Below are positions 1 to 64,000 of a stretch of DNA of 64,000 bases, piece by piece. The notes under the pieces are model-generated. The model saw only the letters and a list, made by a program, of their open reading frames with translations. It ran no database searches and was not told the DNA's origin. The stretch spans positions 151,785 to 215,784 of the forward strand of contig MCFH01000078.1 of NCBI GenBank assembly GCA_002104945.1. The letters run 5' to 3'. Within the stretch, counting starts at the first letter, position 1, and each line of letters opens with the position of its first letter. The position numbers were made by a program, and so were the translations under genes. Origin of the DNA: Piromyces finnis finn. Its lineage: Eukaryota > Fungi > Neocallimastigomycota.

Positions 1-12
1 GTAATATTATAG

Positions 13-1658
13 TTGGTCTATTCGTAATTGTGCTATGATGATGTTTACCACTATCTTACATAGAATCATTGGTTCTAAAAAGACTAGAGACGATTATAGT
101 TCAGTTAACTTCATTACTAGATCAGTTTTTGTCTCAAGATATCATAGTTTATATGTTTACTTATCAAAACTTTTAAATGAAGCATCAATCTTATTAGTAT
201 TTATCATTCAAATATATAAAATATACAAAATTATAAATTATATATATTAATATACCAATTTTTTTTTATCCAAATAATAAATAGGAAAAAGATTCATCCC
301 ACGTTCAACAAGATTTATTCTCTGTTTTAGTATTATTATCAAGATTACAACCTAATACTAAGAAAAGTGAAATTGAAACTGAAGATAAGGATTTAGAAAA
401 TGTCATTTCATCATTACGTTCATTTGCCAAATGTTCCATTTATCAAGTTAGAGAAGCAGCTGCTCGTTCTCTCGTACCTATGGTATCCAACCATAATATT
501 AATAAGTATTGTATTGATTTAATTAAGGATTATTGGAATCTTTCAAATCAAAATGGTCTTCACGGTAGTATGATTCAAATGAAATATTTATTAAAGAGTC
601 ATCTTATTATTAGCTCCTACCCAATGAAAAAAGGTAATTTCTTTTTTTTTTTAATCCGATCCAATGTTTATTCAAAATAAGCGATTAATTATTAATTTAA
701 TTTGTGAAAATACTTTTTAATTTATTTTCAAATTCATTGTTAATATTATTACTACTATTATTTCCTATTAGAATTTGTCGATAATGTATTATCCTTAATC
801 ATAGAAAGAGTCAATTTAATGTCAAAGAATTACAATAAGTGTGAATTAACCAGAGCAGAATACATTAATTTATTAAATGAAATATTATTTAATGAAGAAT
901 GGATTAACGAAAGTATTTCCTCTCAAGACAATGGTAACAATGAAGAAAATAAGGATAATAAGGATGATGAAGAAATTAAAAACTATATTCGCTTACAATG
1001 TACTCATTACAGAAAAATTGTATTTGATAAAATCAAAAACTTGTTATTTAATGAATATGAATATGCTCAAGTATGTATACGAATCTTTAGTAGATATCAA
1101 AGAGGAATCGAATTGTATCAATTAAACAATAGTATTAATAAATTTATTCATTATAATATTTATAATACATTAATAAATAGATTATGGGCACTTGGTATTT
1201 AAGAGAACATTGTACAAAGATTATCATGAAGGCTCTTATGTCCTACCAAGATTTAATTTGCACTTCTGAAAATGTTATTGAAAAATTGATTAAGGATCCA
1301 CAATTTGAAGTTCGTCAATACACCCTTCAAACCTTAATGAACTATCTCAATGAAGCTTCTCAATCAGACTATCAAAGAAACACATTATTAGAAAACTCTT
1401 TAAAGCAAATTATTGATGAAATTATTAAATTAGAAGATGATAAGCATGAATGTTTAAGCTTAAAGATTAAGATTATTCCAAAATTATTAAATAATTCTCT
1501 TTTCACTTATGATCTCCCATGTCAAAAACTTTGTGATTTATTAAATAAGATAAGAGATATTATTAATGTTTCTTATAAAAAGCATTTATCTGTCATAATG
1601 GAAAGTATAATTGTTTATGGATTTATTTTCAATAAGGTAATTAACATAGTAAATTATC

Positions 1659-1706
<48 letters not shown>

Positions 1707-2239
1707 AATGAAAAAAATATTAATATATATATTAGATTTACCAAAAGAAAGAAGAAATTAATAATGATAATTACATTCTTGATATGATGAAATCATGGTT
1801 TGAAATTATTAATAAATACAATGATGAAAATTCAACAGTTTGTATTTTTTTATTTATTATTATTATTATTATTATCAATATTATTTCATTTATTACAATA
1901 ATATTCATAAAATTATTGATATCATTCTATAACACTATTATTATAATGATAATTTTATATTAATATATTATATTTAATATAGGAATCTGGTGCTCTTCAT
2001 TACTCAATTTGTTCATCCATTGCTTATATGGAATCATTATTATCCAAGAGCTTACCACCATCATTAGAAACATACATTATGAAAATTTACTTTATCTTGA
2101 TAGAATACTTACAAGATGATGAATCTGAAATTCGTGATGCTGTTGCTCAAATTGTATCCAAGATTATATTACAACACAATGTAAGATACTTATAAAATAA
2201 ATATATATTTTTTTCAATTATTCATAAACTTATAACATT

Positions 2240-2279
<40 letters not shown>

Positions 2280-3134
2280 GATATAAATTTCTATAACTTT
2301 TAGTATATCATGTCAGAATCTAAAGCCTTAAACACATTATATGAAAAAATGGACAAAAACTTTAACACTAGAGAAGATTATCAAGAATCTTTGAAAAAGT
2401 CATTATTCAACTATAATATTGACGCTATAGGTAATAATGATAATGTTTAAATATGACTTTTATATTATTATTCATTATATTAAAATATATATATATTATA
2501 TATATTTTATTAAAATATTTAATAGATGAATTTATTATGAATAAGATTAAGCCAATTAAAAAAGCCTTCTTCCTTGAAAGACCAGATATTTATAAAGAAG
2601 CATTAATTAATGTTCAAAATATTATTAAATATATTACACCTGTCTCAGAAGATATTCAAAAAATAGTTGTTATCTTTAAAAAGCTTGACGCCACCTTACA
2701 TGATATTACTACAAAGTACGGAAATTCACAATTAAATCAAGTTATTTCAGATCGCGATATTTTTGTTATGATCTACAGTGTCTTAATTTGGCTTGAAAAA
2801 TGTATTCAATCCACCGAATGTTCAGCCGAAATAATTACCGGTAAATAAATATTGAAAGTTTAAAAAAAAAAAAAAAAAAAAAAACATAAATATAAATTTT
2901 ATACTAAATCTAAATATATTAAATTTTAAAAAAAAAAAAAAATTATAATATGTAGAAGTTCAAAAAATAATATCACAATGGAACAAAGACTACATTGAAA
3001 GTTTCCATTCTCTTATTATAGAAATAATTATGAATACTATAAATATTTTAAATACAAAGTCAAGTAATACTATTTCTAATACTGATGATAACGTTTATAA
3101 ATTTAAGTATGTTGATAGATTCTTCTTAAATTAA
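13..3134 (+). CDS. THADA: 3' part of THADA/Trm732-like HEAT/armadillo-repeat protein (tRNA 2'-O-methylation cofactor); 5'-truncated by the window; 9 exons seen
   Basis: Splices in frame through GT-AG introns: exons 13-196, 285-633, 772-1070, 1181-1636, 1736-1837, 1983-2180, 2304-2430, 2526-2840, 2956-3134 (TAA). Motifs WSIRNCAMMMFTTILHRIIG, LFSVLVLLSRLQP, VREAAARSLVP, NGLHGSMIQ, LQDDESEIRDAVA and FFLERPDIYKE resemble the THADA/Trm732 C-terminal half (recognised from memory). Confidence 0.8.
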
Positions 3135-4858
3135 ACACTGGTATAAATACAGAATTAAATGTGTGTTTATAAATTTTTCTTGAATTATCATTACTAGTAT
3201 ATATTCATCCAATTTATATTAATAATTATATATAATAATATTTTCAATGAAAATCTTTACTTTTTACAATATAACATATATACATATTTAATTTTATATT
3301 ATATTTTTAAACTCTATTTTTTAATAATTATTAAAGTTTTATATTTTAAATAATTCATCTATCCAATATCTACAAATAAATAAAATATAAAATATATATA
3401 TATATATATACTTTATATATCCATTTAATTTTGGTATTATTTTGATTACCTTGTAATCTTTATAATTATTTAATAAGAAAAAAAAAAAGGCTGATTTTAA
3501 CCTAAAAATATATTTTTAATGATAATAATTTAAATATCTATTATTAATGAAAGTGTATTATATTTCTTTTTTTTTTTTTATTTATATAATTTTAATATAA
3601 ATAATCTTTAAAATATTTCATTTTTTTTATACAATTGTTTCTTTTTTTTTTTTTGCAAATAAATTCATTCTATTACTCATTTATTTTTATTTATATTAAA
3701 ATATAAATAATCTTCAAATAACACAACATTCTTTTAAATAATCGTTTTTTTTATAGTGACATATTCAAAAGATTTTCTTTTATTTACACACATTTTTTAT
3801 TTTTAACTTTCTAGTATTTAGAGAATAGCCCAATCACACCACATCATTTCTCTTAAATTTAATATAAAGGCAAAATTTTTATTAAATATTAAAATTTTGG
3901 TTTTTTGTTTTAAGAAATTATAAATAGAAATATTTGTGTAACAAATGACGTTGAACAAAAAATTTAATAAATTTATTAAAAAAAGAAAAATGAAATACTA
4001 AAAAAACAATATTTTGTTCTCTTTAAACAATGGTAGAGTGATGATATTTTAAAGCATTTCAATTAGTTCGTATTATAAAATAATATGTTTATTAATAGTA
4101 TAATTATATTAAATATGATAGTATGTTGAATCATAAAAAATATTTCTAAAAATACTCTTAAAAAAAAAAAAAAAATAAATGAGCGATTATGTTTTGTAAT
4201 ACTAAAAAAAAAAACTGTTATTTTTATAATTAATATAATTATATAATAATATAAAGAAACAATAATATATTTATATACAATTAATTAAAAGAAAGCTTTT
4301 TTATTTGATAATAGTTTTCTATTTTAGTTTAATTTCAAGTTAAGTTTACAATATATATATATACTTTTTTTTTTCTTTTTTTTTTTTTCTGTTTTTGTTT
4401 TTATTTTTCTAAAAAAAAAATAATAATAAAGAAATATAGAAATCAAAAGTATATACATAAAATTATAATAAAATATAAATTGTAATTATTAATTGTATTT
4501 ACTTTAATTGTATTATAAAGGAAATCAATATATATCTTATTTAACAAAGTCACAAAAAAAAAAAAAATAATAATAATATCACTATAATACATCAATATCA
4601 AATATCTTATATATTTCTTTTAACTCTTAGTCTTCTCTGAACAAATTTTTCTTTGAAGCCTACTTTACATTAAATTGTTTAAATATATAATATATTTAGC
4701 ACTGGAATAGAATATATTATATATAAAAACATTTAACAAGGATATAAGAAAAAAAATACTAGACTAGGAGACTTTTTAAAAACAATTATATAATTTGTCC
4801 TATTTTAAAAATTTTAAAACTATTATAATTAATTTATATTAATAATATATTATCAAAA

Positions 4859-5954
4859 ATGACTTACTCAAATTATGATACTATACCCGATGAAATCTTA
4901 ATCAGGATTTTTTCTTTCATAACTAATGATAATTTAAATGATATTTTTAACTCTTTATTAGTCTCAAAGAGGTATTCATCTTCTAATATAATAATATAAT
5001 TTTTTTTTACTTCTATTTATAAAAAAATAATGAATTTTACTAATAATTTTTTTTAAAAAAATAATATATATATTATACATTTAAAATAGATGGAATAAAT
5101 TAGCTACATTTGCTTTATATAACTCTTTACATTTCCATAATATGAATCAACGATCAAATTTCTTCAGAGGATTATTAACAAATAATGAAGATCAATATTA
5201 TAATGAAAAGAAAGATAAATATCTCGATATATCATTACTTGAACGTGAATTCTTTTTTAATGAAAAAGTAAACCAGCAAATAGAAAATGAAATGGAAGTT
5301 GTTGATGATAGTGAAATTACTATCAATGATTATCCAATTCCAATGAAATATGTAAACTATGTTAAAAGTATTAATTTCGGTCTTTCTCCAGATGAAAACA
5401 GTGATGCTAATGAAGATGGTTCATTTAACAATAACTTTGAATGGCGTCAACATTGTGTTAATTCTTCTCTTAATATTATTTCTATCTATTGTCCAAATAT
5501 TATTTCATTAAATCTTTCTGGTTGTCAATACTATGATTATGTCTTGAGTGAATTTTTAGAAACCAGTAAAAATTTAATGTATTTAGATGTTTCATACTCT
5601 AGTATTAAACAAATGGGATTATTATCTATTCTTGAAGCCGTTAGTCGTTCAAACAATCCAATTCCACTTAGAGAAATTAATTTAAGTGGTATTTTCAGAT
5701 TCTGGCGTCTCTACCGTGAAGCTCGTTTCTTACCTAATTTAATTAAGTATGCTAAAGATCTTAGAAAAATTGTTATTCTCGACTGTCCTGATATTATGGA
5801 TGAAATAATAGAAGAATGTAAATCTATTAGAGACAATATTACTATTGTCTATGAAACAAAGACACCTATTAATGAAATGTATATGAAAGACTATTCCGAT
5901 GTAAAAAATGATAGTAGTTTAACTCTTTCCATAAATAATGAAATATATGTTTAA
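4859..5954 (+). CDS. F-box / leucine-rich-repeat (RNI-like) protein, 2 exons
   Basis: ATG 4859. Exon 1 (4859-4971) gives MTYSNYDTIPDEILIRIFSFITNDNLNDIFNSLLVSKR, a canonical F-box. GT-AG intron 4972-5089. Exon 2 (5090-5954) continues WNKLA... into ORF 5142-5954 with LRR units CPNIISLNLSGC, LMYLDVSYSSI, LREINLSG, LRKIVILDCPDI. Confidence 0.85.
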
Positions 5955-6636
5955 ATTTTATTAATTGTGAATATTATTTTTGATGTATTATAAATTTTAA
6001 TATATATTATTATAATATTTTTTATAAATAAAAAAGAAAAAAAATACACATAAAAAAATAAAAAAATAAATTTAAAAAAATAATGCCTATGCTAATTATG
6101 ATACAGATTTTATGATGCTTTTTAAGAGATTTATAGAAATCAACTTTAATATTTTTTTTTTGTTTTTTTAATAACCTTTTTTTATATTTTTACATATAAA
6201 AAATATATTGTTTCATATATGACTTTTTTTTATGTGACATTGATATTACAATTGATAATGTAGTATTCTATTACTGTTCTATTACTCAATAAATTTATGT
6301 AATTTTGAATTCTTTTTTTTTTATAAAAAAAATTTGACAATGTATTTTTAAATATAGCAGAATGAAGTAAAGTAATTATTAACAATTTTTTATAAAAATA
6401 TATACAACAACAACAATAATAATGAGTTGGGAAATAATTCTTCCTCCCTCTCTTTCCCCCTATTAACAGTATTATAATTAATTATTAACTAAATAACAAT
6501 AACTAGTATATATACGAATAAATCTAACCCATAACATCTTTTAATAACTCAAATTTAACCTATAACATAATCATGTGATCATATGATATTTTATCATAGA
6601 TTTATTGATATTAATGAGAAAAGCATATATTTCGTT

Positions 6637-7053
6637 AATAGTAATAGTAATAGTAATAGTAATAGTCAAAGTAATAGTAATAGTAATAGTAATAGTAATA
6701 GTAATAGTCAAAGTAATAGTAATAGTAATAGTAATAGTAATAGTAATAGTAATAGTCAAAGTAATAGTAATAGTAATAGTAATAGTCAAAGTAATAGTAA
6801 TAGTAATAGTAATAGTAATAGTAATAGTCAAAGTAATAGTAATAGTAATAGTAATAGTAATAGTCAAAGTAATAGTAATAGTCAAAGTAATAGTAATAGT
6901 CAAAGTAATAGTAATAGTCAAAGTAATAGTAATAGTCAAAGTAATAGTAATAGTCAAAGTAATAGTAATAGTCAAAGTAATAGTAATAGTCAAAGTAATA
7001 GTAATAGTAATAGTAATAGTAATAGTCAAAGTAATAGTCAAAGTAATAGTAAT
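6637..7053. repeat. (AATAGT)n hexanucleotide microsatellite punctuated by CAAAGT variants
   Basis: Directly visible; it generates the three spurious ORFs 6571-7041, 6583-7068 and 6605-7102. Confidence 0.97.
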
Positions 7054-8260
7054 TATTTTAAATACTAAATTTATTATAACAATTATAATAACAGAGTATT
7101 AACAATAACACGGTATAATAATATTAGTAGTAATTATAAAATACTATATACTATAACTATATGTTATTAAATGTTAACAATCATAAAGGATTCGTTTTAA
7201 AAATCCTTTAAAGGTCTTAATCTTTTTTTTTTTATGTTATCTACTTTTATTATTTTAATTTATAATATATTTAGAATATAATTAAATAAATTAAAATACA
7301 TATATTAATATATTAAATTGTTATTATACCAAAAATTTAATAATTAAATTTAAACCATCCATTTTAAAGAATAATAATTCAAATAAAGATAAAAACTAAA
7401 TAATTTTAATTATTTTCTAGTAGTTTTATTTGTTATCTGTAATTGGAAGTGGCCTTCTTTCTTTCTTTCTTTCTTTTTTTTTTTTTTGTATATATGAAAA
7501 ATAAAGGTTTTTTCTTTTTTACAAAAAAAAGGTTAATTATTAATAACAAAATTCTATAAATATTATAATTCAAATGAAATTCAATAATTCTATATTAATA
7601 GTTATCATATTTTTATTAAAAGAAAATGATGTTTTTATTTTGTCCTTCATCAAACTTTAATTATTATAGATTTTAATATAAAGATGCACTTTTAATTGTT
7701 GATTGCTGATGTTCCAATGATTTATATATAAATACATTTTTATATTTATGTGTTTTTTTTTTTTTTTTAAAAAAAAAAAGTAAAAAGAATTCTATCATTT
7801 TATTATTCGATGGTGAATATTATCTTTATTTTTTTTTGATAAAAATAATCAATTAAATTTCATTAAAAAAAAAAAAAAACTTTAATAAAGATAATTATGA
7901 AAAAAACAGAAAAAAAATTAAAAAAATTAAAATTTAATTAAACTTAAAAAGAAAGTGAAAACTTTGTGGATTAAAGAATGAAAGATACTGTAGCAGCAAA
8001 GGTTTGAATAATAATATGAATAGTATTGATTTCAGTTGTTATTTTAATAAATGAAAACATTTTATAAAGAATTTAATATCTATAATAATTATTTTTTTTA
8101 TATATGATGTGGTGTGGATTTAAACTTTTAGTATAATAAGAAATATATTGTATGTATACTGTGTAATACCTAATAATAGTATAGGATAATAAAGTATAGT
8201 GGTATTATATATAATACCAATAATAAATAACTTTAACATATATCCCATAGATAGTAGTAT

Positions 8261-8636
8261 TAATAATAATAATTATAATATTACTACTAATTATTACTAC
8301 TATTACTATTACTAATAATAATAATTACAATATTACTACTAATTATTACTACTAATTATTACTACTATTACTAATAATAATAATTACAATGTTACTACTA
8401 ATTATTACTACTAATTATTACTACTATTACTATTACTAATAATAATAATTACAATATTACTACTAATTATTACTACTAATTATTACTACTATTACTAATA
8501 ATAATAATTACAATGTTACTACTAATTATTACTACTATTACTAATAATAATAATTACAATGTTACTACTAATTATTATTACTACTACTACTACAATAATA
8601 ATTACAATATTACTACTACTACTAATAATAATAATA
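8261..8636. repeat. Degenerate ACT/ATT/AAT-based minisatellite (unit ~45-65 bp, e.g. actaattattactactattactaataataataattacaatgttact)
   Basis: Several recurrences of the block 'taataataataattacaat(g/a)ttactact' are visible. Confidence 0.9.
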
Positions 8637-10085
8637 AATTTCTTTTTTTTTTTTTTACAGATAGTCTTAATAATATTCTAATAAATATATTATTATATTA
8701 TTTTATATTAATAATAATATTATTAATGCTACACACTATTTCTATTTTTTTTTTTAATTCGTTTTCTCCTATGAATAGTAATGTATGTGGATTCGTTTCC
8801 ACATTTAAGCTATGGGTTATTTTTTTATTAATAATTAATAAAATAATATCCTTTTTATAAAGTTTTTTTTAAGCATTATTCCTAAAAGAATTTTCTTGTA
8901 GACGACTACATTGTTAATGCCATTTTCACAATAATCGTAATAGTAAAATTATCCTAGTTAAAGTTCCCAGAAAAACAAACAAATCACTCTGATAAGGCCT
9001 TACTATGAAAAAAGGATATGATGATGAACACTAATTCAAGGAATTTTTTACTAATTTCAAAGGAAAACCTTACCTATTTAAATTATATATAAAAATAGTA
9101 TAAATTATATTTATTATATATTATAATATATTATTAAATAATATTCTTATCAATTGATTATAATAAATTTTATAATGTATTATGTAGTCCAATAGGAATA
9201 TAAACAAATTAATATATTAACATCTAAAATTTCAATTATATATTGTATATTACAATATATTACATATATTAAATTACCATATATTATTTAATAGATTAAT
9301 AAAAAGGATAATAATCAAAATAATATAAACCAAAGTAAACTATAATTTTAGTAGTTTTAAGCGAAAAAAGTTAGCATTGAGGGTTAGGGATATTTACAAT
9401 GATAATAAAATTCTAATTTTATTTTTGTTAACTAATTCAATTTAATATATTATGTTAATATATTAAAATATATAGTTTTGTTGTACTAAAAAGCTTAAAA
9501 AAAAAAAGTATATAAAAAAGAAAAAATTCTGTGTGGTAGGATTTTTTTTGCGTTAATATATAAATAATAACATTTTATAGTAGATAGTAAAAGTTTATAT
9601 TACCTTGAACTATATAAACCTTTATAGTATAAAAAGCATAGGATTATAATATTTTTCACTAGAAATATTATATATAGACAAAAAAGAATAGTAACACGAC
9701 AATAAGAATAAATATTTTTTTAGTAAAATATTCATATATACCAATTTAAAGTGAGTAAACTATTTTCGTAGAATAAAAAGGACAGAAATATAAAATAAAT
9801 ATAAAATAATAATAGAATAAAAAAAAAAAAAAGTTAAATATTAGGAAAAAAAGAATAATTTTTTATATAATAATAAATAACAATACCATATATAATAGAT
9901 TTATATCTAATAACAATTCTTTTTATTATTCTATTTATAATATAATTCAAATAATAGAAACAAAACAAAATTAAAAAAGAATTTAAAAACGTACAACAAA
10001 TAGAATTTTATACATCTATTAAAAAAAATAACAACAACTTTAAATAGTTTTTACTTAGAAATTAAATATATAAAATAATAACAAA

Positions 10086-12368
10086 ATGGCTAACAAAAGT
10101 TCAATCGATCGTATTAGAGCTATCTACCAACATTTATTAACTAAACAACTTAATAATTGTGGTGATGAATGCTGTGGTAATATTAATGTTGAAAAATGGA
10201 TTAAAGATAACTTTACTCCATATTTAGGTGACAGTTCTTTCTTAACTAATAAACCAACTGAAGCTACTAAAAAAATTTGGGAATACTGTGAACAATTATT
10301 AAAGGAAGAAATCAAGAGTAACGGATGTCTCGATGTTGATGCTTCTAAACCATCAACTATTACTTCTCATGCTCCAGGTTACATTATCAAGGATTTAGAA
10401 AAAATTGTTGGTTTACAAACTGATGCTCCATTAAAAAGAGCTATTAAACCATTCGGTGGTATTAAGATTGTTAGAAATGCTTTAAAGGCTTACAATAGAA
10501 AACTTGATGAAAGTGTAGAAACTATCTTCAGATACAGAAAAACTCATAACGATGGTGTCTTTGATATTTACACTCCAGAAATGAGAAAGGCTCGTTCCAA
10601 TGCTATTATCACTGGTTTACCAGATGGTTATGGTCGTGGTAGAATTATTGGTGATTACAGACGTGTTGCCTTATATGGTGTTGACTACTTAATTAAGGAC
10701 AAAGAAAACGATAAATTAAAGATCGGTGGTATTATGAGTGAATCTAACATGCGTGATATTGAAGAACTTGCTGAACAAATTAAGGCTTTAAAGAGTTTAA
10801 AGCAAATGGCAATGTCATATGGATGTGATATTTCTAAGCCAGCTACTACTGCTCAAGAAGCTATTCAATGGACATACTTTGGTTATCTTGCTAGTGTTAA
10901 GGATCAAGATGGTGCTGCTATGTCAATGGGTCGTCTTGATTCCTTCTTTGATGTTTACATCGAAAGAGATATGGAAAAGGGTATCTTAAATGAAGAACAA
11001 GCTCAAGAATTAATTGATCACTTTATTATCAAGTTACGTTTAGTCAGACACTTACGTACTCCAGAATACAATGACTTATTTGCTGGTGATCCAACCTGGG
11101 TTACTATGGTTGTTGGTGGTATTAGTAATGATTCAAGCAAACCATTTGTTACTAAGACTTCATACCGTATCTTAAATACTTTATACAACCTTGGTCCAGC
11201 TCCAGAACCAAATATTACTGTTTTATGGAACGAAAAGCTCCCAATTCAATGGAAGAACTTCTGTACAAAGGTTTCTATTGATACTTCTTCTATTCAATAT
11301 GAAAACGATAATTTAATGAACCCAATTTATGGTGATGATTATGCTATTGCTTGTTGTGTCTCTTGTATGAGAGTTGGTAAGGATATGCAATTCTTTGGTG
11401 CTAGATGTAACTTAGCTAAGCTTATGCTCTACGTTCTTAACCATGGTTATGATGAAAGAACTGGTAAACAAGTTGGTCCAGACTTTGGTGAAGTTCCAGA
11501 AGGTCCAATTTCCTTTGACTGGATGTGGAAAACTTATGACAAGGCTATGGACTGGTTAGCTGAATTATACGTTAACACCATGAATGCTATTCACTATTCT
11601 CATGATCGTCACTGCTATGAAGCTATTCAAATGGCTTTACATGATACCAAGATTCGTCGTTTAATGGCTTTCGGTATTGCTGGTTTATCTGTTGTTGCTG
11701 ATTCATTCTCAGCTATTAAATATGCTAAGGTTACTCCAATTCGTGATCCAAAGACCGGTCTTACTGTTGACTTCAAGATCGAAGGTGACTTCCCAAAATT
11801 CGGTAATGACGATGACAGAGTTGATTACTTTGCTAAGACTATCCCAGAAATTTTCATTGAAAAATTAAAGAAATATCCAGCTTACAGAAATGCTCAACAT
11901 ACCTTATCTGTCTTAACTATTACTTCAAATGTTGTATACGGTAAAAAGACAGGTTCTACTCCAGATGGTCGTAAGGCTGGTGAAGCATTTGCTCCAGGTT
12001 GTAACCCAATGCACGGTAGAGAAACCTCTGGTGCTGTTGCCTCATTAAATTCCGTTTCTAAGGTTAACTACAATTCATGCTTTGATGGTATATCAAACAC
12101 TTTCACCCTTGTTCCATCAGTTTTAGGTAAGATTAGTGAAGAAAGAGTACAAAACTTGACTGGTCTTTTAGATGGTTACTTCTGCCGTGGTGGTTTCCAC
12201 TTAAACGTTAATGTATTAAATAAGGCTACTTTAGAAGATGCTATGGTACATCCAGAAAACTATCCAAACTTAACCATTCGTGTTTCTGGTTATGCTGTTC
12301 ATTTCATTAGACTTACTCCACAACAACAAAGAGAAGTTATTGCTCGTACCTTCCATGATACCATGTAA
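10086..12368 (+). CDS. pflB: Pyruvate formate-lyase (formate C-acetyltransferase, glycyl radical enzyme), intronless, 760 aa, with short PTS2-like leader
   Basis: Single ORF with [42 protein letters not shown] (Cys423/Cys424, equivalent to E. coli C418/C419) and LTIRVSGY (Gly735, the radical glycine, equivalent to G734). Confidence 0.98.
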
Positions 12369-13199
12369 ATTTAATAAATTATTTTTTATTGTAATTTAAA
12401 AAAAAAGAAAAGTTAGGTTCTTTTTTTTCCTACCCTCTCATTAATAATATCTAATATTCACGATAAAACAAACAAAATCAGTACAATATAACGAAAAAAA
12501 AAAAAAAAAAACAAATTAAAATGTAAATTTAATTAAAAATATATATATCATACATTAATTTTTTTTTATAATCAGCGTATATAATTTCTATTTCTATCCG
12601 ATAATTTATATCTTTTTTTATAAATTTAGTATAATAAAATAACCATTACAGAATTATTTATTTATAAAATAAAAATAAAAAAGAAAAAAAAATATAAAAT
12701 ATTTAAAAAAAAAAAAGATGAAAAACAACAATTAATTTAATTGATAATATTTAAAAAAGGAAATAAATATGTAAAAAAATGTTACACATTTATTATATAA
12801 CCTTTTTTTATATTATTACATAGTTTATTATTAAATAAAAATGCTCTTTTTTTTATTTTATTTATCATACCTATTAGTTTTTTTAATAAAAAAAAAAAAA
12901 AAATAAAAGATAAAAAATATATCCTAAAATAGAATAAAATAATAATAATAAAAAAAAAAAAAAAAAAAAAGAAAAAAGTGTGTTTTAAGAGACCCAAATA
13001 TATAGATACTTTGTGTGTGAATATTTTAACCAATTATAATAATAATTTTCGAAATACTTTTATATAATAAGTAATAATTATAAACTTTGTAGTAATAATG
13101 AGATTTTAGTTTTAATGGAAGTAATCTTTTTAAAGAAATAACAAACTAATTAAGGAGTACCTTTAGATATATATTATATATAAAAAGAATAATAATAGT

Positions 13200-13615
13200 A
13201 ACAAGTGGAAAAACTCAAATTGTATTATTTCATACTTTGTCAATTACATTCCTAAATTTAGAAAATATACATGGTGCAAATCAAGTATATTTTCTAAATT
13301 TTTGATTAATACACTAATTAATCAAAAATTACCAAACTCATTTTTCCATTTTAAAATCTTTATTTTAATAAATAATTTAAATAAAAATTATTATCAATAG
13401 GCCTTTTAATAAAAAGTTAAATAAGCGTGGAGATGTTAAAGCAATTAAAAACTTTTATTGGGAATATCTCAAAGGAAATTCAATCAAAGCGCAATATTAT
13501 GATGATAATAAATTTATTGAAACTAAAGATTTTATTAAATTATGTTAATTCCATAATCCAGCTATTAAATTTTTTCAGTCAATGTAATTCCAACAGTCCT
13601 ATCAATAATAATGTA
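13200..13615 (+). mobile_element. Degenerate internal fragments of the LINE family at 59543-64000 (post-RT region)
   Basis: 13200-13288 matches ~63018-63104; 13428-13550 matches ~63132-63251; ~13551-13612 matches ~63459-63525, so the CCHC-encoding segment is deleted. Confidence 0.9.
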
Positions 13616-13800
13616 CATTCCAAATTAGAACTTAATAAGTGGTGACTTAGGCTATGCCAAAAACACATAATATTCCTTAATCAATTTAAGTGTAAATATT
13701 AGGGGGCGGTTGACACGTGATCAAATTGACTATAAGAGGCTTAGCATTGTAGTTGTGAAATATCGTACAACGACATGCATCTAATGTACATGGATTAAGT

Positions 13801-13958
13801 GAGCGTCGAAGCTGAAGAAACAGTATGACAGACCAGGAGGGTCACAACCACCTAGCAATAGGAATGAGCCAACGTTTCTCTAAGAACCACCATTGGAGCT
13901 AACTCTGATCGATGGGAGAAATGCACTCGGAAGTTAAAAAAAAAAAAAAAAAAAAAAA
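13801..13958 (+). mobile_element. LINE 3' end with poly(A) tail
   Basis: gagcgtc..gctgaagaaacagta..gacag..caggaggg is shared with the copy at ~15080-15120, which directly continues the sequence found at the window's 3' end; it terminates in A23 at 13936-13958. Confidence 0.75.
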
Positions 13959-13960
13959 TC

Positions 13961-14784
<824 letters not shown>

Positions 14785-15140
14785 AATTTAGATAATTAGT
14801 TAATAATAGTAATAGTTCTAATAATCCGGTGAATATTAATGTGAATGATTATCCTAGTGTGTGTAATAAAATATTTAAATTCCTTCTTGGGGGAAAAAGT
14901 TTTAACAATATCAATTTCAATTCAATGGAATGGAAAGAACTTTGCAAGTGTCAGATTCAATCTGGTACTAACGAAGGAACACCATTCTTGACGGTAACCG
15001 CGGAACTTCTAACCAAAATCATGCCTTTTGTTATTGGCCAGCAATGACCAATGTTCAAGAGGTTTGAAGCAACATCCAAGAGCGTCAATGCTGAAGAAAC
15101 AGTAAGACAGGCCAGGAGGGCCAGCGCAACCAATGGAGAT
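14785..15140 (+). mobile_element. 5'-truncated LINE copy (C-terminal coding region), inactivated
   Basis: High identity to 63704-64000 (KIFKFLLGG...WKELCK..QIQS.TNEGTPFLTVTAELLTKIMPF.IGQQ). TGA at 15045-15047 where the intact copy has TGG. Confidence 0.93.
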
Positions 15141-16400
15141 CATAATTTTGTCCCATGGCAAATTTTTGATCTTTGACTAGGTGTTCCATTGGAAGTCAAA
15201 TACAATTTAGTATATTAGTGGCTTTCTTACTTTGATTAAAATTATTAGAATACATTATACCCAATTTTTATTCATTTGTGTTTGTGTTTATTTAAACTTT
15301 TTTTTTTTTTTTTTTTTTTAATTTTTATTATTTTATTTTTATTTTTACTTATAATTTTACTTAAATTAATAAAGTTTAAAAATATTTGTTGCCTTAATAG
15401 AAAAGTATATCAGGTAATTATTTAAAATCATTGAAAAAAATATATATATTATATTATTTATGCCAATAATTGAATAATGTCTAGGTTTAAAACAACCACT
15501 AAGAATATTAATACTATTAATATTAAGACAGGTCAGTAAAATTTGGCACTATTAATATAAAGTATAATTTTGCTTTTTTGAAATTATAATATGAAAAAAG
15601 CTAATTATTTTTTTTTTAATTTTGATATTATGATATTGTGAATATCTACTTTGTCATTATAATAGTTTTCCTAGTTAGGCCATCTTTATCACTATAGTTA
15701 AACAGATGTTTCTAATTGATTATTTATTACTTTTTTTTTCCTTAGTTATACCATCTTTATTGTTAAATCTAAACCGATCTCTTTATTTATTATTATTTTT
15801 TAATTAATTATTTTTATTTTTTTTACCATGATTTTTACTTCTTATGAATTTTTTTTTGTTTCTATTTCTATTTTCTTATTTTTTTTAATTCTTTTTGTAA
15901 TCAAAGTAATCAAAACTGATATATATATATTTTGTTAAATTATTCACAAAAAGTGATTTAAATTTATAAAGTTTAAAAATACATTGTCTATTTTTAATTA
16001 TTTTATATCATTACTTTCTAAATGGCTTTTATTTAAAGTTATAAAAATTAGAATAGTTTAAATTCTTTTTTTAATAAAATGAATTATTTATCATAATAAT
16101 TATATATTACTTTTTTTTTATATTTATATAATATATAGTAATAATAATAACAGAAACACAATAATAATAGCAGTTATTGTTCCAATTAATATTTTTTTTT
16201 GCATCAATAATTTAGTTAATATTAAAATATCCATTTATTCTAATGTATCCAAAACATATTTATTTGAGTGTAAAATATAAGAAATAAAAATACATGAGAA
16301 TAAAAATGAAATAAACTTTATAAGACATCAAATTAAAATAAGAACTTGTTTAGTAGCACTATTCGCTATTATTAAAAAGTCCCTTGAAACCCTTTTTATC

Positions 16401-16487
16401 AAAATCATGCCTTATGTTATTGGTTAGGAATGAAAAGTATCGATATTGAAGAAAAATGTAGAAGACTAGCAAGGATGGTGCAACTAA
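16401..16487 (+). mobile_element. Old, highly diverged remnant of the same LINE 3' region
   Basis: aaaatcatgccttatgttattggttaggaatg resembles aaaatcatgccttttgttattggccagcaatg (~15016-15047), followed by a degenerate ..tgaagaaa..gcaac match. Confidence 0.6.
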
Positions 16488-16799
16488 GATTAATTATGAT
16501 TTTAATTTTACCTTTTAAGCTATCCAAAAAGTCAATTATAATTGTTATTTTATTTCATGTGTAATAGTGTCCTTTTTTTTATTTCATTTTTTGATTAGAA
16601 TTATTATAATAAATTATACATATTTTTTTTATCCACATATATTCTATTAATAAAGTTTCAGTTTTTTTTGTAGTTGTTAAAGAGTAAAGTGGAAAATAGT
16701 TTATGTATACATTTAAAAATTTAAAGTAATTGTAAATAGAAATTATATATATATTTCAATAATATTATTCATTTAATTTGGCTTTACGACATATTAATA

Positions 16800-18205
16800 T
16801 AGATGTTTCACATATCTATTCTGTAATAGTCGTAGCACCACTATCAGGACAGGAATTTGTAAGAACCTCATTTGTAGAACCATCACTATATACATTATAA
16901 ACATAATTATTACGATTAAATTTAAATGGTAGCATTTAAAACTACTGAGTTTTCATCAACTTTAACCATTACAATGGAGTTATCACTAGTAGTGCCGTAG
17001 AAATAATTGTTAGCCCCAACATTTAAAAGATAAACCTTGGCTGGAGATTGAAGTACAGGAATATACATCATCATTATTATTTATAGAATAAACATTTTTT
17101 CTACTTTAGAACATTCAATTTCATCGGATATTGATGATTTACAATAGAATAATAACCTTTTATACCTTTATCTCCAATATTACTTTGAGTGAGATGGTTT
17201 TTATTAACAAGGTAGTAGTTTTTGTTATCTCAACTCAAACCTGATTCTACACGACATCCTTTATTTTCTATTATTTTAATTAAATGTAAATTTGATAAGA
17301 TTAAAATAAGATAATAAAATAAAAATGGTTAATCCATATAAATTTTTAAATATAAAATACACTATAATTATTATTCTTTGTTTTTTTTTTTTTTTTTTAA
17401 AAAAAATTCTATTTAAATAGGGTTAAATATTTAATCTCTATTACTTATACTATAAGATTCCAGAATCAAAACCAAAAGTACCTCTATTATAACCATTAGT
17501 ACTTTTCTTTAATGATATATTTTTATTATTTTCTTTTATACTCTGAATTTTTGTATATTTTGGCATGTTCATATATTACTATATAAAGTCGTCATATATA
17601 CAATATTTTCCTAAATCAAGAGCAATGAATTCTGAAATATTACAAGAATTATTTATTTGTACAAGAAGTCGTAATCTCTGTAGAAATACAAGTTGCACTA
17701 AAAACAATATAGTTATCAGAGTTTATAAAAACATAATTTATTGTTGTTGCTAAACTATTAATTTCAATAGAACTTGAATCAACACTTTCTCTATACAATT
17801 TATAATCCTTTGTAAAATCACCATATTTAGTACAAGATGGTTCTGATGTAATGAATGCGTTTATTTTTACCTTTTCCAATTAAATAAGTTTCATTATTTA
17901 AAATTTTAATATAACCATAAGTTTGTTTATATTGATTTTCGACACAATTTCTTAATGCATATTTTATTATATCTGATACATTTTGATCTGATACATTCAT
18001 AGTTTGAGCTATAGCATTTCTATTGAATTTAGTTAAATTAATTCTATTTGGTAATACAATGTTTTAGTAGTTATAAATAATTTTGTATTTTCGTTCAAGG
18101 CAATAATCTTATTACCCTTTATACAATAACCATTAGCAATTTGACTAACATTATAAGAAGATAAACCGATATTAACATTACCAATAGTACATTCATTAAT
18201 TATTA
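16800..18205 (-). pseudogene. Frameshifted, stop-containing copy of scaffoldin-type repeat exons
   Basis: From an AG acceptor at 18206 it reads VIINECTIG..QIANGYCIKGNKIIAL, then (frameshift ~18060) NVSDQNVSDIIKYALRNC..KQTYGYIK, then (frameshift ~17880) SCTKYGDFTKDYKL..IEINS. This parallels exon 33560-32997. Further degenerate pieces at 16800-17270 contain in-frame stops and shifts. Confidence 0.8.
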
Positions 18206-18499
18206 CTTTAAATAAAAATATATAAATAATAATAAAAGATTATTAATATTATTTTATATATATGTAAATAAATTAAAATACAAATAAAAAATTAAATAGT
18301 TTATCATAATAAATACCATTATTTAAAATAAAAAAGTAGAAATATTTTCAATCAATTTTTTATCCTTTAATTCTTTTGAATTTAGAGATTATTGCACTTC
18401 ATCATATCTTTTAATTCAAGTTTTTTTTATCTTCAGTCCAATATTTAATTGGAATATTACTTAAAAAAAAAAAAGATAAATTTACTTTAATATATTTAT

Positions 18500-18572
18500 A
18501 TAAATGAAACTAAATATATATATTTAATATAAAATTAAAATATATTAAATATATATATTTAGTTTCGTTTAT
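18500..18572. repeat. 32-bp inverted repeat (31/32 match) with 9-nt spacer; hairpin/cruciform
   Basis: Arm 18500-18531 ataaatgaaactaaatatatatatttaatata versus arm 18541-18572 tatattaaatatatatatttagtttcgtttat. Confidence 0.85.
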
Positions 18573-19618
18573 TAAAAATACTAAGTAAATAATATAAAAG
18601 ATATTTAAAAATATATAATTTTTAGTATTATTGGTATAGTTTATTGTCCATAACTAAATAAGAAAAAGTAATAATTCAATTGGACATTTATATAAAAATC
18701 ATGAATTAGTTGAAAATAAAAGATCAAATTACCTATATTTCAATACATTTCTTATTGTTAAAATAGTATTATAATAACTAATATGTTTTTATATAATATT
18801 TTATTTTTTTTCAATAAAATAGATAAAAAAAAAATACTAATTAATGTCAAAAGGATAATGATTAAACAAATTAATTAAAATAATTTTTCAATCGATTTTT
18901 TTTATCAAGTCTTTAAATAAAATGTTTCCTTTTTAAAACTTTTTTATAATTAAAATAATTAGTTAAATTAAACTACCATTTTAAGATTAATAAACTTATA
19001 TATAATTAATAGTGTTTAACTTTTTTTCTCTTCATTCATTTATTTTTTCAAGTTACAATAAACAATATAAATAATTAATAACATTTAATTTTATAATCAC
19101 TTTAAATATTAATAATAATTTTTTTTTTAAGAAAGATACAAATTATAAACATATATATATGTATTTTTTTTTTAAAAAAAATAAAATTTTATTATTTCTC
19201 TTTCTCTTTTTCTCTAAACAAAGTTTTATATTTATAAATTAGTGAAAATCCTAATTTAGTCACTTTTAACTTCACTTTATTCTTATAAATTACATATACA
19301 CAATGATTTAATTAAATATCAATTTAATTTTTTTTATTAAAAACTTTAAAAAAAAAAGATGGTAAATAAAAAATAAATTAAAAATTTTATGGAACATCCT
19401 AAAAAACAGGATATTTTTTTTTTTTTAAAAATTTGGAAGTAGTTTAATTAAAAAAAAAAAATAAAAAAATGGAATTATTAATAATTATGCGAAAAAGGCT
19501 ATACCATGGTTTATTAAAGGAAAAGAAATAACTAAAATAATTGGAAATATGATTATAATTTACAAAATATTTAATGATATATGAATATATATTTTATTCA
19601 TGTGTAATAATTATATAT

Positions 19619-19653
<35 letters not shown>

Positions 19654-20643
19654 AGAATATATTTTTATTAATAAGTTATTCATTTATAAAATAAGACTGT
19701 AATTCATTTTCTTTCTTCTTTCTACCTATATAGAATTTATTTAATTAAAAGTGAAATGGATAAAAAACTCTCTCCATTTTTTTTTAATTTTTTTTAATAA
19801 AACATCCTAAATTGTTAATTTTAAACAAAAAAAATTAAAGTTTTTAAACTAATCTGAGATTAATTAAAAGATTTTATTATTTTATTTTTTAATTTATTTC
19901 TTTTAATCTTTTTGGTACCCAATCAAGGAAAAAAAAAGTTACTAAGAAAGCTTTTAGGTAAAGAAAAAAAGTTTTACTATATAATATAATCTTATAATTT
20001 TATTTATAATAAATATAATGATTTAATATTTTAGTATAATTATAATATTATATATTAATATATATATATATTTTGAGTTATTCTGAATAAATTTTTATAA
20101 TATTTAAATGTTCATTCTATTTCTTAAAAGTTCTAATTTTTCATTATGATATAATAAAGTAGATTATTAACAAACATAATCGCAATAGATTTGCTAATTT
20201 TTATAACATATTAATGTATAAATAAATGAAATCATATCTATTTAAAATAAAATATTTTGCATTATAAGAATAAAATAAAAAAAAAAACAGTAATAATAAT
20301 TATAGTAATATATTAAGAATATGTATAATGTGTAATTGTATATAATATATTTATATTTTTTTATTATTTTTTTAATACGTGTTATTTAAAATTTTTTGTT
20401 ATTTTATATATTTGTTTATTAAATGATTATTAAATTGGTTATATATATAATGAAAAAAATTTTTAATGGATATTAAATAGTAAAGCAATAAAATAGAAAA
20501 AGGTTGTATAATTAAACAAGGATAAGAGAAATAATAAAAAACAATTAATAATTTTTTTAATATTAAATAATTATAAATTTATTAAATACTAAATCTTAAA
20601 GTAATATAAATATATTTATTTTCCCATTATTATTCTGTATTTA

Positions 20644-23600
20644 TTAAACCAATATAAAGAAAAGGAATATTATATTTAATGTAAAAAGTGTAGTAGTGAG
20701 GAGGGATGGATAAAGATAATGGAAAGAGGCAGCACTAATATTACATTTCTCCGGATTTTCTTCGCTCTCTTCACATTCAGCATAACCCATTTTTTCAATT
20801 GAACAAATTTTTAAATCTTTAGTTTCATGATCTAACTGAACGAAATTGTTAATACAAACTAAATTAAAATCGGCTTTCTTTTCCTCGGCATTATAGGTAC
20901 AATTTGTATAAACGCCAACTACTGAATCAAGGAAATGACGGCGTTGAAGAACAGCAGTTGAATTGTTATTATTAATAATGGCAGAAAGTGCACTTTGAAT
21001 TTCTTCAGGATATTCTTTTGTTAAAGCTACTGGGAAGTTTACAACAACCTTCTTGTTGAAATAACAATGACGAGCCATAACGTGAGTAAGTCGACCGTTA
21101 GATTCACAGTAGTAATATTGATTTTCAATGAAATAATATTGACCATGGGCACAATAATAACGACTACATTCTGTAGGTTCTAATTCTTCTGAATCATATA
21201 TACAATTATATATTTCTCCAGTTTGGGTTAAGATATATTCTGAATTCGTTATTAATTTACATTCTTCACCTGTCATTTCTTTTTTCTTTTGGCAATGATA
21301 CATTTCTTCATCTATGGTATAGTAATATCCAAGAGCTGCTTTTTTTCCCAAGGTAAAGGTGATAATATTATCAGAACTCTTTTCAATTTTATAAATATAT
21401 TTGGCGTCAGGAGAGGTAGATATTAAAGCATACCCCGAATTTTCAGGAATCTTCCACTCATTATTATTATAACGAAGTAAAAGTTTGGCTTCTTCATCAT
21501 AATAATAGCTATCATTCTCAGGTTCATACACCTTACAAATTGATTTTTCACAACCGTATATTAAAATATTGTCTATTTTCTTTCTGAAATATTGAATAGT
21601 ACTATTTGTATAACGACTTATTAAGTGATATCCGGTAGTTTCAATTCTTTCGGCCTTATTAATACTCATAGAGTATAAATATTTACCATATCCATAAATA
21701 TTTTTTGTGATGCTTGTTGCCTTAAAACATTCTCCGGTTTCATGATTTTTGATATCTTTACGAACCACTGCTAATTCCCCCTTATATGTAATACAGAATT
21801 CGCGATCATTCATATCGGCATTTGGTGTACATTTATTATTTTTAAAAATACAAATGATGTCCTTATCGTATGCAAATTTATAACCATTATAATCTGTATT
21901 GTAGACAAATATACGTTTATTGGCATCAGTAAAATAAGTTTGAGTAGTGGGTGTATCCAAAATATGACAACTACTACCATTACAACTGTATAATTTTACA
22001 TTTTCATCATTATAAGAAGTAATCTCTTTATCCTTTACAATAATATTCTTTTTGGTGTTAATAAAGTAGTTACCAGCTTCAACAAATTGGAGAACACTAC
22101 CTTTATCCAAGAGATATATATTAGATCCCACTGCGAAATAATTATCGGAATAATCATCTGTTACTTCCACACAATTAGTGATTGTCGTGGTACTTTTGTA
22201 GGTGGCAATTTTACTATCAATAACATTAGGTTTCACTACCACGTTATCAGTGGCGAAATAGAAAACAGAACGTGTTTCATCGGTGCAAATATTACCAGCT
22301 TCTAAATTGGTAGTTGCTGATTTTTTAATAGCATATGCTTGAGTGATATAACATTTTCTATTATCATATTCGCATATTGGAATAGCATCAATTTCAGCAG
22401 TGGTAAGAGCATTACATTTACCTAAAACACAACGAATAATACCATAAGATTCATTACTATCTCTGGATGAAATTTTAATTTTTTCATTATGTGGTGTTTG
22501 TAATTCTTCATTTTTTTGGAATTCATTATTATTATCAGTAATATTATCTATTGATAATTCTTTATTGACATGACTAGAATTACTTTTTAGATTGTAGAAC
22601 TCTTTTTCTACTTCATTTTCACGCTTTTTGTTTGAATCTGATATGTTTCGGAGAGCACTTCGGAAAATACCATTGGTAATACTAATGTATTTACATTTAC
22701 CATTATCTTTACAACTAATTAAAACACTTGGATTGTTGGAAATATAGAAACCAGTATTTGATTCTTCTATATCGCAATTTATTGTATTACCATTTTCTGT
22801 ACAATTAATTAAACCATTTGAATTTTCACTAGAATCAGCATTATTATAATAATTAACTGAAGGAATAATCTCTACACATAAACTACTGGATGTACATTGA
22901 ATTAAGCGTTCCTTATTATATGTTAAATAATATCCTACCTTTCCTTTTACTTCTTTACATCCTTTTTGTTTGGAACATTCAATAAGTGGATAAAAGTCCC
23001 TATTTTCACCAGCATTTACATATATGATCTTTTTTTGTGAACTAATTTCAGTAAAACTACAACTGTTTTGACCATTGCAATAAATTATTCCTGCACCATC
23101 ATGAGCTAAATAGAAACCTGTCGTCACTGTTTTTGTAGCACAAACATTATTGGAGCATTGTATTAAACTGTTCTTGTCTGAATCATAACCATTATTTTCA
23201 TAGTATGAAGTTACTTTAGATTGTTCAACTCTACATTTTGTACCTTTATTTTCACATTTTATTAAGGAGGCATGCTTCGATCTACCAGCTAAATTACTGG
23301 TTATGACATATCCAGTAACATCAGCTTGTGAAAGGTGCTTATTCTCGTTACAGAAAAGTGCCTCTTTATTTTCAGAATTATATAAGTAGGTATAAGGAGT
23401 ACATTCTGGTCGTATTATACATTCCATGTTAGTAGAATCACAATCGTATACTGTTGCATTCTCTTCATTTTTATCTGTTTCTTTCACTAATTTCCCATTT
23501 TTATCAATAACCACAACACCACTTTGATAGAAACGATTAATGGTATATTGTGTAATTTTAAATAGAATTAACATATCCTTTGTAATTCCTGGGAAGTTAC

Positions 23601-26600
23601 CGGCTAGAATGAATGAATAGGTATAGTAATTCTCTGTATTAGTAGTATATATTGCTGTAGAATTCTTTTGAGGATAGAATAATAATTTATTTTCTTTGTA
23701 ACAGTAATTACCACCAACAGCGTCCTCATCCTTCTTTGGACAATTGCCTTTTTCTGCAATACATATGCCATTGACAGTACCACACTTTATCACAGGATTT
23801 TCTGGATCACCAGCATTAACATAGTAACCAATATCAACTTTGCGAGTTTCACATCCAGTTTCTTCATTACAAATAATAGTTTGGTTGATTGCTTGATTGT
23901 AACCAGAGTTAAGATAATAACCTTGGGAGGTGAAATCTCGTTTTAATAAGCATGCTGAAGTATTACATACAATTAAGCCATATAGTTCATCTTCATTCTT
24001 ACCCAAATAATATGTTGGTCCCTTAGAAGGAGTTATTTTTTCACAAAAATGATTTGAACAGGATATAACAGCATTTACAAGACTATCAGTTTTTTCAGCA
24101 TTTACGTAATATTCGACAACTGTAGATGGCAGGTCAATACGAATAATTTTGCAACCGTCAATGTTAGTACATTGAATTAATTGATGGTTATCTTTTGCAT
24201 AATTGGAATTAAGATAATATCCAATCACATTTCTATATAATTCTGTACAAGTGATTGCTGTGGTAGTTTCATTTTCCTTACTAGAACATTCAATTATACT
24301 ATTTTTATTTAAATCGCCGGCGTTTATATAGTATTCATTACTATTCAAAGTAGGTGATGAAATAGAAACTTGACAACCATTATTTTTACTACATTTAATT
24401 AATGGATAATCCTTTTTATTACTACCATAATTTACATAAACATCCTTAGCTTGAGCATTTTGTATATTACAGGTTACTGTATTAGATGAGTAGGAACATT
24501 GAATTAAAGTATCATTTAAATGATTAGGAAGATAGTTACCAGAATTAACAAAAAACTGTGATAACTTTGAGTCAGTCACGGTGATAGTGGAAAGAATGCA
24601 ACCCTTTTCTTTATCACAAATAATTAATGGAAGTGGCGTGTTATTTTCTAGATCAACAGAACTGTTCAGGTAAACATCACCATCGTGACCATTAATAATA
24701 TCACAAATTATTTTTGCTTGTACACTTTTACAACGAATAAGGTTATTTACCAATGGATCATCCTTATTATTTATGGAATCATAGTTAACAAAATATGCAA
24801 AACCTTTAATATCTTTACTTAATGATAAAATTTCACAAGGTTTACCCTCACGGCATTGAATTAAATCACCTATATCAGAAGAATTAATATAGATACCATT
24901 ATCTTGCCCATCACCAAGTTCACATTTTATCATTTTTCCATTATTACTACATATAATTAAATCCTTAATATGTTCAATTTCATGTGGATTTTTAGTAAGA
25001 TCACTAGCATTTAAATAAATTTCATTTCTGGTGGTTAATGCAAAACTATTTCTAGCTTTACATCCATTTTGTTCGGTACAATAAATGATTTGAGAATTAT
25101 TGAAAGCATTAATATAAACATCATTATTAACGGTTGGATATATTTCACATTTATCACTACATTGAATAATAGTATCTTTAAGAAGAACAGACTCGGTATG
25201 CCCAGCATTAACATAATAAATATAATTATTAATATCTGATGTCACTGATACTTCCTTACAGCTCTCTCCTTTTTGACACAAAATAATGGGTTTATTATTT
25301 TTTGTAGCTTCGTAGGCTGCGTTCAAGTAAACATCGTCGTTTTGTGCAGATTCTACTTTACAATCAATAATAGAATTGTTATTGGTACATTTAATTAAAT
25401 CGTCTTTTAATATTTTATCATTGGTTTCATCACTATTAACAAAGTATTGTGGTTTACTAATAATGGCTGTACTAATAGTTAATTCACAAATACCATTTAA
25501 ACATCTAATTAAATGGTTTTGAGTATCAGCAGTGGATAAATAATTAGCATTTAGATAGATATGACAACCTGTTTTAAATTCATTTTTTATAATTACGCAT
25601 TGATTAGCTTTAGAACATTTGATGAGACTCATATTAGTAGTGTCACCACCATTGATATAATACTCAGAAAAAGTATCAGTTGGATTTGTAGCAGCAGCAA
25701 GACAACCTTCTTGTTTTGTACATCTAATAATTTGAGTAGCATTTGCAGCATTTAAATAAATTTGTTTATCAGAAGCTTTAGTCGTGTCTTGAGATGTTGT
25801 ACAAATTGCAGTTTTGTTCGATTTGATTTCGCATTGTATTAAAGAATCAGCAAGTTTTTCTGTTTTTCCACCATTAATATAATATTCATTTTTACCTTCA
25901 ATACTATTATTATTTGAATATGCATGACAGCCATTATCTTTTGAACAACGAATAAGATAATTTATTTTATCGTAATTTATTGTATCGTAGTTTTTATTTA
26001 AAAAGAAGGTTTCATGAACTTTGATTCCATCAATTATATTGGAAATATCTTTTGTAACACATGAAACAGTTGAAGGATTTGAGCACTCAATTAAAGTATT
26101 TACAAGAGATTTAGAGTCATAAGCACCAGCATTAACATAATATTCAAAAGAATTAGATGAAACTGTATTCGCAGTTGAAAGACATTTTCCTTCAGCACAT
26201 ATAATTAATTGGTTATTGTCAGTGCTTTTCTCATTAGTAGTAGTTTTCAAATTGGCATTCAAATAGACATCATTAGCATGTCCATCAACTTCTTTGCATG
26301 TTTCTTCACACTTGATTAAGAGTTTAATATATGTATTAGTATTATCTGACTTTAGACTTATGGTATCTCTTTCATTGTTGGTGGATGTATTTGCTGTTTC
26401 CGCATTAATATAGAAAATTGGATTATGACTACTACCAATACCACCATAGGAAGTACATTTTGTATCATAACAATGAATCAATGCTTTATTGTAACTATTA
26501 ATATATATATTATTAACAGCAGCTGTAGTAACAAATTCAACATTAGCTCTTAAGGTAACAGAATTCTTTTCCTTTCCAGATTGAGGTGAAGAGACAGAAT

Positions 26601-29600
26601 CAGTGAATGAAACTTTAATAATAGCGTCTGTAAGATCAGTCGAATCACCATGAACATAATGCTCAATAATATTTTTATTTGGATTCTTATTACTATAAGG
26701 AACACATCCATTAGCAGAACATTTTATAAGATAATTAATATTGTCATGGTTATTATAGTTTTTATTAATATAGAAAATTTCTTTATCATCATTATTAATT
26801 TTTTCGGTAATATCTTCAACTGTACACTGGGAGGTGTTGCAATATATCATTCCTTCAACTAATTTATTTTCATCACTTGCTCCAGCATTATTATAATATT
26901 CTTTTGTACTTGAACTTTTACCATTAATGGTTGTACATATTCCATCATAGCATCCAATAAGGTAATTATTATCCACAGGTTGATTACCATTTAAATATAC
27001 GTAATTTTCACCGCTTGATTCGATTGTACAAGCTCCTCCAGATGATAAACATTTTATTAAAAGATTTTTATAAGGTTCTGTAATGGTAGCACCACCATTA
27101 ACATAATATACATTGCTTTCCTTCCTTTCTTTTATACTGGTGTCAATATCACTTGTATTGCATTTATATTCACTACAAATAATTAAACGGTTTGTTGTGT
27201 CCCCATAATTATTAGTAGTTACGGATGAATCTATATAATTTGAATTTATAAAAACATCATAGTCCTTAATTTCTGTTCCATATTCAACGCAATTACCGCT
27301 TCCTGAGCATTTAATTAAAAGACCTTTATAACTCACATTTTCACTTTCATTATTTCCAGAACCATTAATGAAAAATGCTGATACATTTGAATTTCCTAAA
27401 GGACCATTAAATGCTTCACATGTATTACTTCCATAGCATCGTATCAAATTGCCATTATAACTGTTAATATAAATATCATTTTCTTTTGGTGTGTTGAATA
27501 ATGTACACTTACTAAAAGTATCATCATCAATACTTACATTATTATTTGCGTCAATTGATTTAATTTTACAAGAAATAATTGATGCACTAAAGTTAGATTC
27601 TAATGGTGCTCCATGAACATAATATTCAATTGTATTTTCAATAGCATTAGTATTTGAATAAGTATTACAAGTATTAGAAGAAGAACAATGAATAAGATAG
27701 TTCATGTCCTTATCTGTACCTTTACCATAGTTAGCATTAATGTAAAATACATCTTGTGACGTACTTGCTCCAACTGTTACAGTTTCAGCAACACATGATA
27801 TTTTTGATATTTCTGAATTATACTTACATAAAATTAATGGATACGATTCATTACTACTATTTTCAGTATAGATATTAGAATTAACATAATATTCATTATC
27901 GTTAGCTGTAGCTGAACTTTTCTGTATCTCACATTTACTATTATTACATATAATTAAATGATTTGTACTATCAGTTGGACCAGTGTTTTCTGAAGAGTTA
28001 CTATTGAAATTACCATTAAGATATATATAATTAAGACCGCCGTCTGTAGGAGTGCAAGCCCCACTATTTCTACATTGAATTAAAAGATTAGAGTAAGTTT
28101 CAGATGTTGTAGTCGATCCATTAATAAAATATTTATTTCCAGTATTTTCTTCAACAGAAATATTTTTTGCTTTACATTCATTATCTGCACAAATAATTAA
28201 ACGATTTTCAGCATCGCCACTTAAAGAATTTTCTTTATAATTAGCATTAATAAACACATCATTGTCTTTAATTAAATCATTATTATCATCTGTATTATAT
28301 AAGTAGCAATCATTTTTAGAATCACATTTAATTAAACAGCCTTTATAACTAGATTTTGAAGTATCAGTACCTGCATTGATATAGAATCCTGGTATATCAT
28401 CCGTTCCATTACCTTTAATGGATTTACAAGCATTATTGTAACATTGGATAATATTTTTATTATTAAAACTATTAAGATAAATATCACCTTCAGATGGATT
28501 TATTAATTCTACATTAATATTACTTTTTTCACTCCTTTTTTCCGAGGTGGTATCCTTAATTGTTACTTTGATAACTGCTTTTTGTAAACTACCATTATTG
28601 GGAGCACCATGAATATACCATTCTGTGCCGGTTTTTAAAGAAGTACTAGCATATGGAACGCAACCATTATCAATATTACCAACTTTACTACATTTGATTA
28701 AATAATTAGTAGCGTCTAATTCATCAGTTAATCCATAGTTTTCATTTTTAAAAAATACTTCTGTAATTTTATTTCCATCAACTACAGTAATGAGATTTTT
28801 TGTTTGACAACCATATGAATTACATTCAATTAGTGAATCTTCTAATTTTATAGAAGTACCAGCATTAACATAATATTTATTCTCATTTTCACTTTCTTTT
28901 GGTGATTGAATAATATTACATGTGATGGATGGAGATGTTCCAGTACATTTTAATAAAGTACTTGGAGTTTTAGCACCAGTAGTTATAACTCCAGCAGTTT
29001 CATTTAATAAAAAATATCCATATGTAGGTACACAATTTTCTTTTGAACAAGTATAAACGGCAAGTTCTTGAGATTCAGATACTTCAGACGCTTCAACTAA
29101 TATATTACCTGATTCAATTTGAATAAGTGATAAAATTTTTTCATTGGTTTCCAATTCTAAGTTTTCATTCTCTGATGTATATTTGTATAATTTAAGTTTG
29201 CCTTCAGTTTCTATGACATAATACTTTTCATTCTCGCTTACTATATATTTGGTATAAATATTTTATTATTTTAAAAATAAGTTTTCAAATTAATATTTTA
29301 TATGATAGAATTAATTTAACAATTAAAATAATAATATTCATAATTTATAATATATTAATAAAATTAAATAATCTTATAAATATTGATATAAATATTTCAT
29401 TTATATTTTATTTGTGAATGTTACTATTTTCTTTAAAAAACAAATTGAATCAATTATAATAAATTGTGTTTTGTATATATATTATATTATATTAAATTTT
29501 AATATATAAATTTTATAATACCTTTAAGATTTTCAAAATAGAATACATTTGAAGCTGCTCTAATAAAAATTGATGCTTCTAATGAGATCTCAGTAAACTT

Positions 29601-32600
29601 ATTATTAGCTGGTGCTGTTATAATGTAATTCTTTGCATTGTTTTCATAATTAAGATTTAAAGTATTATTATTAGAATCAATACATAAATTAAATGATGAA
29701 GTAAGAATATCACCAAATGCACTACATGATGATTTAGGGATAATAGCTCTACTTTCAGATTTTCCAATTAAATATGAATTTTCCCTATCTTTAACGTAAC
29801 CATATGTTTGTTTACATTTCTTATCATCACAATTAATTAAAGCATATTTTTTAATGTCATTTTCATTAATGCTTTCATCTTTTATAAGTGAAACTTCATT
29901 AATACTACCATCGAACTTAATTAAATGAATTCCAGCTGTTAAATCTGATTCTGTTATTGATACTGGTGTATTGTTATTATTTAATGAAATAATTTTTTTT
30001 CCTGTTATGCAATAGCTATTGCTTTCTAGATTAGAATTATAACTTTCATTATTTTTTATTTCATCACTACATTCATTGACGGTAACTATATATATATATT
30101 TGAATTAAAATATGTATAATATTTCATAAAAACGTACAATCTTAATATTCTTTATAATATTATTATAATATTGTATTTATAATTTAATTATATTTATTTT
30201 ACATATAATAATAAGGTTTTCTAAATTAGAAAATAGTTACCTGGAGGTATATAAGCAGAACAAATACCAGTTTTTTTACAAATATATCTTTTACTGTCTA
30301 AGGAACACATTGAAGACATAATTGAAACTTCTAAACTTGAATTCATTGTACAATATTCGTTAGCACTCTCTAATGTTTTCAAAACTATGGAATCATTTTT
30401 AACATCAATTAATCCGTATTCATTATTTTGGATTTCAGAAAAGATACTCTTTTCATTATAACTAATTAAATATAAACCAGGAGTTCCTATAGCACTCGTT
30501 GTTATTGTTGGGTTTGCATTATCAAGACAAAGTTTTCCATCATTAATTATCTTACCAATAATACATGAAGATTCTCCTGTAACTAATTTACAACCTTTAT
30601 CATTATTTGCTGAACATTCGATGAATTTATTCGTTTCTGTATCTGCTGCATTTATATAATATCCAGTAGCTGATACCTTTTCTTTTTCACATTCAGATAT
30701 AGTACATTTTATTAAAATACCGGAAGTAGTATTATCGCTAATTAATTCATTATTATTTTCGTTTAATAATATATAACCTTCATATGGAGTACATATACCT
30801 GATGATTGTTTACATTTACTAATAATTGTTTTTTTATCTGTGAATCCTTCCACTTTCTTCAATATACTACCTGAATCTATTGAATCAAATTTCAAAATTT
30901 GATCAATACTACTTTGTAAAGAAAGAGATTTTGTATCAGCATTAAATTCATATAATTTAAAAACATCATCAATTATTATAATATATAACCCGTTATTTTT
31001 ATTAACTTTTGATTTTATTTTTTTTTTTTTAATTTTATAATATAATTATAGTATGGTGTAATATATGTATATATATATAGTTATTTTATTTTAAAATATA
31101 TATAAATTGAGAGTAAATAATATATATGATTAAATAAAAATTCACTACATTTAAATATAAAGTAATAAATCGAGTGCGATAATAATTTATACATACCTTT
31201 TAGACTTTCAAAATATATAATATTTGACACTAATCTAATAAGAATTGATGTTTCCGATGAAATTCCAGTAAATTCATTGTGAGCTGATGCTGCAATAATA
31301 TAATTATTTGTATTATTTCCAGAGTTAAATTCTAAAGCATTATCACCATTATTGTTTATACATAATTTGAATGAAGTAATAATATCACCAAATGTTTCAC
31401 ATGATGATTTAGGAGTAATAGCTCTGCTTTCTGACTTTCCAATTAAATATGTAGTTGCTCTATCTTTAACATAACCAAATGTTTGTTCGCATCTTTCATC
31501 ATCACAATTAATTAGAGCATATTTTTTGATATTGGCGGAATCAATAGTTATAGTTGATATAGATGAAATTTCAGAAATATTTTTCCCTTCAAATTTAAGT
31601 AAATGAATTCCAGATGATAGATTTAACTCTGTTATAAATTGTGCAGTTGAATCTACCTTTGCAATAATTTCTTTATCCTTAATACAATATCCATCAATAT
31701 TGTCTATATTATACTCATTTACATGTATACTTGTATTTTCGTTTCCAGCACATTTAGGTATGGATACTATATAACATTAATTATATAAAATATTAATGTT
31801 TGTCATTTTATAAAAGTAAGTTTAAATAAATACTTAATTATATATATTTACCTCCTTTTTGATTTATATTATTATAAAATTAATTTATTTGAAGTTTTAA
31901 ATTTATTATTATTTATTATAATATAGTAAATAGTATTTATTTTAAATAAATATATATTTAAATTATGATAATTTTTAATAATTAATTTTTTTTACTTAAT
32001 ATAAATATTTACCTGAAGATAACTCACAAATACCTGTCGTTTTACAGGTATATCGTGTGCTATCTTCTGAACATGCAGAGGATATAGGCAAGGTTATTAA
32101 ACTTGAATTTATTACACAATAATCACTATCAATATTTAATATTTTAAGTGTTATAGAATTATCCATAACTTCAACTAATTCAAACATATTTTTACTACCA
32201 GTAGTAAAGATGCTAGCTTCACGATATTTCACTATATAATTACCATTATTATTAGTTTTTATATTGTTATCAAGACAAAGTTTTCCATCTGTAGTAATTT
32301 CACCAATAGTTGAACTGTCACATGAAGTTTCTCCTACAACCAATTTACAATTACTTGCCGTATATTTAATGAATTTATTAGTTTCTGTATCAGCAGCATT
32401 TAAATAATAACCAATAGCTGGTGATTGAACATCTTCACATACTATAGATTGATCATTTCTACAACTTACTAATGTACCAGCAGTATTAGTATCGTTAATA
32501 ATAACACCAGTACTCGAATCTAATAAGAAATATCCAATTATTTGATGACATATACTAGCATCACATTGATAAATAGCAAATCCAGTTTTTATTGAAGCTT

Positions 32601-35600
32601 CTACTAAAATATCATTTGATTCAATTGAATTAAATGATAATATTTTTTTCGTAGTTTCTAATGTTACTGTTTTATCATTTGATGAATATTTGTATAATTT
32701 TAAATTATTTTCTGTATTTAAAATATAAAATTTTTCATTTTCATTAACTACATAAAAAAAATAATTATTTTAATATAATTTATTAGTATTGTATATTAAA
32801 TGTATAAAAATAAGTGATATCTTTTATTAGTTTAACATTTTAGTTTTATCAAAAAAAAATTTATTATATGAATAATATATTATCTTAATATTTAAATTCT
32901 TAATTTTTAATAAATTATTATATTATTGATAGAATTAAATAATTTCATTTCAATTAATAACAATTTCTTTTGAATAATAATAAAAATTAGACTTACCATT
33001 AATGTTATCTAAATAAATAATATTAGAAACTGATCTTATAAAAATAGCACCATTTGTTTTTGTAAATTCATTTTCATTTTCAACATTAATAACATAATTT
33101 GTTGTTGTTGTTGAACTATTAATTTCAATGGGACTTGAATCAATGTTGTCTCTACATAATTTATAATCAGTTGTAATATCTCCATATTTAGTACAAGAAG
33201 ATTCTGTTGTAATTAATGTATTCTTTTTACTTTTTCCAATTAAATAAACATTATCATTAAAAACTTTAATATAACCATATGTTTGTTTACATTGACTTTC
33301 ATTACAATTCATTAATGCATATCTTGTTATATCTGATACATTTTCATTTGATACATTTGTAACTGGCGTAACGTTATTTCCGTCAAATTTTATTAAATTA
33401 ATTCCTTTCGTAAATACTTCACTAATTATAAATAATTCCGTTTTATCCTTCAATGCAATTATTTTATTATCTTTTATACAATAATTATTAGCAATTTGAT
33501 CACCGTTATATTTAGAAAAATCAATATTAATACTGCTATTAGTGCATTGATCAATTGTCACTTTAAATCAAAAAATATAAATAAAATGATTAATATCATT
33601 ATTTTTAAAAATTAAAATAAATATTATAATTATATAGTTATAAATATTTTTACCTCCTTTTTGGTTTTACATTTATAATAATATATAATAAAAAATATTT
33701 TTTTACGTATAACAAAAATTTAATTAATTCTTTTGAAATTTATAAAAAAGTATCTCATTGTTTAATAGTTGGTATTTACCTAAAGATAATTCACAAATAC
33801 CTGTTGTTTTACAGGTATATCTTGTAGTTCCTTCGGTACATATAGAAGACGTAGATAAAGCCGACAAATTTGAATTATTTAAACAATAGTCTTCATCATA
33901 ATCTAATATTAAATAATTTAGTTTTAAAAGCATTATTTAATAAAAATAATAACAATTTTTAATAATTTATTTTTTAAATATTTATTTTTATTATTATAAA
34001 AAGACTATTACCATTAAAATTATCTAAATAAAATATATTATTAGCTGATTTTATCAATATATTGCCTGAAGAATTTGTAAATTCATTTACATTCGAAACA
34101 TTAATAATATAGTTTGTCTCTGAAGTTGAACTGTTAAGTATTAAAGGACTTGTATCACCACTATTTTTACATAAACTATAATTACTGGTAAGAATATCTC
34201 CTGATTCAGAACATAATGATTTAGTAGTAATTATATCACTCTTACTTTTTCCAAATAAATAAATAGAATTATTGTATTCTTTAATATAACCGTGAGTTTG
34301 TTTACATTTGTTTTCATCGCAATTTATTAATGCGAATTTTGTTATGTTGCTATCATTTACATAATGGATTGATTCATTTTTAGACTTTAAATATATTGTC
34401 TTTCCATCAAAGAAATATAATAGTATTCCTGGGTTCAATTTTACTCTTTCCACTATAGTATTATTACTATATATATAAATTAAATTTTTATAAAAACAAT
34501 AACTATAACTATCAGTATTGAAATTGCTGTTTTGATTAGCGTTTAATATTGAATCATTACAAGGGTCAATGTTTACTATTAAATTTTAATAAAATATAAT
34601 ATATATATATATAAACGGCAATTTAAATTTTATAATGATAACGATATTTTTAAATAATTATACATAAATAAATATATAAAGAAATATATAATTTAATTGT
34701 TAAATAAATGAATAAAATAAAATAAATATATCTTTATCATTATATTTACCTCCTTTTAAATGAAAATATTTATATAAATTTTATTTTTTATTAAAATTAA
34801 TATTAGTTAAGGAAATATTACTTTTTAAATTTAAAAATAGTAATTACCAATAATTACCTATAGGTGGTGAAAAAACATTACATATACCGGTTGTTTTGCA
34901 AGAATATCTTGTACTACCTTCAGTACATGCGCGATTTAGAAATCTAGTTGAAGCTACTAAATTTGAATTTTCAACACAATAATCACCTTCTTTATCTAAT
35001 GTTTTAAATGTTATTGAATTTGATTCAACTTTTATTAATATATAATCAGCTTTAAATATACTTTCGTTTCCATTTTTAATTAAGTATTCTCCGCTTCCAC
35101 TAGTTTTTACATTTTCGTTAAGACAAATTGACCCATCATTAACAATTTTACCAATAGTTGAACTATTACATGAAGATTCTCCTGTAACTAACTTACAATC
35201 ATTACTTGCACTACACTCAATGAATCTTTCAGTTTCAGTATTATTATAGTAGCCTATAGCAGGAGACTGAACATTAGTACATTTAAAAGACGGTGACATG
35301 CCAGTACATTCAATTAAAGTACCAGAATTAGTATTGTCAGAAATAAAACTACCAGAAGATGAATCTAATAAGTGATATCCATTATTATTAATACATACAC
35401 CAGAAGAGGTATCACAATTGTAAATATTAAATTCAGAATCTTCATTTGAAATTTTTACTATAATATTATTCATATTCATGCTACTGTAACTCGATTCAAT
35501 GTTTTCAAGTAAAATAGAATTCAATGTAACACTAAGTAAACCATATCCTCCTTCTTCTCCTATATTCTCTGATATAGTTTTTTCTTTATATTTAATTAAA

Positions 35601-37189
35601 TATTTAACCTCTATAACTCCAAATGTTTGAGATAACCTATCATTAAAAAGACAAACAGTCCCATTTGTAGTAATCATACCAATACTCTCATCATTACATG
35701 ATGAAATTTCGGTTCTTATTATATTGCAATTATTATTACTTAGACATTGAATATACTGATTTTTTGATAAAACACTACTTTTGAAATAACCAATTTTTGA
35801 AGTAATAGGATTATATATATTATTAATATAATAATTTAATGTTCCTGTACCATCAGTTGAAAGTACTGCATTTTTTTCACCTAATAAATAATATCCCTCT
35901 TCATGTATTAAGTTATTATTTTTTTAATAATCATAAATAAAAAATTATTATAATAATAGTAATAATAATAATATTGATTAGTTGAAAATAGTGAAAAGAA
36001 TTAAGTTATCATTAATATCACTCTGAAAAAAAAGAAGCATACCAGAACCATCATCTAAATCAAAAGAAGAATTATTAACTAAATTTTTTTCATATAATTC
36101 TCTGTCTGAACTTGGTGTATATTTTTCTTCTTCAATTTGAGGATATTTCACTAGGTCTATATTACCAAAAGCGGAATAAACCATATAATGATGTTCATCC
36201 ATAACATGTTTTGTACCAGATAGAAAATAATTAAGGTTTTCTTTATCATTTATTGGGTCATCCCATGTTACATCAAGAATATACCATTTACCATTATCCA
36301 TTTTAACAAGATTCCATTCATGGTCTATACTTCTTGCAATAATACAATCAATATTATAATGATGTGCTATATATTGAATAGCTTCTGCATAACCTTCACA
36401 AACACATATATTTTCAACAATACTACCATATATATTTCTAATATGAATTCTATTTTCATCCAATACATATTCTATATTTTCTACTAAATAATCATGGATA
36501 TATCTTAAAATACCATATTTTGTTGTTATTTCCTTTTGGTCTATTTGCTTTATGATTCTTTCTTTAACACTCACTATTTCTTTATTCATAACTGCAATAC
36601 TTTCACTTGTATAGCCACTAAATTTATCATTAGGTGGGTGTAAATTTAGTTTAAATGTAATACTTGTTTCATTATAAGAATAACTACCACTGAATGAACT
36701 AATCCACCAAATTCCTGGATTTTCATAAATTAATGCTGTATATACTTTTTCTAAGGAATATAGGGGTGTATTTATGAATTGAATTACTTCATCAATTCCA
36801 TTAAAATTGTTGAGAGTTATTTTAAAATCAAAATCAGGTAGTTCTTTAACTGAACCATTATATAATACCTTATAAATTTCTTTTTCTCTATCATTAAGTT
36901 GATTATAGAAATTAGTAAAATTCTCTATAAGACTATTAGAACTAATAAAAACATTATCCTCCATCATTTCTAGTAATTTGAGTTTTTCATCATCAGTCCA
37001 ATATTTAATCGGGATATTATTATATAAAGTTGAATTTCCTTCAGTATGTTCATCAAAATAATCATTTTGAATATTATTTATTTTTTTGAATACTGTTGTA
37101 TTAAAATATTGTGCCAATGATAATTCTATTAATTCAAATAAAATTAAACCAATTTGCAGCAAACGAAATCTAAAAATAATAGTCTTCAT
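20644..37189 (-). CDS. Giant (~4,845 aa) secreted, C-terminally anchored scaffoldin-like Cys-rich repeat protein with an N-terminal transglutaminase-like domain
   Basis: Hand-spliced minus-strand exons 37189-36043, 35880-34858, [34752-34750], 34452-34012, 33902-33780, [33656-33654], 33560-32997, 32747-32013, [31854-31852], 31766-31197, 31005-30241, 30085-29522, 29240-20644. All introns are GT-AG phase 1 and the exons sum to 14,538 nt = 4,846 codons. Signal peptide MKTIIFRFRLLQIGLILFELIELSLAQ; dozens of (Y/F)(Y/L)INA..LI.C....C repeats as in anaerobic-fungal scaffoldins; hydrophobic C-terminus SAASFHYLYPSLLTTTLFTLNIIFLFFILV. Confidence 0.85.
31852..31854 (-). other. 3-nt micro-exon candidate GAG no.3
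   Basis: Minus strand tcaaaaAG-gag-GTaaata, between exons ending 32013 and starting 31766. Confidence 0.65.
33654..33656 (-). other. 3-nt micro-exon candidate GAG no.2
   Basis: Minus strand ccaaaaAG-gag-GTaaaaa, between exons ending 33780 and starting 33560. Confidence 0.65.
34750..34752 (-). other. 3-nt micro-exon candidate GAG (or recursive AG|GT site) no.1
   Basis: Minus strand tttaaaAG-gag-GTaaata, between exons ending 34858 and starting 34452. Confidence 0.65.
36043..37189 (-). other. Exon 1 of the giant gene: signal peptide + transglutaminase-like (papain-fold Cys-His-Asp) domain
   Basis: LRYIHDYLVENIEY..NIYGSIVENICVCEGYAEA (Cys264) ..DHEWNLV (His290) ..KWYILDVTWDD (Asp306) is the typical bacterial transglutaminase-like core with an intact triad. 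Confidence 0.88.
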
Positions 37190-39580
37190 AATTTTATAAA
37201 TATTAGTATTTATTCAAAAAAAAAAAAAATAAGAAAAACATCAATATTTTAATTATTAAATAAAAATACAATATGAATAATAAAATATAATAAAATATAT
37301 CTAAAATATATAATTTCAAGTATATTTTTATAAAAAAAAGGATAGAATAATGATTTCAATATAAATTAAAAATAATAACTATTATTATTGTGGAAATAAA
37401 GTTTTGTATATACCCTTTTTTTCTCCATTAATATTAATGTTTTTTAAATATTTTAAACTTTGGTTTTTAATTAATTTTTTAAATTAAAAATGAAATAATG
37501 GAGATGAATAATAAATTAATAAAAAAAAATGGAGAGGTGAATTTAATAATATATATATATAAAAAGATGGTAAATAAATAATTAAATATATAAAAGATGT
37601 TTCTATATTAATTAAATTAATCATTATACCACAAAATTACTAAAGCGGTGTTTAAAATTCTTTTTATTTTAAATAGTTATATTCTTATTTAAGATAAAGC
37701 AGAATTATTTATGCTATTCAAATAAGAGTATTTATTCTCATTTTATATTATTAATATAAAAGATTATTAATTATTCGATTTAAAATGATAAAGTAAAACT
37801 GTTTTCAGACTAGTATTAAAATATTATGAAGCTAATAGTTAGAATAAATTAAACAATAAGATGTTTTTCAGAGTAATTTAATTATAGTATTAGATAATAT
37901 CTAAAAATTAATTTATAATACATTCATTTTTCATAAAAAAACATATAACAAATTCTATATTATGATTTTTTTCTTCAAAAAAAAAAAATATATAATATAC
38001 ATACATAAAAATATTTATAATTGATAATAAACAATCTTTATAAAATAGATTTAATATATGAATTATTCAACTATAATTGATAAAAAACATTTTCAATAAT
38101 TTAACTAATGAATTGAATCATTATTTTTATTATTTTTTATATGAAATAAATATAACATAATATTATATTTCTTTTTATTAATTATATTATCACTAATTTT
38201 AATTAGGTTTTTTTTTTCTGACATTTTTATGAAATAGTAACTTCATTTTAATTTGTTTTTTTTTTAAAACAAAATTATAATTAAAAAAGTAAAATAAATA
38301 AATAAACAAGTAAATAATAAATAAATAAATATGCTAAAACATAAAATATTAAATATTAAACAAGATGGTTATCAATAGAGTAATATTTAATTATAATAAA
38401 GAATAAAAATAATAAATATATTTTTTTAATTCATAAGTTATTTTTTTCTTAAAATATATAAATAAATAATCCATGTATTATTGATAAATATATATAATTA
38501 AGCTTAAAAAATCTAAAATTTCTTCTTTTTTTAAATAAATTAATTTATATTTCTGTTATATATTATATCAATTCCTTTTATTTAAATTCCTACTAAATAA
38601 ATATTCCTTTTTTCTAAAGTTTTATTGTTTTATGATAAAAATTAGTAATTTTCAAATAAATTCTTAATAATTCTAATTATTACAATAATTATTATATATA
38701 TATTACTAATTTAGTAATAATAAAAGTAATAGTGATAGAGAATATTGTTAATAGTAGTAGTGTATATAATATATCATTTCATTACGATTACATATCAAAA
38801 CATCATCAAAAGTAGCTTTTTTTTTATTTGATTTGGTTAAATTATAATACACCTTTAAATCTGATTTTATTTTTGCATAGTTTTAATTTTATTTAATGAA
38901 ACTTTATCATTTTCATTATAAATTTTAATAAAAACCAATTAAAGTAAAATGAATAATCTAATAAAATCTAGATATGTACAATAATGATGGTGGTTTGTCC
39001 TAATTTTTTTTTATAAAGTAGAATTAATAAAAAAAAAAAAAAAAAAGGAATACAAAAAATATAATGCATTATTAATTTTTAATTTTAAATATTTTTATTT
39101 TTTGTATTTCAAATAAATGATTAGTAATAAGAATAATTAAACATATATTTTAATAAAAACAATAATATATATAAATATTAATTTTACATTTATACTGAAT
39201 AAAGGTATGATATTAAAAAAATTTGTTTTTATATTATGTATAATTAGAATGAAATGATAACTTTTTCTTAATAATAAAATAAATAGTAGTATATAAAAAT
39301 AAAAAAAAAAGATAGTAACAATATTCAATAATATATAATATATTTAACAGGAATATAAAAAATATTTAAATTTATATAAACATTCTTTTTAACAAAGAAT
39401 ATAAAGAATGAAAACTATAAAATATATAAAAAAAACTATATGTATTAAAGTATTTGTAATAATATTTAATGAGTTAAATTTGTTCCACCTTTCTTTTCAT
39501 TTTTGAAATATAGATTCTATAATATGTAAATAAATAAATTAATAAATAAATCTAAATATAATTAATTAATATATGATTAT

Positions 39581-46724
<7,144 letters not shown>

Positions 46725-47665
46725 TATATATATATATTCTTTTTTTAAAGAGTTTAATTTATTTTATACTGTATAAAATATAGTTTCAATTTTTCTATTG
46801 TAATGGATATATTATGTATAATTAGAGCTATATTTTATCAAAAAAAAAAAAAAATATTATTTAATATCAATTAATAATACATTCATTATTATTTGAAATA
46901 ATGATTTTAAATTTATATTAGATAATATTCATGGCATTTATTTTCTATATTGAATTTTTCTATAATTAAAAAAAGAACATATTAAGAACACATCTGCAAA
47001 ATAAAATATTTTTTAACAAGTAATATTTTATATATATATATTATAAAAAAAGTATGTATATTTATTATAAAACAATTTTATTTTATTTTTTTTTTTTTTT
47101 TTGAAATAAAGTATTGTCTTTAAATGAATTCTTTTTTATTATTTTAACTTTTAATTTAATTTAATTATGTCATAAGGAGAAAAACTCTTATCAAATATCC
47201 AAAAGTTTAACAAGTTAATTATTTAACAATACCTTAGATAATAAAGTTTTTCAAAAAACTTTAATATTAATTAAAAAAAAGAGTAAATAATGTATCACAG
47301 GTAGTCATAGATAGTCAAATATGAAATAATATTTGAATCTTAAAATTATTACTAATTATAAGATTCAAATGAACCTATGAAAGAACATTGTTTTATGGTT
47401 CATATAAAAAATAACCACTATTTATATAAATTAAGTATAGATGTATTTAAAAAAAAAAAAAAAGATAAATTGATTAAAAAAAAAAAAAAGAAAAGAAAGA
47501 AAAAGAAATAATTTATAAATATATTTTTTTTAAAAAAAAAATAAAAATTAAAGAGAATCAAAATAAAAGAAAGTGAGAGAATATGAAAATGACTTTAATA
47601 CAAATTACAAATTAATGATTTTAATTAATTCATAAAAGTTTAGTAAAGTTAAATTACTAAAGTTA

Positions 47666-49223
47666 TCAATTTAAATTTTTAATCCATTCTTTGGTATATT
47701 GTAAAACTTTTTCAATAGCACCTTTTTATTTTTAAAAAAAAATATATTATAAATTTTTATTCAATTTTGTTATTTTTTCTTAAATAATTAATATTTTTTA
47801 TAAATATATTCTAATAAATAATGATATTACTAATAATAATGAAAACTATAAGTAAAATAAAATATCTTTACCATTTTCTGTAAATAAATGGGAAGCATTT
47901 TCAACCCATCTCCACTCTTTTAAATAATAATTATTATTTGTGGTGTTACAATTATTTATTGATGATGGATGAAATTTTTTATTTTGCGAATACTCTCTGT
48001 TTCTATGGTTTTCATTGATGGCTTGTTTTTGTTTTTCTTTTAATTCAAGACCTTGCCCAATTTGTATATATATCTTTTTATTTAAAGGAGATACACAATA
48101 ATCATTTGAACCAACAATAAATAAAACTGGAATTGCTACAATATTTTTTAAATATTTAATATTCTATCAATTATTATTAAATACAAATATATATATATAT
48201 TCTTATTTGAATGATTAAATACCATGATTATATAAAGTACTATAACAAGGAAAATTTTTAATAATAATGGAAGGAACTAAATCTGGTCTTCCACCTCTTG
48301 AAATTACACCAGCAATCCTATCGCTTTTATAATAAGTTGAGAATAAAGCAGCAGCAGCACCAGTCGAAGAACCAAATAATATCATTTTATTCTTAGATAT
48401 TATACTTAAATAATTTATAATCTAATAAAATAGTAAAAATAAAAATATAATATATATTTTATAAGATTTTATATCTATATTATTGTGCTTTGCTATAATA
48501 TATATATATATTATTTTATTTTCTTATTTATTTGTAATACTATTACAGTACTAATTTCTTCATCACAATTCATACAATTAATGAAATTTTTAAACTTTTC
48601 TTTTTGGATTAGTTGATCTATATTTAATAAATAATCTACTACGGTTAAAACTCGAGATGTTAATAATTCTAAAATATAAAAAAAGATATATATTATTATT
48701 TTTAAACTTTAAATGATATTCTTTTTTTTATTATTATGGATTAATGTTACCAATATTAAATCTATTTTCTCTTGTTACATTATCAATTTTTTCTTCTTCA
48801 GCTGTAAAAAGGTTCATTAAACAACAACATAAATTCATTTCTAATAAACCATTTGCAACATACTATGTAATTTTAGTATTTTTAAATAATAATAACGTTT
48901 TATTATTATGATTAAACCTTTTTTTTTTTTATATGTATTTAAAAAAAAAAAAATACTTTATTTCTTGATGATAGTTTAGAACTTCCTGAACCATGAATGA
49001 ATAGACAGGTTTTATTTCCTATTTTATAATTTTTTGGTATTAATATGTCAATTTTAAAATGACTATTTTCATTATTGCCAGTAAGAAATACATCTTTATT
49101 ATCAAACTTTGCAAATAGATTATTACATAATTCTTTCTCATTCGCTTCTTTTAATTTATAATAATAATCATTATTAACAGGTAATGATAATTCAATGGAA
49201 ATGAAAGAATGATTTAAAAACAT
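47666..49223 (-). CDS. Alpha/beta hydrolase of the bacterial dienelactone-hydrolase-like family, 6 exons
   Basis: Exons approx. 49223-48957, 48862-48751, 48668-~48547, ~48395-48241, 48163-47872, 47720-47666. Motifs LFIHGSGSSKLSSRNK.YVA, NLFTAEEEKID..RFNI.LLTSR, LFGSSTGAAAAL (nucleophile elbow), GVISRGGRPDL, IIVGSND, VENASHLFTENGAIEKV..EWI. The exon 3/4 junction is uncertain by a few nt. Confidence 0.8.
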
Positions 49224-49761
49224 ATCAATTTTTTATTTTTATTAAATAATACTTTACTATAATCTATAAATATAAAACTATTATTTTTTATATTTAATTG
49301 TTTTAAATATAAAAATAATAATAATAATAGTAATAGTAAGAATTAAAAATAATAAATTTAAAAAAAAAAAAAAAAAAAAGAAAGAAAAAAAAATAATAAA
49401 AGTTTTTTAAATTCAATTTATATTATTTATATAAAATCAAGATTTATTCATTTATTATTATTTTATCATTTCATTGTTAGTATTATCAAAAGTTTATTCT
49501 TAAATTTTGTTAAAATATATATATTATTATAGTTAAAACATAATATGTAATACATTTTGACTCTATTTTTATTATTATTAATAAAAATCTATAAAAATTA
49601 GACTATATATATATATATTTTCAATCGTATTACATTTTTATTTTTATTTTTATTCAATTGATAAAGAATAAAAATATAGTCTAAAAAAAAAATTAATTAA
49701 AAAAAAAAGGTAAATTAATTGAAAAAAAAGTATAGTCTAGGGTAATTAGGTATAATTTTTT

Positions 49762-50775
49762 TTATTTTTTAGATTTCTTTTTATTATTTTTTGTTGTTTG
49801 GTCTTTCTTTTTATGTTGAACATAGCCATGTTCATCAAGTAATTGTAAAGCAACGTCCTTAATATGTTTAAATCTATCTGGTCCAAGTTTAATTCCACCA
49901 TACCATCTCGTTACCATAACAAATACATTTCTAGCATCAATGACTTCAAGTAAACCTTCTAATGTTATACCAGCACCATGTTCACCATCATCATCATTTC
50001 CTTCATTAATAACACCACCTTCTTCCTCAATACGATAAGCAAACATATTATGAGTAGCTTTAGCAATCTTTTTATTTTTTAATAGTTCTTTTACTACCAT
50101 GCCGACTTGAGTAACATATTGAATTGATGCAATGTGTGCTATAAATACTGATTTTCTATCAACAATAGGTTCTTTAGAAGAATATATTACAGGTAAGGGA
50201 ACATCTTCTGGAATTGGCATATTAGTATAAGATGTAATATGCATTGATTTTAAATTTTCATCTAATTCAGAGTCTTCCTCAGAATCTGTTGTTTTTGTTT
50301 CATTAACTGGTAATATAATGGTTGTGGAAGCATTATTTTTTTTAATATCTTCAAGTATGCCATTCTTTATATCAGATTCAATGTAATCAGTAAGAGCTTG
50401 GACCCATTCATAAACAATGACTTCTCCTTTAAAATCATCCCATATATCTGAAAATTTATTGGAAATTTCTCTTTTATATTTTTCATCTAGTGAAATATCA
50501 ATACCTTTTTCTGTCCATTTACAATCAATATCATATATTGGTGGTTCATCTGAAGGATAAGTATCTTGGAAAAATATATTTAATTTAAGAAAAATGTCTT
50601 CTTGGTCTTGTAAACCAAGACTATCAAAATCATCTTTATTTATTACAGGGAATTTAAAAGTATAACTTTTATCTCCTTCATAATCCTTATTTGGATAAAA
50701 AGTATCATTTTCATAAATAGATGATAATACTATGATTTCATCCTCTTGACTCTGTTTATTACTTTCAATATCCAT
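49762..50775 (-). CDS. IMPACT: IMPACT/Yih1 homolog (RWD + UPF0029 'ancient' domain; GCN1-binding regulator of GCN2), intronless, 337 aa
   Basis: N-terminal RWD (QEDEIIVLSSIYE..YPSDEPP..GEVIVYEWV); C-terminal DRKSVFIAH..ATHNMFAYRI..DDDGEHGAG..VTRWYGGIKLGPDRFKHI. Confidence 0.93.
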   Translation of the reverse strand: MDIESNKQSQEDEIIVLSSIYENDTFYPNKDYEGDKSYTFKFPVINKDDFDSLGLQDQEDIFLKLNIFFQDTYPSDEPPIYDIDCKWTEKGIDISLDEKYKREISNKFSDIWDDFKGEVIVYEWVQALTDYIESDIKNGILEDIKKNNASTTIILPVNETKTTDSEEDSELDENLKSMHITSYTNMPIPEDVPLPVIYSSKEPIVDRKSVFIAHIASIQYVTQVGMVVKELLKNKKIAKATHNMFAYRIEEEGGVINEGNDDDGEHGAGITLEGLLEVIDARNVFVMVTRWYGGIKLGPDRFKHIKDVALQLLDEHGYVQHKKKDQTTKNNKKKSKK

Positions 50776-53700
50776 TTTAAATTTATATATTAAGAGGTTA
50801 AAGTTTATTTTTATTTATTATTTTTTTTTATAAATATATATAATATAATTGGTGTCCTTTGATTTTTTTACATAAAATCAAATCATATTTTTATTATTAA
50901 TATGTATAGGGTTAGGTTATTAAATATGTAAAGTAATAAATGAAAACAAATTCATAATTCTTTTTTTATTTATATTAATAAGATGTTTTGGATATAACTA
51001 TTTTTAAATTTATATGTTTTTTAATTAATATGTAATAATGAAAAAAAAAAACTTTAGTTAAAAGTTAATAGGAACGATTAAAGACTTTGTATTTTTATAT
51101 GGAAGTTATTAGTAAAGATTCAATATAATTAGCAATAAGATCAAACAGTTTATTTTTTGTACCTAAGTATAATTATATTTTTATAGTACTCATATACATA
51201 GAATAAATTGATATTTTAACTTTATTATAGTATATAAAAAAGAGGTCTAATAAATATATAATGATAACACAAAAACATAAAAATGAAAATATGATTTGAA
51301 AGACATATTATTAATGTTAATGATAAAAAAGAGAAATAACCAAAATAAAGATTATTGAAAATAATATAAATATAAGATGTTAATATTAATTGACCATCAT
51401 ATTTAATTCAATTATTAAAAATAGAAACATCAAGTAAAAAATAAATGAATAATAGAACTTTATTATTTTATATATTTAATTTATTTTTAAAACAAAATTA
51501 TACATTATTCATTATATATTTCAGCATTCCAACACTTTTTAATATAATACAATATAGTATAAAATAAATATTATTAATCATAATATATACTGTAAGATAA
51601 ATAATACGATAGAGAAATTTATAAGCATATAATAAAACATTTATCATATATATTTTTAAGGTTTTGGTAATATTCATTAATGAAATTTGATAGTTTTAAT
51701 TTTAAAATGAAATATAGAATAAAAACTCAAACAATATATATAAAATAACAGTAATATTTTTTTGTAAAATAAATAAGAAGAATAAGCCATAAATCTATTT
51801 TATTTATTTTTTAGTAAGAAATGAAATATAATATATTGTGAATAAACTATACTATTATTTTTAAGGATAAAAAGTTGATATAAAAAGGTAAATTAACAAT
51901 AATAATATATTTTTAATCACTTTTCATTAAACTGCAAAAAAAAGTTATATAATTAAAAAAGTAATAATAATTCAACATTTAAATTGAAAAAAAAAAAGTA
52001 ATTTTAATATTCGATATGATATTAATATATAGAGTTGAAAGAATTGTTTAAACAGTAATTTCATTATAAATACATAATGTATTATGCTACGTTATAATAA
52101 TACAAAATGTTTTTTTAATAAAATCATAAACATATATATAATATTAATTATTTGATTTAAATAATTATTATATAATTTACTTTATTCTTGTTTATACTAT
52201 ATATCCATAGAAATAAGAAAGTTTAATTTTCCTTAGTTAGTCATGATATTATGTTTTTTTTTCTGCATTAAGCTAAAAAAAAAAAAAATTGGCTATTTTA
52301 ATTCGAATTAATAAAATGCGCCGTTTTTTTAAAATAATAATATTATTAAACAATTATTAATATTTATAATAGTATCATAATAATAAAATAATTATTAATT
52401 TAATTTATCTTTTAATTTAAGGCCATAAAAAAAAATAAAATATCATTCTATTTTAGATATTATTATTTTATTATTCATATTTATATAATATAATATCCAA
52501 TTCAAAGTTTTTTTTTTTGTTTAAATAGAATATTATTTATTGGGAAATGAAAGAGTCATGGTTATTTCATTTATTATAGTATTGATACTTTTAATCATCA
52601 AAATATGATATGATTGTGGTAATAAAAGTAATGTATTAATTTTACAATAAATATTTTACCATCGTTTATAGAATATGAAAAGAAATTTTCATAAAAAAAA
52701 TTATAATAAAAGAATTTTCTTTAACCTTGCTATATTTAAATTTTTGTATAGAAAATAATTGAATTGAATTCAGAGAATAATAATTAAAGTAATAGTCACT
52801 AAGATAATTAGAATAATAATAATAATAATAATTTTTTAAAAACCATTATTATAATACGAATGATTATAGATTTTACAAACATATATTTTTTTAGTTCATT
52901 TAATAAATAAATTTGAGAGTGTTGTTAATAGGCATTTAATTTTTTAATCATTACTATTTCATTCTTTCATTATAATTTTTTTTTTGCTATATGAATTGGT
53001 GATAGGAATAATGTTTATGAATTAACCTTTAATTCATAAATAATATTCTATATTTGTAAGTAGGAAGTAGAGATATTAATTTTTTATATAGTTCATTTAA
53101 TAATAAATAATATTCTTGTAATAAGACAATTTTTTTATTTTTATAAAAAAAACAAACCATCCATTATAAATATATTTTTTTTTAACTATAAAATAATATA
53201 GATTAAAGTTTTTCTTTTTTTTCTTTTCTTTATGCTAGTTTAGATACATTAATTAAAATTTTATTTTATTATTAATAAAAAAAGTCAAGAAATTAAAAAA
53301 AAAAATATTTGAGAAAATATGAATATATTGTATCATATATTATAATATATATTAATTGATATAAATATAACAAATAATATATAATTTTATAACAGTCTAG
53401 ATTCTTTTAATTCAAAAAACTCTGTGTAACATTAGAATATAGTGTTTTCTTTTAAACAAAAAAAAAAGGGTGAGTTGAAAAGAATATAAAACTAATTAAA
53501 ATAATATATAATTTTTATATATCAATATTATACTATACAATATAATAATTATATAAATAAAGTTTTAATTTAAATCCAATTACCATTTTCAATAATAATT
53601 AAAAATGCTTAAATATTTTCTATAAAAAATAAAAGACGACTTTTAAAAAATGTTTATATTTTTTTTTACGTGTGGTTTCTATTTTTTTATTTATTTATTT

Positions 53701-55386
53701 GTAGTTAAAAAAGTAGTATAGAATATAAATTAATTTTTTTCTTTCTCAATCATTTTATTTTGTTATTATTAAAAAACAGAGATATACCTAATTTCTTTAT
53801 TTTTTTTATTAGATGAAAATTTAGGTATAAATATGGTAAAGTAAAAAAAGAAATTAATATCATGTTAAAAATTTTTATAAGAATTATTTAATAAATTAAA
53901 TATTTAAAATATGTATTAAAAATGTGTAATATATTCCGTTATTATGGATTAATAAATTTGAATGTTATCAAGCAGTAACGGTCCTTTTTATTATTCAAAA
54001 AAGGAGAATTGGATAAAGCTTATTCTTTATATGACTAGTAGTTGTAAATTAATAATTACTGTTCATATAAAAAAATGTTTTTTTTTTTTTTTTTTAATTT
54101 TAGAAATTGAATATGTATAATATAAAATAAAATAAAAAAAAGTATTTATTATTATGAATTGGTACTATACATACTATACCATCAAACTTTCTGAATTAAC
54201 ACTATAACTATTTTTAATGTTTCCTTTTACAACTTCTTTTTTTAAATATCATAATTTGTTTCAGTCTAGTACATTTTTAATATGATAATATATGATGATG
54301 TTATATTCATAATAAATGGACTAATATATGAACTAGAATTTTTATTTACATAAATAGATTTAATAAAGTTAAACCATAATAATAATAATATTAATTCTTT
54401 ATTTCAATATATGTAACCTTAATTATAAGACTAAACCTCTTTTCTTATTATTGCTAATATTATTACGAACCAATATTTCTAATTTTATTTTATTAAAAAT
54501 TTGTGATATACTAATAAATTATTAATTAATAACATATAATTATAGTATAAAGAATATATGCTGAGTAAATTCAATTTATAATAATGTATTAAAAATTGAT
54601 TATTTTATGTTACATTGAAATAGTATTATATTAAAAAATATATAGAATTTAATGTTACACAGAAATAGAACATATAATATATTTTAATAAATAAATAATA
54701 TATATTTAAATCTATTGATTATGAATTTTAAAAATTTAATAAAAATTTTAAAATTTAAGATATTAAAGGTATATTAAATATTTTTTAATATATAATAATA
54801 TATTTTATTATATATTCTATTAATACAAGAAATAATATAAGATTAAAAACATATATATTTAAATTTTAATTATATATTATTTTTTATTGAGTTATATTAA
54901 ATTAATTATTATGTATATTTTGTATTTTGTATTTTAAACTTTAATTATTAAGAGATTATTATATGATAATATTGAATAATGAATTATAATTATATTGGAA
55001 TATCAAAATATTTAAAAATTAATATAGGTCAATATATTACAATTGTTAATATATGAAAAAAGAAAAAAAGTATATAAAAGAAGGAAAATCCGGTAATTCA
55101 AAAATTTCAATAAAATATAAAAAATAAAAACAAAAAAAATTTTTTAAAATTATTTTATTTTATTTTAATACATATATATATAATTTACAAATTTTAAAAA
55201 TTATATATATATAATTTTTTTTGTAAAGAAAAAATAAAAAAATATAGATTTAAAAAACAAACAAATATTTAAAAGGAAAAAAAAAAACCTTTAAAATAAT
55301 ACTAATAGAAATAATTAATATAATACCTTAATTTACAAACAATTATACCAATTTTATTTATAAACAATATAATATAGATAATAAAA

Positions 55387-57717
55387 ATGCAACTTACTAT
55401 TAAGAACTTACATATTTTACTCGCCTTCATCGCTTTTGCTATGATGGTTTTATCTTCTCCAATTCCAAATGCTAATGAAGTATCTACACTTGAAGCTTCT
55501 GCTACTGAAGATGAATCCCTTCCAGCTCTTAACGATAGCATTGATTCAAGTGATGAAGCTGAACCAATTTTAGATGATGCTGATATTAAGGAAGTTCTTT
55601 CAGAAAATGAAAATACTCCAGCTGATGATGAAGAAGAAAACAATGTTGATGAACTTCCATCTACCACTGAAGAAGATGATGATGAAAATGGTAATGATGA
55701 TGAAACTGGTGACAATGATGAAATTGTTCCAGAAGTCACTGATGTTAGTGGTGATAATGAAGAAATTACTGATGAACCAACTGATGTTGATGGTTCTGAT
55801 GATGAACCATCTATTCTTGCTGATGAACCAGTTGATGAAATTGATGATGCTGCTCCAACTGATGATTTAACTGAAGTTGAAGATTCTAGTGAAGAAGACA
55901 AGTCTCTTCCAGAAAAGGTTATTGATGAAGTTGTTGACACTACTGAAAAGGTTGTTGAAAAGGTTGTTGAAAAGGTAAAGGATGTTCTTGGTCTTAACTC
56001 TGATGACGAAGAAGCTCCAGAAACTCCAGTTGAAGAAACTGTTGAAAACCAAGCTCCAGTTGAACCAGCTGCCCCACTTAATGAACCAAATGTTCCATCT
56101 GATGACGAAGAATACTACGTCGACAATGAAGATGATTGCAAGTCTGGTGATGAAATTGTTATTCCAGATGTTCCAGCTGAAGAACAAGAACAATACACTG
56201 TTGATAACGAAGACGAATGTGAATCTGGTGACGAAATTGTTCCACAAGTTCCATCTGCTGAAGAACCAAATGCTCCAGCTGATGATGTTTTCTCAGAAAA
56301 CCCATCTAACGATCAAGAATCTGAAAATGAAGAACCAAATGTTCCATCTGCTGATGAACCAACTGTTCCATCTGTTGAAGAAGATGAAGAACCAAATGTT
56401 CCATCTGCTGATGAACCAAATGCTCCATCTGCTGAAAATTCTTCTAACGAAGATGAAGAACCAAATGTTCCATCTGCTGATGAACCAAATGCTCCAGCTG
56501 AAAATTCTTCTAACGAAGATGATGAACCAAATGTTCCATCTGCTGATGAACCAAATGCTCCAGCTGAAAATTCTTCTAACGAAGATGATGAACCAAATGT
56601 TCCATCTGCTGAAGAACCAAATGTTCCATCTGCTGAAGAACCAAATGTTCCATCTGATGACGAAGAATACTACGTCGACAATGAAGATGATTGCAAGTCT
56701 GGTGATGAAATTGTTATTCCAGATGTTCCAGCTGAAGAACAAGAACAATACACTGTTGATAACGAAGACGAATGTGAATCTGGTGACGAAATTGTTCCAC
56801 AAGTTCCATCTGATGACGAAGAATACTACGTCGACAATGAAGATGATTGCAAGTCTGGTGATGAAATTGTTATTCCAGATGTTCCAGCTGAAGAACAAGA
56901 ACAATACACTGTTGATAACGAAGACGAATGTGAATCTGGTGACGAAATTGTTCCACAAGTTCCATCTGCTGAAGAACCAAATGCTCCAGCTGATGATGTT
57001 TTCTCAGAAAACCCATCTAACGATCAAGAATCTGAAAATGAAGAACCAAATGTTCCATCTGCTGATGAACCAACTGTTCCATCTGTTGAAGAAGATGAAG
57101 AACCAAATGTTCCATCTGCTGATGAACCAAATGCTCCATCTGCTGAAAACTCTGTTAACGAAGATGAAGTTGAAGATGTTAATGATGCTCCAAAGGAAGA
57201 ACCATCTGTTCCATCTGATGAAGAAGAATATGTTGTTGATAATGAAGATGATTGTGAATCTGGTGATGAAATCATTAATGAAAATGCCAACACTCCATCT
57301 GATGATGAAGCCAACACTCCAGCTGATGATGAAACCAACACTCCAGCTGATGATGAAGCCAACACTCCAGCTGATGATGAAGCCAACACTCCAGCTGATG
57401 ATGAAGCCAACACTCCAGCTGATGATGAATTCCTTCCAGGAGAAGGTGATAAGGTTGTTTCAGACGAAGAAGATTGTGGTACTGATGATGAAATCATCTA
57501 CATTGATGATGAAGTTGAAGAACCATCTGAAACTATTTACAGTACTATAACCATTACCGTTGAACCAACTGAAACCACTGATCTTGAAGAAGAACCAATT
57601 GATTTAGACGAACCAGCTGAAACTGGTAAGGTTGAAGAAAACAGTGATGATGATGAAATTCAAGATATTAATGAAACTCTTGAAAACGAAGAAGATTCTA
57701 GTGATGAATTAAACTAA
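55387..57717 (+). CDS. Secreted, extremely acidic (D/E/P/N) tandem-repeat protein, 776 aa, intronless
   Basis: Signal peptide MQLTIKNLHILLAFIAFAMMVLSS; strongly biased codons (GAA, GAT, CCA, GCT); EPN(V/A)PSA(D/E) repeats and 8 copies of a single-Cys motif; no C-terminal hydrophobic anchor. Confidence 0.9.
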   Translation: MQLTIKNLHILLAFIAFAMMVLSSPIPNANEVSTLEASATEDESLPALNDSIDSSDEAEPILDDADIKEVLSENENTPADDEEENNVDELPSTTEEDDDENGNDDETGDNDEIVPEVTDVSGDNEEITDEPTDVDGSDDEPSILADEPVDEIDDAAPTDDLTEVEDSSEEDKSLPEKVIDEVVDTTEKVVEKVVEKVKDVLGLNSDDEEAPETPVEETVENQAPVEPAAPLNEPNVPSDDEEYYVDNEDDCKSGDEIVIPDVPAEEQEQYTVDNEDECESGDEIVPQVPSAEEPNAPADDVFSENPSNDQESENEEPNVPSADEPTVPSVEEDEEPNVPSADEPNAPSAENSSNEDEEPNVPSADEPNAPAENSSNEDDEPNVPSADEPNAPAENSSNEDDEPNVPSAEEPNVPSAEEPNVPSDDEEYYVDNEDDCKSGDEIVIPDVPAEEQEQYTVDNEDECESGDEIVPQVPSDDEEYYVDNEDDCKSGDEIVIPDVPAEEQEQYTVDNEDECESGDEIVPQVPSAEEPNAPADDVFSENPSNDQESENEEPNVPSADEPTVPSVEEDEEPNVPSADEPNAPSAENSVNEDEVEDVNDAPKEEPSVPSDEEEYVVDNEDDCESGDEIINENANTPSDDEANTPADDETNTPADDEANTPADDEANTPADDEANTPADDEFLPGEGDKVVSDEEDCGTDDEIIYIDDEVEEPSETIYSTITITVEPTETTDLEEEPIDLDEPAETGKVEENSDDDEIQDINETLENEEDSSDELN

Positions 57718-58477
57718 ATTTCTTGAAAATATTTAAATAATTTAATATTTTCAGAATATTGTTTATAAATAAAAATAAATATTTGTTTGTTTTTTTAAAA
57801 ATTTTATAATAATTTTATTATAAAATTTAAGGGTGAAAATAGTATTTTTGTGTGTATTACATATAGAAAAAATAAGTAATAAATAATAATTATCAAAAAT
57901 AATATTTCACTGAACATTTAACAAACAAATTAATATAATATATATAGAGTTTTAATTAATATTTATTTATTAATTCTTTTTTTTTTTTTTTTTATAATCT
58001 TTATTAAGAATTATAATATGGAATTATCAAAAAAAGTAAATTAAGGTTCTTAAAATTGAAATAAATATATAAATAAATAGTAAAAATGAATAAAAAAAAA
58101 ATAAATAGCAAAATATTAATAATAAATTGACAAATAGTTCAAAAAATAATTAAAAACTCTTAAAAAAATAAAAATAATAAATAAATAAAATAGTTTTTAA
58201 ACACAAATGTTTAAAAAATGAATTAATTAATAAAAAACAAACAAAAAAAACAATTAAAATATAATACATAAAAAAATATCAAAATAAGCGAAGCTAAATC
58301 GTAAAAATAATGTATTATATTTTAAATATATTAATATAATTAATCATAATATCATAAATTCTTATTATATATATATCAAGTAAATAATATTATAAATAAA
58401 AATAAATGTAAAAAATAAATAATAAAATAACAATAATAAAAAAGGATTAATTTATTGTTGTGTTATTTTTAAAAATT

Positions 58478-58580
58478 TGTGGTGGACTTTTTGCAGATGA
58501 TATAGTTATTTGTGCTCCAACAAGAGGATGCTTAAAAAAGATGCTTAGAAGAGTTAATGAATGGGCCTTGTATAATGAAA
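58478..58580 (+). mobile_element. 103-bp fragment of the LINE RT active-site region (GGLFADDIVICAP...)
   Basis: Identical to 62429-62531 except two synonymous changes (gcc ttg vs gca ctg). Confidence 0.93.
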
Positions 58581-58944
58581 CAAGGGTACCCTCTTGGGAA
58601 CGTGCCTTCATTTATTTAATAAATGTAGTTTCTCAAGGGGGTCTACTCATACCCTCTTGGGAACGTGCCTTCATTTATTTAATAAATGTAGTTTCTCAAG
58701 GGGGTCTACTCATGCTCATGGTACTGAGAGAGTAGAAAGAATTAAATCCAAGTATTGCGCAATGGATGCTTGGTGCCCTCTTAGGAATGTGCCTTCATTT
58801 ATTTAATAAATGTAATTTCTCAAGGGGGTCTACTCATGCTCATGGTACTGAGAGAGTAGAAAGAATTAAATCCAAGCATTGCGCAATGGATGCTTGGTTA
58901 GTCTTTAAGGGAAAATTATTAAGACTAAGCTCATGGTACTGAGC
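58581..58944. repeat. Hairpin-rich tandem array A-A-B-A-B-C-B' (A = 63 nt, B = 61 nt)
   Basis: A at 58588, 58651, 58775; B at 58714, 58838; partial B at 58929-58944. Each unit is internally self-complementary. Confidence 0.92.
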
Positions 58945-59542
58945 GATTAAAAAACATTTTATTCATCAAATTTAAGTATTTGATGAATAAGTGAATGTTT
59001 GATTTTTCAGGTAAGTTTGTATAGTATTTAATTAGAAGAGTAATACATTTTGTTGCTGTATTTTTTCTTTTATTCATGTATTCATGTAGTACTACTCTTC
59101 TCTTGTAAGAATCCAATGTAGTCAACTTTAGCATTTGCATTGTACTTTTATATTCATGTAGCTATTGTTGTATTGTTTCTTGTAAGAGACTGATTCACTC
59201 TACATCATGTAAAAATACTATTCACAAGCTTTCTGGTGTCGACATTCTTGATTCAAATTTTTTACCAATTTAAATATTTAATGAAAAGTAAAGTCAAACA
59301 AGTTTAGTGTCAAAAAGCGAATCGAATTTACTAACAACAAACCAAAACTAGAATTTTTAAAGAAAATTTACAACTAGAATTCAAAAAAAAGAAACTTTAA
59401 ACAAAGCATCGTAACAATTTTTGTACTATCCAGTACTTTTAAGAAGAGAGAGAGAGACAGATTTTTTTCCATATACGTTATATTTGTAATTTTTATTAGT
59501 ATTTATTTTATATTCAATATTTTTTAATTAGAATTTATTATC

Positions 59543-62500
59543 ATGTCAGTCCTTTATATTAAAGATAAGAATTATATCAGACGTGATACCCGGTCTTATG
59601 GTATCCCCTTAGATGATATTCGCTCCTTCTTTATCCGTGGTATTCGATCATGGTCAGTAAATATGCTATGGGAAAAACTCGAGGTTATTCTAGAAGATAA
59701 ATTTAATTCAGTTATTAGTGTTAAATATTTTCAAACTTTCAATGATCACTTTTTCTTAGTCAAGGTTCATGGTTCATCAAAAGATTGTATTAAAATCTTA
59801 CACATGTTAAAGAAGAAACTTTCAGTTACCTCAATTTCCTTTTCAGCTCGTAGTAAAAGGAATCACAAATACACTTTTTCCACTCTCAAACGTAAAATTT
59901 TAGTTTCTAATAAACATCAACATTCTATTCAACAATCATTTCAACAATCAGTTCAACAATCTCATCAACAATCCGATCTTCAACAAGATCTTCAACAGGA
60001 TCTTCAACAAGTTTCCCATCATGAAAATATTCCAGATCTACAGCAAACACAATTTCAATCTCAACATTCAACAATTAATTCTAATAGTTCTATCAACTCT
60101 GATAACAGTTCAATAGTTGATAGTTCTTCAGTTTCACAGCCATCTAGTAATAGTTCTACTTATTCCTCTGATGCATCATCCATTAATAACGATGACTTTA
60201 ATAATAATAATAATAGCAACGATTCTTCCTCATCCAACAAGCCTGATAACTTTTCTTTTTGTCTTAGTTGGAACACCAATGGGTGGAATCATGAAAAGAG
60301 GGATAGTATTAGCTATTTCACAGCTATTTTCAAACCATTATTCTTATGTTTCCAAGAAACTGGTAATGGTTCTGGTTCGAATACAGATTATCCTTGTCGT
60401 GTTACTTTGCGAAACTATAGACACTTTTTCAAGAAAGCTGACGAATCAGTTCCGGGAATGAGAGGTTTATATTTAGGTTTTCACAATTCGTGTCAAGCCT
60501 CACTTGAAAACTTCTCTGGAAAGTATATTATTTCTATTTATACTTTTAGTCTCTGGAATAGATTCAAATGCTCGATTGGAAATGTTTATATGCCTCATAG
60601 TCATCACAACATCTATGTTGATCATGCAAAGTTAGAAGTTCGCTTGTGGTTACAAACTCATTCATCCCATCCATCGATTCTTGTTGGTGATTTTAATATG
60701 TCTAAAGTAAAATTATCCAACTGGTTATCAACTAATGGATTAGGAGATTGGGAAATTCTTCCGCTTAGAGGGTCTACTATCTCTTGGACTCGAGGTGATC
60801 AATCTTCCGACATTGACCATGCTCTTATCAATTCGAAGATGAAAGATCTTATTCACTCAGGATCATTTATAAATAATTTTTATCCTGTATCAGACCATAA
60901 GCCACTTCTTATTAATGGTAAAATTATTCCTATGGAAGATTTTTCTAATGACTTTAACGTTCCTAAGAAAATTCTGAAATGGAATAGATTAAAATGTACT
61001 GAGGAAAAGGAATCTATTCTCAGTCATAATAAATTCCAAATACTTTCAGCAAAATTCAACGATCCTAATGCTTCTACAGATGAACTTTCCAAAGAATTTA
61101 CTTCAACTGCTTTTTCAATTGCAGACGAGCTCAGTATTACCTCAGCAAATAATGTTATAAAGTCTTCATTTCATATTTCACAACAAATTTTTAATCTCCA
61201 AAAAATCAAAATGAAGTTGTATAAGAGATTTAAAAAAGAAAGAATTTATGATATAGATGAATTTATTAAAAGAATTAAAATCTACCGTAAGCTCATTGAT
61301 TACATCCACAAAAGATGTAATGAATTTAGGAAGCAAGAATATCTTCATTGGATTAAAACAGGATGTGAGTATATGAAGAGTCATAATCCTAAGAAGGCCT
61401 GGAAATGGATCAAAAAAACTGCAAAAATTGGAAAAGATTCTTTCTTTATTGCTCAACCAATTAAAAACAAAAATGGAGAATTAGTTGTTGCTACGGAAGA
61501 ACAACTAGATGTGTGGCATGATCATTTCGAAAATCTTGCATCAGATCCAAGTGGTGTAAGTCTTGATTTGGAGCATTGGTATGAAGAACCAACGAATAAA
61601 CGTTTTTCACTTCCTATGCTTGATGAGTGGGATATCAACCAAGATATTAGTATTGATGAAGTCAAGTCAGCTATCCTCTCTACTCCAAATTATAAAGCAT
61701 CAGGTCCGGATGGTATTCCAATTGAATTTTACAAAGCATTAATTCCATCAAGTAATGATTCTAATAATGCTACAGATAATAATTCTTCTGGTAATACTAC
61801 TTCAGATAATGATGCTCATGGTTTAAATTTTATTCTTAAATTATTTAACCGTATTTGGGATGGAGATTTCCCCAACTCATGGAATGAATCCAGTATTGTT
61901 TCTATTCCTAAGAAGGGAGATTTGACAGATTGTGATAACTATCGAGGTATATCACTTATCAATAATGGTATTAAGTTGATCTCCAAAATTGTCACCACTA
62001 GAATCTCAGAATATGGTCTAAAGAATAATTTCATTAGACCTGAACAATTTGGTTTTCGAAAAAAGGAAGAAAGTATCAGTCTTTTCATTTCAATCCAAGA
62101 AATATGCCGTAGACGTCAATTAGATAATAAAGAGACATATTTGGCCTTTTTAGATCTCAGGAAAGCATACGATTCAGTCCCAATCGGTAATATTCTCCAT
62201 AAATTAGATTGTTTAGGAATCCGAGGTAAGAGTTTACAATTTATCAAAAATTTATATTTAACATCTAAGGCTAATGTCAAATTAGATGGACAATTCTCGA
62301 AATCTTTTGATGTGAAGAAAGGAGTCCGTCAAGGTTGCCCTCTTTCTCCTATTCTCTTTAATCTCTTTATTAATGATATATTTAGAGAGTGCGAAGATCT
62401 AGGAGTCAGTTTAGGTGACACTCGATGCTGTGGTGGACTTTTTGCAGATGATATAGTTATTTGTGCTCCAACAAGAGGATGCTTAAAAAAGATGCTTAGA

Positions 62501-64000
62501 AGAGTTAATGAATGGGCACTGTATAATGAAATGGAATTTGGTATCCAGAAATGTTCAACGATGGTGATTCGTCCTGAATCAATAGAAAATCAGAACAAGA
62601 GAGATCCAACATTTTACTTAGCAGGACAACCCATTCCAACTACTGATTGCTATACTTATCTTGGTGTTCCATTTGATAAGAATCTGTCCCTTAAACCAGT
62701 AATTAAAGCTCTTAATAACAAGGTTTTGAAAGGACTTTTCTCAGTCAGTAAATTCTTAAGAAATCCTAATATTCCTATTCCTTTCAAAAAACTAGTACTT
62801 AACTCACAAGTGATTAGCAGAGTTTCATACTTTGCACCATTACTTGGATCCAACAAAGCTAGGTCTAGGATTGCTCAGAAGCATGTTAACAAAGGAATAC
62901 GATGGATTGCCGGAGTTCATAAAGCCGTATCGTTTATATCTTTATACTCTATCTCAAAAGATTTGAATATTCCTCCATTGTCAGCCAAATGTGCTTTAGC
63001 TCAGGTTAGATGTTTTAACAAATGGAAAAACTCAAGTTGTATTATCTCACACCTTGTCAATTACATTCCTAAATTTAGAAAATACACGTGGTGCAAATCA
63101 AGTAGGACACTTGATAAAAAATTAAAGAAACATGGAGATGTTAAAGCAGTTAAAAACTTTTATTGGAAAGATCTCAAAGGGAATTCAATCAAAGCGCAAT
63201 ATTATGATGATAATAAATTTATTGAAACTAAAGATTTTATTAAATTATGTTATGAGTACCCAGAGTTTGCCTATGGTTTCTACTGGCTATTGAAAGCAAG
63301 AAGCGGATACAAGTTGGATGCTAGAGTTGCCAAAGCTGCTAAATTTGTTGATCCAGTTTGTCCTAACTACTGTCCATGTTGCAAGTGTGGTGTTCAAAGT
63401 ATTAAACATTGGTTATTAGATTGTCCAACATTTAGAGATATCCGAATTAAACATTATGATTCTATAGTCCAGCTACTAAATTTTTTCAGTCAACGTAATT
63501 CCAACAGTCCTATCAATAATAATGAAATTGATAATGTCAGCAGAGATAGCAATAACAGTAATAGTAATAGTAACAATAATAATAATAACAATAGTAATAA
63601 TAACAATAGTAGTAATAGTAATAATAGAAATAGTAATAATAACAATAGTAGTAATAGAAATAATAATATTAGTAATGATAGCAATAGTGATGATAATAAT
63701 TCTAATTTAGATAGTAATTTAGTTAATGATAGTAATAGTTCTAATAATCCGGTGAATATTAATGTGTATGATTATTCTAGTGTGTGCAGTAAAATATTTA
63801 AATTCCTTCTTGGGGGAAGAAGTTTTAACAATATTAATTACAATTCAAGGGAATGGAAAGAACTTTGTAAGCGTCAGATTCAATCTGATACTAACGAAGG
63901 AACACCATTCTTGACGGTAACCGCGGAACTTCTAACCAAAATCATGCCTTTTGCTATTGGCCAGCAATGGTCAATGTTCAAAAGGTTTGAAGCAACATCC
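59543..64000 (+). mobile_element. Apparently intact non-LTR retrotransposon (LINE) with one ORF >=1,486 aa: N-terminal region, APE endonuclease, reverse transcriptase, CCHC finger; runs off the window
   Basis: Translated codon by codon from ATG 59543 to 64000 with no stop. APE motifs LSWNTNG, FQET, NVYMP, LVGDFN, IDHAL, SDH (~60263-60910). RT motifs KASGPDGI, IPKKGD...NYRGISL, QFGFR, FLDLRKAYDSV, GVRQGCPLSPILF, FADD (62441-62452), YTYLG. CPCCKC..HWLLDC (63371-63424). Confidence 0.96.

Follow-up and report, generated by a model that had tools for sequence, protein, structure and literature searches.

In the gut fungus Piromyces finnis, a transglutaminase-like head domain is very likely spliced to a giant scaffoldin body within one gene, at a junction predicted from the sequence at positions 36043/35880 of the window. 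The window is the whole 64,000-nt stretch of DNA analyzed here, corresponding to positions 151785-215784 of contig C209 in a genome of 56.46 Mb (232 contigs). Fused models of this kind are already public as scaffoldins in both P. finnis (ORX41823.1) and Anaeromyces robustus (P0260). The minus-strand region 20644-37189 is the body of the former (ORX41823.1/A0A1Y1UUY3/P0001), which was deposited as “scaffoldin [Piromyces finnis]” with a length of 4925 aa, and the gene model proposed in an earlier note on this DNA reproduces the public one. That note knew of no description of the architecture. Fused gene models are in fact already deposited, but we came across no publication in which the domain is discussed, and a search of the accessible literature returned nothing linking a transglutaminase-like domain, scaffoldins, and Neocallimastigomycota.

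Mapping of ORX41823.1 onto the window places intron 1 at 36042..35881, followed by nine more introns down to position 29240. The resulting features are as follows:

36043..37189, minus strand: exon 1, encoding a signal peptide (approximately residues 1 to 26) and the predicted TglA-like transglutaminase-fold domain with Cys264-His290-Asp306; ends in phase 1
35881..36042, minus strand: intron 1, 162 nt, GTATGC...TTAG, 16% GC, phase 1
29522..35880, minus strand: exons 2 to 10, encoding alternating Cys-rich A modules (∼245 to 255 aa) and B modules (∼188 aa)
20644..29240, minus strand: exon 11 (8.6 kb), encoding ScaA-type repeats, a scaffoldin C-terminal domain of ∼640 aa, and a hydrophobic tail
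17649..18203, minus strand: the last two exons of the public model, a decayed B-module fragment that is probably outside the gene

The transglutaminase-like open reading frame (ORF) of 403 aa (35978-37189, minus strand) and the separate Cys-rich ORFs on which the earlier note built its model are all present in the window. So are the donor at 36042 (TCTG/GTATGC) and, at 35881, the acceptor TTAG/, which join in frame in phase 1; ORX41823.1 has nine further GT-AG phase-1 introns, down to 29240. GT-AG ends and phase 1 are common to all ten introns, which are 51 to 282 nt long with a GC content of 7 to 16%, and the borders between A and B modules in exons 2 to 10 coincide with phase-1 intron positions. 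The GC content in the window is 14 to 35%. In an exhaustive protein search, the transglutaminase-like ORF was 100% identical to residues 1 to 384 of ORX41823.1; if intron 1 is retained, the ORF stops at 35978 after a 20-residue tail.

The 3′ end of ORX41823.1 is probably wrong, and a probable correction is given here. The public model exits the 8.6-kb exon 33 codons ahead of the natural stop through an intron of 2539 nt, which is about 10 times longer than any other intron in the gene, and it ends (17649-17879) in a decayed B module. The natural stop at 20644 is supported by the C-terminal homology to P0257, a fused protein from another contig, and the sequence comparison points to a gene that stops there and encodes ∼4866 aa. 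The single giant product that had been claimed for the locus agrees with the public model; its length, claimed to be ∼4,845 aa, is instead ∼4866 aa with the public junctions and the natural stop.

The 3′ part of the gene contains a 2836-aa ORF (20644-29154) that is packed with ScaA-type repeats of the form YY(I/V)N...LIxC, for which no Pfam model was found, and the hydrophobic tail that precedes the stop at 20644 resembles a glycosylphosphatidylinositol (GPI) signal or a membrane anchor. A 661-residue C-terminal query from P0257 showed 47% identity to the window gene and matched ∼20 other P. finnis loci. The depositors’ name for the protein and the predicted C-terminal hydrophobic tail both favor a scaffoldin-like, C-terminally anchored body, as the earlier note had it. 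The ScaA family of fungal cellulosome scaffoldins, reportedly the subject of Haitjema et al. 2017 (Nat Microbiol 2:17087), resembles the window protein in its giant size, signal peptide, Cys-rich repeats, and C-terminal hydrophobic anchor, and the conserved C-terminal domain of the window gene is the one common to the ∼20 P. finnis loci. Unlike ScaA, the window gene has an intron-rich array of A and B modules ahead of the ScaA-type exon. Whereas the ScaA family has been described as non-catalytic, the window protein is predicted to bear an N-terminal module with an enzyme fold and an intact triad. Dockerin binding has been published for another ScaA fragment, and an attempt to localize ScaA was unsuccessful (PMC8262932).

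The sequence around the junction argues for a single gene. The exon-2 frame is open from position 35923 and continues for 82 codons before its first Met (35677), which lies 68 codons past the acceptor and is not followed by a signal peptide; from the acceptor onward, the frame encodes scaffoldin-like sequence (“...GYFKSSVLSKNQYIQCLSNNNC...”). Because roughly one stop per ten codons is estimated for DNA so AT-rich, an open stretch of 82 codons is unlikely to have arisen by chance. A body with neither a start nor a signal peptide of its own would require an upstream exon encoding a signal peptide, a role for which exon 1 alone is a candidate. The distance from the stop of the transglutaminase ORF to the acceptor is only 98 nt.

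Alternatively, the region could hold two genes, with a standalone secreted transglutaminase-like protein of 403 aa ending at 35978, a body that belongs to a separate or 5′-truncated gene, and a fused public model that is an artefact. Unspliced exon 1 does encode a complete protein whose size is typical of the family’s standalone members, and most of the ∼14 P. finnis paralogues of the head are standalone proteins of 425 to 460 aa in which a signal peptide and the domain are followed, often after a Thr-rich linker, by a hydrophobic tail at the C terminus. Both observations were counted against the fusion, and the 3′ end of that public model is itself demonstrably open to doubt. Two genes would, however, leave a coding frame without a start or signal peptide 98 nt past the stop, and the 20-residue tail of the unspliced product makes a poor GPI or hydrophobic signal. 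Moreover, the layout of exon, intron, and giant ORF recurs at three other fungal loci, and the fusion also occurs in uninterrupted ORFs. We therefore regard two genes as improbable.

A survey of other gut fungi found transglutaminase-scaffoldin fusions at L097, L101, and L103 (A. robustus P0260) and in P0257 and P0020. L097 and L101 are gut-fungal metagenomic genomic contigs on which a transglutaminase ORF (P0165, P0006) is followed by a GT-AG phase-1 intron of 98 or 96 nt and then by a long ORF that begins without a Met and spans 1639 aa or at least 2315 aa, respectively. Once spliced, they read “...SYLSLT(T/S)-x-(L/I)PNCG...”, colinear with model P0011 from Pecoramyces. In A. robustus, the annotated scaffoldin (2403 aa) has a 245-nt phase-1 intron located two residues ahead of the same IPNC motif. 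Equivalent phase-1 introns of 96 to 245 nt are thus present at the domain boundary in three other loci, and the intron follows the conserved YPxI motif by 34 residues in the window gene and by 33 to 35 residues in the others. In P0257 (2410 aa, contig L014) and P0020 (1425 aa, found in two samples), the transglutaminase domain and a Cys-rich body share one uninterrupted ORF; flanking sequence on their contigs is short, as would be expected of mRNA. P0257 and the window gene align end to end over their last ∼1000 residues, through the final hydrophobic tail.

The region past the junction in the window gene showed no homology to its counterpart in the other fused genes, and this was counted against the fusion. 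No relatives of exon 2 were found in JGI metagenome contigs, either with the exact exon-2 DNA pattern or with the exon-2 protein, and an exact look-up of the unspliced 403-aa product found no record. The window’s A and B modules were also compared with the sequences that follow the transglutaminase domain in P0020, P0011, and P0257, but the comparison yielded only a short motif, FAL.DC...C.QTYGY (hhalign probability, 42%), and was not used as evidence.

The metagenomic loci also bear on a reading in which both forms are made, with retention or splicing of intron 1 switching between a free 403-aa enzyme and a scaffold-tethered form. Retention leads to an in-frame stop after 20 codons and to a product that resembles the standalone paralogues, and the metagenomic “standalone” proteins P0006 and P0165 are themselves exon 1 read into the intron, which indicates that the frame tolerates read-through. 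In DNA so AT-rich, however, chance produces short read-through tails ahead of a stop, and such a switch seems to us unlikely. The single spliced gene remains the preferred reading.

The identity of the head domain is secure, despite a weak Pfam score, because of its homologues, the match of its family profile to a solved structure, and its predicted fold. On the 403-aa ORF alone, Transglut_core (PF01841) scored 18.2 bits (E value, 0.003), which is under the gathering score of 23; close homologues of the domain score above this cutoff. In the exhaustive protein search, 14,753 proteins matched the head ORF at an E value of ≤0.001. Searched against the PDB, the family profile matched 9crn, the Streptococcus pyogenes protein TglA, with an E value of 6e-41. 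An AlphaFold (AF2) model of the head (pLDDT, 89.3; pTM, 0.84) is predicted to carry the transglutaminase/papain-like core fold, and its best match among solved structures was again TglA (Z score, 23.9; root mean square deviation, 2.8 Å over 237 residues), followed by the transglutaminase 4xz7 (Z score, 11.0) and LapG cysteine proteases (Z score, ∼9). A signal-peptide-like N-terminal helix precedes the domain. The head belongs to the transglutaminase/papain-fold superfamily as a TglA-like member that has two subdomains and a complete triad.

The catalytic triad reported for exon 1 is indeed intact: C264, H290, and D306 are all present, and each is kept in at least 90% of the sequences in a family alignment (n = 85). 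Among fused or fusion-type genes, the triad is intact in 5/6 (the window gene, P0011, P0020, P0165, and P0006), whereas P0257 has a Ser at the nucleophile position, which implies that not every member of the fused group is catalytic. TglA is the best match to the window head in both sequence and structure and covers both subdomains, but it shares only ∼20% identity with the head and is a bacterial single-domain protein; no paper on the function of TglA or 9CRN was found.

The nearest non-fungal relatives of the head belong to gut Clostridia (Oscillospiraceae, Ruminococcus, Acutalibacteraceae, and Lachnospiraceae) and share 26 to 32% identity with it over ∼250 to 290 residues. This fits the transfer proposed earlier for what was called a Firmicute-like domain, and a phase-1 intron at the domain boundary fits the exon capture proposed with it. 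The all-phase-1 intron architecture of the gene is likewise what exon shuffling would produce. A bacterial origin of the head is plausible from the sequence relationships, with the direction of transfer left undecided by an unrooted tree; no mention of the transglutaminase-like domain was found in the two surveys of horizontal gene transfer consulted. Many of the clostridial relatives are ∼490 aa long and carry a type I dockerin (Dockerin_1), and a fungal dockerin (CBM10) was found on 0/6 of the gut-fungal transglutaminase paralogues scanned.

In the free tree, exon 1 of the window gene falls among standalone forms, which was counted against the fusion, and the other fused genes form a separate, weakly supported clade. 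Uniting the window exon with the other fused genes was not rejected by a reduced AU test under LG+G4 (P = 0.54). The fusion may have taken place once or repeatedly. The domain family may have come to gut fungi from gut Clostridia, spread there as GPI-type surface proteins, and then been joined to a scaffoldin via a phase-1 intron. The head would then be one more module that gut fungi have acquired from their bacterial neighbors.

We propose that a single gene specifies a giant scaffoldin of ∼4866 aa, secreted and anchored at its C terminus, with a TglA-like domain as its N-terminal, membrane-distal module, and that the head may act on protein amide bonds at the cellulosome or cell-wall surface. 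The chance that the head is a cysteine hydrolase (protease, isopeptidase, or amidase) is put at roughly even; a true cross-linker and a non-catalytic binding module would share the remainder about equally. Under the favored hydrolase reading, the surface-tethered enzyme would trim or release surface or cellulosome proteins. The specific activities named in the earlier note (locking of dockerins, cross-linking, and proteolysis) are speculation, and no experimental activity was found in the literature for any member of the head family.

LapG and related bacterial transglutaminase-like cysteine proteases (BTLCPs; PDB entries 4FGO and 4U65) share the core fold and the Cys-His-Asp chemistry of the head (Z score, ∼9), but the match is confined to ∼130 residues of the core, at 12 to 16% identity. 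LapG cleaves a giant, repeat-rich surface adhesin and thereby releases it; it is periplasmic and calcium dependent, and it is a protein separate from its substrate. By analogy, the release of the adhesin offers a possible functional parallel for self-processing or release by the scaffoldin head.

Fungal scaffoldins are viewed as passive platforms that lack catalysis; the scaffolds considered here may carry a catalytic head. Scaffoldins of at least three genera bear a head with an enzyme fold, which makes the head a testable candidate for the covalent assembly, trimming, or release of cellulosomes, and the domain may bear on how fungi assemble their cellulosomes, attach them, and turn them over. 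More tentatively, and less likely than not, these genes could form a lineage-spanning subclass of scaffoldins in which an active distal Cys-His-Asp enzyme makes covalent changes to the cellulosome or its substrate, either by cross-linking or by cleaving the enzymes docked there, proteins of the wall, or its own scaffoldin, with the same module recruited through dockerins in ruminococcal cellulosomes. If this is true, cellulosomes of two kingdoms would share transglutaminase-like chemistry as a conserved function that has been overlooked until now.

The head is homologous to uncharacterized dockerin-borne transglutaminase-like proteins of Ruminococcus. Such proteins of ruminococcal and clostridial cellulosomes, among them those of Ruminococcus flavefaciens FD-1, are homologous to it over the full length of the domain (26 to 32% identity for the clostridial relatives), are secreted, and are cellulosome associated. 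The ruminococcal and clostridial proteins, of ∼490 aa, attach non-covalently via a type I dockerin, whereas in the window gene the module is predicted to lie within the scaffoldin polypeptide itself. R. flavefaciens FD-1 has ten such dockerin-borne proteins, four of them encoded in one tandem operon that is upregulated 3- to 4-fold on cellulose (PMC2930009).

Exons 2 to 10 of the window's scaffoldin gene encode a modular array:

29522-35880, minus strand: alternating A modules (~250 aa) and B modules (~188 aa), with exon borders coinciding with module borders

The introns of the gene are in phase 1 without exception, and the first residue of six exons (6 to 11) is Val. Taken together with the match between exon and module borders, these features point to enlargement of the A/B array through the duplication of symmetric exons.

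When mapped onto the window, the public scaffoldin model ORX41823.1 lacks the end of the giant exon (20644-20746, minus strand), missing its final 33 codons together with the hydrophobic tail. Its 3′ splice instead crosses 2539 nt and lands in a decayed B-module fragment (17649-18203 region), in which one Cys is replaced by Tyr. Based on homology to P0257, a 2410-aa gut-fungal relative encoded in one uninterrupted ORF, the natural stop at 20644, rather than the ORX41823.1 terminus, is probably the true gene end. The scaffoldin model of Anaeromyces robustus may require revision as well, since its first "intron" (L103 1897-2226), located inside the transglutaminase domain region, starts with an Asn/Asp/Glu-rich low-complexity stretch that appears coding-like over the ~160 nt read.

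Further transglutaminase-like paralogues are present elsewhere in the P. finnis genome:

G000:C90:322356-329396: four transglutaminase-like paralogues in tandem (L003-L006), ~2-kb spacing, open frames of 411-465 aa

A signal peptide is found in 4/4 of these paralogues and a hydrophobic C-terminal tail in both of those with the full ORF read (L003 and L005). The arrangement is reminiscent of R. flavefaciens, where dockerin-borne transglutaminase-like genes likewise stand in a tandem array. In another paralogue (L012 2123-3835, on G000:C156), Gly occupies the position of the catalytic Cys (ECVGEGYAEA), and the family thus has members that are likely inactive; P0257 has Ser at this position. Two proteins, P0233 (P. 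finnis BCR36DRAFT_587798) and P0201 (Piromyces sp. E2), form a second, small fungal group apart from the main fungal clade in the unrooted tree. This group joins P0037, a sequence of presumed bacterial origin, at 100% SH-aLRT, a placement that hints at more than one acquisition.

At 40-46 kb the window shows a strong strand skew, which is attributable to two ORFs unrelated to the scaffoldin/transglutaminase finding:

40516-45556, minus strand: long ORFs of 775 and 675 aa, both with abundant Lys/Glu repeats ("EEELKKQ")
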